Positions 1 to 64,000 of a DNA stretch of 64,000 nt are shown in pieces. Within the stretch, counting starts at the first letter, position 1. Each line of letters starts with the position of its first letter. The translations under genes and the position numbers were made by a program. The stretch comes from a virus: positions 1 to 64,000 of the IMG/VR virus record IMGVR_UViG_3300010151_007551; one strand, 5' to 3'. The notes beneath the pieces were generated by a model. It saw nothing but the letters and a program-made list of their open reading frames with translations. It did no database searches and had not been told where the DNA came from.

Positions 1-252
1 GTGAACAGGGAATTCAAGGAGATCCAGGTGAGCCGGGAATGCCAGGGGATCCTGGTGAGCAAGGGGAACCAGGTGAACAGGGAATTCAAGGAGATCCAGG
101 TGAGCCGGGAATGCCAGGGGATCCTGGTGAGCAAGGGGAACCAGGTGAACAGGGAATTCAAGGAGATCCAGGTGAACAAGGAATTCAAGGAGATCCAGGT
201 GAGCCGGGAATGCCAGGGGATCCTGGTGAGCAAGGGGAACCAGGTGAACAAG
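1..252 (+). repeat. 72-bp tandem repeat encoding the collagen stretch
   Basis: Identical units at 1-72 and 73-144, a 27-bp partial unit at 145-171, and a near-identical unit at 172-243. Confidence 0.95.
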
Positions 253-1244
253 GCCCTCCAGGGGATGATGGAAGCTCTTCTCCACGTAGTCAAACTAGAA
301 TTATGGGTGAAGGAGTATTAGGAATAGTATCAGCTCCTGTAGCTTCAAACACAATATTATATTTAACTACTAGTGGTGGTAGTTTTCCAAGTGAAAAGTG
401 GTGGGATATCACAACAGAACCACAAGATAATGAAGGAAGCGGAAGTGAAAGCCAAATAGCTGCTCAAATAGCACCAGGGAATGAAGAAGAAGGATATCCA
501 GGTGCAGTAGGATATGGTGGTGGTTTTTTCCCAACTAATGATAGTGCAGGCTTAGTAACTGATTTACCAATAACATTACCAATTGGAGATGAAGTCATAT
601 ATTTTAATACCTATGATCAATATGATGATGGTTGGGATGGAACTAATTTTGAATTAAGAACTCTTCCAGGAGGTGAAGGAGATATAGTTGCTTCTGGAAT
701 AGATCCTAATGATGGTTTTGAAGATCCAGGTGGAACATGGCTTGACGGAGAAACAGGAACTAAATGGGAAAGCTCAACAGAATTTATTGTTCCTGGTGGA
801 GAAGAACCAGAAGAAGATTCTGTTCTTTTAACAGTATTAAATCTGAATTCAGATGAAATTGACAGACCATTAAGAATAACATTTGTAGCTCAATCTGAAA
901 CACATGAAGTGAAAATAGAAGGCTTAACATTTGCAAATGAATCTGATAATGCTATATCTTGTTATCTTGAAATTATGTTAGCTATAGAAAATGCTCCTGA
1001 TGAAAACCTTTATGGAAATCCTGGGCAATCTTATTTTGAAACTATAGAACTTGGTGCAGGTCTTATAACTAATTTAACTCCTATTAATTTCTTAATAAGT
1101 GAATTAGAAGTTGGTTTAGAATATGAATATTTTTTAAAAGCTAGAGTATCTGAAGCAACAGAAGTTTTTGTTAAAGCGGAAAACATATTTGGACATAAAC
1201 TAATTAAAATGACTGAGGTTGGTGTTAACTTAACAGAAATATAA
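3..1244 (+). CDS. Collagen-like (Gly-X-Y) acidic fibre/surface protein, 5'-truncated by the window edge
   Basis: The frame is open from position 3 with uninterrupted [15 protein letters not shown] triplets. An acidic globular region follows, with [12 protein letters not shown] and [10 protein letters not shown] motifs resembling the D.YGDGW.G module of Bacteroidota surface proteins. Confidence 0.8.
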
Positions 1245-1338
1245 TAGGAATAAATAAAGACTATATAGGTAATCCTTTAGGTTTTTTCAAACTTTTCATA
1301 TAAATAAAACTATAAAAATAACTTTCCCCAAATAACAA

Positions 1339-1824
1339 ATGACATTAAGCACTCTTAAGCTTTATTTTAAAATGTTAATTTGTGTCATAGGTATGTTATT
1401 TCCATTATTTTTACACTTTTCTGGAGGTCACAATGTGAACTCATTTAGTGAATATTATTACACTCCAGCTAAATTAACTTTTATATGTTTATGTATTATT
1501 ATGGCAATAAACATGGTAAGTACAACGAAATGGGAAATACCGGCACTTTTAATAATAATAATCGCTATTTTTCCATGTAAAGAATTTAAAATTTTACATA
1601 ACGCATCAGCTATTATATTTTTTATATGGTGTACTTTAATAATGTGTAAAGATAAACGATTAGCTTGGATGGGATATGTAATGTTAGCGGCTTCTCCAAT
1701 TTATATAGTTAGCATATATTGGTGTGAAGTAATACAAGTTTTTTTAATATCATTATTCCATTTAAAATATTTAAAAAGAATAAATCGAGTAAAAATTATA
1801 AAGAAAAAAAAAAGATATTTCTAA
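1339..1824 (+). CDS. Multi-pass membrane protein, unknown function
   Basis: 161 aa with about 5 hydrophobic segments and a basic C-terminal tail; a promoter-like motif lies upstream (1289-1318). Confidence 0.7.
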   Translation: MTLSTLKLYFKMLICVIGMLFPLFLHFSGGHNVNSFSEYYYTPAKLTFICLCIIMAINMVSTTKWEIPALLIIIIAIFPCKEFKILHNASAIIFFIWCTLIMCKDKRLAWMGYVMLAASPIYIVSIYWCEVIQVFLISLFHLKYLKRINRVKIIKKKKRYF

Positions 1825-2373
1825 TTATTCAAAGTCTACTTCTAATTTAAAATCAAGATATTGAAATTTAACTTCAAAAGTATTAAATTCTGGAGTAACT
1901 GAACTATATGATAATTTTATTCCAGTTTGTGATTTTAGTATTGGTCTATTAAAAATCAAAGATGATACAGCATATCCTTCATTGTTTAATAATAATAGTC
2001 TAATTGGACCAAGGGTTTGGTTTCTATTATCAAAATCTAAAAAATTTAGTGAATTTTCCAAAAACATAAAATAGTTTAGATATGCATCAGTTAGTTTCAT
2101 AGTAAGAGATATTTCCCTAGTAAATAAATCTGCTATTGGTTTTGATGATTTATACTCTTGTTTCTTTCCCAATAACCTAGTTTGATCTGCTAATTGCATT
2201 GTCCATGATGGAAATTCAATTTGTTGAACGGTAGATGCCATAAAATCTTCAATTGTATCATATGGCAATATTAAGCTTTTATAATATGCTTTATATTTTT
2301 CTTTTACTTCATCAGCAAAAAAGTTTTCTGGTAAAAGTAAAACAAAACTATTATTTCTTACGTTTAAAATCAT
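1825..2373 (-). CDS. T4 gp3-like tail tube terminator / tube-fold protein
   Basis: 182 aa; the pattern N.F.L....TVQQIEFPS....F.V.FQY..F.LE resembles the gp3/gp19 tube fold; last gene of the gp14-gp15 block. Confidence 0.55.
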   Translation of the reverse strand: MILNVRNNSFVLLLPENFFADEVKEKYKAYYKSLILPYDTIEDFMASTVQQIEFPSWTMQLADQTRLLGKKQEYKSSKPIADLFTREISLTMKLTDAYLNYFMFLENSLNFLDFDNRNQTLGPIRLLLLNNEGYAVSSLIFNRPILKSQTGIKLSYSSVTPEFNTFEVKFQYLDFKLEVDFE

Positions 2374-2375
2374 AA

Positions 2376-2804
2376 TTAATCAAAGTGTCCTATTTTAATA
2401 ATATATTTGAAATCGTCAGGATTCATAGAGTTATTCATATCTATTTCAACCTCTTCTATGTATAGTGGAAACCCACCTATTTCCTTTTCATATTTTTCTA
2501 AAGGAATATCTATATCCTCTATATCAAATTCATCTATATAATCTCCATCAAATGAAACATATTCTCCACGCATACCTATTCTTCTTAATGAAAACCTAAC
2601 TCCTTCTATTCCTGATCTTTTATATTCAAAGTCTAAATCAAATTCAACGATAACATAGTGTAATTCCAATTCAGTATCTTCACCTTTATCTGGTTCGTTG
2701 AAAAGGTTTACCATTCTAATGATAGAATCTTGTTGTATTTCTTGCTTAAATGAATCATCTAATTCGAAATTTTCATAAAGCGATATGTGTTTCTTTTTAT
2801 GCAT
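2376..2804 (-). CDS. Acidic hypothetical protein (possible head-internal protein)
   Basis: 142-aa ORF coupled to the CCA gene; N-terminal KHISLYENF motif. Confidence 0.6.
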   Translation of the reverse strand: MHKKKHISLYENFELDDSFKQEIQQDSIIRMVNLFNEPDKGEDTELELHYVIVEFDLDFEYKRSGIEGVRFSLRRIGMRGEYVSFDGDYIDEFDIEDIDIPLEKYEKEIGGFPLYIEEVEIDMNNSMNPDDFKYIIKIGHFD

Positions 2805-3991
2805 TATATATTAACTTTTTTAAATCCCCAGGGGGCATTCTCGAACGTTCTAATGTGCTTAAACGTATATGACTCATTACTACTTATAATGTCTTTAAAT
2901 TTATCTAATTCAAGTCTTTTTATATACTTCCCAACATCCGGTCCGGGCTTTATATTATATATATCCATTACGTCTTTACCAGTTATAGAAGTATTATAGT
3001 TTAAGAAAGATGTAATTAGTTTAGTATCAATATTATTTCTAACAGCAAACTCTTTTATTTGATCTTCTGTTAACGTTGTTCTACTTTGACCTTTCTTAAT
3101 ATCATATGCATTATCTTCCGATAAAGATAATAATGAAATTAAAAATTTAATGTTTTCTATTTCCTGATTAGAATATGCAGATTTATTCAATTGTTTCTCA
3201 ACCGTGTGTAAATTATTATCTTTTAATAATGAAGATATTACAATAATAGGATCACTTGTCTCCGCGTAATCTGCGTTTATATTTAAATTTGGAAATAACC
3301 ATTTAAATAGATCGTACTTTTCTATTAATTTTAAAAAATAAACAGTGGATAAGGATTTTAATAATCCTTTAATGAATTCATCTCTAATTCTTTCAGATGA
3401 AATGCCATCTAAAGAAGAATCTTTAATAAGAGCATCGTTCATTTGCTTATCTAATTCAGATCCCGTTATTCCAGCAAATCTAATAGCTCTAAGTATTCTC
3501 AACCTATCTTCATTAAATCTTTCAGACGGATCACCAACAGATTTAACTATTCCATTTTTTAAATCATCTACACCACCTACTAGGTCAACTATTTCTTCGG
3601 TATCAGTATCATAGAATAATGCATTTATTGTTAAATCCCTCCTTTTAACATCTCCTTCTATATCTGTAAAAGCAACTGAATCTGGTCTTCTTCCACTTCC
3701 TATATCTTCTCTAAATGTTGCTATTTCAAATTCACCAGATGGAGTATCAGCTAACCATATACCGAATGCCTCACCAATAGGTAACATTTTATAAACGTCC
3801 TTTAACATTTTATTTACTTCATCGGGATGTGCATCAGTTGCTATATCATAGTCCTTTGGTTTTATTCCAGATATTGCATCTCTAACTGCGCCGCCTACTA
3901 AATATATTTTATATCCATTGTCCTTAAATATATCTCTTATTTTAAGAATATCTTCTGGTAAATCAATATGGTGCTTTATGCGCTTTTCCAT
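2804..3991 (-). CDS. cca: tRNA nucleotidyltransferase (CCA-adding enzyme, class II)
   Basis: Motifs LVGGAVRD..KDYDIAT, RRDLTINAL, RFNEDRLRILRAIRF and ISSERIRDEF. It lacks the poly(A)-polymerase G[RK][RK]F signature (has IGEAFG instead). Confidence 0.9.
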   Translation of the reverse strand: MEKRIKHHIDLPEDILKIRDIFKDNGYKIYLVGGAVRDAISGIKPKDYDIATDAHPDEVNKMLKDVYKMLPIGEAFGIWLADTPSGEFEIATFREDIGSGRRPDSVAFTDIEGDVKRRDLTINALFYDTDTEEIVDLVGGVDDLKNGIVKSVGDPSERFNEDRLRILRAIRFAGITGSELDKQMNDALIKDSSLDGISSERIRDEFIKGLLKSLSTVYFLKLIEKYDLFKWLFPNLNINADYAETSDPIIVISSLLKDNNLHTVEKQLNKSAYSNQEIENIKFLISLLSLSEDNAYDIKKGQSRTTLTEDQIKEFAVRNNIDTKLITSFLNYNTSITGKDVMDIYNIKPGPDVGKYIKRLELDKFKDIISSNESYTFKHIRTFENAPWGFKKVNI

Positions 3992-4737
3992 TATTTAGTA
4001 TCTATGGATTTTCCTGAACTATCTATGTTTAAACCGAATCTTCTAATATTATTTCCTTTATAGAAAGTAGTATCTTCACTAAAGCTAGGAAAGTATGTTT
4101 CCATGTCTAAAGAAAAACTTATATTTACTCTTTGATCTGTTTCGTATGTAAAATCATATTTTTTCTCAAAATTTTCTTGATCTGGAAATGTAAATTGTCC
4201 TGGTATCCTAACGCCTCTATATTGAAAATAAACTACTCTATTTTTATAATACATATCCATTACTTTTTCCATTATCTTAAATGATTTATTTAAATTATCA
4301 ACTAATATTTTAGCATCAAATTTTAATTGTAATGGTAAAGAATATAATCTAGACGAATATGCTTTATTTATTTTTTCATCGTTTTCACCAAGTTCTTGTT
4401 GTAGAAACGATCCTCTAACGAATTTGTTTGTTATAGCTGAGCTTTTAATACTAAATGAATTTAATGTTACTATTCCTCTAGGAACTATATCATAGTTTCC
4501 TTCTGCGTGTTTAGGTATTTTACATTCATTAGGAACATCTATGAAAAAATCTTTCATAAATCCTTCTCCACCTGAGAAATTATAGAAAAAAGGAATTTCA
4601 TGCTTTTCCACTTTTCCATCTCTAACTAAATCAATTTCTATCTCTCTATTTAAAACGTCCAATAACGAAAGAGTGGCGTTTCTAAGAAAAATATCTTGTA
4701 CATTTGTATTTCTTATATTTTGATTATCTAAATTCAT
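3991..4737 (-). CDS. T4 gp15-like tail sheath stabiliser/completion protein
   Basis: 248 aa with IPFFY, VPRGIV and P..L.F..KIL....N.SFKIME patterns typical of gp15 homologues; directly follows the gp14-like gene. Confidence 0.7.
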   Translation of the reverse strand: MNLDNQNIRNTNVQDIFLRNATLSLLDVLNREIEIDLVRDGKVEKHEIPFFYNFSGGEGFMKDFFIDVPNECKIPKHAEGNYDIVPRGIVTLNSFSIKSSAITNKFVRGSFLQQELGENDEKINKAYSSRLYSLPLQLKFDAKILVDNLNKSFKIMEKVMDMYYKNRVVYFQYRGVRIPGQFTFPDQENFEKKYDFTYETDQRVNISFSLDMETYFPSFSEDTTFYKGNNIRRFGLNIDSSGKSIDTK

Positions 4738-4755
4738 ATGTTATTATTTATTTTA

Positions 4756-6897
4756 TTATCTATTTCTACTTATAAACGGAACTTTTATTTGTGGCCTACA
4801 GTTGTCTATTATTAATAACATTGATTCGTCTTTAATAAATTGTTGACTTAAAATAAAATCATGTTCTTCTTCTTTTATCATAGTATTAAATAATCTAATG
4901 TTAGATAACAAAAGATTAGAAGTTGGAATATTATATGGTTGTTCTATATCAAATTCTTCTACTGGCATTGATGAAATTGATTCAAATACCTTTTTAAAAT
5001 CCGTGTGATTTGTTAAATCTGCTTCGTCATCTATTATATTATACACATATACTCCTATTTGTTTAAATTCATTTGAAACAGAAACTACCATTCCATGCCA
5101 GCTGTTTGAAATAAAGTTTGGAATAGTATATGTTTTTTCATGAGTGTTTAATTTAACTTTTAAAATAAGATCTCCTTCATCAGAACTTCCAACGTATTTA
5201 TTGAACTGTGCATAAATATAAAGTCCACTCTCGCTTTGATTATCAAATCCCTTTATAAAACTAACGATTTCAGCATCGGATGGAACGTTAAATATGCTTG
5301 TAAATGATAAATTATCATTTTCATCTTTACCGAAAACAGGATTGAAATTATAAATAACCGCGGTTGATCTTAATTTTAAATTAAGAATATCACTTCCTGG
5401 AGAAGCGGTGGTATCCACCATTATATCCCTTTGTTTTGTGAATGTTAAATCTGTATATGCTTCTAATTGTACATATGCACCAAGTTCAGATGGAAAAGGT
5501 CCTCTAACTCTAAGATATCTTACATCCGTTCCTAATATGTTTTTATCATTTGTCATGAGTTCATTATTGGCCCATGCTCCATATATGTCGCTGCTTTGAT
5601 ATGCTCTAACCACATTGTAGTTGTTTTTATCATCAACCGTTCCTTTAACAGATAACATTACCTGATCAGTAGACGTAGTTGGTGGATTATCAGTAGTTAG
5701 TCCATATGAATCTATCAAAATTTCTATTCCTCTTAAATCATAGTAGTTTTCCATTAAAGATGCAAAGTTAAAAGTATATTTAATAGGTTTTATCTTTAAG
5801 TCAGGGTGAATCGATTTACGAGAGACATCGAATCTTCTCGATATAGTTGTATATTGCTGAGGCATCGTACCATCCTCAATGTTCTCTGTGACCTCCTCAG
5901 CAAACAATTCTTCAGCACTAGTGATTATGTTATCCATGTATTTTCTATTTTCATCTTTCATTAACATATCGATGTTAGGATTGAACTTAATTAACTGTAT
6001 TTTCCAATACGTTGGCTCCATCATGAAACTTCTATATAAGTAAGATCCCTGTATTTCAAACATTCTGTTAATTAATGGAAAATATAAAAAGTCTCTTCTT
6101 CTAGGCTCTGCTTCTTTTCCAAATACAGATTGAAAATATCTATTATCCACGTGTATTTCAAATGGCAATTCGAAATCTATTCCAAATTCTGAAAACTTGG
6201 GTTTATTATCTGGAAACTTATTAGCTGGCACTAGTACCTTTACGCATTTCCTATCTATGTTTTTAAATAGGGTCCATTCTTTAAAAATATAATCGCCACT
6301 GTCTGATTCTGGAAGAGTTCTAAAATAAACAACTTCGTGCCCAAATATCTTATTGGTATGAAAAGAAAGTTCTTTGAATATTCCTATTGCACTGTCTACT
6401 TGGTATGGCCTAAATCGTGCTTCTCTTTCGAAGATTAAAGCTGGACATTTTTCATCTGAACAACAAACGATAGGGGTTAAAACATTAGGTAAACCTGGAT
6501 CAATTCTCTTTAGTCTAATTTTTATTTCATCTATTTGAATAGGAGAATCTAATTCTTCAAATGTTCCATCGTCATATTCATACTTTATTTCTATGAATAA
6601 ATCACAATCTTTTTCAAATTCTATCTCTTTAACGTTATCTAATCCATTTGGATCTACGTCTAGTGGTGCAAAAGAATACCAGAGAGACCAGTCTAATTTA
6701 TTATTAGAATATCTAAGATACCTTTTTAGATAGCTTAAATCCACTGCGCCTGGCGAAGCTATTTCAATATCCTCTAATATATCCTCTATGTTGCCTACTC
6801 CATATATGGGATCGTTTACGGAAAATATTCTAAAGTTTTTACTAAAGGTAAGAGTATTGGAACCTGCTTCAGGTATAATTTTAATAGTAATATTCAT
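4756..6897 (-). CDS. Extended gp14-like neck protein
   Basis: The central region GHEVVYFR..D.IFKE...FSEFGID...F...EPRRRDFLYFPL.NRMFEI resembles gp14. Long N- and C-terminal additions bring it to 713 aa. Confidence 0.65.
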   Translation of the reverse strand: MNITIKIIPEAGSNTLTFSKNFRIFSVNDPIYGVGNIEDILEDIEIASPGAVDLSYLKRYLRYSNNKLDWSLWYSFAPLDVDPNGLDNVKEIEFEKDCDLFIEIKYEYDDGTFEELDSPIQIDEIKIRLKRIDPGLPNVLTPIVCCSDEKCPALIFEREARFRPYQVDSAIGIFKELSFHTNKIFGHEVVYFRTLPESDSGDYIFKEWTLFKNIDRKCVKVLVPANKFPDNKPKFSEFGIDFELPFEIHVDNRYFQSVFGKEAEPRRRDFLYFPLINRMFEIQGSYLYRSFMMEPTYWKIQLIKFNPNIDMLMKDENRKYMDNIITSAEELFAEEVTENIEDGTMPQQYTTISRRFDVSRKSIHPDLKIKPIKYTFNFASLMENYYDLRGIEILIDSYGLTTDNPPTTSTDQVMLSVKGTVDDKNNYNVVRAYQSSDIYGAWANNELMTNDKNILGTDVRYLRVRGPFPSELGAYVQLEAYTDLTFTKQRDIMVDTTASPGSDILNLKLRSTAVIYNFNPVFGKDENDNLSFTSIFNVPSDAEIVSFIKGFDNQSESGLYIYAQFNKYVGSSDEGDLILKVKLNTHEKTYTIPNFISNSWHGMVVSVSNEFKQIGVYVYNIIDDEADLTNHTDFKKVFESISSMPVEEFDIEQPYNIPTSNLLLSNIRLFNTMIKEEEHDFILSQQFIKDESMLLIIDNCRPQIKVPFISRNR

Positions 6898-7018
6898 TAA
6901 TTATATAATTATATTTTTTTCTATATAGTTTTATTTATTTTTAAATAAAATTGTTATTCTCATATAGAACCAACTAAGTCGAGCTTTGTAGAATATATAA
7001 AATAAAGAATGATAGAAA

Positions 7019-7834
7019 TTGAATACGAACAAACCTATACTAGATCCTCTTTGGTTAACTAAACAAGAATACGTAGACTTTGAATATTTCAAGTATATCT
7101 TATTAGACGCAAAGGAAAAATATATGTCTAATATTGAGGAAACGGATAATGAAAATTTCTATGAAATAATGTTTCACTATTTAAACCTTAATAATCTAGT
7201 GTTAGATGGAAACATGTTTGATTTTAAAATGAATTCTTTTTGGAAAAATGAAAAAATAAAAAGAATTTCTAGAGAACTATATCATTTTTATAAAAATCAC
7301 AATGATTCAGGTGAAACGATAAGAATGGCCAACGAAGTATTTAAAGAGCTATCTTTAAAATATCTTCAAAGAGAATCTAAAGGAATTAGAGACAAAGATA
7401 ATAATTTATATTACGTAAATAAGAAAATACATTTGTGTAATGAAATAATAATATTAATTAATAAAAAATCTAGTAAAGACTATCACGTTTTTAAATTAAA
7501 AACAGACGGTAGAAAATCAAAAGGTTATTCATTTGATAAGATTGGCGTAATGAATATTAAGAAATTAGAAAGTGATTCTTTAAATAAAGCAATAGATGAA
7601 CTAAATAATAAAGATCTTAAAAACCTAGACCCTGATACTAATCTACTGTTTTGTGTAGCAAAGGATAAAAAAATAGAAATTGAAGAAACGGCAACTTCTA
7701 TAAAAAATAGTATTCTTTTAAATAAATTGGTGGCTAATGATATTAGATTTGATCCTCATATAATTATAAATTCATATAACCTATTATTATATGAAAACAT
7801 TCTTCCTTTTAAACTAGATGAATCTTTTTTATAG
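7019..7834 (+). CDS. Hypothetical protein
   Basis: 271-aa ORF (TTG start) opposite to its neighbours, preceded by the AAC-N17-GTAGAATA promoter motif. Confidence 0.7.
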   Translation: MNTNKPILDPLWLTKQEYVDFEYFKYILLDAKEKYMSNIEETDNENFYEIMFHYLNLNNLVLDGNMFDFKMNSFWKNEKIKRISRELYHFYKNHNDSGETIRMANEVFKELSLKYLQRESKGIRDKDNNLYYVNKKIHLCNEIIILINKKSSKDYHVFKLKTDGRKSKGYSFDKIGVMNIKKLESDSLNKAIDELNNKDLKNLDPDTNLLFCVAKDKKIEIEETATSIKNSILLNKLVANDIRFDPHIIINSYNLLLYENILPFKLDESFL

Positions 7835-8200
7835 ACTATCTTCTACAGTAAGTCCATTTGATTCTAAATATTCTTTTAATTTAGAATATGAAACTTGATA
7901 AAGATTTTCGTCTGTTAATTTTACTAGTTCACTGGGCTTTTCTTCTTCTTCTTTTACGGGTTCTCCATTTTCCATCACGGGACTTCCTGCTTTATAATTA
8001 GAAAAATCTACCCTTTGAGGAATAAGTTTACTTTTAATAGTATTATCTTTATCGTTTTCTCTTTCTTCTAAACTAATATATGCGTTGACGTGTAATTTAA
8101 GATTTGTATCTTTTACATATTCATATTTTTTAATATTTACATATGCCTCTGAAGTTGTTCCAGAATCGCTATATACTTCATTTGTTATTATAAGTCCCAT
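7829..8200 (-). CDS. Small protein downstream of the tail fibre (possible fibre-assembly chaperone)
   Basis: 123-aa ORF directly after the fibre gene; function inferred from position only. Confidence 0.5.
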   Translation of the reverse strand: MGLIITNEVYSDSGTTSEAYVNIKKYEYVKDTNLKLHVNAYISLEERENDKDNTIKSKLIPQRVDFSNYKAGSPVMENGEPVKEEEEKPSELVKLTDENLYQVSYSKLKEYLESNGLTVEDSL

Positions 8201-8230
8201 GCTATATTTCTTTTTTTTATTTATTCACTA

Positions 8231-11200
8231 CTATGCCTGTTCAATTATTGAAAATTGAAATGATATTTGACCCACCGTTATTGCCGGTAACGCCGTATTT
8301 CTTCTTAAGTAAAAAGTTACCGCATTAACACCAGGAGTTGGAGCAATGGTATAGTTAAATGCCTCAGCATCTCCACCACCGGCTAAAGCATATCTAGGAC
8401 TTGCTGTAACTACGGTTTTAAGAGGATTCCACGCAGCTCCTGGTAAAGACACTGTTATGAATCCACCTCCTGTTACGTAAAATGCAGTGTCCATATCACC
8501 AGCCGTGGCCGTCATCCCGGGTGCACTTGTCCAATCGTTCATGTTCGTGATCGCATGGCTCGCACCGAACGGCGCCGGTCCTCCGGGATTAGCAGTATTG
8601 TATGTAAAGCCGATTGCTCCATGAATTTCTCTAATTTTTTTATTATCAGAAGCAATTGATATTCCATCTTCTACATTCAAGCTTCCATCTAAGTGATTTT
8701 CTTCATCTCCTTCTATATGAAAACCATGTTTAGTGCCGCCTGTTGCTCCAGCAGTTAAATCCATTTTTATACCATACCTGCTTCCTCCAGTATTTCCCCA
8801 TATTCGTATCCAATGACCCATTGCATCTCCTAATACGGTAGTATTTGATTGGAGATCTAGGTGATATCCTGTAAAATCATCACATTGAAATAGAGATTCT
8901 GCAAAAATTGCAGGGCTTCCAAATGTCATATGGTCTACAAATGCATCTCCCGTAGCAGTAGTGGTTGCTATAAATCCATGTCTACCTCTCAGGCAATATT
9001 GACCAAAGTTATTGGTTCCAATTTCCAGGATATGATCCACAAACATGTTTCCATTAAATGTTGAATCAGCATTTCTAACAACCCTATGCATCGCGCTTTG
9101 GACATTTATTGATTGTGCTCTGCTTTGTATTAAATTATATCCTCCAATGTTATCATCGATATCAGCTATCATTGTTAAATTGGTAGAAGATCCAGGATAC
9201 ATCATTAACTGGTTCAGTGGATCTTTTTGAGATATATTTATTTGAATGGGTCCATCACATGATATACCTTGTCCCTTATCAATATATAATCCTCCTGATC
9301 CTATATTTACTGAATTACCAATATTTACATTATTTCCAAAATTAGCATTATCCAATACTGTTAAACCAGATGTTTTAATAGAACCAGATGTCATAGAAGA
9401 AACATCTACACTATTCTTTTTAAAGGTTATAATTCCACCCCTTGTACTATTTACCGTTGTAACATTAATGTATTCTCCAGTTATATCCATTCTGTTTGGG
9501 TACATCCAAACGTCTTCATTATGCGTAGTTTCATTTATAAATTCTACTCCAGAACTAGTATTATATCTAAGAACAGAAAGAGAACCCCTATTGGTATCAT
9601 TATATGTAGCTAATACATATATGTATTCACCTTCTACCTTTATATCAAGTATTTGATATTCAGAAGGTGTTCCCGATATATGAGCAAGCATATCGAAACC
9701 ACCATAACCGGGTCCATTTGGCATGGGTTGCCAATTAAAACCTGGAGTAAGTCCTACCATAAAAGTCCCAGATAATTGTCTATAGAATAATAGCACTATG
9801 TTAGCCCATCCTATCGCCATTATGTTACCAGATACTGATATACCTCCTCTTTTCCTACTTGCTAGTGTTGCATCAGTTCCCTGTGTTAAAAGTTTCCCAT
9901 CGCTTGGATCTTGTATTCCAGTTAGGTATACATCCATGAATGCCATTCCAGTTCCAATTGGATCGTGAATATCTATACTATTCACAGATAATCTAAAATC
10001 ATTTACGACACCTGCTACTTCAGAATCGAAAGATAAAACATATGCTTCTTCACCAGAGATATCAAAATCTAATAGGTAAATGTCTCCTCCCAGGGACTGC
10101 ATATTTTCTAAAGGACTAATTATCGTTCCGGGAGACTGCAATGGATGAAAGGTTGGAGATATCGGATTGGTTATATCAATAGCAGCAAGCTTTGGACCTT
10201 GAACGGATCGTGGTGTATTATCATATTCCATTGCAAATGCCCACTTACCACTAACCATTAATCTATATGATGAAACAAAATAATCTTCAAATGCTCCACC
10301 GCTTAAGTCTAAGTTTCCTACCATTTGAACACCATTGATGTTACTATCTATTTCTAAAACCGTTAGTGACGATGCTTCATCTCCCTGAAAAATTGGCGGA
10401 ATTGCGTCATTTCTACATCTTGCGTGTAAGCAATATATGTACTTTCCTTTTATATCAATATCTCGTATATATGTGGCAGGAAATGCATTATATCCAAATG
10501 CAATGGTGTTTTTTGCATATCTCCCATTTATAAGTTGTCCATGATTATCGGTTCCTTGATTGGCAGTTATTTCATATCTAGAGTGCGAAAAAGTATCGGC
10601 ATTTAATATAACTTGTTGTCCATTTTGATATGAAGATTGCAAATCTAAAATAATTATACCACCTGGCGTAGTACTAATTGCTCCATTAGCCGCGGCTGGT
10701 GGAACTGAGTTATATTCAGGATTACCAGCAATGGCTACTGTGTATGTTCCATTAGAGGCAATTCCTGTTCTAAACTGATTTGCTGTTAAAAAACCATATA
10801 GTATCTGTTCATCGTTTCCAACAATTTCTAAATCACTATTTGGAATTTGATAATAGTCACCATGTGATTGAAAAATATTATCATCAAACATTAAAGTATT
10901 ATCAATATATAATGGAGCATTATTAACGCTAATTGCTGCGATATGCGTAGCTGAATATAAACTAGATGGAATATTATTTGATGAATCAAAATCATCAAGT
11001 ACACCAAATTGTGTAGCTATGAATCCATCTGTTATTAATATTCCATCAACCATGGTTGTAGGGGTAGGAAAATATTCCTCTAAAGCAAACCTACCACCTA
11101 TTTTTAATGTGACATTTGCTTGCTGTATAGCAGTTGATGTACTAAATCGTGGAGTTATAAATTCATATTGCGCATTTTGATCTATATTAGAAATAGCAAC

Positions 11201-12001
11201 TGTCTCGGGAACAGACATTGAATTTCTAGTTATATTAATCCAAGTATTTGTTGAAGACGTTCCAGACACGTCTTCTTTGAAAAATCTAACTTTGTGATTA
11301 TGATTTAACTCACTTAAATATATTCCGGCTGGTGAAACATGGGGATCGCTATATGTTGATCCCATTTCTAAATGATATCTTCCGGTTGGAAGAAGAGAAT
11401 GATCTACAGATATGAAAGCTAGTGAATTAAATAATTCGTTTGTATCAATTGGAAAGTTTTCAATATCAATAACCGTTTCATTCCAATTATTTAATAACAA
11501 CATATCATTATCTGAAACGTTTCCTAATGTAACATCGGTGTTTACAGCAGCTATTGTATTTCCCCTATGTGCAAATAAGATATACCTATCATCTAGAGGA
11601 GAGGTTTCTCCAATTCCTCTAACGAAAGGGCTTCCTATTTGATCTATTATATTTATGATAACTTGAGAAAGATCTGTTACCTGTGTCCATGTATCTGTTG
11701 CAGCGGCATATTGCCAGATTGCGCTACTATTTGTTTCTAAATAAAAATCACTATCTATTAGTCCTGGGAAAGTTTGACCATTTGGGTCATTCGTTCCAAC
11801 GAACCATTTGTTTCCTCTTTGTCCGGGAGAACCTGTGTTTCCCGCAGGTCCAGCAGATCCAGTTGGACCCGTATTTCCTGTTGCTCCCTGTTCACCGATA
11901 CCTAATTCTAACATCTTGTTAAAATTATAATTTATCTTATCAGTAAACATTGTTTGAGCATCAGCTGCGAACAATTCTTTTAAGTTTATAGTTACTGGCA
12001 T
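8231..12001 (-). CDS. Tail fibre/spike-like protein with short collagen segment and LVIVD-type beta-propeller repeats
   Basis: N-terminal D....KINYNF fibre-anchor motif, GEQGATGNTGPTGSAGPAG collagen, repeats such as DIDIKGKYIY, AIDITNPISP, DFDISGEEAY and DIKVEGEYIY, and a Gly/Thr-rich C-terminus. Confidence 0.75.
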   Translation of the reverse strand: MPVTINLKELFAADAQTMFTDKINYNFNKMLELGIGEQGATGNTGPTGSAGPAGNTGSPGQRGNKWFVGTNDPNGQTFPGLIDSDFYLETNSSAIWQYAAATDTWTQVTDLSQVIINIIDQIGSPFVRGIGETSPLDDRYILFAHRGNTIAAVNTDVTLGNVSDNDMLLLNNWNETVIDIENFPIDTNELFNSLAFISVDHSLLPTGRYHLEMGSTYSDPHVSPAGIYLSELNHNHKVRFFKEDVSGTSSTNTWINITRNSMSVPETVAISNIDQNAQYEFITPRFSTSTAIQQANVTLKIGGRFALEEYFPTPTTMVDGILITDGFIATQFGVLDDFDSSNNIPSSLYSATHIAAISVNNAPLYIDNTLMFDDNIFQSHGDYYQIPNSDLEIVGNDEQILYGFLTANQFRTGIASNGTYTVAIAGNPEYNSVPPAAANGAISTTPGGIIILDLQSSYQNGQQVILNADTFSHSRYEITANQGTDNHGQLINGRYAKNTIAFGYNAFPATYIRDIDIKGKYIYCLHARCRNDAIPPIFQGDEASSLTVLEIDSNINGVQMVGNLDLSGGAFEDYFVSSYRLMVSGKWAFAMEYDNTPRSVQGPKLAAIDITNPISPTFHPLQSPGTIISPLENMQSLGGDIYLLDFDISGEEAYVLSFDSEVAGVVNDFRLSVNSIDIHDPIGTGMAFMDVYLTGIQDPSDGKLLTQGTDATLASRKRGGISVSGNIMAIGWANIVLLFYRQLSGTFMVGLTPGFNWQPMPNGPGYGGFDMLAHISGTPSEYQILDIKVEGEYIYVLATYNDTNRGSLSVLRYNTSSGVEFINETTHNEDVWMYPNRMDITGEYINVTTVNSTRGGIITFKKNSVDVSSMTSGSIKTSGLTVLDNANFGNNVNIGNSVNIGSGGLYIDKGQGISCDGPIQINISQKDPLNQLMMYPGSSTNLTMIADIDDNIGGYNLIQSRAQSINVQSAMHRVVRNADSTFNGNMFVDHILEIGTNNFGQYCLRGRHGFIATTTATGDAFVDHMTFGSPAIFAESLFQCDDFTGYHLDLQSNTTVLGDAMGHWIRIWGNTGGSRYGIKMDLTAGATGGTKHGFHIEGDEENHLDGSLNVEDGISIASDNKKIREIHGAIGFTYNTANPGGPAPFGASHAITNMNDWTSAPGMTATAGDMDTAFYVTGGGFITVSLPGAAWNPLKTVVTASPRYALAGGGDAEAFNYTIAPTPGVNAVTFYLRRNTALPAITVGQISFQFSIIEQA

Positions 12002-12003
12002 AT

Positions 12004-15000
12004 CTAAATAAATTTAATTTTTATTTTTGGACTTACTAACATTCCACTCTTTCTAATCTTTCTAAAGTTAAATTCTAGTATTAGTCTCTTGAATTTATTT
12101 ATTTCTAAATTTTTGTTAATCGAATAACTTTGCTCGAACCTCTCTTTGTCTGTTAAAAATCTAAATTCTATTGAGTTTAAATTAATTGGATTTTCAAGGT
12201 TTGAAATAAGTTCTCTATCTAATTTAGAATAAAATTGTAAATCGTCTAATTCAAAAAGCTTTAATATATTTATTTTAATATATTCTTTAACATATGAATC
12301 TATACTATCATATGGTCCTAAATATATTTCTTCGTTAACTAGATATTCATTGAATTTTTGAGTTATTCCATCTTCCATTAAATATCTAGTTAATACATTA
12401 TTGATATTAATATATCCTTTTAAACTATCGCTTTCTTCTTTTGCTACTATTTCTATATTATCTAAATTAACCGTATCTAATGAAACGGTTTCATCTAATA
12501 ATATTATATCAAAATTTTCTAATTCTATAACTTCTGGAAGAATGATTAATTTTCCTATGAAAGAATCATCTTCTTCTATTCTAAGGGTTCCTGCGACAGG
12601 GCTATAATCTATCTTATTGGTGTATTTAAAATGAAAGCCATAGTCCCAATTGGAATCTAATAGAAAATAGTTTTCTTTTCCAATAGCTATTTCATTTATT
12701 AATTCATAAACTGGTTCAAATTGATCATTTGCCTCTAAGTCTAATATTTTAGTATCGGCTATCTTTATGTGAGCAAAGTCTTGTATTTCTCCAAATAAAT
12801 TAACATTTATATTAAATGATATATTTCCTAAATTAATATCAGATATATTATTGTCTACGAAAGAGTATTTAGAATTAAAAAACATTACGTCATTGAATAT
12901 TGGTTCATATTCTCCTCTATATCGATTTATGTCATATGTATTATCTAAGTCTGATTCATAATAATCATATCCTATAATATCTGAAAAGGAATAATTCGAA
13001 GGTTTATTTTCATCAGGTAGTGTAACCAACCCGGTCGTTTTAGTTATTGACTCAACACTTGGTATATCTAAATAATAATTTGGAGAACTAGACAAAACTG
13101 GACTTCCACTATTATCTAATGAATAGCTTAAATATTCAATTATTGGATTTAATTCATTCACGTATCTTTTAAACGTTGCAAATGAAATTTTCTCGAAAAG
13201 TTTTTCATAATATCCACCTCCACCGGTCATAACTTTAAAAATATAAAAGTTTAAAAATACACTAGATGGTATGAAACTCGGAAGACTACTTGAAAGGGCA
13301 CCGGTCTCATCAATTAACACATATGAATTATTTGTTTCTAAATTAACACTATTGTTTTGTATACTTACCATTCTACTTGTATGCTGTGGAATTATTCCAA
13401 TTGCTTCGTCAACGAAAAAATCAGTATTCGTAGTTAGGAACCGTGGCATTATGAACGTATTTGAATTTATTACATTAATTTCATCTTTTAAAGAAGAAGG
13501 ATAGTTAGTAAGAACCGGACTATCCATTTTTTCAATAGTCATTGTTACTGGATCAAAACCAGATGCACTTATATCTAATTTTGAACTAAGTTTTATATTA
13601 GAAAAATTATCTAATAAGTTATTATATTTCTTGTGTTTCATGGAATATAAAAACGCATATGTTGCATCTGAAATATCAAATCCGGAGATTGGATCTATTC
13701 CATAATTAACTTTATAATCTCCATTAATAGAATTATACATTTCTCCAAGTGTTCCTGAATCAGGGGTTAACAAAAAGTTATCATCTCCAGGCGCACCAGA
13801 TACTGAAAACTGAGGAGTAACAACTCCACCGTACTCGATACTGTTCATTGCATCTAGCGTTTTCCACACCTCGTCTACATTGTTTAGGTCATTTATTCTA
13901 ACTTCTATTAATAATAGTATAAATTTAAAATCTTTGTGTTCTATATACTTATAAGAAACAGGGGCATCTCCATTCTTATTAATATCTTCTTTTACAAAAC
14001 GCAACAGTGATGAAAACTTATAGTCTTCAAATCTATTTGAATTTGGATTAAAAATTGGTTTACCATCTGCTCCTATATCATTTGGATCTATTACATCTCT
14101 CACCATGCTTTTAAAACCCTTTATAAAAGTTTCAAACTCATTGGCTTGATTTTTATTAATTATAGAATATCTGGTTTGTGTTTCGCCAACCTCTTCTCCA
14201 TTTAACGTTGGAGTATATGTAAAGTAATTAACGAAATAATCTTTTTCTTCTAATAATTTTGTTAAGTCTAATGCTTCTTCAAAATAGCTATTATTTAATT
14301 TAATAGTTTGCTCTGTGTTTACATAGTCAAATGATGATTCTAAAAAATACCATTCGTGTGTAAAGTTAGATGGATTTTGGGTAGTGTCATCGTGACTAGG
14401 AGAGAAATTATTAAAACCAAACATTAATTCAGTATTAAGTCTATAAGGATTATTTCTAGAATCTCTACCATTTAAAAGAGACCACTTAGTTATGTATGGT
14501 ATCATTTTAGAAACTAACGCAAAATCCTTTGTATAATTTTCCTTATAAAAATCATATTCGGTGCTAGCTATTCCATTTAAATATCTTTGTTTCCTAGCGA
14601 ATGCTTCATCGGTTTCATCTGGAACAACTTTACTTGGATCTTTTAATAAAAAGAATCCTTCAAAATCTTTTAATTCTTCATTTTGATCATTGATTGGAAC
14701 AATAGAAGAGCCTATAGTTCCACTTAAATCTACGTTTTTAAATGAAACGACCGGATTTCCTGACTCTACAGAATATGACTTTTCAATATTTACTGTAAAG
14801 GTATTTCCGCTATTAACTACCATGCCTTCATAGACTATACTTCCTTGTCCATATACTTCATATATTTCTCCAGGAACTAATAGGTCTACATTTTCCGGTA
14901 TATAATAAAATTTATACAAATCATTTATAGGGAAATTAAGATATTCGCTATTATAGAAATTAAAATCAAAATCTCTAATCGGTAAAAATGATAAGAATCC

Positions 15001-17040
15001 AAAAGATGGATTATGTAATAAATTAATATTAAATTCTTTATATGTTATTTCTGGACGCTGATCTTCTTCTAATACAATAGCTATCTTATCGAAATAATCA
15101 TTTATACTAGATGATCTAGAAGATCCTGTTAAAGAATTAGCTTCATTAATAGTATCTACATAGTTTGATATTTTAATCACTTTAGACCATCCCTCTGTTG
15201 TTTTTACTAAGAGATTAGATATATTATTTTGTAATTTTGTTCTGTTTGTTGCATCAGCAATTAATCTATTTCCTCCATATTTAGATCCACCTGCAAATGT
15301 TAAAATGTTAGATATTAAATCACTTCCTGTGGTTTCCTTTATTTCAATATTATCATATATTCCTAAATCAGAAGAAAACTCAAATGCAAATTTATCATCA
15401 TGATCACCAGACGCAGCTACTTTTACAAAAACATATTGGTTCATTAATACGGTTTTGTATGATCTGTGAGATACCTCATTTAAACACCCATTTATTGCGC
15501 TTGCAATTTCTTCTATTTCTCCTGTTGCGTTGAAGTAAAAAGTATCACTTCCATTTACATCATTAAGATCATTAAAATAATAAAAGTCTCCTGGATTAGG
15601 AGCATTTGCATATCCAATTGTGGCAGTGAATTCGTCATATTTTCCATTAACATCATCTCTTGTTCCATTTGGATGATAAAATTTAATAACGTCTAAATTA
15701 TTTAATTCAGATAAAATTTTAATATATCCATTAGAATGTCCTTTATTATTGCTTACGAATCCATCATCTTGCATAAAGGTTATTCCGGGACCTATAAATT
15801 TTCCAAGATCTATTTCAGTATTGGATAGGTTTATTATTCCAGTATCTAATTCAGTTCCCAGTGAATCTATGTCTGGAATAACCGGGAGGTCTCCAAGATT
15901 AAAAGAATATAATTTATTGTCCCTATCTGTGATATAATTCATGTAAAAATTATCCTTGTCATCAAAGCTTGATTCAAATTCTGACATAGTCAAAGAAGTA
16001 TCTCTATATGGATATTCTACACCAAGTGTATTTTCTTGTTCTATTATTATATCTTCGTTTTCTTTTATTTCTCTCCTAAAGGACGGAGTATTTTGCCAAG
16101 TTTTTCTTTGAATATAGGGTCTTTCAATATCTGTTTTTAATTTTTCTAATTCAATGGTGTTTACATAAAAACCAACATATCTATTGAAATCATATATCTC
16201 AGATGTGTCATCGTTAAATATAAATTCCATATTAAATATGTTAGGATATATTATTCCATTTCTTTCAAATCCATTTGTAATGTTTTGTTCAAAATGTTTA
16301 AGCGGACTCGACCTTGAATAAAAATCATCTAATATTTCACTGCGGCTACCAAATGCACCGGAGTCCATTAATATACCGTTGAATTGCGTAAATGCGTCTT
16401 CTTGAAAATCAACTGTTAATGGAGATATTGGAAAATTAGGATCCGATAAATATTTTCTTAAGTATAAGCCAACTTTAGTAGATTCTCTTAGATCAAATGT
16501 TTTAATTATTGTTGAATTTCTAAACATATCCTTCATAAATGTTTCTTTATCATATGGATAATTTGAAACAGAAACATCTATTTTGTAATTCATTGGGTCC
16601 TTTACTTTAAATATAACAAAGTAATCAGGTAAGCTCTTTTTTAAATATAGTGGTGCAAAATAAGATAATCTTTCTTCATATTCTTTAGATGGTAAATATC
16701 TAGCTCCAGAAAAATAATGAGAAAAATCAAACTGATCTTTATAGTCTTTAGACGTTGTGGTTTTACTAACGTGTTCTCTATATGCAAATGCTAATTCGGA
16801 AGGAGTTTTACCAGAATCAAAAAACCTAAATATATTAGTTGGGTGATTTAAATTAACGTCTATTGGAAATTTCTTATAAATGTCATTTGTTAAATTAGAA
16901 ATAACATCAATAGAATTTAACCACATATTTCCAGCTTCATTAACAGTGAACTTAATATTCGACGTTAATTTAGGATTAGTTCTAACTAATTGGAAACTTG
17001 AACTGTCTTGTAATATTTTTTTATATTCTAAGTCTTTCAT
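12004..17040 (-). CDS. Large virion structural protein (baseplate-type), 1678 aa
   Basis: Long N/D/F/Y-rich ORF tightly packed in the structural block; no enzymatic motifs recognised. Confidence 0.6.
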   Translation of the reverse strand: MKDLEYKKILQDSSSFQLVRTNPKLTSNIKFTVNEAGNMWLNSIDVISNLTNDIYKKFPIDVNLNHPTNIFRFFDSGKTPSELAFAYREHVSKTTTSKDYKDQFDFSHYFSGARYLPSKEYEERLSYFAPLYLKKSLPDYFVIFKVKDPMNYKIDVSVSNYPYDKETFMKDMFRNSTIIKTFDLRESTKVGLYLRKYLSDPNFPISPLTVDFQEDAFTQFNGILMDSGAFGSRSEILDDFYSRSSPLKHFEQNITNGFERNGIIYPNIFNMEFIFNDDTSEIYDFNRYVGFYVNTIELEKLKTDIERPYIQRKTWQNTPSFRREIKENEDIIIEQENTLGVEYPYRDTSLTMSEFESSFDDKDNFYMNYITDRDNKLYSFNLGDLPVIPDIDSLGTELDTGIINLSNTEIDLGKFIGPGITFMQDDGFVSNNKGHSNGYIKILSELNNLDVIKFYHPNGTRDDVNGKYDEFTATIGYANAPNPGDFYYFNDLNDVNGSDTFYFNATGEIEEIASAINGCLNEVSHRSYKTVLMNQYVFVKVAASGDHDDKFAFEFSSDLGIYDNIEIKETTGSDLISNILTFAGGSKYGGNRLIADATNRTKLQNNISNLLVKTTEGWSKVIKISNYVDTINEANSLTGSSRSSSINDYFDKIAIVLEEDQRPEITYKEFNINLLHNPSFGFLSFLPIRDFDFNFYNSEYLNFPINDLYKFYYIPENVDLLVPGEIYEVYGQGSIVYEGMVVNSGNTFTVNIEKSYSVESGNPVVSFKNVDLSGTIGSSIVPINDQNEELKDFEGFFLLKDPSKVVPDETDEAFARKQRYLNGIASTEYDFYKENYTKDFALVSKMIPYITKWSLLNGRDSRNNPYRLNTELMFGFNNFSPSHDDTTQNPSNFTHEWYFLESSFDYVNTEQTIKLNNSYFEEALDLTKLLEEKDYFVNYFTYTPTLNGEEVGETQTRYSIINKNQANEFETFIKGFKSMVRDVIDPNDIGADGKPIFNPNSNRFEDYKFSSLLRFVKEDINKNGDAPVSYKYIEHKDFKFILLLIEVRINDLNNVDEVWKTLDAMNSIEYGGVVTPQFSVSGAPGDDNFLLTPDSGTLGEMYNSINGDYKVNYGIDPISGFDISDATYAFLYSMKHKKYNNLLDNFSNIKLSSKLDISASGFDPVTMTIEKMDSPVLTNYPSSLKDEINVINSNTFIMPRFLTTNTDFFVDEAIGIIPQHTSRMVSIQNNSVNLETNNSYVLIDETGALSSSLPSFIPSSVFLNFYIFKVMTGGGGYYEKLFEKISFATFKRYVNELNPIIEYLSYSLDNSGSPVLSSSPNYYLDIPSVESITKTTGLVTLPDENKPSNYSFSDIIGYDYYESDLDNTYDINRYRGEYEPIFNDVMFFNSKYSFVDNNISDINLGNISFNINVNLFGEIQDFAHIKIADTKILDLEANDQFEPVYELINEIAIGKENYFLLDSNWDYGFHFKYTNKIDYSPVAGTLRIEEDDSFIGKLIILPEVIELENFDIILLDETVSLDTVNLDNIEIVAKEESDSLKGYININNVLTRYLMEDGITQKFNEYLVNEEIYLGPYDSIDSYVKEYIKINILKLFELDDLQFYSKLDRELISNLENPINLNSIEFRFLTDKERFEQSYSINKNLEINKFKRLILEFNFRKIRKSGMLVSPKIKIKFI

Positions 17041-17047
17041 CTAAGTG

Positions 17048-20000
17048 TTAAAATGTTACACTAGTTAGACCACTTGAAGGAACAATCGGTGCATCTAAAC
17101 TAGTTACTTTTTTATATCTACAACTTAATTGTAAATCAAAAGAAAAAGGAACGTCATTTTTAATATACAAATCGATTCCTATTTTCTTTGTATATTTTAT
17201 ATTGGTTAAAGACTCATTAAGTCTATATCCTCCTACGTTTTCTAGTTTGTCTGAACACCTAAATTGAAATAATATAGGAATATTAATAGAATTCTCAGAT
17301 CCATATTGAACAACTTTAGCTGAAGTTAAAGGATTGTTTCCTTCAACTGAAATAACACTATAATTCAAAGGAAACGGATAAAGATATGCTCCGCATGTAT
17401 ATTTACCCACTAAATATTCATCTTCTGGTGTAAACCCTAATTTTATAGGATAGTTTTCATCTGTTCTAGCCGTCTGAGCGACTCCGCCTGGATTTGTTGC
17501 GGTTACCCGCGCTGCCTGTTCTAAATAATTTACATTAAATATATTCGTTAGCTCATTTTCAGATGTTTCAAAATGTAAACCTTGCGCAAAAGGAAGTTGT
17601 TCTTGAGTAGCAGTTGTTAAAATAGTTACTCCTCCATCAAACACCGGTCTAAAAGTATCTTCTAAATTAGTACCAGCCGATATGTTAAATGAATTACCCA
17701 GGGTTAATAGAGACGGGTGATCTTTATGTATACAAAATTGACTGAGATTTCCATTTCCTATTGGATCTCCCGTTAGATTTGTTGTTCCAACCCAAACGTC
17801 TGCGTCTGTTGTAGTAGAAACAGCGGCAGCTGATATTGTAGGATCAAATGGTAAAAAATGACCCCAATTATACGGAACAGTATCTGCTCCTATAACTTGA
17901 CCATTATATGAATATGCAGCAACTAGTCCATAATTAGATCCACTTGTCCCATTGATTGGATCAAATTCATATAAATTTTGACCGAATCCAAAGTTTTTAT
18001 ATCTTGAATATGTATATTGACTTTTAACTTGTCCTGATTGTAAACTAGGCGGCTCTTTAAATTCTCCTATTTGGGAGCTTGCAATTTCTGTTATTCCTAA
18101 AGGAACAATATCATATCTTCTATTGACGTGATAGTCTTCCGTTGGAAAGGCACTAGGATTAGAAGTTGGTGCAAGTATATCAATTCCTCCATATAGTGTT
18201 GAAAATAATTCAAGAGCAGTTTGCGAAGTATTTTCTATATTCATTATATATTGTCTAGTAACTATTCTACCATGATTATACACCACCGTTCCACTAGTAG
18301 TATCTTTTATTAAATCTCTATAGAATCCGCCAAATACTTCTAGCGTTTGACCATTGTTTACTTCTAAAGTGTTTCCATCTGGATCAATCATAGTTACTTT
18401 AATAACGCCTTTTGCTAATTCTATAGACTGCTGTAGGGATTGAATAGAAGATTCTATTGATTTTAATTTTTCATATAAATCAACTACATTTCCTTCTGTT
18501 GTAAAAAATCCACTTGATATATTTGATGCAACGTGTGCAAAAAACCTATCGCCGGTTGTAAATTGACTATCTAAATGTAGATCTAATCCTTTAGCATTTA
18601 ATTCTTCTTCAAATTGAATTCTAGATTCTTCAGCAAATACTTTTTGAGAAATAATAGTTCCTTCTTCAGCAGATTCAACATCTCGTGGGAATTCCACCTG
18701 TACTGATTCTGACCACGCCGATTCTGCTGGATTAGATGGCCATCCTGCTTCTGATAATGATTTTACTTGAACTTCAACTATTTCTCCTTTTCTTATTGAA
18801 ATCGCTAGCTGATTAGTATTAACTTCATCTGCATCTGAAACATTTTCAGTTGTCCATACATATAGTCCGGTATCTTCATCTAATGCCTTAACCCTAGGCT
18901 TAGTTTTAATTTCTTGCCATGGGGAAAACACTGCAAATTTCTTAGTTCCATCTTTTTCTATAAATTCACTTTGCGTAGCGTTTGGCGCAGTTCCCTTTTT
19001 ACTTAAATATCTATATCTATAAATAAACTGAACAACTTGTTGATCTCCATACGGTGAAGACTTGGCGGATGGAATTTCCCAAAAGCCTCTTACTTTATAT
19101 TTAGATGGAGTAACAAACTGTGGAGTAGATGCAACCGTTAATGTAATATCTTTTACTAGAGTTGATACTCTATCCTGTAATATTTTTCTTTTTTCTGTTT
19201 TTTCCTTTATAGATTTTTCAATCCTTTGTTTCTCGGCCTGTGTTTTAACCTTAGTTGTTATTTCTGCTTTAAGGTCTGTGATCTTTCTATCTATTTCTTT
19301 TTGTTGAGAAGACACATCTTCTTTTTCCTTTACTTTACTTTGTAAACCAATTACGTTTTCAGCTTCTTTAATATGTGCGTCTACTTGAACGACTTGAAAA
19401 TTAGCTGCATCTAATACGGGTGAATCTGGAGTCTGAGCAACAATAGCGGGTTTTTGTTGTTCCTTTGCCATGCTTAATAGTATCATTCCAAAATCTGCAA
19501 CAAAATTATTATAATAATCCTCTAATGAACTTTGACTATCATCATCTAGTTGCATTACTAATTCATTTGTATATACAGCAAATCCATTTGAATAACCATC
19601 GGTTGTTAAATTATTCTTTTTACTGATTGGTTTTACAAATATTATTTCTCTTTCATTAAAACCGACATTTACTTGTAATTCTGGAACACGATATATTACC
19701 GGTTTTATTTTAAGAATATCTGCTCCTATTGTTATTGGATCTATTCCAAATATTCTTTCTAATACGACTTCTGAGTTTGTAACGTTTACTGAAACAACTT
19801 CGTATTCTGAATCATCTTGAGTAATTAATCTATTGCCCTCTGCTAATATTTTTGAACCTTCACTGGAATCTAATACGTCATTATAAAACAATGTGCTCAA
19901 TTTATATCGTCTTCTAACTACGCTTAAATTGGTGTCATTTACTGTTTCAATTATTTCCTCTTCAAATATTCTTAATACATCGAAGTTTCCTCTATACCTA

Positions 20001-20641
20001 TTGATTCCTACCGGAAGTGCAACTATGTTATCGTCTTCTATATAGTCTATTCCTTTATCTTCTAATTCAGAAGTAATGTTATCTAATATGAGATTATTAT
20101 TTCCTTTATAATTATCATCGAAATATTCCAAGTCATCGTCTTCTATTGAATTAATTATTATTCTTTTTACAGCAAACTGGTCCATATCATCTGTTAATAT
20201 GGAGGTTAAATCTACACTGACAAATAATAGCGGATTTAAAAAGGATTCAAAAAACCAATTGTTCTTTATTCTAAAATCGTTTGGTACTTCAAATGACGTT
20301 GTTTCAACATCTTCTAAATCAGAAATAAGAGATGATACTTTTTGTAATTCAAATTTTCTAACGTCTCCGTTTTCAGATTTGATACCTATTACGTCATCAT
20401 TCGTATTAATTAATGTATTAAAGTTTTCATTTAGATCATCGATTTTTCCTTTTAAATATCCAAATGAAGGAACCGTTATGGAATATTGACTCCCATCGTC
20501 ATATGTTTGAGTAATATCTACATTGTCCGATTTCGATTCTAGCATAGTATTTAAACTATATAGAAACGAATTCATATTTTGTATATCAACCGCTAATCGT
20601 GTTAATAATTCTTCTAATGTATTTTGTGTCTTTAATCCCAT
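17048..20641 (-). CDS. Large virion structural protein with central coiled coil, 1197 aa
   Basis: In the structural block; K/E/Q-rich heptad region flanked by beta-rich segments. Confidence 0.6.
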   Translation of the reverse strand: MGLKTQNTLEELLTRLAVDIQNMNSFLYSLNTMLESKSDNVDITQTYDDGSQYSITVPSFGYLKGKIDDLNENFNTLINTNDDVIGIKSENGDVRKFELQKVSSLISDLEDVETTSFEVPNDFRIKNNWFFESFLNPLLFVSVDLTSILTDDMDQFAVKRIIINSIEDDDLEYFDDNYKGNNNLILDNITSELEDKGIDYIEDDNIVALPVGINRYRGNFDVLRIFEEEIIETVNDTNLSVVRRRYKLSTLFYNDVLDSSEGSKILAEGNRLITQDDSEYEVVSVNVTNSEVVLERIFGIDPITIGADILKIKPVIYRVPELQVNVGFNEREIIFVKPISKKNNLTTDGYSNGFAVYTNELVMQLDDDSQSSLEDYYNNFVADFGMILLSMAKEQQKPAIVAQTPDSPVLDAANFQVVQVDAHIKEAENVIGLQSKVKEKEDVSSQQKEIDRKITDLKAEITTKVKTQAEKQRIEKSIKEKTEKRKILQDRVSTLVKDITLTVASTPQFVTPSKYKVRGFWEIPSAKSSPYGDQQVVQFIYRYRYLSKKGTAPNATQSEFIEKDGTKKFAVFSPWQEIKTKPRVKALDEDTGLYVWTTENVSDADEVNTNQLAISIRKGEIVEVQVKSLSEAGWPSNPAESAWSESVQVEFPRDVESAEEGTIISQKVFAEESRIQFEEELNAKGLDLHLDSQFTTGDRFFAHVASNISSGFFTTEGNVVDLYEKLKSIESSIQSLQQSIELAKGVIKVTMIDPDGNTLEVNNGQTLEVFGGFYRDLIKDTTSGTVVYNHGRIVTRQYIMNIENTSQTALELFSTLYGGIDILAPTSNPSAFPTEDYHVNRRYDIVPLGITEIASSQIGEFKEPPSLQSGQVKSQYTYSRYKNFGFGQNLYEFDPINGTSGSNYGLVAAYSYNGQVIGADTVPYNWGHFLPFDPTISAAAVSTTTDADVWVGTTNLTGDPIGNGNLSQFCIHKDHPSLLTLGNSFNISAGTNLEDTFRPVFDGGVTILTTATQEQLPFAQGLHFETSENELTNIFNVNYLEQAARVTATNPGGVAQTARTDENYPIKLGFTPEDEYLVGKYTCGAYLYPFPLNYSVISVEGNNPLTSAKVVQYGSENSINIPILFQFRCSDKLENVGGYRLNESLTNIKYTKKIGIDLYIKNDVPFSFDLQLSCRYKKVTSLDAPIVPSSGLTSVTF

Positions 20642-20645
20642 TTCA

Positions 20646-22751
20646 TTATCTTATTTTATCCACTTTAAATTCAAGACTATTGCTATCTACACATGTTATG
20701 TCAAACATTGGAGCATTGTCTGGTAAAAAATCTGTTTTGTCCAAAACCGATATCAGTTTACCAAATGAACCGAGATTTAAACTATTTAAAGAATCCGTGT
20801 ATATTTTAATATTGTATATTCCTAAATCAATAGGGTCTTTGAAAACTAAACGTAACGTCTGTCCCTTTGACCATTGAATGGATGAATCATCTAAAAATAA
20901 TTCAAAGTCTTTAGTTAGGTTTATTTCAACGCCACTGTTTTCGTGTCTAATATAATTTGTAAATTTTCCTAATTTAATATTATTATTTAAATAAACATTA
21001 GTTATAGAAGTATTCTCAATATTATATTCTTGATTCGAATTTATTATTTTAAGCCTATTTGGCGTACTTCTGTCAACTTGTATTCCCGATCCTGGTCTAA
21101 TTGTGTCTAAATTATAAGAAATCTGAATAGATGCATTTCCTGATATTATATCATCTACTTTATCATTTACATTATCTATTAATTTAATAACAGCATCTGT
21201 ATTGTCAAAAAGAGCTTGACTTGCTTCTACCGATTTTTCCAAGTTATCAACTTTAATATTTAATTCGTTTTGATCTTGTTGATTTATTAATAAGTCTTTT
21301 AAATTATCAACCTGTTGTTCTAGGCTTTCTAATTTTAAAAGCTTATTGTTATATAGTGTTTGTAATTGTTTAAATTGTGTTAAAACGTCTAGAAATAAAT
21401 CTAATGAAAAAGTAGAATAATCATTAACTGATCGTTCAACTAATACGTTTTCAATAGACGTATCAAGTTTTAAATTTGCTTTATGAGAAAATGAATTACC
21501 ATTAGTTCCATTAAGTGGATCTGGCATGTATTTAGTTATAGGTGGAATCATAAATTCCAATCCCTCTTGTTCTACTTTGTCTAAAAATAAAATTCCATAC
21601 AGATTTGTTTTAGTATCTATTGGATTTCCATCTGTATCCAAATTATTTGGATCAAATACATCGTAATATATCAATACTGCATTATATTCAAAGTTTTTAT
21701 TTTGAACATAATCGTTAAATTGTGAAAAAACTTTTATTTCTTGGTTTTCAGCAGCTAGTTTATAATTTTCTAAATTAAAATCTATTGATATGCCATCTAG
21801 TGTTGATCTAACATAATCAACCGTTGCTGGTCCAAGTTGTTTTCTCAGTAATTGATCTTCCGCTACATCATATTCACCGGTTGAACTATAGTCATCTGTG
21901 AAATAAGAATTATTAGTAACTTCAGTATACCAATTTCCAGGCAATAAAGAGGTTGGATCGGCTGGGTCGTTTGTAATTTCTGTATTAACGCTTCCATCAT
22001 CTCTGTCATAGAACGCTTTCATACTCAAGCCAAATGGATGAATTTCATCGAAATGTCTACCTTTTAAATATTCTATATCTAATGGGTCAGGTGGATTATT
22101 TGTTATAGTTAAATTAGGAAAATAATTCTCATCCTTTATAGATTTAAATAAAACATATGGCGTAGTTCCAGCACTAGTCGGTACGTGTAAATATATTTCA
22201 GTATAAGCATTTTCAGTTGATCGTATTGAATTAACTACGTCAATGTCTGCGACATATTTAACTACGCTATTGTATGTAGATAGAGTTTCATCTGTTTCTA
22301 CAAACCTCTTAGCTGTTCCTAATGCGTCTACGTTTTTTTGAATATTATTTGCGTCTTGAAAACGAATAGCTCCTAGTTCCTTTAACCATTTCCAAAATAC
22401 TCTTTCTGCAACCGTTAATTTTTCTTCATAATCATATTGATCTCTACTTATTAAAAGTGCTTCCAAGTTTAATGCATAGTTTTCAAAACTATCAGCTAAA
22501 TTAACATTATTGTTTGTACTTAAACCATCTATTAATGGAGTTTCACCCGGAGCCAAAAACTGTATTTTATTATCAGTCGCTAGCGTATCTGGAGTTCCTA
22601 TTTCAGGAATCCTAAGAAGCGCAAACTTCGAATATCTAACACCATTGGGGTTGTTGGTTAGATTCAGCTGTATGTCTTCTATAGAACTTTGAAAGTTATA
22701 TAATATACCCTTCTTGTTCTGTATTGGTTTAATTAACGGTGTAACTGCCAT
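20646..22751 (-). CDS. Virion structural protein, 701 aa
   Basis: In the structural block; has an ERVFWKWLKELGAIRF segment and a coiled coil toward the C-terminus. Confidence 0.6.
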   Translation of the reverse strand: MAVTPLIKPIQNKKGILYNFQSSIEDIQLNLTNNPNGVRYSKFALLRIPEIGTPDTLATDNKIQFLAPGETPLIDGLSTNNNVNLADSFENYALNLEALLISRDQYDYEEKLTVAERVFWKWLKELGAIRFQDANNIQKNVDALGTAKRFVETDETLSTYNSVVKYVADIDVVNSIRSTENAYTEIYLHVPTSAGTTPYVLFKSIKDENYFPNLTITNNPPDPLDIEYLKGRHFDEIHPFGLSMKAFYDRDDGSVNTEITNDPADPTSLLPGNWYTEVTNNSYFTDDYSSTGEYDVAEDQLLRKQLGPATVDYVRSTLDGISIDFNLENYKLAAENQEIKVFSQFNDYVQNKNFEYNAVLIYYDVFDPNNLDTDGNPIDTKTNLYGILFLDKVEQEGLEFMIPPITKYMPDPLNGTNGNSFSHKANLKLDTSIENVLVERSVNDYSTFSLDLFLDVLTQFKQLQTLYNNKLLKLESLEQQVDNLKDLLINQQDQNELNIKVDNLEKSVEASQALFDNTDAVIKLIDNVNDKVDDIISGNASIQISYNLDTIRPGSGIQVDRSTPNRLKIINSNQEYNIENTSITNVYLNNNIKLGKFTNYIRHENSGVEINLTKDFELFLDDSSIQWSKGQTLRLVFKDPIDLGIYNIKIYTDSLNSLNLGSFGKLISVLDKTDFLPDNAPMFDITCVDSNSLEFKVDKIR

Positions 22752-22771
22752 TTTTTAATATACATATATTT

Positions 22772-23710
22772 TTAGAATATATCCATCTCTATTAAAGACT
22801 TCAACATTATCCTATCTGTTCCTGTACCATCTACTATATAAAGCATAGATGATAAAGAATTTAATTCCTTTAATTCTGTCATTTGAATTCCTAACGCTAA
22901 TCCAGCCGCTACTAAATCACTATGTAAAATTATAGGATTTCCAGTGCTTTGATTTACTCCTGCATTAATTGTTAAATTTAATCCGGTTCCACCATAAGCA
23001 TTGACATCTGCTATTATAGTTAATCCAGTTCCTTGTTCAACAACATTGTCTATGTAAATAGTAAACTCTGCGTTTTGAGCTGGAGGGTTGGCTACATCGA
23101 AATCAATTATGACATTTAAACTAGTTAATCCTGCAACAAGTGCTCCAAACGTGTATACACTTACATCTGCTTCTAGTGTTAAGAATATATTCTGTTTAGT
23201 ATCACTGGTTAGAGTAATGGTTGTTTCAGCAACGCCTGCATTGTCTGAAAGTGTTGAGCTTATAGATTCTTTAGATTCCATAACAGCAGCTGTCGTTGTT
23301 AAAGATTGATTGAAGGTTGTGTTTCCATCTACCGTTAAATCATCAATTACTAATGCTGAATTTATGTTTAAGGAATCTGCATCTATAGAAACATCTACTT
23401 GTAAAATATCTACGTTTAATACTGATTGGTCGCTTCCATTTTTTGTTAAAGAAGATATAATAACAGAAGGCGTTCCTGTCTGTAAAATGAAACCAGTATC
23501 GTCCATTATAACAGAATCAGCTTTAATATAACTAATCGGTGAATCTGTTCCAATAGAAAGAGTATTTACGTCTATTTCTAAATTATTAATTAAATCTTCT
23601 ACTCTATCTTTAATTAAAAGAAAGTTGGAATTGTTTATTGTCCTAATGTCTACGATGAAATCTGTTTCTAAAATTTCCTGTATAGGAATGTCAATTGGTG
23701 AAAATGCCAT
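22772..23710 (-). CDS. Virion structural/fibre-like protein, 312 aa
   Basis: N-terminal D.R.INNSNF motif; T/S/I/V-rich beta character; TATAAATA upstream. Confidence 0.55.
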   Translation of the reverse strand: MAFSPIDIPIQEILETDFIVDIRTINNSNFLLIKDRVEDLINNLEIDVNTLSIGTDSPISYIKADSVIMDDTGFILQTGTPSVIISSLTKNGSDQSVLNVDILQVDVSIDADSLNINSALVIDDLTVDGNTTFNQSLTTTAAVMESKESISSTLSDNAGVAETTITLTSDTKQNIFLTLEADVSVYTFGALVAGLTSLNVIIDFDVANPPAQNAEFTIYIDNVVEQGTGLTIIADVNAYGGTGLNLTINAGVNQSTGNPIILHSDLVAAGLALGIQMTELKELNSLSSMLYIVDGTGTDRIMLKSLIEMDIF

Positions 23711-23729
23711 TTTTTATCAATTATTTTAA

Positions 23730-23738
23730 TTATTTATA
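23730..23738 (-). promoter_or_regulatory. gp55-type late promoter (T/A/G)ATAAATAA (representative copy)
   Basis: TATAAATA here. Related 9-mers lie just upstream of structural genes at 4744, 6931, 8217, 28060 and 54532 (minus strand) and 33925, 42185/42201 and 44521 (plus strand). The motif is low-complexity in an AT-rich genome. Confidence 0.55.
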
Positions 23739-23750
23739 AAAAATAAATTA

Positions 23751-26700
23751 CTAACTTAGTATATTTATTTTTCTATCGTCGAGCTTTCGCTCAACATTTT
23801 TTCTATATATTATTTTATCATTTACGGTGATAAAGTTTTTAATTTCTTCAGAATAAGTACTATTTGATTTATCCGTTACTTCTACTTTTAATGCAAATTT
23901 GCCTAAATCTTTAAATTTCCATACAAAAAATGGAACTCCTTTTACTCTAATAATTTCTTCTTGAGTATGTTCATCTATTAGAGTCCAAATAAATTCTTGT
24001 TTTGCAGAGATGTTATTTACTATAAAAAATACCGGTGCAAATTTTGGAACCTCGAATCTTTCGTTAAACAACTTAATGTTAGTTATGCTAAATGCATTTT
24101 CATCTATAGTAGTTGGTAAAAATCCTCTTTGTCTATCATCTTTCCATCTCCAATAATCTGTGTCTACCCAGAAGTATGGATCCTGTACTGCGCCAGATAT
24201 CATATCACTTGTCTTAGAAAATAAAAACAATGTTTCTTCGTCAAATGCAGGAAATGTGGTTTTTAAATAATCTACTAACCGTTGAGAATATGCATTTCTG
24301 GGATGGAAGAACGTGTACTTATCACCCTTTTGACAACCCGGACTCAATGGACTAATTAAAGTGGTAGGTGTTTCACATTCGTATCCTGTCCATATGGTGA
24401 AAAATACAGATGCAGGAGATGGTACTAATTGATTTGGAGAAGAAGTAAGCGAGTCTCCACCGTCTGACGTTTGTTTTATAGCATTATCCGGTACATCTAC
24501 TGTTCCAATACCTGTCGTATATCCATCGGTTATGGTATGAAAATGTGAAGCAATTAGAGCATTTGTATTATCAACGGGCAGTGCGCTTCCGTCCAAGTGA
24601 TTAATTTCCCAAGTATCTCCCTCATCGGTAGATTTCATAAGAATTCCATCTTTTTGTGCATCTTCACTGCCGCCGCATGTTACCCAAAAATGATCTATGT
24701 TGTCTCCAGACGTGGGGTTCCAAGCTAATCTAAATGGTAGAAAAAAGAAATCAGGATCAAATGGAGAAACCGATGGAAAATCCATGAACCAATCGAAAAC
24801 TACATTAAAAGTAGTTCCACCATCTGTGCTTTTAAATATTCCTCCTATTTCGCCGACCCAGTCTATGCATCCAGCGATTAGGGTTTGCTGATCCTTTGAT
24901 ATGAATATGCCAAATGATTCTCTAGTAAAATCTCCACCGCACGGATTAACCGGAGCTAGTGGATTTCCGCTATTTAAAGTGGTCCATGTTAATCCGCTGT
25001 CTGTGCTTTTATATACAAAATTATCTCGTATCACAACAATTATATCATCACTGGCGTCGTTGGAAGGTCCTTCTATTACGTGAAAACTTAACGAAGGCTC
25101 TCCATCACACCACGTTTTAATACCGGTATATGCGGGACAATATCCTACCATATTGAAGGTTAATCCTGCATCGACGCTTTTAACTAGGTACCCGTCTATT
25201 CCTATTGCATATATTATTTTAGAATTCAACCACCACACTCTGTTCCAATGTCTGCCTTCCGTTGTTGACCATGGAAAAACATATTCCTCATCTTTCCAAT
25301 TTCCACCTGGCTGAAACCAGTTATCCCCTGCATCATAGGATACTTTTATTCCACCGCCGTAATCTTCCTCAGGAGATACATCAGAACTTATAGCAGAAAC
25401 TCCGCATACAATAACATTACTAGCTTTATTTGGTTCTGTCATTATGTCTAAATACAGTACTTCAAAACCTGGCACTGGACCGCTTGGAAAATCTGGAGTT
25501 ACGTCTATCCAGTCTCCTGTAAAATTAACAAGCTTATGAATTTTCTTTTGGCTACCGGCAACATATGTTATTGAACCATTACAAACCGGACCAGAAGGAA
25601 TGGGACCGGGACTTACGCTTGGACATGGCATATATAATATGTGATACATTTCTTTACTAAAATATTCTGCCTGTGCATGAATCTTATCATCTATTACTTC
25701 GTAATTGTATAATCGTATTCCGGGATGATCTGAAGCATTTAATTTGTCTGCTAGGTTTTGCAAAGAAGTAAAATTTGGAAGAACATATGGAGAATATAAA
25801 GATATAGTAATAGTATCGCCCGCCGTGGGCGTTGTCATATAAAAACCTGCATTAAAATCTCCTTGGTATATTAAATCAGTAAGTCTTGTAAAATAAAGAT
25901 CTTCGAATGTCATTCCTTGAAAATCTTTTAATTTAAAAGGAGGAGTATTACTTCCAAGTCCCCAATAATCTAATTTAGGACTATTCTGAGACGGATCACT
26001 GTACGGAATATATGTTTGTGTATTTTCATCATATATTTCTACATCATATATGTTTTTTCCTGTACCATAGTTATTTTGAAAATAAGATTCCCATTCAAGT
26101 ACATTTTTATATACATTAAAATTCTTATCTTCATTGTCTATGACGTTAACTTTAGGATAATAGAAAGTAGATGCTCCAAAGTCTCTCAGTTGAACATTGT
26201 CTAAATTGTTTATTCTATAATCAAATTTATCTTCTAATCTAGAAAAAGCTATTATTTCAGGTTTTTTATCAGTAACAGTAATAACTTGAGATAATGGAAT
26301 AGTATCGCCGTTAAATGTGTGAAAATAAAGCTTAACTAAATATTCACCAGTATATGGTAAAAAATGAGGAAGCTTATAAAAATCTATAGCTTTCCCTTTA
26401 TATTTAAAATTATATGGTTCTGGCGCAGGTTTTGTTATTTCCCAAGTTATCTCATAAATGTTTCTGAAATCTAAATTTTGTAATGTCCAATATTTAGGAA
26501 TACCTGGTCCTGGAGAATCTAAATCTTCCCATGTAACACCTTTAAATGTTTCAAAGGTAAACCGTGTTATATCCATTTCTAAAATAATGGGTGCACCTAT
26601 TGGTTTATCTGGACTATCTCCAAATTCCCAACTTAAATTCTTTCCAATGTCTGGATATCTCTCATCTTTAATTGCTTCATAAAAACTATTAATATATGAT

Positions 26701-28040
26701 GATATTCCACCCACGTCCTGTGATCCATATTTTTGAAGAAATTCATATGGATTAGGAGAGTTTTCATTAAATTGAACAACTCCTAATTCTACGCCAGTTT
26801 CATATTGTTGCCTATACATTGGATCTAAGCATCTTAATGTTAAGTCTACTTCACTCGTCGGATAGTGTTTAAATTTAGATATTTCATTTAAGTTATAATC
26901 TAAAATATGAGAATCGTCTCTCCAATACTTTAAAGTATACTTATTAAAATATACGAATTCACCAATTATATCTTTTATGATAACATTGACTGGTATTATT
27001 TCATTTTTAAGTTTGTCTGAAAGTCTATTTAACTTATAAAAAATTTCATCTACTGAAAATTCAGTGGTTTCAACTACGATTGGTAAACCATCATCATCGT
27101 AATCATCAGATGCTTTAGTAAATTCATATGTTAAGGCTAAAAACTCTGTTTTAACAAACTGCTTTCCAAATTTTAAGTTTTTGTTATTATTAAGAAGATT
27201 TAATTTATCAATTTTACCATCATCCAATATGTCTTTTAAATCAACTAGAAACAGTTTATTATAATATGGAGAATTTCTATTTACGTTATTCCAATATTCT
27301 TGAATATGCAAGTCATCTTTATATCCAAACATATCTATGAAATTAACAAGTCCTCTATATGTTCCAATATATGGAAAAATATCTTGCTTATTTACAAGTA
27401 GACCTTTTCTAGTTTCATTAATTTTTTTCCAATCGGGATATGCTTCTTTAATATCATAATCTGCTAATATATTAGCATCTGCTTTATTAAATTTAATACC
27501 AAAATTCTGAATCCATATTTTAAATCTTTCATCTTCGTCTTCTCCTTCTCCATAAAAATCTAATTTCGCTAATAATTGAGATTCATTTGGACTGCTATAG
27601 TCTTTTAAATAAATCTTTAAAGTTCTTCTAAATTCTGTTTCGGCATTTGGATTAAATGCTATGTTTGCTTGTAGAGGTAAGCTGATGTCTATATTAGATC
27701 CATCCGAAGTTGGAAGAATATCATCATAGCTTATAGTAATATTTTCTTTTTTATCTAGAAAATATCCATCTAGTTTAACTTCTTTTGTTACATCATATAG
27801 GAAAAATACATCATTTTTTGAATCTTCCCATTGCATAACAATGGCCTGTCCTGGAGATAGTGTTGGAAACTTATAATCAGTACCTACTTTTTCTACAATA
27901 AAAATGTTTTCATTATCAAATAGTGCTATTGAAAGTTGTTCGAAATAAATCGTCCCTTCCCATGCACCCGTTTCTGAATTAATTTGAAGATTTAAAGAAT
28001 CTCCATTCTTATCAAAAAAGTAAAGATTATTGGCTACCAT
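23751..28040 (-). CDS. Baseplate-type structural protein with an inserted BNR/Asp-box beta-propeller
   Basis: IGTYRGL.NFI..FGY baseplate-wedge-like motif; Asp-box repeats SYDAGDNW, SVDAGLTF, STDSGLTW, STDGGTTF, STDEGDTW and TSDGGDSL; PKD-like C-terminus. Confidence 0.7.
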   Translation of the reverse strand: MVANNLYFFDKNGDSLNLQINSETGAWEGTIYFEQLSIALFDNENIFIVEKVGTDYKFPTLSPGQAIVMQWEDSKNDVFFLYDVTKEVKLDGYFLDKKENITISYDDILPTSDGSNIDISLPLQANIAFNPNAETEFRRTLKIYLKDYSSPNESQLLAKLDFYGEGEDEDERFKIWIQNFGIKFNKADANILADYDIKEAYPDWKKINETRKGLLVNKQDIFPYIGTYRGLVNFIDMFGYKDDLHIQEYWNNVNRNSPYYNKLFLVDLKDILDDGKIDKLNLLNNNKNLKFGKQFVKTEFLALTYEFTKASDDYDDDGLPIVVETTEFSVDEIFYKLNRLSDKLKNEIIPVNVIIKDIIGEFVYFNKYTLKYWRDDSHILDYNLNEISKFKHYPTSEVDLTLRCLDPMYRQQYETGVELGVVQFNENSPNPYEFLQKYGSQDVGGISSYINSFYEAIKDERYPDIGKNLSWEFGDSPDKPIGAPIILEMDITRFTFETFKGVTWEDLDSPGPGIPKYWTLQNLDFRNIYEITWEITKPAPEPYNFKYKGKAIDFYKLPHFLPYTGEYLVKLYFHTFNGDTIPLSQVITVTDKKPEIIAFSRLEDKFDYRINNLDNVQLRDFGASTFYYPKVNVIDNEDKNFNVYKNVLEWESYFQNNYGTGKNIYDVEIYDENTQTYIPYSDPSQNSPKLDYWGLGSNTPPFKLKDFQGMTFEDLYFTRLTDLIYQGDFNAGFYMTTPTAGDTITISLYSPYVLPNFTSLQNLADKLNASDHPGIRLYNYEVIDDKIHAQAEYFSKEMYHILYMPCPSVSPGPIPSGPVCNGSITYVAGSQKKIHKLVNFTGDWIDVTPDFPSGPVPGFEVLYLDIMTEPNKASNVIVCGVSAISSDVSPEEDYGGGIKVSYDAGDNWFQPGGNWKDEEYVFPWSTTEGRHWNRVWWLNSKIIYAIGIDGYLVKSVDAGLTFNMVGYCPAYTGIKTWCDGEPSLSFHVIEGPSNDASDDIIVVIRDNFVYKSTDSGLTWTTLNSGNPLAPVNPCGGDFTRESFGIFISKDQQTLIAGCIDWVGEIGGIFKSTDGGTTFNVVFDWFMDFPSVSPFDPDFFFLPFRLAWNPTSGDNIDHFWVTCGGSEDAQKDGILMKSTDEGDTWEINHLDGSALPVDNTNALIASHFHTITDGYTTGIGTVDVPDNAIKQTSDGGDSLTSSPNQLVPSPASVFFTIWTGYECETPTTLISPLSPGCQKGDKYTFFHPRNAYSQRLVDYLKTTFPAFDEETLFLFSKTSDMISGAVQDPYFWVDTDYWRWKDDRQRGFLPTTIDENAFSITNIKLFNERFEVPKFAPVFFIVNNISAKQEFIWTLIDEHTQEEIIRVKGVPFFVWKFKDLGKFALKVEVTDKSNSTYSEEIKNFITVNDKIIYRKNVERKLDDRKINILS

Positions 28041-28085
28041 TTACATGACTTAATTTATATTATTTATTATATAAAAAAAAGAAAA

Positions 28086-28520
28086 TTAAATTGTATATAC
28101 TGAGCTATCGCCTTTCATATTTAAGGATATGGTTTCAACATTTTCACCGTCTTGCAAACCAGTTTTCCTATGAATTTTTTTCCATTCTTTTGCATAACCG
28201 TTTTTACACATTTGAGTAAAATACGCAAATGCATTAGGTGGAGTAGATTTCGTTGGATCAAAATTTCTCCAATATTTTATGCAATCTACGAGAGCAGATT
28301 GAATACAGTCTTCTTTATCTCGATAGTCTCTAAAATATAATTTCTCAACTGCGCGATTTGCAAGTGTAATAAAACACTTAATTGTGAAATCTGAAAGCTC
28401 ATCGTTTTTCTTGCATTCTATAACTGATTCTGTGAATTCTTTGTTGTTAATGTAATTTTTATCTCCTTTTTTTCTTCTTATTCTTTTCTGTGGCTGCTTT
28501 TTATATTGCATGTTATTCAT
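28086..28520 (-). CDS. T4 gp55-like late-transcription sigma factor
   Basis: Motifs YINNKEF, YWRNFDP.KS and NAFAYFTQ.C.N characteristic of gp55 homologues. Confidence 0.88.
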   Translation of the reverse strand: MNNMQYKKQPQKRIRRKKGDKNYINNKEFTESVIECKKNDELSDFTIKCFITLANRAVEKLYFRDYRDKEDCIQSALVDCIKYWRNFDPTKSTPPNAFAYFTQMCKNGYAKEWKKIHRKTGLQDGENVETISLNMKGDSSVYTI

Positions 28521-29184
28521 CGTTATTTTTAAAAATATTGTAAATTTTTAAAATAGGTAAGTATGAATCTACCATATCCATGTAAGGAGACTTAATATTT
28601 TTACCATTAAAAATGGAATCTTCTTTATTAAGTAATTTAAAAAGATCTGAGTTTTTTACTTCTTCAATTATAGGATCTTCTTTAAATTTTAGAAACACAT
28701 CTATTTTAGAAGCATTTCCCTTACACCCAATTGCGTTTTTTAATTCACTTGGACTAAATACAAAAAATTTATCTGATGAGTCGATTAAGGCGTTAAGTAA
28801 TTTAGATTTAAGTATACCAGTTGCTTGTGAAATGTCTACTAAGCTGTTTCCTTTTGAACCAAAGGAAATTCCTTCAATAGCTATTATATTATCAGTAGCG
28901 TTAGAGGTATGTTTTTTAATTTCAGTAATTATAACATTTGTTAATTTTTCAAAGTTCGTTAGTTTGTTTCTTTCGTTAATATGATATATTTCGTGTTTCT
29001 TTTCTCGTTCTCCTAATTTTTTTATTGTGAGATTATTGTAAGAGTTGTTTATAGTGTCTATTAAATTGTCATCTTTTTTACTAAGTCTATTGTTTGTAAC
29101 CGCAATCCATTTAAAATCTCTAAAATTATTAGAGATGCAAATTCCAGGATATAGGATAGAAAAATCTATACCTATTATATTCAT
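28513..29184 (-). CDS. RuvC-like Holliday junction resolvase
   Basis: RNase H-fold catalytic pattern IIGIDFS, IAIEG.SFGS, PSELK...G.KGNASK and DMVDSY. Confidence 0.8.
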   Translation of the reverse strand: MNIIGIDFSILYPGICISNNFRDFKWIAVTNNRLSKKDDNLIDTINNSYNNLTIKKLGEREKKHEIYHINERNKLTNFEKLTNVIITEIKKHTSNATDNIIAIEGISFGSKGNSLVDISQATGILKSKLLNALIDSSDKFFVFSPSELKNAIGCKGNASKIDVFLKFKEDPIIEEVKNSDLFKLLNKEDSIFNGKNIKSPYMDMVDSYLPILKIYNIFKNNDE

Positions 29185-29286
29185 TCATTTAAATATTATT
29201 TTTATTATAATAGATTATACTTTTATATTACTTTATCTACATATAGTTTCATTCAAATAAAAATTAAAATAATTCTATAAATAGTA

Positions 29287-29387
29287 AAACTCTTTTTTAG
29301 AGTCTAGTATAATAGGGTAGGAGGGTGGGAGTATACTTTAGTAGTTACTTTAAATTTTACTTTAATTATTACTTAAGTAGCGTACGC
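29287..29387 (+). other. Candidate replication origin (promoter + G-tract + 12-bp-period repeats)
   Basis: AAAC-N16-GTATAATA at 29287-29314; GGGTAGGAGGGTGGGAG at 29315-29331; TACTT[T/A]A at 29334, 29346, 29358 and 29370; GCGTACGC palindrome at 29380-29387; close to the coding-strand switch. Confidence 0.45.
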
Positions 29388-29393
29388 AAACAA

Positions 29394-30035
29394 TTAAATT
29401 AAATATTTAATAATCGCATCAGTTTTTTTTCCTTTAAAACTTCTTAAATTATTTTTAATTATTCCGCTTTCACTTGCCACTATTACCCTTTCATCATTCA
29501 TATTAATAATTTCGAAATCTTCATCTTCATTTTTTAGGATAGCATTTACATGTATAGGAAAAAGGTTACCTGTCATTATTTGGTGTTTTATTCTTTTATT
29601 ATCTGTTAAGTGATCATGTTGTTTTTTATGACGTGGACCTTTTTTATAATCTATATTAGGAAAAGCTCCTAACATTTCATTAAACCATTCTTTTACAGGT
29701 ATTTTTTCTAATTGATTTACCTTTTCATCGTGTTTAATAGTTCCGCGAATGTTCCAAATTCCGGAGTATGCAAATATGGTATTATTTAAATATAAATGTT
29801 CGTTTGAATCATTTGATTCTTTTTCTACTTCAGTTATTTCATCATTAAAGTCGTCAGCGGTTTCGTTTCCTTCTATGTTACCGAACCATACTGATCCATC
29901 TTCTCCAACTCCTTCTATTTCATATGTATACCAACTGTGTCCATGACTGTCTATTTCATCATGAATTTCATCCCAGGATACTCTTATTTTTTTTTTTGTA
30001 TCAGGATTTTCCTCAATTGTGAAAATATTATTCAT
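29394..30035 (-). CDS. Hypothetical protein
   Basis: 213-aa ORF with an acidic N-terminal half; no recognised motif. Confidence 0.6.
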   Translation of the reverse strand: MNNIFTIEENPDTKKKIRVSWDEIHDEIDSHGHSWYTYEIEGVGEDGSVWFGNIEGNETADDFNDEITEVEKESNDSNEHLYLNNTIFAYSGIWNIRGTIKHDEKVNQLEKIPVKEWFNEMLGAFPNIDYKKGPRHKKQHDHLTDNKRIKHQIMTGNLFPIHVNAILKNEDEDFEIINMNDERVIVASESGIIKNNLRSFKGKKTDAIIKYLI

Positions 30036-30130
30036 ATATTTTTATATATACGTTAATATTTAGTATAATATACTCAAATTATATTTAACGTGTTAAAAAT
30101 ACGTTCATTTTGTGATAAAAATTATTTAAA

Positions 30131-30313
30131 ATGGAAGATATTAAATATGTTATCGTTAGAACAAAGGAAAACGATAATAGAATTGAAACAAACCAAGACG
30201 GAAAGCCTTTTATTTTTAAAAAAAGAAAAAAAGCCGAAACCTTAGTTAATTTATGGAATAAAATATCTATTGAAAATGTTAAATATTTAGTTAAAGAGAT
30301 TAATAATGAATGA
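30131..30313 (+). CDS. Small hypothetical protein
   Basis: 60-aa ORF, first gene of the plus-strand block. Confidence 0.55.
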   Translation: MEDIKYVIVRTKENDNRIETNQDGKPFIFKKRKKAETLVNLWNKISIENVKYLVKEINNE

Positions 30314-30473
30314 TATTAAAGAATATCAAAATATATTAAGACAGTTATATGATTGTTATGATAATATTGATAAAATAAAAAATGAAGTTTTTAATAGCGG
30401 TGACATTAATAATTTAAAAACAATGATAACAAAATTAGAAACATACATTTCTGAAAAAATGGATATAATATAA
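30306..30473 (+). CDS. Small hypothetical protein (55 aa, not in the ORF track)
   Basis: The ATG at 30306 overlaps the end of the previous ORF and reads MNDIKEYQNILRQLYDCYDNIDKIK... to TAA at 30471-30473, filling the gap to the next gene. Confidence 0.55.
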   Translation: MNDIKEYQNILRQLYDCYDNIDKIKNEVFNSGDINNLKTMITKLETYISEKMDII

Positions 30474-30484
30474 AAATAAAAAAT

Positions 30485-31231
30485 ATGTTTACAAGACAAG
30501 AGATTAACAAATTAGTTTTCTTTGATGTGGAAACTGCTACTGAATTTAAGAATTTTAAAGAATTAACTAAACATAAACCACGTTTAGCAGAACTATGGGC
30601 AAAGCGATGTAGTTGGTTAAGGGATAGGTATGAAGACAATAAAGATAAAACAGATGCAGAATTGTATGAATATAAAGGAGCTCTTCATCCAGAATTTAAT
30701 AAAGTATTATGTATATCGTTTGGAAGAGTAGAGGTGAATTCAACTGGTGTAATTACACACAGTGTTAAAACATATAGTGGAGATGATGAAAAAGAAGTTC
30801 TCGCTAAAACATTAAACGTTTTTGAAAAATTTCTGAGCACAGGTTTTAGGTTTTCTGGTCATAATATAAAGAGCTTTGATATACCCGTTATATTAAAAAG
30901 AGCTATTATAAATGGATTAGCATTACCTAAAAGTTTACACTTACACCATCTTAAACCTTGGGAGTTTCCATTTTTAGACACAGGTGAGGTGTGGAGTTTT
31001 GGTTCATGGAAAGACGGATTAGTTTCATTAGATCTATTGTCTACTTCATTAGGTGTTCCTACTCCAAAGGAAGACATGGACGGTTCAATGGTATCTAATG
31101 CATATTGGAACGAAGATAAATTAAAGGAAATAGTTGAATATTGCGAAAGAGATGTAATAGCAACTGCAAATATTATGTTAAAGCTAGCCGGGTATGAATT
31201 AATTCCTATTGATCAAAATGTTGAAGTTTAA
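30485..31231 (+). CDS. DnaQ-family 3'-5' exonuclease (PolB-exo-like, stand-alone)
   Basis: Exo I FFDVET, Exo II GHNIKSFDIP and Exo III YCERDV. Confidence 0.88.
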   Translation: MFTRQEINKLVFFDVETATEFKNFKELTKHKPRLAELWAKRCSWLRDRYEDNKDKTDAELYEYKGALHPEFNKVLCISFGRVEVNSTGVITHSVKTYSGDDEKEVLAKTLNVFEKFLSTGFRFSGHNIKSFDIPVILKRAIINGLALPKSLHLHHLKPWEFPFLDTGEVWSFGSWKDGLVSLDLLSTSLGVPTPKEDMDGSMVSNAYWNEDKLKEIVEYCERDVIATANIMLKLAGYELIPIDQNVEV

Positions 31232-31448
31232 AATATATTTAATACTAATATTGATAATATATGCATGTTCTCCATCTAGGAGAGCTGTCCCTTGCAAACA
31301 ATGTCCACAATATTCTATTGAAAAATTAATTATATCAGATACTTTTACATTTAATATTCCTCATTATAATATAAATTATATATGTTATCCTAGTTATAAT
31401 TTTAATATTATAGAAAATGATACTCTATACATAGAACTTTTTCAATAA
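31218..31448 (+). CDS. Small putative lipoprotein
   Basis: Basic start, hydrophobic stretch, then IYA-C lipobox-like cysteine; CxxC follows. Confidence 0.5.
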   Translation: MLKFKIYLILILIIYACSPSRRAVPCKQCPQYSIEKLIISDTFTFNIPHYNINYICYPSYNFNIIENDTLYIELFQ

Positions 31449-31489
31449 ATCAAAAAACTATTTTTTAATTGTTTGTATAATATAAAAGT

Positions 31490-33861
<2,372 letters not shown>

Positions 33862-33892
33862 AAACATTATAAAAATATATTGTTGCTTTAAT

Positions 33893-33920
33893 AAAATCCC
33901 TCTTCGGAGGGATTTTTTAT
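33893..33920 (+). terminator. Rho-independent terminator
   Basis: AAAATCCCTC-TTCG-GAGGGATTTT stem with a UUCG loop, followed by a T-run after groEL. Confidence 0.9.
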
Positions 33921-33951
33921 ATCAAATAAATAAAAAAAACTACTATTAAAA

Positions 33952-36900
33952 GTGGGTTGCGAAGAAGACGATTTAAAAACATTAGATGATCTCATTAAAA
34001 GAGCAATAGCTAGTCAAAAATCAGATTTACTAGATGCTTCTAATATTGAATCACGAGGTACAGATAATATTGAATCACGAGGTACAGATAATATTGATGA
34101 TATATTAGACACTATTGAATCTTGTCCCGTTCCTATATCTCCAATTTTTACAAAAAAACAATTAGATGATATATCTTGTATAATAGATTCTTCAACGGAG
34201 TTACCAAGTCAACCTGATTTATTAGATTTAAAAACAGAATCCATAAATGATTTATCTCCAGAGGAATGTGAAAAGAAGGCATCTTCTTTGAATGAAGAAT
34301 TAAAAATTGAATTAAAAGAATACACCGATTTAAATATTTTATTAGAAAAATTAATAGAATATAAGGATAATTATAAAGTCTTTACAAAATACTTTTCCGA
34401 AAGAGCAGCTGAAATGGCTAGATTAATGAATAAATTTCAACCTGTACTTGAAGATATACGAAGGCTTGAAACAGAAAAAGTTGAATTAAATTTAGAACTT
34501 GTTAAGGTACAATCTGCGTTAGACGAGTTATATTCTATAGTAGCTAGTGGGCAAATAATATATAGTGCGTGGTGGAATGATAATTTTGACGTCGTTGCCG
34601 ATGTTCAAACTGAAATACAGACATTTATAGCTAGAAAAAAAGAAATCGTATCAAATATAGAAACTGTTGAAAATAATATTACAAAAAAAGAAAATTTAAG
34701 AGATACGTATACTTCAGAAGAAGATATTATTAATGATAACGATATAACTAATATACTAGATGGATCTACTATAAATACGGTTGGCCTGATAGCTGGAACC
34801 AATTTTATTACTCAAGTTACACTTGCTTTAACTTCAGCTGGTTTTTCATCAATAAAAAATTCAATAAAAGATTATTCGAGTGTTATTAAAACCGATAGTG
34901 CAAGCATTGCTGGAATAAAAACCTTAGTTAAAACTCCTATTATTTCATTTAATTTAGATTTTATAGGCATTAATTCAATACCTATTGAAGAAGACGTATA
35001 TAATAAAGAAACAGGAGACCGATCAACGATAACTATAAATTTTCCAATAAAGAATAATAAGTATTTACATAACAATTCATTTTTTAATTCAGTAAGTGGT
35101 GTAAATATAAAGGATGCATCTATTAATACTAATTTAACTGGAGATCTTTATGAAAAATATTACAATAAGTTAGAAGATCCTTTAAATTTAATGTTTTCTA
35201 CACAAGATAAAGGATTAACTTCTTCTGCTACTTTAGTGGATCCTAAATTAAAGGGAACTGATTTTCAGGTTAAAAGAGAAAATTCAACAGATTATTATAT
35301 ACGTGACATAGGTAAAATGCAAAGATTTTATGAAGATTTTGAAAACATATTTAATAAGAGAAAATTAGAAATACGAAAGACTGACGTAGAACCATTGTTT
35401 AATGGAGTTGCTTTAAATTTAAAAAAACTAGCAGTGCTCGATGTTAAATTATTTTTAGCGCTAGGTAGAATAAATTTAGATATAATCGATGAGAGTCAAG
35501 ATTTAAAATTAATAATAAAAAACATAGAGCGATCTCAGGAAGATTTTTTAAAAAATGCTACATCATTAAATGAAGAAATAATTAGAATAAAGGCAAGAAT
35601 AAAAGAATTGAAACCCACCCCAGAGAAGATAAAAAAGAGACTCGCTGCGTTAGATATGAAGTGCTTTGAAGACAAAGAACCAATAGAAAACGAAAGTGAA
35701 TTAAAAAGAAAAGTAGATGACTTGGAAGGAAATGATCCATACGGAGTAGAAACACTAAAGGGTGTTGATCCCACTTTACCATCTGCTAATGATATGAAAT
35801 ATTGGTTACAATTTTCAAAAATTTTAAATATGGTTAACATATTACCACTTCCTAAGGATCCAACTTCTCTTAGGTATTGGCCCATTGGTTTAGTAATACC
35901 TACTCCAGTTAAATTGGTTAAAATACCACTTCCTATAGTTTGGATTCCAATAACTACGCTTTCGTCCCCTGCTGGTCAAACGGTAATTTTTATAACCATA
36001 AATGGATTGTTTATTTCCCCTGTTATTTTTAATTCTTCTAGTTCTGGTTTAAAACAACATAAGATAACAATTAGAGGAGCCACCAATGATTTCGGATACA
36101 ATGTAAATAAAGCAGTTAAGAAGACTATTTCTTTTCCACTATCAATAGCAGCTGCAAAAGATAGAGCGATCACGTCTCAAAAGAATCCATCAGATGAGTT
36201 ATCAAAAATAGATAGAGACAAGTATGAACTTGAAATGAATTTGATGAAAGAAAAAATAAAAAACGCGGGCCCTTCTCAAAAAAAGAAATTAAATAAACAA
36301 ATAAATGACCTACGTGATTCTATTTCATTAGAAAGTGGCAGTGAAATTTTACAAAAAAATTTAGATAGAAAGGAGTCTCCACAAGATGCAATAGACGATG
36401 CAATAAAATCTATTTTTTCTAGACTCGATGATTTAAATGAACCCGAATTTAACGGTTGCAGAGATATTCAAAATAAAATAACTAAAAGGAAAAATGACAT
36501 ACGGAAAAATATTAATAAAACATATGAATCTAAAATGTCAATAAAAGAAAAAAGAAAAAAAATAAAGGAATATAATAAAGAATTAAAAAAAGATGGAATT
36601 TCTATGGATTCAAAGAAAAAAGCCATTAAAGAAGACATCTCAAAGTTTTTTAATAAAGTAAAGCTTCCAACTTTGAGTTTACCAAAGGATAAAACAAAAA
36701 TAAATCCTTCTCTTACGCCAGCTGAGTCAATGAAAGAAGTGTCTGATCAGGCATTAACTAATTATGAATATAATTTAACGTCTAAGAATAATAAAAACGT
36801 TAGGAAAATATTATTAACAAACATTACTAAAGTAACAAATAACATAGATTTAACTAATCTCTCAATTAATAAAAATGGTAAGCTTAAAATAAGTGAATCG

Positions 36901-38166
36901 TCTACAGAAATAAAAAATACGCTATTAGATATAAATGAAAAATTATTTAATAAAGTTAAAGGAAAACCAGATCCAAATTTAAACGAAGGCGAATTAACAA
37001 ACAAGAAAAAAGTTTTAGAGAAAGAAATACAAAAAGAAATAAACATTAAAAAGAAAAGGCTTCTTAAAAAAGATTTAAAGAAGACCGATGCCTCTTTATC
37101 AGATATTTCTGACACTAAAGATATTCAGGAATCTAATTCTATAGATTCTGATAAACTATCTAAGCTTTCTAAGTTTAAGGTAAATTTTAATCCGTTTAAA
37201 TCATTAACGGATATGTTACCAGTTAGCGTAGATTTAATATCACTACCGACCGCGGCATCGCTGCCCTTTGATTCAGCAAAAATAATAATTGATAGTTATA
37301 TAAAAAATTTATCAAGTGAATCTCTCGTATCTATGTTAGGTGGAGTAAATGAAATATCACCAAATACTATTAAAGATAGTTATTTTAATATTATAAGTGC
37401 AAATGTTCCAAAAGACTTAAATATTCCAGATGATCTTAATTTACAAACAATGAGTTCGTCTTTTTCAGGTATGTTTAATTCATTAAGTGGCAAAAAAGAA
37501 GAAATTGATATTTTAAAACCATTTACTTTATCTAAAAGTATTCCTTTAAATTTAAATATTCTAATTAAACCAATGTTAGATATAATAGTTGGAAATATGG
37601 ACGAAGTAGTAGAATGTTTACCTATCGATGTTGAAAATGATTTCAATAGTTTAAATCCAGTTGATTTAAAGGTCAATATTAAAAATACAGTTTTAGATAA
37701 AATAGAAAATTTATCATCGGTATTGAGTCCTGTATATAGCGTTCTATCACTGTTAAAATCCACAAATGGCATTACTTTAAATCCATCTGATAAATTATCA
37801 TTTTTATCATTACCGTTTGGTGGAATAATACTTGCTAAATTTATATCAGAGGCTACTTTAAAAATGTCTACGTCAAAGTCGTTTAATACTCCAACGTTCG
37901 ATTTAAAGGCCACCGAGAAAGCATCTGCTCTCATAGAATCCACCATTAATCCAATTATGAGTGTTCCTATGAGTTACATTATACCTGCAACTGCTGCAAT
38001 GGTACAACAACAGTCTTCTCTTAGGTTACTTCATCCTATTTTAAACGCAGATGATATTCCTCCATGGGAAAGATTATCGGCCAAGAATTTTTTATTCATT
38101 TTATTTTTAGATGAATTCATCACATCTGCCGCTGATAAAATAGGATTTTATAGAAGATTTATTTAA
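33952..38166 (+). CDS. Large coiled-coil protein, probably virion-associated (1404 aa)
   Basis: GTG start behind an AATAAATAA late-type motif; long K/E heptad regions, a central Pro-rich hydrophobic segment, and C-terminal DDIPPWERLS. Confidence 0.65.
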   Translation: MGCEEDDLKTLDDLIKRAIASQKSDLLDASNIESRGTDNIESRGTDNIDDILDTIESCPVPISPIFTKKQLDDISCIIDSSTELPSQPDLLDLKTESINDLSPEECEKKASSLNEELKIELKEYTDLNILLEKLIEYKDNYKVFTKYFSERAAEMARLMNKFQPVLEDIRRLETEKVELNLELVKVQSALDELYSIVASGQIIYSAWWNDNFDVVADVQTEIQTFIARKKEIVSNIETVENNITKKENLRDTYTSEEDIINDNDITNILDGSTINTVGLIAGTNFITQVTLALTSAGFSSIKNSIKDYSSVIKTDSASIAGIKTLVKTPIISFNLDFIGINSIPIEEDVYNKETGDRSTITINFPIKNNKYLHNNSFFNSVSGVNIKDASINTNLTGDLYEKYYNKLEDPLNLMFSTQDKGLTSSATLVDPKLKGTDFQVKRENSTDYYIRDIGKMQRFYEDFENIFNKRKLEIRKTDVEPLFNGVALNLKKLAVLDVKLFLALGRINLDIIDESQDLKLIIKNIERSQEDFLKNATSLNEEIIRIKARIKELKPTPEKIKKRLAALDMKCFEDKEPIENESELKRKVDDLEGNDPYGVETLKGVDPTLPSANDMKYWLQFSKILNMVNILPLPKDPTSLRYWPIGLVIPTPVKLVKIPLPIVWIPITTLSSPAGQTVIFITINGLFISPVIFNSSSSGLKQHKITIRGATNDFGYNVNKAVKKTISFPLSIAAAKDRAITSQKNPSDELSKIDRDKYELEMNLMKEKIKNAGPSQKKKLNKQINDLRDSISLESGSEILQKNLDRKESPQDAIDDAIKSIFSRLDDLNEPEFNGCRDIQNKITKRKNDIRKNINKTYESKMSIKEKRKKIKEYNKELKKDGISMDSKKKAIKEDISKFFNKVKLPTLSLPKDKTKINPSLTPAESMKEVSDQALTNYEYNLTSKNNKNVRKILLTNITKVTNNIDLTNLSINKNGKLKISESSTEIKNTLLDINEKLFNKVKGKPDPNLNEGELTNKKKVLEKEIQKEINIKKKRLLKKDLKKTDASLSDISDTKDIQESNSIDSDKLSKLSKFKVNFNPFKSLTDMLPVSVDLISLPTAASLPFDSAKIIIDSYIKNLSSESLVSMLGGVNEISPNTIKDSYFNIISANVPKDLNIPDDLNLQTMSSSFSGMFNSLSGKKEEIDILKPFTLSKSIPLNLNILIKPMLDIIVGNMDEVVECLPIDVENDFNSLNPVDLKVNIKNTVLDKIENLSSVLSPVYSVLSLLKSTNGITLNPSDKLSFLSLPFGGIILAKFISEATLKMSTSKSFNTPTFDLKATEKASALIESTINPIMSVPMSYIIPATAAMVQQQSSLRLLHPILNADDIPPWERLSAKNFLFILFLDEFITSAADKIGFYRRFI
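34041..34097 (+). repeat. 24-bp in-frame tandem duplication (NIESRGTD x2)
   Basis: TAATATTGAATCACGAGGTACAGA repeated exactly twice plus a partial third copy. Confidence 0.9.
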
Positions 38167-38242
38167 AACTTATTTGTTTTATTTTATATAATATAAATAA
38201 ACTAGTATAACGTTAATAATTAATAATTTTAAAATTACATAA

Positions 38243-39436
38243 ATGGCATTTAGTAATTACGATCATGTAAAACCTCTCGAAGATTTCGATTGGAGTCAAT
38301 ACACTAATGATAAATATAATACATCAATTGTATTAACAGAAGAAGATAAAAAAGCAAGAGTAAAAATACTATGTAAAGAACCGTATGCACAAGAGCTATA
38401 CGATAAGATGGTTGCATGGGAAGGCAAAAGTGGCAGTGAAATAGCATATGATAAAGATTTTAAAGTTGGCCAACTGTATACTGTTGAGGCAAAAAGCATT
38501 TCTTTTGATTTAAGAGCAGTTGTAGTAGAAGAAGTAAATACCCTTGGACAAATAATTGTTCCATTCAAAGAATTTTCTGGAGATTTAGATGAATTAGCAA
38601 AAGGAAACTTAGATGCACAGTTTAGAGTAATTTTATATAAACAAACAGGCAATGGAGAATATTTAGCCTCAGAACGCAAATGTAGAGCTATTAACTTCGC
38701 AGAAGAATTATTGCAACACCAAAAAAATAATACTTGGTTTGAGGTTAAAATCAAATCTTTAATAAAGGGAGGATATTTAGCTACATATAAAGACGAGGTA
38801 AAGTGTTTTATACCAGGTTCACATGCAGGAGCCAATGTAATTCACGATTTTTCAACTTTACTAGGTAAAACTATTAATGTGATGGTAGACAATTATGATA
38901 AATCAAATAGCTTGTTTATTTTATCATATAAGAAATATGTTACACAGAGCCTTCCTATTAAAATAAGTGATCTTAGATTCAATAAAAAATATACTGGTAA
39001 ATTAACAACTCGACCATATGACTTTGGAATGTTTATAGAGTTTGAAGGATATTACACTGGTCTTTTACATAGTTCTGAATTTAAAGACTATAATAAAGCA
39101 AAGAATGAAATGAAAACCGGAGATGAGGTTTCTTTTTGGATAAAGGACGTTAACTTTAAGAAAAGACAATATAGAATAGTTTTAACGTTAAATGAAAATT
39201 CTATTTCTAAAAACATGATAGGATGGGATAATACTAAGGAAGAATTAGAAGGAAAGCTTTTTGATTTTGAACTTAGTGAAAATCAAAAAGCAGTTGTTAT
39301 AGAAACAGAAAATGGTCCAATTGAATTAGGATTAAACCGTCTATATAAAGATAAGGATTTAAGTACATATTCTAAGGTTTCTATAATAAAGGTAGATTCT
39401 ATAAATAAGACTTTTAATTATAGGTTAATTTCATAA
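38243..39436 (+). CDS. Ribosomal protein S1-like protein (multiple S1/OB domains)
   Basis: S1 repeats IKGGYLATY...CFIPGSH and YTGK....DFGMFIEF.G..TGLLHSSE; N-terminal EDFDW segment like Bacteroidota bS1; 397 aa, shorter than a full six-domain S1. Confidence 0.85.
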   Translation: MAFSNYDHVKPLEDFDWSQYTNDKYNTSIVLTEEDKKARVKILCKEPYAQELYDKMVAWEGKSGSEIAYDKDFKVGQLYTVEAKSISFDLRAVVVEEVNTLGQIIVPFKEFSGDLDELAKGNLDAQFRVILYKQTGNGEYLASERKCRAINFAEELLQHQKNNTWFEVKIKSLIKGGYLATYKDEVKCFIPGSHAGANVIHDFSTLLGKTINVMVDNYDKSNSLFILSYKKYVTQSLPIKISDLRFNKKYTGKLTTRPYDFGMFIEFEGYYTGLLHSSEFKDYNKAKNEMKTGDEVSFWIKDVNFKKRQYRIVLTLNENSISKNMIGWDNTKEELEGKLFDFELSENQKAVVIETENGPIELGLNRLYKDKDLSTYSKVSIIKVDSINKTFNYRLIS

Positions 39437-39444
39437 ATTTTTTT

Positions 39445-39547
39445 AGATAGAGTTGATTATACACACGGTAAAATATATAATCTTATAATGATTACCTCTA
39501 TCTTAATACCGTATTAAATTATAAATTTTGAACAACATTCATTGTTG
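39445..39547 (+). promoter_or_regulatory. Candidate structured (pseudoknot) RNA leader upstream of nrdJ
   Basis: Pairings AGATAGAG 39445-52 / CTCTATCT 39496-503 and GATTATA 39455-61 / TATAATC 39476-82; loop ACGGTA 39465-70 pairs with TACCGT 39507-12; CAACA/TGTTG hairpin at 39533-47. Confidence 0.55.
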
Positions 39548-39604
39548 ATACAAGAATTAACGCGTAACCACGTGAAAATGAAACATAAAAAAAATAAAAT
39601 AAAT

Positions 39605-42175
39605 ATGGAACAATTTATTATGAATGAAGATAAAACTACACCGGCCCTTTCATTAAATAATACAAATTTTATAGATGAATTTAGCTTTGAGATATTTGAT
39701 CAAACGTATAGGTTTTTTGAAAATGAAAATATAAACGAAGCTCAATTAAGGAGTGCAATTGATCTAGCAGAACCAGAAGACAATTATTCAGATTCAAAGG
39801 GATCTGAATATTGGGCAAAAAGGTTTAATTATGTATTAGAAGATTTTAAACTCGTAACAGGTGGTAGAATTTTATCAAACGCTGGAACTGGGCTCAAGGG
39901 AACTACTTATATTAATTGTTTTGTTGATGGCTTTACTGGAAAATGTCAAGATTCTATGGAAAGTATTATGAATACTTTAAAACGGCAAGCGATGATTTTA
40001 AAATCTGAAGGCGGATATGGTTTTTGTTCAGACGTAATGAGACCAAGGGGAACGTATGTCAATGGAATAGGAAACGAGTCACCTGGTTCCGTTAAAATGT
40101 TAGAAATGTGGGACAAGCAATCTGAAATAGTAACAGCTGGTTCCGGTAGAAAAAATACCAGGAAAAAGGGTAAAATAAAAATACGTAAAGGTGCTCAAAT
40201 GGTTACTATGTCAATATGGCATCCCGACATAGAGGAATTTATAAAAGCTAAGCAAACGCCAGGTAGATTAACAAAGTTTAATATGTCGTGTTTAATCACT
40301 GATGATTTTATGGAAGCTAAAGAAAAGGGATTACCTTGGAATTTAGAATTTCCAAGCATAGACGATAATATAAAGAGATATGATAACGAATGGGATGGAA
40401 ATTTAAAGAAATGGAAAGATAAAGGATATGCCACAGTTGTATATAAAACGTATCAAAACGCTGAAGAATTATGGGATATTATAATGGAATCTACATATAA
40501 TAGAAATGAACCAGGTGTTCTTTTTGTTGATACTATGAATAAACTTAATAATTTAAAATATTGTGAATATATTAGTGCAACAAATCCGTGTGGAGAACAG
40601 ATTTTACCAATAGGTGGTGTATGTTTATTGGGATCTTTGAATTTAACACAATTTGTTGATTTTAAGAATAAAGATTGGGATTATGAAAAACTTGATGAAA
40701 TAATTCCATTAGCGGTTCGTTTATTAGATAATGTTAATGATAAAACAAACGTTCCACTTAAATCACAAGAGGAAAATTTAAGAAATAAAAGGAGAATAGG
40801 ATTAGGCGTTATGGGATATGGATCAGCGTTGATGATGTTAAAAATAAGATATGGTTCTAAAAAAGCATTGGAAATAACTGATAAATTAGAAAGCCATATT
40901 GCTAATCGGGCATATCAAGCTTCTGCGCTTTTAGCAAAAGAAAAAGGTTCTTTCTTAATGTATAATGAAAAAGAATATTTATCTTCTGAATTTATAAAGG
41001 TTTTAAATGATGATACTATTAATATGATAAAAAAATATGGCATAAGAAATTCACATCTTTTATCTATTCAACCGACTGGTAATACTTCAATATTAGCTAA
41101 TATTGTTTCAGGGGGACTTGAACCGGTTTTTATGCCACAGTATGTTAGAACATCTATGATGCCATATGCTCCAGACGGATTGGATATTCCTGAAATTATT
41201 AATTTTAAGGAAGCAAAAGCAAATAGTTGTAAAACTAAATGGTCTTGGACAAAAGAGGGCGATGAGAACGTACTTAGAACAGAATTTAATGGTTACGTTT
41301 GGAAAATGGATGAAGCTCGAGGATTGCTTAGAGAGACTGTGGTGAAGGATTATGCCGTTAGGTTTTTAGAAGAAAGAGGAGAGTGGAATCCTAAAGAAAA
41401 ATGGGCCGCTACCACAACTGAGCTTGGTATAGATGAACATATAAAAACAATGGAAGTATTCGCAAAATACATAGATTCTGCTATGAGTAAAACTGTAAAT
41501 ATACCAAATGAATACAGTTATGAGGATTTTAAGAAATTATATACAGATGTTCATAAGACCGGTGTTATAAAAGGATGCACTACATATAGAGCAGGGACTA
41601 TGACAGAAGTATTGGGTTCTACTAAAAATTCTAAGGATGATGATAAAATATATGTACCAAAAACAGATGCTCCAGATAGACCAAAGGTTTTAAATTGTGA
41701 TATACATCATTTAACTGCAGTGGGTAAAAAATGGATAGTTTTAGTAGGTTTATTAGAAGGAGATCCATATGAAATATTCGCATTTAAAACAAAATCTATA
41801 CATTTACCATATAGCGTAAAGGCTGGGAGATTAAAAAAGGCTAAGCGAGGTGTTTATAACTTAGAATGTGACAATGGTCTCATGATAGAAAACATAGCAG
41901 ATAATTTTGAAACCGATGAGCAAGAAGCTCTTACTAGAATAATATCATGTGCACTTAGGCATGGTGCCAATATTCAATTCGTTTTTGAACAATTAAATAA
42001 ATCAGAAGGTGGAATAATATCCTTTAGTAGAGCGATTGCGAGAACTCTTAAAAAATATTTAACGGATGGCGCAAAAGCAAATGGAATAGTTTGTAACAAT
42101 TGTAAAAGTTCCAATATTGTTTATCAAGAGGGATGCGAAGTATGTTTAGATTGTGGAAGTGGAAAGTGTAGCTAA
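39605..42175 (+). CDS. nrdJ: Class II (adenosylcobalamin-dependent) ribonucleotide reductase
   Basis: Motifs GGRIL.NAG, INCFV, EPGVLF.D, TNPCGEQ, RRIGLG and QPTG, plus a C-terminal CxxC...CxxCG zinc ribbon; no adjacent beta-subunit gene. The start codon is uncertain (39578/39605/39620). Confidence 0.9.
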   Translation: MEQFIMNEDKTTPALSLNNTNFIDEFSFEIFDQTYRFFENENINEAQLRSAIDLAEPEDNYSDSKGSEYWAKRFNYVLEDFKLVTGGRILSNAGTGLKGTTYINCFVDGFTGKCQDSMESIMNTLKRQAMILKSEGGYGFCSDVMRPRGTYVNGIGNESPGSVKMLEMWDKQSEIVTAGSGRKNTRKKGKIKIRKGAQMVTMSIWHPDIEEFIKAKQTPGRLTKFNMSCLITDDFMEAKEKGLPWNLEFPSIDDNIKRYDNEWDGNLKKWKDKGYATVVYKTYQNAEELWDIIMESTYNRNEPGVLFVDTMNKLNNLKYCEYISATNPCGEQILPIGGVCLLGSLNLTQFVDFKNKDWDYEKLDEIIPLAVRLLDNVNDKTNVPLKSQEENLRNKRRIGLGVMGYGSALMMLKIRYGSKKALEITDKLESHIANRAYQASALLAKEKGSFLMYNEKEYLSSEFIKVLNDDTINMIKKYGIRNSHLLSIQPTGNTSILANIVSGGLEPVFMPQYVRTSMMPYAPDGLDIPEIINFKEAKANSCKTKWSWTKEGDENVLRTEFNGYVWKMDEARGLLRETVVKDYAVRFLEERGEWNPKEKWAATTTELGIDEHIKTMEVFAKYIDSAMSKTVNIPNEYSYEDFKKLYTDVHKTGVIKGCTTYRAGTMTEVLGSTKNSKDDDKIYVPKTDAPDRPKVLNCDIHHLTAVGKKWIVLVGLLEGDPYEIFAFKTKSIHLPYSVKAGRLKKAKRGVYNLECDNGLMIENIADNFETDEQEALTRIISCALRHGANIQFVFEQLNKSEGGIISFSRAIARTLKKYLTDGAKANGIVCNNCKSSNIVYQEGCEVCLDCGSGKCS

Positions 42176-42213
42176 TTGAATTTGAATAAATAACAAAAAG
42201 TATAAATATTATC

Positions 42214-42726
42214 ATGTATAATAAAAATATTAAATTTGTTTTTTCATATTCAGATTTTATTAAAGTAAATGAACAGGAAATGGGAATGGGAGGAATGGGT
42301 GTTGATCCTATGGCAGGTGCAGGTGGAAATGCTCCACCTCCTAAAAAAGATAAAATCTTTTCTTTTATTTTTATAAATCATCCAACTAATCATGCAGTTA
42401 AGAATTACGAGGATGGTGGATATACTAAACGATATATTACATATGAAATGCCAGAAAAAGATATCTCTAAATGGATAGATGTTTCTCTTAAAGCAAAAAG
42501 AGATGGATATGAAAATGTATCTAAAGAAGATATTTTAAATGCCATCACCGGAGAAAAATTCTCCTTAACTAAATCAGAAAAAAAGTTTTTAGATTTTTTT
42601 AGACACTCTGTTACCGTAGGTAAAAAAGGAGAAAGATCTATAGACATAGATGTATATTTTGATAAAAATCATATTCCATCTACTGACTCATTAGAAGTTA
42701 CTTTTTTGGACACTATAAGCAAATGA
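42214..42726 (+). CDS. Hypothetical protein (possible head-internal protein)
   Basis: Late-type motifs upstream; N-terminal FSYSDFIKVNE followed by a Gly/Met/Pro linker. Confidence 0.6.
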   Translation: MYNKNIKFVFSYSDFIKVNEQEMGMGGMGVDPMAGAGGNAPPPKKDKIFSFIFINHPTNHAVKNYEDGGYTKRYITYEMPEKDISKWIDVSLKAKRDGYENVSKEDILNAITGEKFSLTKSEKKFLDFFRHSVTVGKKGERSIDIDVYFDKNHIPSTDSLEVTFLDTISK

Positions 42727-43496
42727 ATATACTAGGATATAATGAATTCTTAAAAGAGGGCTCTTCAATAGAGCTTTCTTCTGTTTCTAGGGTAATATCT
42801 ACTGCAGTAAATGAGATAATGAAAAGAATAGTTAAAGCAGAGTTTCCAATAGGAAAAGATTATTATAATATATTTAACTATGAAATAGCAAATGACAATA
42901 ATTTAGCAGATATTAAGGTTTTCATTAGAAAAGACAATAATCCTAATTTTTCAGAAGATCCACATTTTAATAATATGAAATGGGAAAGGCACAGGTTCAA
43001 AGAAGATGGATTTGCAATAGACGCAAACACTTTTATTGAAAAAAACGCAGTGCCTGAGATACAAGTATCTATATTAATAGACCCAGATAGAGCTGTCATT
43101 AGGCCAGGTGTAGATTCATACGATAAAATATATAATAAATTAAATAATTTAGTGGATCATGAACTAAATCATACGCATCAGATAGGCATAAATAGATCAC
43201 CGTTTAAAACAATACCTTCTCATAAGGATCATAGAGATAATTCAAATAATAATAACTACTTCACTCTTCCAGAGGAAATAGAATCAATGGTAAGTGGAAT
43301 GTATAGACAATCCAAATTAGAAAATGTTCCATTAGATAACATATTTGATAAACATTTAAATATTTATGTTAAAGATAAATTCATAACAGAAGATCAAAAA
43401 CTAGATATAATTCATACGTGGATTGAATATGCATTAATTAATTACCCAGATAGCTCTTTTAGTGCTAAATATTACAATTTTATCAATAAAATTTAA
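42723..43496 (+). CDS. HExxH zinc-metallopeptidase-like protein
   Basis: VDHELNHTHQ plus a downstream YFTLPEEIES third-ligand motif; N-terminal MNILGYNEFLKE. Confidence 0.65.
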   Translation: MNILGYNEFLKEGSSIELSSVSRVISTAVNEIMKRIVKAEFPIGKDYYNIFNYEIANDNNLADIKVFIRKDNNPNFSEDPHFNNMKWERHRFKEDGFAIDANTFIEKNAVPEIQVSILIDPDRAVIRPGVDSYDKIYNKLNNLVDHELNHTHQIGINRSPFKTIPSHKDHRDNSNNNNYFTLPEEIESMVSGMYRQSKLENVPLDNIFDKHLNIYVKDKFITEDQKLDIIHTWIEYALINYPDSSFSAKYYNFINKI

Positions 43497-43542
43497 AACC
43501 TATTTTTCTAGATCAGTAGAAAATATAAAAAATTATAATAAA

Positions 43543-43812
43543 ATGAGTGAATTAAATGAATTTGAAACGTTTAAAGCAGTAGTCTTGAATGTTCAAGACG
43601 ATGTATTTGGACAAATAAATGAAATTCTTGCAGAGTCTGAAGAAGACGCTGTTAAATTTTATGAAAAAGGAAATAAGAGCGCAGGAACAAGGTTAAGGTC
43701 TAGTATGCAAAAAATTAGAAAACTTATCCACCATCCAACTATTCGTCAAAGCATGAATAAAGTTAATTTAGGTGCACAGGAGGTGCGAATTAACGTAAAC
43801 GATAGTAAATAA
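43543..43812 (+). CDS. Histone H1-like (Hc1-family) nucleoid protein
   Basis: KFYEKGNKSAGTRLR..MQ motif of the Hc1/Bacteroidota histone-H1 family; ATG at 43543 downstream of a promoter motif. Confidence 0.8.
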   Translation: MSELNEFETFKAVVLNVQDDVFGQINEILAESEEDAVKFYEKGNKSAGTRLRSSMQKIRKLIHHPTIRQSMNKVNLGAQEVRINVNDSK

Positions 43813-43850
43813 ATAAAGCTATAGATATAGTTTATTTTATACACTAGATT

Positions 43851-43903
43851 AAACGCCTTAATTGAAGTAGACTTAAAAATCTATTAAAATTAAGGCGTTT
43901 TTT
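43851..43903 (+). terminator. Long-stem terminator-like hairpin
   Basis: 13-bp perfect stem AAACGCCTTAATT/AATTAAGGCGTTT around a 24-nt insert, followed by Ts. Confidence 0.65.
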
Positions 43904-43956
43904 ATTGTTTTTAAATAAAAATGAACTTTTTTGTAAAAAAATGTTAAAATAATAAA

Positions 43957-44445
43957 ATGAAGCACAATACATGGATAACGAGTAATTCTATCTCAAAAAC
44001 CGCTAGTTCTCAGGTATATTCACCATATAATGTTGGTGTTAGAAATCGTGTAAGAAATAATAATATTGTGCAAGATGATCAAGAAAATGCGCCATCTATT
44101 TTACCCGAAAGGTTATCCTCGACTCCAAATCCTGCTTCTACAAAGTGGATAACCAGAACTAGGATAAAGGTTGATCAAACATCTGATGATGCACAAATAG
44201 TAGATCCTGGTATACCAGGAAATAATCTTGTGTTTTTTGATAAGGTAGTATTAGATGGAATAACAGATAGTGAAAATGTGGAATTTGGACTACCGTCTAG
44301 TCCAGACAAGGGTTCTGAACACATATATCTAAATGGACAGCTGCTAGATGCAGAAGATTACACAATAGTGGGAGCCAGTGTCACGTTTAATTTTATACCT
44401 ATGAAAGGCTCAAGATTATTGATATCTTACAGGGAAATTAAATAA
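43957..44445 (+). CDS. Hypothetical protein with a phage fibre-type beta-sandwich repeat
   Basis: C-terminal IYLNGQLL...DYT.....VTF...P..GS.L.ISY pattern. Confidence 0.6.
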   Translation: MKHNTWITSNSISKTASSQVYSPYNVGVRNRVRNNNIVQDDQENAPSILPERLSSTPNPASTKWITRTRIKVDQTSDDAQIVDPGIPGNNLVFFDKVVLDGITDSENVEFGLPSSPDKGSEHIYLNGQLLDAEDYTIVGASVTFNFIPMKGSRLLISYREIK

Positions 44446-44538
44446 TGTGTAATTAAAAATTATTATCATAAATATCTGATATTTTTTATGCAAAAACGTA
44501 AAAAATTAATCTAATAACTAGATAAATAAATATGAACA

Positions 44539-44775
44539 ATGGAAAAATCAACAACATATTACACAACATCAGATTTATATTTAGCAGCCTATTTAAAGGT
44601 AAAGGGCGGTAAGCTTTCCGTTGAAAAGAAGGGTTCCAAAGCCCTATTTAAATTTATAGAAAATCCAGATTTATCTTCAAATGTAAATGATTATTTTATG
44701 GAAACCGGTTCTTGCGAACCATTGGCATATACCAATGTCATAAAAAACCTAAAGAACCTGATCTTTAATAGTTAA
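44539..44775 (+). CDS. Small hypothetical protein (DUF5659-like)
   Basis: N-terminal YTTSDLYLAAYL pattern; 78 aa. Confidence 0.55.
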   Translation: MEKSTTYYTTSDLYLAAYLKVKGGKLSVEKKGSKALFKFIENPDLSSNVNDYFMETGSCEPLAYTNVIKNLKNLIFNS

Positions 44776-44861
44776 TAAAACTAAAAAGATTTAAGTTAAA
44801 AAAATGGTTTTATTTCTATAGAATTCAGGCGAAATTAGGGCCTAAAAAAAATCTAAAAAAA

Positions 44862-46904
44862 ATGGATAATTTTAATTATAGACCATTTGCTCAATTTGGA
44901 ATGGAGCAAATAAATTTTGAACCAAAACAAGTTGCCTTATTGGCAGCTATGGATAAAAAAGATGCAGATACGTCAGCTGCTATACAAGCAATAATAGATG
45001 GTGCAGTTTCTGATTTACAGAGTGCGGATACTAATATTGAAAACTTAGTAGCTACTGTTAAATCACAGCTTACTAAATCGATTGACTTAAACTCTTCAAA
45101 AATTGGTGATGTTGTTGACCAATTAGGTATGAATGGTTTACCTGCGTCATTGGTAAAACTTTCAAAGGAACTTGAGAGGTTAATGAAGATTAGAGATGAG
45201 CTTCATGCACAAAAGATAGCTAATCAAAAAGGAGACGAGGTAGCAGAGTTAACTCAATCTGAGGAAGATTTTATGAGATTCATAAACGAAAACCTTGGAT
45301 ATGATTCTAGAATCACTGCAGTTAAGCATATATCATGGGCTTTTTCAGGATATAGTAGACTAGATATAGCATCAATTATTGAATCATCTAATTATGGTGC
45401 TGACTATGCTACATATATTGATGCGTTTATACAAGCGTTTGGCGATGGTGATACTGCATGGTTAGATAAATATGCTGAGAAAAATTTATCAACGCCTAAT
45501 GATGACTATAGGAGTACTTGGCCTGGATATTTATTATTTAATGGAATCGCAGAAGATAACTTTGACGACATGGTGAGAAAGTTCATTGCTGATACTGAAC
45601 AGTGGATTAAAGACTTTTCAGCAGAAATGGGGTCAAATTTCTCAGATGTGTATGAGGACATTCGTGGATCACTTAACAGTATTAAAGCTGAAGCTAATGG
45701 AAACATTAAAAGTGGATGGACACGTCATGTTACTGCAGTTCAGGCATATGAAGAAAAACCTTTATCTACTCGTAACTATACTCTTGTTAATGATGTATAT
45801 GAGTCATCAGTAGTTGTATACTGTAATGGTCAGTTAATAACAAAAGATCAAGACTATTCAGTCAATAGAGATGATGATAGCGGAAAAGTAATAATTAAGT
45901 TTGCTGATTCAATGCCAATGGAACCTGGATTCTATTATGAAATTCATGCCATAGTATTGCATGCAACTGAATTATTTGGAATAGGTGCTCTTCCAGTTCA
46001 ACCTGATTATGGAGTAACTGGATACGATACATCTTTCAAATTGGCGCAAGCGAAATTTTGGACAGAAAATCAATTGGCTAGATTATCACTATTTGATATT
46101 GATATTACAGAAATTTCTTCAGATATACGTTATAATATGGAACGAGGAGAGCAGCTTAAAACGGATAATATGAGTCTTACTGATAAACTGGCTGCATTTG
46201 AACAAGAAAAAGCAACTTTAAAAACTAATCTTGTTAGATTAAATTCAGAAAGAGACCATCAAGCTGAGGAGTTAACCATGGTTAACACTAAGATTGCATC
46301 TTTCGAAGCAGATATAGTTGCTAATGAAGCCAATGTCGAAGATTTGACAGAACAATTAGCGCAGCTTGCTGAATTATTAGCAAAAGCTAAGCACAACCTT
46401 AAAGTTGCTGAGAATCCTGTTAATCCTAATGATTATGATGCAGAAAAATGCAAGGAACTTGAAACGATAGTTGAAACATCTACTCAAGCTCATATAGGAG
46501 GTAAAGCAGCTTTAGTTGCAGCAGAAACTAGTTTAGCAGAACTAAAAACTGAGTGTGAGACTCACAAATCTCAAGTACCTGTAATTGAAGCGGATATTGC
46601 GACAAGTGATTCAAGTATAGAGACCACTACCACTCTTATTGAAAGCGTAGATGTATCTATAAGTGGAACCAAATCGACTATTATCTTTAACGAAGCAGCA
46701 AAAACTGACTGTGATATGAAAGTTGCAAAAGCTGAACAGAAGGTGAAGAGTCTAAAAGAGGCGGTTGAAGCTATTGAAGCTGAGGTAAATCCTTATGCTA
46801 CTATAGATCCTGCAGATGATCTGCTAGGTGATCCAAAAGACGAAGATAACGAAGGTGAACCAGGTGGACCGGGTGATGGGATTGACAATATCATAGTTAA
46901 TTAA
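44862..46904 (+). CDS. Long coiled-coil fibrous protein with one beta-sandwich repeat
   Basis: VVYCNGQL.TKDQDYSV domain followed by more than 200 aa of heptad repeats; acidic tail. Confidence 0.65.
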   Translation: MDNFNYRPFAQFGMEQINFEPKQVALLAAMDKKDADTSAAIQAIIDGAVSDLQSADTNIENLVATVKSQLTKSIDLNSSKIGDVVDQLGMNGLPASLVKLSKELERLMKIRDELHAQKIANQKGDEVAELTQSEEDFMRFINENLGYDSRITAVKHISWAFSGYSRLDIASIIESSNYGADYATYIDAFIQAFGDGDTAWLDKYAEKNLSTPNDDYRSTWPGYLLFNGIAEDNFDDMVRKFIADTEQWIKDFSAEMGSNFSDVYEDIRGSLNSIKAEANGNIKSGWTRHVTAVQAYEEKPLSTRNYTLVNDVYESSVVVYCNGQLITKDQDYSVNRDDDSGKVIIKFADSMPMEPGFYYEIHAIVLHATELFGIGALPVQPDYGVTGYDTSFKLAQAKFWTENQLARLSLFDIDITEISSDIRYNMERGEQLKTDNMSLTDKLAAFEQEKATLKTNLVRLNSERDHQAEELTMVNTKIASFEADIVANEANVEDLTEQLAQLAELLAKAKHNLKVAENPVNPNDYDAEKCKELETIVETSTQAHIGGKAALVAAETSLAELKTECETHKSQVPVIEADIATSDSSIETTTTLIESVDVSISGTKSTIIFNEAAKTDCDMKVAKAEQKVKSLKEAVEAIEAEVNPYATIDPADDLLGDPKDEDNEGEPGGPGDGIDNIIVN

Positions 46905-46952
46905 TTTAATTATTAAACGTTAATTCTTAATCTTTAAGTTTTAAAAAAAATT

Positions 46953-46978
46953 GGGGAACTTCGGTTCCCCTTTTTTTA
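46953..46978 (+). terminator. Rho-independent terminator
   Basis: GGGGAAC-TTCG-GTTCCCC followed by a T-run. Confidence 0.92.
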
Positions 46979-47089
46979 TATTATTATTCAAGAAATTATT
47001 TTTAATTATTTTAAAATTTATAAGAACCTATTATTTTTATATAGTAGAATATAACAAATAATATAAATTACTAAAAAAAATACTTAATT

Positions 47090-48127
47090 ATGAATGACTT
47101 TTTTGATTTACCTAAAGAGACTTTTGGAAGCAGTAGTTCTAATTCCAATGAAAAGAAAAAAGATGAAAACATCTATGACCCAAATCCTGATGCAAGCGGA
47201 GGAATATATAAATCCGTTGTTAGGTTTATCCCCAATTTAAAAGATAAAACACAAACTAAATACACTAAATATAGTGCTAAGGTATATAACCCTCTAACAA
47301 AGAGAGCTGTATATGTAGACTGTCCATCCAATGAAAATAAACCATCGGTATTGTGGACTTTATCTACTATTCTCGGCCGTCTTAAAAAAGAAGAACCTAC
47401 CGTTGTCAATGAAATAAATGATAATTTTTCTAGGTGGTATACTCATCATTCTTACGTGTATATTATAAAAGATCCTCAAAATCCTGATTTAGAAGGAAAA
47501 ATTAAACTATTTAAATATCGCGCTCAGATTAATGATCTCATAGAGCAACAGATGAATCCAGACGAAGATGGTCTATTAGAAAACACGGTTAAAGTTAATC
47601 CCTTTCATTTATTAGAAGGAAAAGATTTCTTATGTGTTGTTTCAAAGAAAACAAAAACGTGGAGAGATTGGACAAAATGTAAATTTATGGATGAACTAAC
47701 TCCATTTGTTTTTAATATAAAAGACAATCAAGTAGTTATGAAAAATGATGAAGGAGCTATTAAAGTAGTAAAGGGATTCTTTGAAAAAACTGCTCCGTCC
47801 ATGGAAGACTATTTACATCAGTCTTGGACAGATGAAACATACAATGAAGTTGCATCAGCGCTAAAAGCAGCGATTGGTCATAAAGAGGTTATAAACATGC
47901 TTATAGCTGAAACTAGAGATGAAAAAATGAAACAATTATTGTCTCTTGAAAATCCACATAAAGAGTCTGTTGCACCGGCTTCTGTTTCATCAAATGACAC
48001 ATTAACCAATGATAATATTTCTTTTGGTGGAACCACTGTTAATACCGCTGTTGAAGAAAAAAAGACACCGGTTGTCACTGATGGAGAGTCTAATGATGAA
48101 TATGATGATCTATTCAAAGATCTTTAA
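47090..48127 (+). CDS. T4 gp32-like single-stranded DNA-binding protein
   Basis: Motifs SVVRFIP, YVYIIKDPQNPDLEGKIKLFKY and NPF.L.EGKDF, with acidic C-terminal tail DEYDDLFKDL. Confidence 0.88.
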   Translation: MNDFFDLPKETFGSSSSNSNEKKKDENIYDPNPDASGGIYKSVVRFIPNLKDKTQTKYTKYSAKVYNPLTKRAVYVDCPSNENKPSVLWTLSTILGRLKKEEPTVVNEINDNFSRWYTHHSYVYIIKDPQNPDLEGKIKLFKYRAQINDLIEQQMNPDEDGLLENTVKVNPFHLLEGKDFLCVVSKKTKTWRDWTKCKFMDELTPFVFNIKDNQVVMKNDEGAIKVVKGFFEKTAPSMEDYLHQSWTDETYNEVASALKAAIGHKEVINMLIAETRDEKMKQLLSLENPHKESVAPASVSSNDTLTNDNISFGGTTVNTAVEEKKTPVVTDGESNDEYDDLFKDL

Positions 48128-48160
48128 TATATAAAATTAAATAAAAAAAACAAATTAACA

Positions 48161-48514
48161 ATGACTAAAGTTACAAATGAAACTGTAGAAAACACTAAAA
48201 CAGATGCTTCTACTACTAATGCTACTGCTTCGGCTGAAAATACAACTGATCCAAATCAAGTTGTTCTTCTAGGAAGTATTTCATATACTGATGAATTTCA
48301 ATATGAAGAATGGTTAAAAAACATGGATTTAAACCAGGCTATTTTTGTATTAGTTGCTAATGCAAACTATGCACAATCAAAAGGATTATTATCTATTGCT
48401 GAATCTGAATTAGTTGCAGGTGCTCTTAGAACAATTAAGAAAAATTCTAAGCAGACTCCAGTTGCCCCCGTTGTAGATTCTAAAAATGTTACTGAAGATA
48501 AATCATCTAAATAG
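48161..48514 (+). CDS. Hypothetical protein
   Basis: 117-aa ORF with a low-complexity T/A/N N-terminus, in the replication operon. Confidence 0.6.
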   Translation: MTKVTNETVENTKTDASTTNATASAENTTDPNQVVLLGSISYTDEFQYEEWLKNMDLNQAIFVLVANANYAQSKGLLSIAESELVAGALRTIKKNSKQTPVAPVVDSKNVTEDKSSK

Positions 48515-48523
48515 TTTTTACCA

Positions 48524-49663
48524 ATGGTTTATTTAATAGATGGAAATGCATATATAAACGTAGCAGTAAGCGTTACTAAAAGTATTTTATCTAGAGATAA
48601 ATCTATAGGAAGAGATTATTATATAGATGATATTTTTTCAGAAAATAAGAAGATCTTAAGGGAACAATGTAGGATAACATTTAGAGATTTTTGCTTATCT
48701 TACTTAGTATCATTAATTGCACCCATCCACAAAGAAGTGGATGAGGTGCATATTGTTTTTGATTCTAAAAGTTGGAGAAAGAAATATATTTCTGATTTTT
48801 TTACTACTGAAAATGTGTTATTGGATAGACCTTCTGATATTAAAGAATTTGAATATAAAGCTAATCGACGAGGAGACTCCAATATCTATTTATTTTTTGA
48901 ATATTTTCAAGGCATTGTTCTAGACCATTTAAAAAATGAATGTGGAATTAATTTTCACAGGTGGTCCGGAATGGAGGGAGATGATATATTGGCGTATTTA
49001 TGTGATACTTTTACTAAAGATACTATAATATATTCAGTTGATAAAGATTTAATACAGCTTGTTAATAATTCAGGATTAACATATACAATTATGGTATCAC
49101 CTAAGCAGATGTCTAAGCATAAAAAATTATATGTTTCAGATTATTCAAGTGAATTAAATGAATCAGATTTTTTTAACATAGATAACGTTACAGTTGGAAA
49201 TCTAAATAATGTTTCTTCCAAGTTAATAGAAAAGGGATATGTTAAGTATCCAATAAATTCTACTCGTTCTGTGCTAGAAAAAATAATAGGTGGAGATAAG
49301 TCAGATAAAATACCAAGGTTATATAAAATGACTAAGTCTAAAGTTAATAAAGTTTGCGAATTAATCATTGAAAAATATGGTAACGATATTTTACATAAAC
49401 TAGATGAATTAAATGCAGAGTTTATAGATTATGCTATTTGTAAAATATCTAAGTGTAATAAATTAGAAGAGAAAAAAGATATTGATACGCTTAGAAAGCA
49501 TTTTATATTTAATACTAAAATAATTAGACTATCTCATACCTTATTGCCATTAGAGTTAAAAAATGAAATTGAAACTCGGCTAAACCTATTACAGAAAACA
49601 AAGTATAATAACTTTAAATATTCTAAGCTATTAGAACTCAAAAATAAATCAGTACTACTATGA
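48524..49663 (+). CDS. T4 RNase H-like 5'-3' (flap) exonuclease
   Basis: Motifs LIDGN, VFDSKSWRK, YKANR, EGDDIL, SVDKDLIQL and GDKSD.IP. Confidence 0.9.
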   Translation: MVYLIDGNAYINVAVSVTKSILSRDKSIGRDYYIDDIFSENKKILREQCRITFRDFCLSYLVSLIAPIHKEVDEVHIVFDSKSWRKKYISDFFTTENVLLDRPSDIKEFEYKANRRGDSNIYLFFEYFQGIVLDHLKNECGINFHRWSGMEGDDILAYLCDTFTKDTIIYSVDKDLIQLVNNSGLTYTIMVSPKQMSKHKKLYVSDYSSELNESDFFNIDNVTVGNLNNVSSKLIEKGYVKYPINSTRSVLEKIIGGDKSDKIPRLYKMTKSKVNKVCELIIEKYGNDILHKLDELNAEFIDYAICKISKCNKLEEKKDIDTLRKHFIFNTKIIRLSHTLLPLELKNEIETRLNLLQKTKYNNFKYSKLLELKNKSVLL

Positions 49664-49959
49664 AACCTTTATATGAAAGAATTTTAATTAAACCTGTTCA
49701 AAAAGAAACATCTACTAAATCGGGTATTTTATTACCAACTAAAGCGGTTAAGCGTCCAAATATTGGAACCGTAATAGCATGTGGAGAAGGAACACAACAT
49801 AATCCTATGAAAGTTAAGGAAGGAGATGTAGTATTATGTAATAGATATGCAGGCGTAGATATAGTTTATAAAAATGAACCTCATTACGTTATATTATCTA
49901 ATGAAGTAATAGCCGTCTTGGAAAACATAGATGAGGTAAAACTCGACGAATATGAATAA
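49660..49959 (+). CDS. groES: Co-chaperonin GroES
   Basis: MKPLYERILIKP, TKSGILLP, G.VIA.GEG and VKEGDVV. Confidence 0.95.
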   Translation: MKPLYERILIKPVQKETSTKSGILLPTKAVKRPNIGTVIACGEGTQHNPMKVKEGDVVLCNRYAGVDIVYKNEPHYVILSNEVIAVLENIDEVKLDEYE

Positions 49960-50971
49960 TGACTTAAAGTTCGACTTTAATGATATTTTAATATGTCCAT
50001 CGGTTATAACTAATATAGAATCAAGATCTCACATTAATGTATTTTATCCTGATGGAAACCTTCCACTTATAACTGCTCCAATGGATACCGTTATATTAGA
50101 GAAAAATGAACATGTATTTATTGAAAATAATATAATACCTTGTTTACCCAGGGGAGAAAAAGCTGGGCCTCGCTCTATAGAGTCATTTTCACTAAATGAA
50201 ATGCTTAATAAATTTAAATCAAAGGAATTAAAAAAGCACAGGGGATATCTAATAGACACAGCTAATGGTCATATAAAAAAACTAAAAGATGTCACTAGGA
50301 TGATTAAGAATGAACTAGGTGATGATATATGGTTAATGATAGGAAATATAGCTAATCCAAAATCATACGCTGAATTATCTGAAGCCGGTGCAGATGCAAT
50401 TAGAATAGGAATAGGCAACGGCGGAGGTTGTCTAACTACACAGCAGACTGGTGTAGGATATCCAATGGCTTCCTTAATAAAAGAATGTTATATTGAATCA
50501 TTATCTTTAAATAATCCCGCTAAAATAGTAGCAGACGGTGGAATGAAAGATTATTCAGATGTTATTAAAGCGCTCGCATTAGGAGCAGATTTCGTTATGA
50601 TGGGTTCAATATTTAATAAAGCAATAGAAAGTTCTGGAAAAAATGTACATTATAGTAATGCTGGTGAAACAGAACTTAGTTTAGAAGAAGCATTAGATTT
50701 GTTTAATTCTGGGAGACCTGTTTTCAAATCATTTAGAGGAATGTCTACCAAAGAGGTTCAAAGGAAATGGGGAAGGATTAATCTTAAAACATCTGAAGGA
50801 ATAGTGGATACCAGAGAAGCCCAATACACTTTAAGCAGCTGGGTTGAAAACTTTAAGCATTATCTAAGATCAGCCATGAGCTATACTAATTCTAGTGATT
50901 TAAATGAATTCATTGGGGAGACACACACTATAATGATCACTAAAAATTCATTAGATAGATTTAAAAAATAA
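49952..50971 (+). CDS. GMP reductase / IMP dehydrogenase family enzyme (no CBS domains)
   Basis: Motifs APMDTV, DTANGH, GIGNGGGCLT, ADGG, ALGADFVMMG and FRGMS; GuaC versus GuaB cannot be settled by eye. Confidence 0.88.
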   Translation: MNNDLKFDFNDILICPSVITNIESRSHINVFYPDGNLPLITAPMDTVILEKNEHVFIENNIIPCLPRGEKAGPRSIESFSLNEMLNKFKSKELKKHRGYLIDTANGHIKKLKDVTRMIKNELGDDIWLMIGNIANPKSYAELSEAGADAIRIGIGNGGGCLTTQQTGVGYPMASLIKECYIESLSLNNPAKIVADGGMKDYSDVIKALALGADFVMMGSIFNKAIESSGKNVHYSNAGETELSLEEALDLFNSGRPVFKSFRGMSTKEVQRKWGRINLKTSEGIVDTREAQYTLSSWVENFKHYLRSAMSYTNSSDLNEFIGETHTIMITKNSLDRFKK

Positions 50972-50982
50972 TTTTTTTATTT

Positions 50983-51010
50983 AAACCTTTTTATAAAGTT
51001 TAGTATAATA
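50983..51010 (+). promoter_or_regulatory. Phage early/middle-type promoter AAAC-N16-GTA[T/G]AATA (representative copy)
   Basis: The same motif and spacing occur at about 29287, 31455, 38166, 43496, 47024, 50983, 54579 and 58409, with variants at about 1289, 6967 and 43923. Confidence 0.8.
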
Positions 51011-51054
51011 TATAAATCAATAACAAAATAGTTATTAACGTTCTTTAAAATAAT

Positions 51055-51477
51055 GTGAAAGGCATCGGAAATCGACGGATTGAAGATGTTGATATGTGCC
51101 AGAACAATGAGTCCAGTGGAGCTCATATTGGATGGAATTAGATCGTCGGATCGCAGAAGCCCGTGATAGGGTGTTCCTAATCAAATGATTAGGCTGAACT
51201 ACTTTAACAAGTGGAATTTCAGTTCTTAGTTTAGATTTATAGAAAATGTAGATCTGCACAACGCTTGTGGGTAAATAAATAAATCCCGCTTTATGACTGA
51301 ATAAGCTTTTTCGCGAGCTAAGGTGGTCTTGAATTCTATAGTGGATTTATCAATGATTATGGTGAGTACAAACCATTTTTAAGATAAGCAACGTCGGTTA
51401 TTTCAAGATGCAGTGTTTAAAATCGCAGCGGAGACTAAGTTGGAGGTATTCTATAATCCTTCCATATTTTCTTTCAC
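51055..51477 (+). ncRNA. Unclassified large structured non-coding RNA (~420 nt)
   Basis: Dedicated promoter (50983-51010), BoxA-like CGTTCTTTAAAA (51039-50), closing stem GTGAAAG/CTTTCAC, many internal hairpins and long-range helices, GC above the flanks, no credible ORF, downstream terminator. Confidence 0.75.
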
Positions 51478-51508
51478 TTTTTATTTTTATAATACATACA
51501 CTAATTAC

Positions 51509-51542
51509 AAAAAAAAGGGAAGCTTTATAGTTTCCCTTTTTT
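51509..51542. terminator. Bidirectional rho-independent terminator
   Basis: A-run-GGGAAGCT...AGTTTCCC-T-run between the convergent ncRNA and sheath gene. Confidence 0.85.
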
Positions 51543-51571
51543 ATTTTATATTAAAATTAAGTTTTCTGTTA

Positions 51572-54511
51572 TTAGAAACTTGGAGTAAATCCTGAAGATT
51601 CAGAACTTAATTCTCCACCAACTCTTGTTATTGTTAATCTGTTAATAAACTTATGAATTCCTCTTGGGAAATCAACCGCTATGTCAACTATAGCTGTATT
51701 AGCTTCAATAACTTCAGCTGTATTGTTTGTACTATCAATAGTTACTTCATAAGATTGTACACCTCTTGCGTTTTGAACTGCATCCATGTAATTTTCTAAA
51801 ATGGTTTTAACTCTTAACCTTGTGATTTCATCATTGAAATCAAATAAGAAGTTTACTAATATTTGTTCAATATCTCTTTCAATAGTTGAAAGATTATCTC
51901 TAACATGAGCATTATTTAATGCAGAAGTTACTCTCTGATATGCTGTATTGTTTGTGAAAACAGTTATTCCAAAGCCTCTTCGTTTAACTATTAAGTTATG
52001 TCCAACTGGTTCTAAATAATCTCTATCTTCTTTTGTTAAATCATATTCCAATCCAACAATTTCAGGATCGCTTAAAATAGCTCTTTTTCCAGCTGTTATT
52101 AAGAAAGGAGTTCCATTTTTAAATTTTCTAACAAATGCATTTGAAACATAACCAGCTGGTGGAACTGCTTTATTTTTACCACCTTCTCTAATTAAAACAT
52201 ATGGCATCGCAAAATATGCATATGATGCCAATGGTACTCCATTATAGTCTCCACTTGGAAATTTAAATAAGAAACTAGGATTTAAACTAACGTCTCCTCC
52301 TTCTGAAATATATTGTGTAGATACGAGTTTATTAACAGTATCAATAAAACTAGGATCTACTGATTTTTCAAATTGCTCAAATGAAGGGTCATTAATAATT
52401 GCCATTACTTTTCCATTCATTGCTGCTAATTTTACTAAATAATATTTAGACGATGAAGAAATGCATCCTGCATATGAATCAACGATATATCTATAATCAA
52501 TTGTTTCTCTATCTGAAAGAGTTTGAGGAATCTTAGTATAGTCATATAAATATGATAAAATATCCTCTTGTCTTCCACATGTATTATTTGGCAACAATTC
52601 TGATCTAAGTTTAAATCCTCTTAGGAATTGTCCTTTAAGTGCTTCAACATAATTGTATACTCCTTTATAAACAGATATTTCATTTCCACTAACCTCTAGA
52701 CCATCTACTGCTTCTGCAGAAGGTGCCATCGTAGTTACAGTATATTCTAGTCTATATGGGCTTAATTCTTCACTTGACGTTATCGAAATAATTTTCAATA
52801 ATCTAGTTCTAGAATCTCCATCTAATCTCGCTTTAATATAATGATTAACTTTTATGAATTCATCTATTTCAGCTTTTTCTGCAACATTAGCGGTATTAAT
52901 ACCTAATACTAATTTATTAGGTTGAGTTATTGTGAAATCTGTAAAATAATTAGTATCAGCTAAATCAAATACTTTTTTGAAATTACTACCGTTTTGTAAT
53001 TCATATTTAATATAGTCATCTCCATCAATGTAATAGTTTACACTTATTTGATTTAATAAACTATTATCTTGATATGTGTATATTTTAATGTATGAATATT
53101 CTTTTCCATCATCAAGTATGGCTTTAAATCCATCTTCTATTTTAGAATAGTATGTATTTACTCCATCCACTGATGTATCATTAGTTTTTAAGAAACCTCC
53201 AACATATGCTTCATATACTTTACTTCCTTCCATAGCTATCATGTATTCGACAGCAGCTGTTACTCTAACAAAGTCATCTGCTTCAACTAGTGTGAAATCT
53301 CCTGCTGCTTTAGCGATATCTATTTTATTAACTAGATTATCATCGCCTGGTCTACTATAGCTTACTACGCTAATTAGTGGAGTAGGGTCTGCGTCTGATC
53401 CATCTGGGTTTTTTCCACCTGTATCTATGGTATATACGTCATCTGTATTTAATGCATCATATCCATAGCCTACTATGTCAACTCTGTGTGTTGACATTTC
53501 AATATCATTAAATGTATCGTCTTCTAAGTCTATTAAATCTAGTTTATCTCTATCTAATGCACAAAGAATACCTGTGCTAGCAAATAATCTATTTACTAAC
53601 GTATCAATTGATGAATTTGTTCCAGATTGATCTTTAAAATCAGGTATTAGTGATCCAGTTACTCTTGCAATTGCTTTTACCTCTGGTAAAGCAATGAAGT
53701 TTGATATTTCAGAATCCATTAGTCCTGCTTCATCAAAAAATTGACCAAACGTTGGATCTTTTGCTAATTTTAAATTATTTGACCAGTCTCCCTCTACCAT
53801 AATCACCTCTACAAAGTAATCAGATATAAAATCATCTGGTGATACGAAATTTGGAAAATCTATGTCTTCTCCAAAGCTAGCATACCATTCTCTAGCTGTT
53901 ACGTCAAATCCTGATATACCTGCTCTCTTAACCCAAAGTGTCATATTGCTACTTCCCGTGTTAACAAAGCTTAATATTTTATTGGATGCAATTGATGCGT
54001 TACCAAATGCTCCAGGGTTTAGGATAAAATCATCTCCTAACGCTAAATTTTTAGATCTATTTAGACTGTCTTCATCTGCATACCATAGTTTATTTCTATT
54101 AAAGAACTCTATCATTGGATATTGATATGGTGCGCTGTTTGAATTATTAGATGAGCTTTCACAGTTAAATGTTGTAAACGATGCTTGATCTTTATTCGCA
54201 ACTGTGTCTGTGTCATTATCTAACGGCCAAACATTCAGTGCAAAAACGGGACCTTCTCTTAATGCAACTTCGATAGTTCTATGAAAATAACTTCCTTGTT
54301 TTTCTAATTGCGAATCTCTGTCTCCGTAAACTGCTTTTAATGTTCTTAAGTCATTTATTAAAACCACAGTATTGAATGGACCTTGTCTACTTGATCCAAT
54401 TATTAATCTTCCGGTGGTTAAAGGCAAGGCGGTGCCTTGACTTTGGTCTATCTCAACAGTATATACCCCGCTGGATTTAAAATTGTTTAAGTTTAATACT
54501 TTTTCGGCCAT
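51572..54511 (-). CDS. Contractile tail sheath protein (T4 gp18-like, 979 aa)
   Basis: N-terminal SGVYTVEID and GPFN motifs; C-terminal VPPAGYVS, DRDYL, SALN..HVR, FLFDFND..TR and D.TNNT.EVI. Confidence 0.92.
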   Translation of the reverse strand: MAEKVLNLNNFKSSGVYTVEIDQSQGTALPLTTGRLIIGSSRQGPFNTVVLINDLRTLKAVYGDRDSQLEKQGSYFHRTIEVALREGPVFALNVWPLDNDTDTVANKDQASFTTFNCESSSNNSNSAPYQYPMIEFFNRNKLWYADEDSLNRSKNLALGDDFILNPGAFGNASIASNKILSFVNTGSSNMTLWVKRAGISGFDVTAREWYASFGEDIDFPNFVSPDDFISDYFVEVIMVEGDWSNNLKLAKDPTFGQFFDEAGLMDSEISNFIALPEVKAIARVTGSLIPDFKDQSGTNSSIDTLVNRLFASTGILCALDRDKLDLIDLEDDTFNDIEMSTHRVDIVGYGYDALNTDDVYTIDTGGKNPDGSDADPTPLISVVSYSRPGDDNLVNKIDIAKAAGDFTLVEADDFVRVTAAVEYMIAMEGSKVYEAYVGGFLKTNDTSVDGVNTYYSKIEDGFKAILDDGKEYSYIKIYTYQDNSLLNQISVNYYIDGDDYIKYELQNGSNFKKVFDLADTNYFTDFTITQPNKLVLGINTANVAEKAEIDEFIKVNHYIKARLDGDSRTRLLKIISITSSEELSPYRLEYTVTTMAPSAEAVDGLEVSGNEISVYKGVYNYVEALKGQFLRGFKLRSELLPNNTCGRQEDILSYLYDYTKIPQTLSDRETIDYRYIVDSYAGCISSSSKYYLVKLAAMNGKVMAIINDPSFEQFEKSVDPSFIDTVNKLVSTQYISEGGDVSLNPSFLFKFPSGDYNGVPLASYAYFAMPYVLIREGGKNKAVPPAGYVSNAFVRKFKNGTPFLITAGKRAILSDPEIVGLEYDLTKEDRDYLEPVGHNLIVKRRGFGITVFTNNTAYQRVTSALNNAHVRDNLSTIERDIEQILVNFLFDFNDEITRLRVKTILENYMDAVQNARGVQSYEVTIDSTNNTAEVIEANTAIVDIAVDFPRGIHKFINRLTITRVGGELSSESSGFTPSF

Positions 54512-54641
54512 TGCTTATACTATATTTTTAATTATTTATCCCATATATAGAGCAATAAAATTAAAAATACAAAAAAATAAACCTTTTGCAAATAAACAGT
54601 AGAATATTAAAAATTATAAAACAAATAAATATAAGCTAACA

Positions 54642-55145
54642 ATGAGAATATTTAAAATTAGAAACGTGAAGACTCCAACGAGGGGAACTAACATGTCAGC
54701 GGGTATTGATTTATACATACCAGAAGATTTTTATATTAAAAGAGGAGATACGCTACATCCTGCTCCTTTATATGATAAAGGCACTGGGTCCTTTAAAATA
54801 GAGCCTGGCAAATCTGTATTGATTCCATCTGGAATAAAGATAAATGTTCCAAAAGATAGAGCATTGATAGCTTTTAACAAGAGTGGAGTAGCTGTTAATA
54901 AAAATTTAATAGTTGGTGCATGTGTAATAGATGAAGATTATACAGGTGAAATACATATAGATGTAAAAAATGTTGGATCAGAATCTACTTGGATACAGGC
55001 CGGTGATAAAATAATTCAATTAATTTGCATGCCAGTTGATTACGTAAATATAGAAGAGTGCAATTCAGAACTAGAATGCTTTGGAGACACCTTAGTTTTA
55101 TCTGAAAGAGGAGAAGGCGGATTCGGTTCCACGGGAACAAAATAA
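54642..55145 (+). CDS. dut: Trimeric dUTPase
   Basis: Motifs SAGIDL, KSG, VIDEDYTGEI, GDKIIQ and RGEGGFGSTG. Confidence 0.95.
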   Translation: MRIFKIRNVKTPTRGTNMSAGIDLYIPEDFYIKRGDTLHPAPLYDKGTGSFKIEPGKSVLIPSGIKINVPKDRALIAFNKSGVAVNKNLIVGACVIDEDYTGEIHIDVKNVGSESTWIQAGDKIIQLICMPVDYVNIEECNSELECFGDTLVLSERGEGGFGSTGTK

Positions 55146-55160
55146 AAAAACAAAAGAAAA

Positions 55161-55421
55161 ATGAAAGTAATAGGAAACGATAACAATCAAGAACCAACAC
55201 AAGGTCCACAGGACATGCCGCCTGGTATGAACGTAAATTTAAAGGATGCAGAAGACGTAAAGTGTGAAGAATGTGGAAGTTTAGTTTTTCAAGAAAAAAT
55301 AATGATAAAAAAAGTATCTAAGTTCGCAACAGGTTCTACGAGAGATACCATTGCGCCAATTCCAGTAATAGCGTGTGCTAAATGTAATCACATTAATAAA
55401 ATGTTCATTCCAAATGTATAA
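55161..55421 (+). CDS. Small zinc-ribbon protein
   Basis: CEECG ... CAKCNH. Confidence 0.75.
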   Translation: MKVIGNDNNQEPTQGPQDMPPGMNVNLKDAEDVKCEECGSLVFQEKIMIKKVSKFATGSTRDTIAPIPVIACAKCNHINKMFIPNV

Positions 55422-55424
55422 AAT

Positions 55425-56831
55425 ATGATAATTGGATGCGAGTATAATGAAAAAGTTCAATCTTTATTAGTATCATATTATAATAAAGAAGGTAAAATAT
55501 CATTTTTACAGAAAAAATTACACAAATCAGATTTATTTAATTGGAATATTTCTAAAACGCCAACTGTTGACAAAAATTGGGACGGTAGATATATTAAAAG
55601 GGCACCGTCTTCTGGTAAATGGATATCTCAATTTAGAATAGAAGAACTAATTAACGATAAATTCTCTGTGAATGAAAAGAATGCCATCTATGATATGGAT
55701 AACTTTCCCATTAAAACATTTTTAGATATTGAAATAGAATTAATAGATGATACGTTTCCAACTCCAGAACAAGCAAAAATGCCAGTTAATCTTATAACCT
55801 TTTGTAATAATAAGAATAAGTGCTTTGTTTTATCAACAATGGAAAGAGGATTAGACTCTAAGTTTTCATCATCTGATTTATCCAATGATGTACATGAACA
55901 TTTTAAAAAAGTAAAACCTTTAAGCGATTCTGATTCTGAAATATTAACTCAAAAATTTGATATTAAGTATCTTACTTTTGAATCAGAGAAAGAGATGATG
56001 ACATTTTTTTTCGAAAAGGTGCTAAATAGATTATCTTTTATTACAGGATGGAATGTAATAAAATTCGATTGGGTTTATTTAATGAATAGATGTAAAAGAT
56101 TAGGAATTGATCCATTTAAAAAACTACCCAGTGAAAGAGTAATTTCAAAAAGAACAAAGATTCCATTACACACTGGCATATTGGATTATATGGAAATGGT
56201 TATGCAAATGAAACCATTTAAAGTTATTGAAAACTATACTTTAGATTATTTTGCTAATTTATCATTGGGCGTTACAAAATTAAAAAGTAAATATAGTTCA
56301 ATGAAAGAAGCTCAATCTAACATGTTTGAATTTACAAAATATAATATAATAGACGTACTTCTTGTTAAAATGATAGACGATAAACTGGGTTTAATAGACG
56401 TGGCCCTATCTTTATCTGGAGTGGCTAATATTGAAGTTAATAAAGTGTTTAGCCCAGTTCATATTACTGAAATGTTAATGTGCAGAGAATTTCTAAGATC
56501 TGGATTAAAAATGGCAAAGGATGGAAAACCAGTTGGTATAAATGATTCAGAGTCATATGCAGGTGCATTTGTAATGCCAGTTGTGCCAGGTCATTATGAC
56601 TTAGTAGCATGTTATGATTTTGCTTCAATGTATCCTAATATACAAATGCAATATAATATTTCTCCAGATTCATATATCGGTAAACTCAACGGTTCGCATG
56701 AAGCCGGTGAAAACATTTTTACTAAAAATGACACGATCTTTGCAAAAAACAAAGATTCTGTAGCTAGAACAATATTAAACAGGTTATATAATGAAAGGGT
56801 TAAAACTAAGAAACAAATGAAAACTTTGTAA
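55425..56831 (+). CDS. Family B DNA polymerase, N-terminal subunit of a split gene (exo domain + motif A)
   Basis: Has FLDIE, GWNVIKFD, YNIIDV, YAGAFV and YDFASMYPNI. It ends at ERVKTKKQMKTL, before the KxxxNSxYG and YGDTDS motifs. Confidence 0.88.
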   Translation: MIIGCEYNEKVQSLLVSYYNKEGKISFLQKKLHKSDLFNWNISKTPTVDKNWDGRYIKRAPSSGKWISQFRIEELINDKFSVNEKNAIYDMDNFPIKTFLDIEIELIDDTFPTPEQAKMPVNLITFCNNKNKCFVLSTMERGLDSKFSSSDLSNDVHEHFKKVKPLSDSDSEILTQKFDIKYLTFESEKEMMTFFFEKVLNRLSFITGWNVIKFDWVYLMNRCKRLGIDPFKKLPSERVISKRTKIPLHTGILDYMEMVMQMKPFKVIENYTLDYFANLSLGVTKLKSKYSSMKEAQSNMFEFTKYNIIDVLLVKMIDDKLGLIDVALSLSGVANIEVNKVFSPVHITEMLMCREFLRSGLKMAKDGKPVGINDSESYAGAFVMPVVPGHYDLVACYDFASMYPNIQMQYNISPDSYIGKLNGSHEAGENIFTKNDTIFAKNKDSVARTILNRLYNERVKTKKQMKTL

Positions 56832-56832
56832 T

Positions 56833-57045
56833 TTGAAAAAAAACAATGAAATATTACAGTGGATAGCCGGTTTTATTGAAAATAAGAAAACCATTACAGA
56901 AAAAGAAGTAAAAAATATAAAGAAACGTATAATGACTTCTGAAAAATTTATTGTTTCTCAGATCGATATTGAAAAATATCACTTTAAATATAAAAGCGAT
57001 AGTTCAATACCTTTTGATAAATATAACATTGTGTATAATGAATAA
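56833..57045 (+). CDS. Small hypothetical protein
   Basis: 70-aa ORF (TTG start) abutting the polymerase stop codon. Confidence 0.5.
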   Translation: MKKNNEILQWIAGFIENKKTITEKEVKNIKKRIMTSEKFIVSQIDIEKYHFKYKSDSSIPFDKYNIVYNE

Positions 57046-57850
57046 TTTAATAAATGGTATAAAGTCACTGTTTAAAAAAAACTATAAAAAAATGAATACC
57101 GAAAGATTAATAAGTCTAAAAGAAAATTTCACAGGGCAGAAGTTTCAATGGATAAAAACAAAAGATACTAGCTTAAGAGGAAAAATTGTTAAGTGCAAAG
57201 ATATAGAAGCAAGAGGAAATAAATTTATAGCATATTTCAATGATGGTTCTAAAATAGATGCAGAACTATTAAATAGAAATCTCATGTTGATTGGAGAAGG
57301 AATGGCACAACTTTCAATTGATGAAATAAATTCTATAAACGGTCCAGCTGTTCCTCCATCTAGCAGTAAAAGGCCTCCTCTTGAAAAATCTGCGAGCGGA
57401 GGTGGTCCTATCTCCATGCCAGATGATTTAAAACAGTTTCAGACGCCTCCAACTAAACACGCGCCTAATATTTCTCCAAAAGTAAACGTAACTAAACAAA
57501 CTGAAAAGAAGGCATCGGCGTCAAATATGTTTAGTATGTTTAATGCTGATGAAACGGACTTGCCATTAAATGTTAAAATAAAAATACCTAATAAAAAACT
57601 TTTAAAGTTAATGTATGAAAATGCAGATAATAAAAATAAATTTTTAATGGATCTATCTGAACACGTTTATTCCAAGATAAATAACAATATAGTTAAAGAT
57701 TCATTGGAAAAAATGTTAGTTCCTGTTTCTAGGAAGACTACTACTAAAAAAGATACAATAGTTATTTCTTCCAATGTTTCTACTTCTAAAAAAGATAAAC
57801 CTATTATAGATGGTTCTGTAGAGGTTACTGAAATAGAAAATGGAAAATGA
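57038..57850 (+). CDS. Hypothetical protein
   Basis: Two globular regions joined by a Pro/Ser-rich linker; the ATG at 57038 overlaps the previous ORF. Confidence 0.65.
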   Translation: MNNLINGIKSLFKKNYKKMNTERLISLKENFTGQKFQWIKTKDTSLRGKIVKCKDIEARGNKFIAYFNDGSKIDAELLNRNLMLIGEGMAQLSIDEINSINGPAVPPSSSKRPPLEKSASGGGPISMPDDLKQFQTPPTKHAPNISPKVNVTKQTEKKASASNMFSMFNADETDLPLNVKIKIPNKKLLKLMYENADNKNKFLMDLSEHVYSKINNNIVKDSLEKMLVPVSRKTTTKKDTIVISSNVSTSKKDKPIIDGSVEVTEIENGK

Positions 57851-58409
57851 AAAAATACAGTTTGTAAAATCTAATTTATACAACGACGATAGTTTTGAAT
57901 TAGTTTCAATAAATGCCGGTGATGATACCTTGAAAAAAGGAAGGTGTAAATCTGAAGCAGTATGCATTCTCCCATTTGATTTAAGTGAACAAAATAAAAT
58001 AAAGGATTTATATTTATTAAAACAAGAAGATTTCTTTAATAAAAATGTAATTCGTACTTGTTTAACAGAAGACATTAATGATAGCATAGATGATGATTCA
58101 TTTGATACATTTAAGCGATGTATTCATAAAGATTTAGCAATTAAAAATTTTAATAATATAGATTCATGTTATTATCTTGGAAAAATATCTCACACTGATC
58201 CCATAGTAAAGGATTATTATTGTTATGGAATATGTTTAAATGATTATATAAAGGGTCCTAATGGATTTACACCCGACCTTCCTACAGAAGAAGTTAATGG
58301 TAAATATTATACTTTAGATAAAATAAGGTTTTCTAAAGCTATAAAGGGCGAGGTGAACGATTCACTGGTATTATCTTCGTGCATGCTATTAATATCTTAT
58401 ATTTCGTAA
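57840..58409 (+). CDS. Degenerate Nudix-fold-like protein
   Basis: EAVCILPF...DDSFDTFKRCIHKDLAI...YLGKI matches the ADP-ribose-pyrophosphatase layout, but the RElxEExG catalytic glutamates are missing. Confidence 0.45.
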   Translation: MENEKIQFVKSNLYNDDSFELVSINAGDDTLKKGRCKSEAVCILPFDLSEQNKIKDLYLLKQEDFFNKNVIRTCLTEDINDSIDDDSFDTFKRCIHKDLAIKNFNNIDSCYYLGKISHTDPIVKDYYCYGICLNDYIKGPNGFTPDLPTEEVNGKYYTLDKIRFSKAIKGEVNDSLVLSSCMLLISYIS

Positions 58410-58462
58410 AACCGTTACGTTATTTTTAGTAAAAAATACTAACTAAAAATAAATTAACACAA

Positions 58463-59656
58463 ATGTCAAGAAATACAAAGGAATTACTTTCAGCTTTCAG
58501 TAAATTTAATGATAAATTAGAAAAAACCACTAAGGGAAGAGTTAAGCTTAGGGGTTTTTCTGACATAGATGAATATATTAATACTGGAAATTATCTTTTA
58601 AATGCCCAAATGTCAGGTTCATTAAGAGGAGGTTATCCAAATGCAAGAAGCCTTGGAATAGGCGGAGATTCTGGAACAGGCAAAACTTTTTTATGTATGA
58701 ACGCTATTAAAAATGCCCAAGACATGGGATATGCAGCCTTTTATATAGACACAGAAGGCGCATTAGATTCCAATGACTTTGAAAAATTTGGTATCGATAT
58801 TGAATTATTAAATTATAAAAGAATGGGATTAATATCAGAAGTAAAGTTTTTTATAGATGATATTATAAAAATGGCTGAAGAAACACCTGGTCTTAAAATG
58901 ATGATAGTTGTAGATTCTTTAACTATGTTAGAAACAAATAAGGAAGTGGCTGATAGAAAAGCTGGAAAGAATGCCCAGGACATGGGATTAAGAGCAAAGG
59001 AACTACGGCAACTTTTTAAATCGTTCACATTAGACTTATCTAATTTAAAAGTTCCATTATTATTTACTGCTCATACTTATTCCGGACAAGATCAATATAC
59101 TCCTAAACAAATGAGCGGAGGCGGTGGACCTCTCTATTCTGCAAGTGTTGTCATGATGTTAGGAAAAGGACATTTGAAAGATGATAATAAAACAAAAACT
59201 GGCGTTATAGTTAGAAGTACAACTGATAAGAACAGATTAGCTAAACCCGATAAAATAGAATTTCATATAAGCTTCCACAAAGGAATGAATCCGTATGTTG
59301 GTCTTCAAGATTATATAAGTTGGGAAAACTGTGGAGTAGGGAGGGGAAATAAACTTACTGAAAAAGAATTTAATAAATTAAAGGGAGCAGAGGCCGATGA
59401 ATGCTCAATGTTTGAAGTAGAAGGAGAAAAGTTTTATTTTTTACCAAAGGAAAGAGCTAGGAACTATATAATTAAACATTCAGGAAACATAGTTCCTACA
59501 CGAGAAATATTTACAGATAAAGTTTTTACAAGCGAAGTAATAGATGAATTAGATAAAAATATAATAATTCCAAAGTTTAGATATAGTAGTTTAAATGATG
59601 TACTAAATGAAGAGTTAACAGAATTAGAAAATTTAGATAATGCAGACATCGATTAA
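58463..59656 (+). CDS. uvsX: UvsX/RecA-like recombinase
   Basis: Motifs NTGNYLLNA.MSG, Walker A GDSGTGKT, YIDTEGA, VVDSL and SGGGG..YSAS. Confidence 0.92.
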   Translation: MSRNTKELLSAFSKFNDKLEKTTKGRVKLRGFSDIDEYINTGNYLLNAQMSGSLRGGYPNARSLGIGGDSGTGKTFLCMNAIKNAQDMGYAAFYIDTEGALDSNDFEKFGIDIELLNYKRMGLISEVKFFIDDIIKMAEETPGLKMMIVVDSLTMLETNKEVADRKAGKNAQDMGLRAKELRQLFKSFTLDLSNLKVPLLFTAHTYSGQDQYTPKQMSGGGGPLYSASVVMMLGKGHLKDDNKTKTGVIVRSTTDKNRLAKPDKIEFHISFHKGMNPYVGLQDYISWENCGVGRGNKLTEKEFNKLKGAEADECSMFEVEGEKFYFLPKERARNYIIKHSGNIVPTREIFTDKVFTSEVIDELDKNIIIPKFRYSSLNDVLNEELTELENLDNADID

Positions 59657-60008
59657 AACTAAAATAAAAATTAAAGATAATCTTAAATTAAAATATTATT
59701 TGGGTTTACATTTAAGAGGAGGTTATTCTAATAATGATTCAGTTTTATTTGAGTTAATAAACTATATTATATCAAATAATGTTGAAAATAAAGATAAAAA
59801 TATATCTTATTCAAATTTAAAATTTTCTATAAAAACATTAAAATACATTTTCGGGGAAGATATTTTAAACGATGATTTTAAAAATCAAATTATTTTTAGT
59901 ATTAAAGAGTTAATTAAAGATAAAAAAATAGATGTTAATAAAAAATATTTTCATATAACTGAAGATGGAATTAACACCTTTTATAACATAAATGGTAAAT
60001 ATAAATGA
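59640..60008 (+). CDS. Hypothetical protein (possible winged helix)
   Basis: 122-aa ORF overlapping both neighbours; C-terminal L....I......ITE.G pattern. Confidence 0.55.
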   Translation: MQTSIKTKIKIKDNLKLKYYLGLHLRGGYSNNDSVLFELINYIISNNVENKDKNISYSNLKFSIKTLKYIFGEDILNDDFKNQIIFSIKELIKDKKIDVNKKYFHITEDGINTFYNINGKYK

Positions 60009-61519
60009 TAGAATTTATTGAAAATATAGAGCTTCTTGAAAAAATGATTTGGAATTTCGTTTTAAATCCCAATACGGATGAAGATTTATTAAAACCAAGC
60101 AACGGAGAAGAGTTTCTTGATAAAAACGAATTGATAGTTAAAATAAAATCTAAGTACTTTCAAAACGAAGACTTGGAGTTAACTTGGAAACACGCATCTA
60201 TGTTTTTTAAGGAATATAAAAAGATTCCAACTAAAAAAGATTTACGTCAGTATTTAGATATAAAGAATCAAGAGATTAGCGATTCTGTTTTCAATGAAAT
60301 TTATAATTATAATTTATCAGAATACAATTATAGTTTTTTATATAAATATGTAAAATCATTTATATTATTGAGAAGCTTAAATGTCACAATGATAGATCTT
60401 CTTACTATGTTAAAGACAACGGATATTAATCCAGATAATATAGAAGAAGTAATAAACAGGGTTAGAAATTCTATAAATGACAAGTTGTCTGTTAATTTTG
60501 AATCGGGAAGATCGGGTTTAAATTTTTTAAATCCACTTCATCATATTCAAATATCTAAGGAAGGACTTCCGACAGGTTTTGCGTTTTTTGATAAAACACA
60601 AGGTGGTGGATGGAATCCTAAAACATTAGTTGTTTTTCAAGGTAGACCCAAGGTGGGAAAGTCTATTGTTCTAGGTAATATTGCTACTAGATCGTTTTTA
60701 TCTGGAGTAAACACTGGTGTCGTTACCGTTGAGCTTTCTGAAAATAAATATATGAAAAGATTAGGTTCTAATATATTGGAAATAAAATCAGTTGAGTATG
60801 ATAAATTTACTCAAAAAGAGGCTATGGATAAATTATTTAATAAATTAAAAATATTTAAAGAGTCAGGTAATTCCTATGGTGAATTGATAATAAAAGAATT
60901 TCCAACAGGTGGCGCTACAGCAATTGATATAGAAAATTATTTTATACGACAGGAAAAAGAATTAAATAAAAAGTTTAGAGTAATAGTTGTAGATTATATT
61001 AATTTAATGAGACCTATTAAAGAACAGGGTGGACTATATGAAAAAATAAAAGTTATATCTGAGGAATTAAGAGGAGTTGCTATGAGAAATGAATGGTGTT
61101 TAATAACAGCTACTCAAATAAAACGAGATTCCATTGATGATTTTGATTTAGGAATGGATTCTGTTGCTGAATCATTTGGTTTAATACACACCGTTGATAC
61201 TCTATATGGATTAATGAGAGGTCCCCTTGAACAGCGAATGAAAATAAAACTAATAGCGAATAGAGATAATGGATATGAAGAAAGCTATAGGTTTTACGAT
61301 ATGCACAAAGATTACATGAGATTAGCTGAATCGTTTGGAGAAAATAGTGAATATTATAGCGATGACGATCAGCTTCATCAAATGGAAGATGATCTTAGAA
61401 GATCTTATAAATCTCTGTCTGCTTCTAATAATGGAGATGAAGAAAATTCTGTTCATGCAGTTGAACTTTCTTCAGAAAAAACTACAAGTGAATATGATGA
61501 TTTATTAAATCAGATTTAA
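60005..61519 (+). CDS. T4 gp41 / DnaB-like replicative helicase
   Basis: Motifs PTGF..FD....GG, Walker A GRPKVGKS, IKEFPTG, VVDYINLM, TATQ and AESFGL..T.D. Confidence 0.93.
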   Translation: MIEFIENIELLEKMIWNFVLNPNTDEDLLKPSNGEEFLDKNELIVKIKSKYFQNEDLELTWKHASMFFKEYKKIPTKKDLRQYLDIKNQEISDSVFNEIYNYNLSEYNYSFLYKYVKSFILLRSLNVTMIDLLTMLKTTDINPDNIEEVINRVRNSINDKLSVNFESGRSGLNFLNPLHHIQISKEGLPTGFAFFDKTQGGGWNPKTLVVFQGRPKVGKSIVLGNIATRSFLSGVNTGVVTVELSENKYMKRLGSNILEIKSVEYDKFTQKEAMDKLFNKLKIFKESGNSYGELIIKEFPTGGATAIDIENYFIRQEKELNKKFRVIVVDYINLMRPIKEQGGLYEKIKVISEELRGVAMRNEWCLITATQIKRDSIDDFDLGMDSVAESFGLIHTVDTLYGLMRGPLEQRMKIKLIANRDNGYEESYRFYDMHKDYMRLAESFGENSEYYSDDDQLHQMEDDLRRSYKSLSASNNGDEENSVHAVELSSEKTTSEYDDLLNQI

Positions 61520-61534
61520 AATAATATAATTACG

Positions 61535-62092
61535 ATGGGTGAAAATGAAGAAAAATCTAAAAATGAAGATAAGAAAAAAGAAAAAAAGACTAGAAATCTT
61601 AGAAGAGAGGATAAAATCTTTAATAATAGATATAACCAAGGAGAAGGTTTAAAGGATCCTAACGATTATAAGTTTTCTACAGGAATCGCCGTAGATGGTG
61701 GTTATTCTAGTAATTATTTAAAGGATTTATATGACTATGAAAACAATGTAGATTATCAAATATTTTTAGAGCATATTTTTGAAATAATAAAAAAAGATGA
61801 GATTTTATCTAACATAATAGATGAAAAAGAGGGAACTAGAAATAAATTTAATAAAGAAGAAGTCAATTTTTTGTTCGAGAGAATACAGGAAATATTAAGT
61901 AAACATATTGAATACGAAAAATTTTCCAGTGCAATTTATATTTTAGAAGCTATTTCTAGCATAACTGCTATGGAATATAAAAAACTTTTTGATTTTTTAA
62001 ACTACTCATATAAAGAATCTCTTTTAACTGAACTCAACACCAAATATAAGTTCCTAGAAGGAAAAATGAATAAAAACAACAAACTATTTTAA
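61535..62092 (+). CDS. Hypothetical protein (C-terminus weakly gp33-like)
   Basis: 185 aa; helical C-terminal segment YILEAISS....YKKLFDFL....KESLLTEL. Confidence 0.55.
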   Translation: MGENEEKSKNEDKKKEKKTRNLRREDKIFNNRYNQGEGLKDPNDYKFSTGIAVDGGYSSNYLKDLYDYENNVDYQIFLEHIFEIIKKDEILSNIIDEKEGTRNKFNKEEVNFLFERIQEILSKHIEYEKFSSAIYILEAISSITAMEYKKLFDFLNYSYKESLLTELNTKYKFLEGKMNKNNKLF

Positions 62093-62095
62093 TAG

Positions 62096-63223
62096 ATGGA
62101 ATTAAGTAATATAAATAAAATCTTTTTATTAGGGGATTTACATTTAGGCATACGTAACAATTCAATAGAATGGTCTAAATCTCAGAGTGATTTTTTAATA
62201 GAATATTTTTGTAATAAAATAGATGAATTAGGATTTAATCCTGATACTGATATTTTAATTCAAGAGGGAGATTGGTTTCATAATAGGGAAAGTACAAATA
62301 ATAGAATATGGAAAGATTCATTAAAAATATTTGATATTCTTTCTAATAAATTTAAAAGGGGCGTTTATGTTATATTAGGCAATCATGATGTTTATTATAA
62401 AGATAATAATAGCATACATTCTCTACTTGGAATTGAAAAGATGTTTGATAATATTCATGTTTTTTCAAAGCATGAGATATTACATATTAATAAATGTCAC
62501 AAATTTTTAATGTTACCTTGGGTAGAAGATGATGAACAAATAACTAAAATAGTTTCATCATATTCTGATAAAGCAGACTATATTATATGTCATGCAGACA
62601 TTAAGAATTTTAAACTCAACAAGTGGGTAAAAATAAATTCGGGTTTAGATTCTAATTACTTAAAGTCTTTTAAAAGAGTTTATTCTGGTCACATACATAT
62701 TCATCAAGAAGAAGGCAATGTTTTATATACTGGAACTCCCTATGAATTAGACAGAGGGGATAGAGGAAACGTTAAAGGCTTTTACACATTAGACGTTAGT
62801 GATTCTAAAATAAAAGAACACTTTACAGAAAATTTATTTTCGCCTAAGCACATTAAAATAGATGTTGAAGACATGTTAGAATTAAATGTAGAAAGTATTA
62901 AAAAATTGTTTAATAATAATTATGTAGATGTAATGATAAAAATAGATAAGGCAAACAGTTTTCCTGTAACCAGATTTATGGAATTAATAGACTCTTTTGA
63001 TCAAAGAAGAATTGAATTTTTTACATATAATTCATCTATTCAAAAAGAAAAGATACAAAGAGATTTAGAATTAGATAGAATAAAAGAATACGATATTTAT
63101 GAAATATTTAAAGAGTGTTTATTAGAAAGAAAGTATTCCAAAACAATGAATTCTAATATAGAAAAATATTTTAAAAATTTGTATGAAAGTACTAAAAATA
63201 ATGAAAAGGAACATTATGAATAA
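62096..63223 (+). CDS. T4 gp47 / Mre11-SbcD-like recombination nuclease
   Basis: Metallophosphoesterase motifs GDLHLG, GDWFHNR, GNHD and SGHIH, plus YTGTPYEL..GD. Confidence 0.93.
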   Translation: MELSNINKIFLLGDLHLGIRNNSIEWSKSQSDFLIEYFCNKIDELGFNPDTDILIQEGDWFHNRESTNNRIWKDSLKIFDILSNKFKRGVYVILGNHDVYYKDNNSIHSLLGIEKMFDNIHVFSKHEILHINKCHKFLMLPWVEDDEQITKIVSSYSDKADYIICHADIKNFKLNKWVKINSGLDSNYLKSFKRVYSGHIHIHQEEGNVLYTGTPYELDRGDRGNVKGFYTLDVSDSKIKEHFTENLFSPKHIKIDVEDMLELNVESIKKLFNNNYVDVMIKIDKANSFPVTRFMELIDSFDQRRIEFFTYNSSIQKEKIQRDLELDRIKEYDIYEIFKECLLERKYSKTMNSNIEKYFKNLYESTKNNEKEHYE

Positions 63224-63797
63224 AGTATTATATTTCATATTTATAATTTTATATACAACTACTAGCTGTTCGTCTCAGGTCAGTATACATTCTCCAATAT
63301 TTAAAGTAAAATATTCAGAAAAACTAGAACAGCCCCTTTGTGTAGAATACAAGGTATTGTGTCCAAATGGTAACACAAGCAGAAGCGGAATGGATTTTTA
63401 TAAAGTAGATAGTGTTCATACTTCTGATAATGAAGACTATAAAAATAACATATGGGATAAAGGACATATTGCTCCAGCAGCAGCATTTAATTGTAGTAAA
63501 GATACACTTAAGCAGACTTTTAGTTATTTAAACTGTGCACTTCAACATGAATCACTAAATAGAGGTCCATGGAAAGAGCTAGAAAGATTCGAAAGAAATT
63601 TAGCTAAGTTTTTTGATGTGCACGTAATAGTTTATATTGAATTTGAAAAAGACTGTGAGGTACTAGAAACGGGCGCCTCAGTTCCCTCTGCTTTTATTAA
63701 AGTTATAGAATTTGAAAAATATAAATATACTTTTAAGTTTCCTAATTCTAATGTTTCTGGAACAAACTGGTTTAAATTTAAAGTAAAAGATAATTAA
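63216..63797 (+). CDS. Secreted/lipoprotein DNA/RNA non-specific endonuclease (NucA/Serratia-type)
   Basis: Signal peptide with TTS-C lipobox-like site; catalytic DKGHIAPA and TFSYLNCALQ...LNRGPW..LE motifs. Confidence 0.85.
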   Translation: MNKVLYFIFIILYTTTSCSSQVSIHSPIFKVKYSEKLEQPLCVEYKVLCPNGNTSRSGMDFYKVDSVHTSDNEDYKNNIWDKGHIAPAAAFNCSKDTLKQTFSYLNCALQHESLNRGPWKELERFERNLAKFFDVHVIVYIEFEKDCEVLETGASVPSAFIKVIEFEKYKYTFKFPNSNVSGTNWFKFKVKDN

Positions 63798-63799
63798 AA

Positions 63800-64000
63800 A
63801 TGAAACTTATTAAATTTTCTTGGAGAAATATATGTTCTTATGGAAATAAGACACAGGAGTTTACTGTTTCAGAAAACCCACAGCTAATACTAGTTGAAGG
63901 AAAAAATGGATCTGGAAAGTCCTCAATTAAAGAAGCTCTTACTGTTTCTTTATATGGGAAATCTGCGGTTAGAAAAACAAGAGATATTCCAAATAGGATT
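63800..64000 (+). CDS. T4 gp46 / Rad50-SbcC-like ATPase, 3'-truncated by the window edge
   Basis: The ATG at 63800 reads MKLIKFSWRNICSYGN...GKNGSGKSSI.EAL...LYGK; not in the ORF track. Confidence 0.9.
   Translation, partial: MKLIKFSWRNICSYGNKTQEFTVSENPQLILVEGKNGSGKSSIKEALTVSLYGKSAVRKTRDIPNRI

What the first reader, a model, noticed from the sequence alone, without database searches (positions are those of the whole stretch)
50983..51542. Stand-alone ~420-nt highly structured phage RNA of no recognisable class
Seen in sequence: a 600-bp gap between the guaC-like gene and the sheath gene holds a complete transcription unit with no credible ORF. It has a consensus phage promoter (50983-51010), a BoxA-like CGTTCTTTAAAA (51039-50) and a GC-enriched body closed by GTGAAAG(51055-61)/CTTTCAC(51471-77), followed by a terminator (51509-42). 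Almost all of the body pairs: GGCAT/GTGCC enclosing ATCGAC/GTTGAT (51061-100); CAATGAG/CTCATATTG (51105-30); GATC/GATC (51141-52); GCCC/GGGT (51159-72); CCTAATCA/TGATTAGG (51176-93); GCTGAA/TTCAGT enclosing CTACTT/AAGTGG (51193-223); AGATTTAT/GTAGATCT (51233-55); GTGGG/CCCGC (51267-89); ATGGT/ACCAT (51359-76). There are also long-range helices CTTAGTTT(51225-32)/AGACTAAG(51432-39) and TCTTGAA(51327-33)/TTCAAGA(51402-08), and G-U pairs are frequent. Established: BoxA elements precede stable-RNA genes, and phages carry large structured RNAs such as GOLLD and ROOL. I see no tmRNA, RNase P, SRP, 6S or group I/II intron hallmarks. Inference: an abundant, possibly new class of large phage ncRNA (scaffold, ribozyme or decoy), perhaps working with the phage S1-like protein or CCA enzyme.
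Basis: partly seen in the sequence, partly recalled or inferred. Interest (0 to 1): 0.88.

Follow-up and report, generated by a model that had tools for sequence, protein, structure and literature searches.

The report
Strand-swapped double manA-like phage RNA
The flagged gap in this uncultured large marine phage is a real gene for a folded RNA of about 420 bases, found in ocean RNA data, and it is built from two interlocked copies of the known manA RNA module rather than being a wholly new RNA class.

Summary
Window 50972-51571 has no conserved ORF. It carries a conserved promoter, a body of about 423 nt (51055-51477) and a terminator (51511-51542).

Three distinct homologues give 118 predicted pairs. 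41 of them have compensatory changes, against 11.6 +/- 2.8 in column-shuffled alignments. Contigs from 4 of 4 marine RNA libraries (4 studies) lie inside 51066-51474.

It is not a class of its own. Both halves match Rfam manA (RF01745) at 34.9 and 31.4 bits, below the 55.2 cut-off. The two manA-like units are interlocked:
- one helix (51091-96/51463-68) closes both units;
- the "Hb" stem forms between unit 1 and unit 2 (51225-32/51432-39);
- the unit-1 Hb loop is complementary to the unit-2 Hc loop.

Five other viral-contig lineages share this double architecture.

A 2026 preprint reports that single manA RNAs form RNA-only cages in vitro through loop-loop contacts. I therefore read this RNA as a free-standing structural RNA and a pre-linked manA dimer, not a gene switch. 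Its function is untested.

Earlier reports of this scan described double manA-like RNAs on other DNA. I found no paper that describes them.

Verdict: new variant of a known kind.

The parts
50980..51009 (+). Promoter-like site, TTTAAA - 18 nt - TATAAT
   Evidence: Best site of the scan, 10 of 12 matches. The block TTAAAC...TTAGTATAAT is conserved in window, L001 and G037.
51038..51054 (+).
   Evidence: AACGTTCTTT is invariant in 3 of 3 distinct homologues. Its function is untested. None of the 4 RNA-library contigs reaches it, which proves nothing.
51055..51062 (+). P0, 5' strand of the outermost closing helix (pairs with 51470-51477)
   Evidence: GUGAAAGG/UCUUUCAC. It is invariant within the subfamily (helix 1). 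Outer helices at the same place but of other sequence occur in G044, G048, G061 and G062.
51061..51090 (+). H0 hairpin, in the position of the first hairpin of the manA model
   Evidence: Helices 2 and 3: 3 pairs change on both sides.
51091..51096 (+). P1, 5' strand (GAUAUG); pairs with 51463-51468 and encloses both manA-like units
   Evidence: The script found complementary strands at the same two places in 7 of 8 family members. G061 was found by eye. The pair types are GAUAUG/CAUAUY, GGGAU/AUCCC and GGGGU/ACCCC.
51097..51289 (+). manA-like unit 1: junction UGCCAGAACAA, hairpin Ha1, multi-stem junction M1 (closed by 51133-39/51215-21), Hb1, Hc1
   Evidence: cmscan manA 34.9 bits at 51083-51299. 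Helices 5-14.
51225..51232 (+). PLR, 5' strand: lower 'Hb' stem strand of unit 1; pairs with 51432-51439 of unit 2
   Evidence: CUUAGUUU/AGACUAAG. A helix of 7-8 bp of a different sequence lies at the same two places in 7 of 8 members. G037 has GCAUAAU/AUUAAGU with one A-A mismatch.
51233..51255 (+). Hb1 hairpin; 51237-51244 (UUAUAGAA) is complementary to the Hc2 loop (contact K1)
   Evidence: The register is anchored on the G-C pair. Both loop differences between window and L001 are compensated (read).
51267..51289 (+). Hc1 hairpin (GUGGG / 13-nt loop / CCCGC)
   Evidence: Helix 14: 2 pairs change on both sides. It matches the last hairpin of the manA model.
51294..51462 (+). manA-like unit 2: junction UGACUGAAUAA...UAAGGUG, Ha2, four-way junction M2 (closed by 51327-33/51402-08), Hb2 (51410-29), Hc2 (51442-62)
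   Evidence: cmscan manA 31.4 bits at 51267-51472. Helices 15-22. The M2 long hairpin has 8 pairs that change on both sides.
51432..51439 (+). PLR, 3' strand
   Evidence: (helix 11).
51447..51457 (+). Hc2 loop, 11 nt; 51449-51456 (UUCUAUAA) is the K1 partner of Hb1
51463..51468 (+). P1, 3' strand (CAUAUU)
51470..51477 (+). P0, 3' strand
51511..51542 (.). Intrinsic terminator with an A-run before and a T-run after, so it is usable from both strands
   Evidence: L001 and G037 have hairpin-plus-T-run sites of different sequence at the same place (read). The scan tool did not call the L001 site.

Best explanation
This is a free-standing non-coding RNA gene of an uncultured large marine phage. It is transcribed on the + strand from its own promoter and ends at the terminator 51511-42. 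The mature body is about 51055-51477.

The RNA is a covalent, interlocked double of the manA-type module. Each half has the manA order of elements: a junction motif, hairpin Ha, a multi-stem junction, Hb and Hc. The two halves do not close separately:
- One P1 helix (51091-96/51463-68) closes both halves.
- The lower Hb stem forms between the 5' strand of unit 1 and the 3' strand of unit 2 (51225-32/51432-39).
- The Hb loop of unit 1 pairs with the Hc loop of unit 2 (51237-44/51449-56).

Inference: in single manA RNAs the complementary Hb and Hc loops are probably the L8-L9' kissing contact. By a 2026 preprint that contact joins neighbouring subunits into RNA-only 8-, 10- and 60-mers in vitro. 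The double RNA would then be a pre-formed dimer of that building block.

I commit to this reading: it works as a stable, trans-acting structural RNA that probably self-associates or scaffolds through its remaining conserved loops. It is not a cis-acting switch.

Shown: gene structure, fold, kinship to manA, presence in RNA libraries.
Inferred: K1 acting in cis, self-assembly, biological role.
For: No gene to regulate:
- The next gene is convergent.
- No ORF of 60 aa or more is conserved at this place in L001 or G037.
- The 3 ORFs in the gap have no Pfam match at E<=1.

Transcription signals:
- Promoter and terminator are found.
- The promoter is conserved in 3 of 3 homologues. The terminator is replaced by other hairpin-plus-T-run sequences.

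Fold:
- 118 pairs, 41 compensatory, 97.2% paired.
- The + strand is favoured: -90.5 against -60.7 kcal/mol.

RNA libraries:
- In 4 of 4 runs laid (4 studies), contigs lie at 51127-51474, 51066-51445, 51133-51462 and 51074-51444.
- The three variants that fall in stems keep pairing. 51240 and 51268 change U-G to C-G. 51372 changes U-A to U-G.

Kinship to manA:
- Two matches in the window, E 8.1e-9 and 9.0e-8.
- 47.3 and 25.9 bits in the L001 record.
- 34.5 bits in G037.

Same double architecture elsewhere:
- G044, G048, G061 and G062 each have two manA matches. G052/G058 have one match of 70.8 bits plus a whole-length nhmmer match to this family, E 6.9e-9.
- P0, P1 and PLR covary across these records.

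Contact K1:
- Complementary runs of 5-8 bp at the same two loops in 8 of 8 members.
- Fisher-combined p is 0.008 over 6 lineages.
- Loop positions 3, 6 and 7 show 2-3 Watson-Crick pair types.
- The manA consensus and a 173-bit manA also have complementary Hb and Hc loops.

Literature:
- In vitro cages of manA held by kissing loops: bioRxiv 10.64898/2026.07.01.735769, sections 7, 8 and 13 read.
Against: - Neither half reaches Rfam's manA cut-off of 55.2 bits.
- Only 3 distinct sequences of the window's own subfamily exist. L001 and G037 are about 90% alike, and the structure was derived from the same sequences that are counted.
- The runs laid are contigs. They show neither strand, nor ends, nor level, and DNA can be present in RNA libraries.
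- K1 overlaps the predicted Hb1 stem in the window and in L001.
- The X24 variant changes two K1 bases (51240, 51241) while improving the Hb1 stem. Its contig stops before the partner loop.
- Single-lineage p values for K1 are only 0.02-0.49.
- The reciprocal loop contact (Hb2 with Hc1) is not supported.
- The reciprocal swapped helix R is clear only in the sister lineages, not in the window.
- My mapping of Hb and Hc loops to the preprint's L8 and L9 is a guess from helix order, because figures are not held.
- Cage formation is reported in vitro for single-unit manA RNAs only. Nothing is known in cells.
Confidence: 0.7

Rival explanations
1. Same RNA, different mode of action. It is a monomeric, stable decoy or scaffold that binds a phage or host protein or a small molecule in trans. 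The manA-like fold would serve binding rather than RNA-RNA assembly.
For: - It is a stand-alone gene and is present in RNA libraries.
- Unpaired blocks are invariant in 3 of 3 homologues while the neighbouring stems covary. Examples are the loop GAGUACAA and the junctions UGCC.GAA.AA and UGACUGAAUAA.
- The interlocking helices would already satisfy the inter-subunit contact inside one molecule, which leaves less need for multimers.
Against: - No partner is known.
- No protein gene is consistently adjacent. The neighbours are sheath in the window, an RNase T-like gene in L001, a minus-strand ORF in G037 and tRNA-Gly in G052.
- Relatives of the module self-assemble in vitro.
Confidence: 0.2
2. 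A tandem-aptamer riboswitch, as manA was first proposed to be. It would control the terminator at 51511-42 and so read-through into downstream DNA.
For: - manA was classed as a probable cis-regulatory riboswitch candidate (PMC2864571, passages read).
- A terminator follows the RNA by about 33 nt.
- In L001 a + strand RNase T-like gene follows.
Against: - In the window and in G037 the next gene is on the opposite strand.
- The terminator hairpins of the 3 homologues differ in sequence. By eye I see no conserved alternative pairing with the P0 or P1 strands.
- In the sister lineages the downstream ORF has its own promoter-like site after the terminator (by eye).
- The RNA body occurs as separate short contigs in RNA libraries.
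Confidence: 0.07
3. An unrelated new RNA class whose likeness to manA is chance or convergence.
For: - Both matches are below Rfam's gathering score.
- At E<=10 the same family also gave sub-threshold matches in 4 of 14 control genomes.
- Unit 1 has a degenerate junction motif and an extra hairpin.
Against: - E is 8e-9 and 9e-8 in the record. At E<=0.01 and E<=0.001 the controls gave 0 of 14.
- The whole model (positions 1-192) is matched, in the same order of elements, twice.
- Sister double RNAs grade into bona fide manA. Their second units score 66.1 and 70.8 bits, and one of them matches this family by nhmmer over nearly its whole length.
Confidence: 0.03

Closest known systems
manA RNA motif (Rfam RF01745; Weinberg et al. 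2010, PMC2864571; in vitro assemblies in Ren et al. 2026, bioRxiv 10.64898/2026.07.01.735769)
   Same: - The order of elements is the same in each half: a 5' hairpin, a closing helix, the junction CUGAAUAA...UAAGG around a hairpin, a multi-stem junction, an Hb arm, and an Hc hairpin with a 5-bp stem and an 11-nt loop that begins UA and ends AAU, followed at once by the 3' strand of the closing helix.
- The Hb and Hc loops are complementary.
- The setting is marine and phage-borne.
   Different: - Scores are below the family cut-off.
- Two units sit in one chain of about 423 nt. One closing helix serves both, and the Hb stem is formed across units.
- There is an extra outer helix P0, and unit 1 has a five-way junction.
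- It is a stand-alone gene with a convergent neighbour instead of a 5' UTR.
- The phage's sheath is nearest to those of huge phages and a Flavobacterium phage, not cyanophages.
Other double manA-like RNAs in IMG/VR contigs (G044, G048, G061, G062, G052/G058) and those reported earlier in this scan on other DNA
   Same: P0, H0, a single P1 around two units, the cross-unit PLR helix, the K1 loop complementarity, and an own promoter-like site and terminator.
   Different: - Sequence identity is low. Only G052/G058 are detectable by nhmmer, E 6.9e-9.
- Their second units pass or approach the manA cut-off.
- They have a clear reciprocal helix R (ACCUUGU/ACAAGGU and variants) that I cannot place in the window.
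- Several carry a further conserved element inside the terminator loop.
Large ornate RNAs that form RNA-only multimers (GOLLD, ROOL, OLE; PMC12286853, seen as search listing and abstract only)
   Same: Large, ornate, phage- or bacterium-borne structured RNAs without a known protein partner. Multimerisation is reported or suspected.
   Different: There is no sequence or structure match: no Rfam hit at curated thresholds, and none of these families among the 18 rows that one search listed at E<=10 over 50900-51650. The present RNA is smaller and is built from a duplicated known module.
Tandem glycine riboswitch (recalled; PMC13648278 seen only as a search listing)
   Same: Two homologous domains in one chain that contact each other.
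   Different: There the two aptamers close separately and sit in a 5' UTR with an expression platform. Here helices are exchanged between units and there is no downstream gene.

Membership tests
manA RNA motif (RF01745) | Covariance-model score at or above Rfam's gathering score (55.2 bits) | tested here: not met
   Window: 34.9 and 31.4 bits, and no hit at gathering. L001 record: 47.3 and 25.9 bits. G037: 34.5 bits.
manA RNA motif (RF01745) | Junction motif CUGAAUAA ... UAAGG flanking the Ha hairpin | tested here: met
   Unit 2 has ACUGAAUAA...CUAAGGUG, invariant in 8 of 8 double RNAs. Unit 1 is degenerate in the window (CCAGAACAA...AUUGG) but reads CCUGAAUAA...AAAGG in G037, with the pair A-U changed to U-A.
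manA RNA motif (RF01745) | Four-way junction with three hairpins after Ha | tested here: met
   Unit 2 is closed by 51327-33/51402-08 and has three hairpins. Unit 1 is closed by 51133-39/51215-21 but has four hairpins, so it deviates.
manA RNA motif (RF01745) | Hc hairpin with an 11-nt loop, directly followed by the 3' strand of the closing helix P1 | tested here: met
   Hc2 is GGAGG / 11-nt loop / CCUUC followed by CAUAUU. Hc1 has a 13-nt loop and is followed by a 5-nt linker instead of a paired strand.
manA RNA motif (RF01745) | Each RNA closed by its own P1 and carrying its own Hb stem | tested here: not met
   One P1 encloses both units. The lower Hb stem pairs unit 1 with unit 2. The own-unit pairings proposed by cmscan carry non-standard pairs.
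manA RNA motif (RF01745) | Complementary Hb and Hc loops (the 'pseudoknot?' of the 2010 figure legend; probably L8-L9' of the preprint, which is my mapping) | tested here: met
   UUAUAGAA/UUCUAUAA in the window. Runs of 5-8 bp occur in 8 of 8 members, combined p 0.008. The consensus and a 173-bit member show the same. Whether the contact is in cis or in trans is not testable here.
manA RNA motif (RF01745) | Location in a potential 5' UTR (cis-regulatory) | tested here: not met
   A terminator and a convergent sheath gene follow the RNA.
manA RNA motif (RF01745) | Self-assembly into closed RNA-only oligomers | not testable with these tools
   Reported in vitro for five single-unit manA RNAs.
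GOLLD, ROOL, tmRNA, RNase P, SRP, 6S, group I/II introns (Rfam) | Match to the family covariance model | tested here: not met
   0 matches at gathering in the whole window. None of these families is among the 18 matches at E<=10 in 50900-51650. ARAGORN finds no tRNA or tmRNA in the window.
BoxA antitermination element | Conserved boxA sequence that recruits Nus factors ahead of a stable-RNA gene | not testable with these tools
   AACGTTCTTT is invariant in 3 of 3 homologues. The sister lineages have a different U-rich leader. The likeness to boxA rests on my recall of the consensus and was not scored.

The most novel reading that the evidence does not exclude
The double manA RNA is a natural covalent dimer of a cage-forming RNA subunit. 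In infected cells it would assemble through its free conserved loops into defined RNA-only particles, made of pairs of units where single manA RNAs use pentamers. These particles would act as a phage-made RNA compartment or scaffold. This would be the first evidence that the in vitro manA assemblies are used in nature.
Probability: 0.15. Interest if true: 0.9.

Novelty: new variant of a known kind. Interest (0 to 1): 0.62.

Why it matters
manA has been an orphan "riboswitch candidate" since 2010. In 2026 it was reported to build RNA-only cages in vitro, with no biological context.

This finding adds three things:
- A natural version in which two manA modules are fused and interlocked.
- The contact that probably joins subunits in the cages is encoded between the two halves.
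- The RNA is a free-standing gene found in ocean RNA libraries.

Together these argue that the RNA-RNA contacts are under selection and that manA-type RNAs are products in their own right, not mRNA leaders. The finding gives a defined construct (51055-51477) and specific loop mutants (51237-44 and 51449-56) for testing assembly. It also extends the module from cyanophages to large phages whose sheath is nearest to those of huge phages and a Flavobacterium phage.

Tried and rejected
Searches that found no further homologues:
- blastn 'distant' against 50,697 deposited phage genomes found nothing. Queries were the window gap, the L118 manA-like RNA, and the G044 and G052 double RNAs.
- nhmmer with the 600-nt gap found a homologue in only 2 of 35 guaC-related loci, L001 and L002, which are identical.
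- The 16-mer scan gave 80 stretches, probably the cap. Only 2 are real, and they are the same two contigs.
- A second-unit pattern gave 3 stretches: the same two contigs plus L118, which looks like a single manA-type RNA.
- A two-unit pattern gave 3 stretches in viral contigs. The one new stretch, L119, lies in coding DNA.
- The same two-unit pattern gave 29 stretches in metagenome contigs. nhmmer matched only L140, which is the L001 contig. I read 10 of the other 28, and all look like chance.
- The manA model matched 1 of 35 records of guaC-related loci at E<=0.01. L118's record was not matched.

Structure ideas dropped or left open:
- RNAalifold on the MAFFT alignment of all 8 double RNAs recovered only 40 pairs, because the alignment is poor. 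I therefore located helices per sequence by script.
- In one search the script mis-placed Hc2 of G061. I read that case by eye.
- The reciprocal loop contact Hb2-Hc1 is not better than shuffles. p is 0.09-0.98 over the 16 tests of 8 sequences.
- Helix R is clear in G044, G048, G061 and G062 and, by eye, in G052. In L001 and G037 there are candidates (AUCGUU/AACGAU and AUUGUU/AACAAU, and a competing 10-bp option). In the window only 3 of 5 aligned positions pair. It is left open.
- A first search for tertiary pairs among unpaired columns gave only weak candidates.

Coding reading:
- The three ORFs in the gap have no Pfam hit at E<=1 and are not conserved.

Read and run evidence that does not count as support:
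- In one search the flanking genes were not covered by the RNA-library contigs, except one 151-nt piece in the sheath gene (X6).
- Contig depths (2.8 to 74.2) cannot rank expression.
- The 5' loose ends at 51074 and 51133 are sequencing-adapter letters, not RNA ends.
- The 20 runs that I did not lay are no evidence of habitat or expression. 15 of them hold under a fifth of the words.

Tools and sources not available:
Additional files 1-3 of PMC2864571 and the supplementary figures of the 2026 preprint may describe tandem or modular manA forms and the helix numbering. I could not see them.
- Not in print as far as searched: plus a 'find' for 'tandem' in the preprint with 0 hits. No paper describes a double manA.
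Full report
**What is there.** Window 50972-51571 lies between an IMPDH/GMP-reductase-like ORF (49952-50971, +) and a convergent 979-aa tail-sheath gene (51572-54511, -).
- The window is bases 1-64000 of an 87.9-kb IMG/VR virus record that CheckV rates 32% complete.
- The sheath is nearest, at 30-36% identity, to sheaths of 460-735-kb uncultured phages, Lak phages and a Flavobacterium phage. So this is probably a large phage and not a cyanophage.
- The gap has the best promoter-like site of the region (TTTAAA-18-TATAAT, 50980-51009) and a terminator at 51511-51542.
- The three ORFs in the gap have no Pfam match and are not kept in homologues.
- The + strand folds better than shuffles (z -2.58). 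The - strand does not (z -1.06).

**Homologues and covariation.** Homologues are rare.
- Among 35 loci found through the IMPDH-like protein, only L001 and L002 (identical) hold the RNA.
- Pattern scans of viral and metagenome contigs added only the same contig.
- Through the sheath protein I found 3 further records. 2 of these 3 (G037 and G038, identical in the RNA) carry it.
- This gives three distinct sequences: window, L001 and G037. They share the promoter, the leader AACGTTCTTT and the closing helix. Their terminator hairpins differ in sequence.
- RNAalifold predicts 118 pairs. 41 of them change on both sides with the pair kept.
- 97.2% of cells are paired, against 38-43% when partners are slid. 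The 41 pairs compare with 3-7 when slid and 15.3 +/- 3.0 when shuffled (0 of 500 shuffles).
- RNAalifold on 100 column-shuffled alignments gives -34.2 +/- 4.4 kcal/mol and 11.6 +/- 2.8 such pairs (maximum 20), against -90.5 and 41 observed. The reverse complement gives -60.7.
- Caveat: the structure was derived from the same three sequences, and two of them are about 90% alike.

**RNA libraries.** 24 public runs of 13 studies hold part of window 50300-52300, and 11 of them are RNA libraries. I laid four RNA runs of four studies, and all four hold the RNA body.
- The contigs lie at 51127-51474, 51066-51445, 51133-51462 and 51074-51444.
- These are contigs. They show presence in RNA libraries but not strand, ends or level.
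- Their variants fit the fold. 51240 and 51268 turn U-G into C-G, and 51372 turns U-A into U-G.
- The other variants lie in loops or junctions: 51113, 51241, 51247 and 51298.

**What it is.** Rfam gives nothing at curated thresholds. With E-value reporting, the manA model (RF01745) matches twice, over its whole length each time.
- In the window: 51083-51299 (34.9 bits) and 51267-51472 (31.4 bits), with E 8.1e-9 and 9.0e-8 for the record.
- In the L001 record the halves score 47.3 and 25.9 bits.
- Each half has the manA order of elements. Unit 2 carries the hallmark junction ACUGAAUAA...UAAGGUG and an Hc hairpin with an 11-nt loop.

The comparative structure is not two separate manA folds.
- An extra outer helix P0 (51055-62/51470-77) and a 5' hairpin H0 come first.
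- One P1 helix (51091-96/51463-68) encloses both units.
- The strand that in manA opens the lower Hb stem of unit 1 (51225-32) pairs with the strand that closes the Hb stem of unit 2 (51432-39).

**A wider family.** A scan for two CUGAAUAA motifs at the right spacing gave 26 viral stretches. The manA model was run on 26 records: the records of 24 of those stretches plus G037 and G038, whose own two stretches (L179, L183) are the other two of the 26. It matched 10 of 26 at E<=0.001, and 5 of 26 above the cut-off.
- G044, G048, G061 and G062 each have two adjoining matches, of 24-66 bits.
- G052 and G058 have one match of 70.8 bits and match this family's nhmmer profile over nearly its whole length (E 6.9e-9).
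- All share the layout, and the helices covary.
  - P1 reads GAUAUG/CAUAUY, GGGAU/AUCCC or GGGGU/ACCCC. The script found it in 7 of 8, and G061 was read by eye.
  - The cross-unit helix reads CUUAGUUU/AGACUAAG, ACUUUCAG/CUGAAAGU, ACUUGAAG/CUUCAAGU, ACUUCUAG/CUAGAAGU or UCGAAUCA/UGAUUCGA.
- The sister lineages also have the reciprocal helix: the 3' Hb strand of unit 1 pairs with the 5' Hb strand of unit 2. That makes the exchange complete. In the window I cannot place it.
- These RNAs too have promoter-like sites and terminators of their own (by eye).

**A loop-loop contact.** The apex of Hb1 is complementary to the Hc2 loop in 8 of 8 members. The runs are 8 bp in the window (51237-44/51449-56) and 7, 7, 6, 7, 5, 5 and 5 bp in the others.
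- Per-lineage p values are 0.02-0.49. Fisher-combined over 6 lineages, p is 0.008.
- With the loops aligned, positions 3, 6 and 7 show two or three Watson-Crick pair types. Both loop differences between window and L001 are compensated (read).
- The manA consensus and a 173-bit manA RNA have the same Hb-loop to Hc-loop complementarity.
- The reverse contact (Hb2 with Hc1) is not supported.
- The contact competes with part of the predicted Hb1 stem. One natural variant changes two of its bases without the partner being visible.

**How it probably works.** The preprint of Ren et al. (bioRxiv 10.64898/2026.07.01.735769; outline, sections 7, 8 and 13 and a term search read) reports that five single manA RNAs form 8-, 10- or 60-subunit RNA-only particles in vitro. 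These are built from pentamers held by kissing loops L5-L7', L8-L9' or L3-L8' and a GNRA-receptor contact.
- By helix order I take Hb and Hc to be P8 and P9. This is a guess, because figures are not held.
- The double RNA then encodes the inter-subunit L8-L9' contact between its own two halves, together with the exchanged helices. That makes it a pre-formed dimer.
- With no gene to regulate downstream, I read it as a trans-acting structural RNA that probably self-associates or scaffolds.
- Rivals are a monomeric binding RNA, a tandem riboswitch acting on the terminator, and an unrelated class. They are weighed in their own sections.

**Novelty.** manA itself is known (PMC2864571, passages read; PMC9964418, passages). 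Searches found no paper on a double form.
- Supplements were closed.
- Earlier reports of this scan described double or enlarged manA-like phage RNAs on other DNA and pointed to the preprint. My note, written before that look-up, already records the two manA-like halves and the nested helices.
- The sequence look-up found no look-alike stretch outside this genome.

**Limits.**
- Few sequences are available in the window's own subfamily.
- Evidence from RNA libraries is contig-level only.
- Function is untested.

Noticed in passing
L167 (G044), L199 (G061), L187 (G062): about 30-110 nt downstream of the double RNA: The terminator hairpin after the sister-lineage RNAs has a GC-rich stem of differing sequence that encloses a conserved loop of about 45 nt (ACGATTTTTAGTTTCCACTATA...AAACTTAAAAA). 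It may be a further small RNA module. In G048 the stem encloses a different loop.
   Followed up: no
L175 3511-3583 (+): A tRNA-Gly (anticodon TCC) lies about 85 nt downstream of the G052 double manA-like RNA. The window and the six other loci scanned hold no tRNA.
   Followed up: partly
window 48524-50971; L001 2588-5620: A conserved gene string lies upstream of the RNA: a 5'-3' exonuclease-like gene, Cpn10 (GroES) and an IMPDH/GMP-reductase-like gene. L001 adds a ClpP-like gene and a 73-aa ORF. Chaperone and nucleotide-synthesis genes are among the neighbours listed for manA in 2010.
   Followed up: partly
window 51572-54511 (-): The tail sheath is unusually long at 979 aa. Its nearest relatives, at 30-36% identity, are in 460-735-kb uncultured phages, Lak phages and Flavobacterium phage MaF61.
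   Followed up: partly
L118 about 2080-2310 (+): A single manA-type RNA with the loop TATAGTGG of unit 2 sits between a 73-aa ORF and a 254-aa ORF. The manA model did not report it at E<=0.01.
   Followed up: partly
L167, L171, L187: about 60-120 nt upstream of the RNAs: A recurrent upstream motif (ACATTTTGAGAATTTATATACATATATATTA and close variants) appears before the RNA, and a similar one before the next ORF. It looks like a phage-specific promoter (by eye).
   Followed up: no
window 51363-51371 (loop GAGUACAA): An 8-nt hairpin loop is invariant in 3 of 3 homologues while its stem has 8 compensatory pairs. It contains the self-complementary GUAC, a possible contact between molecules.
   Followed up: no
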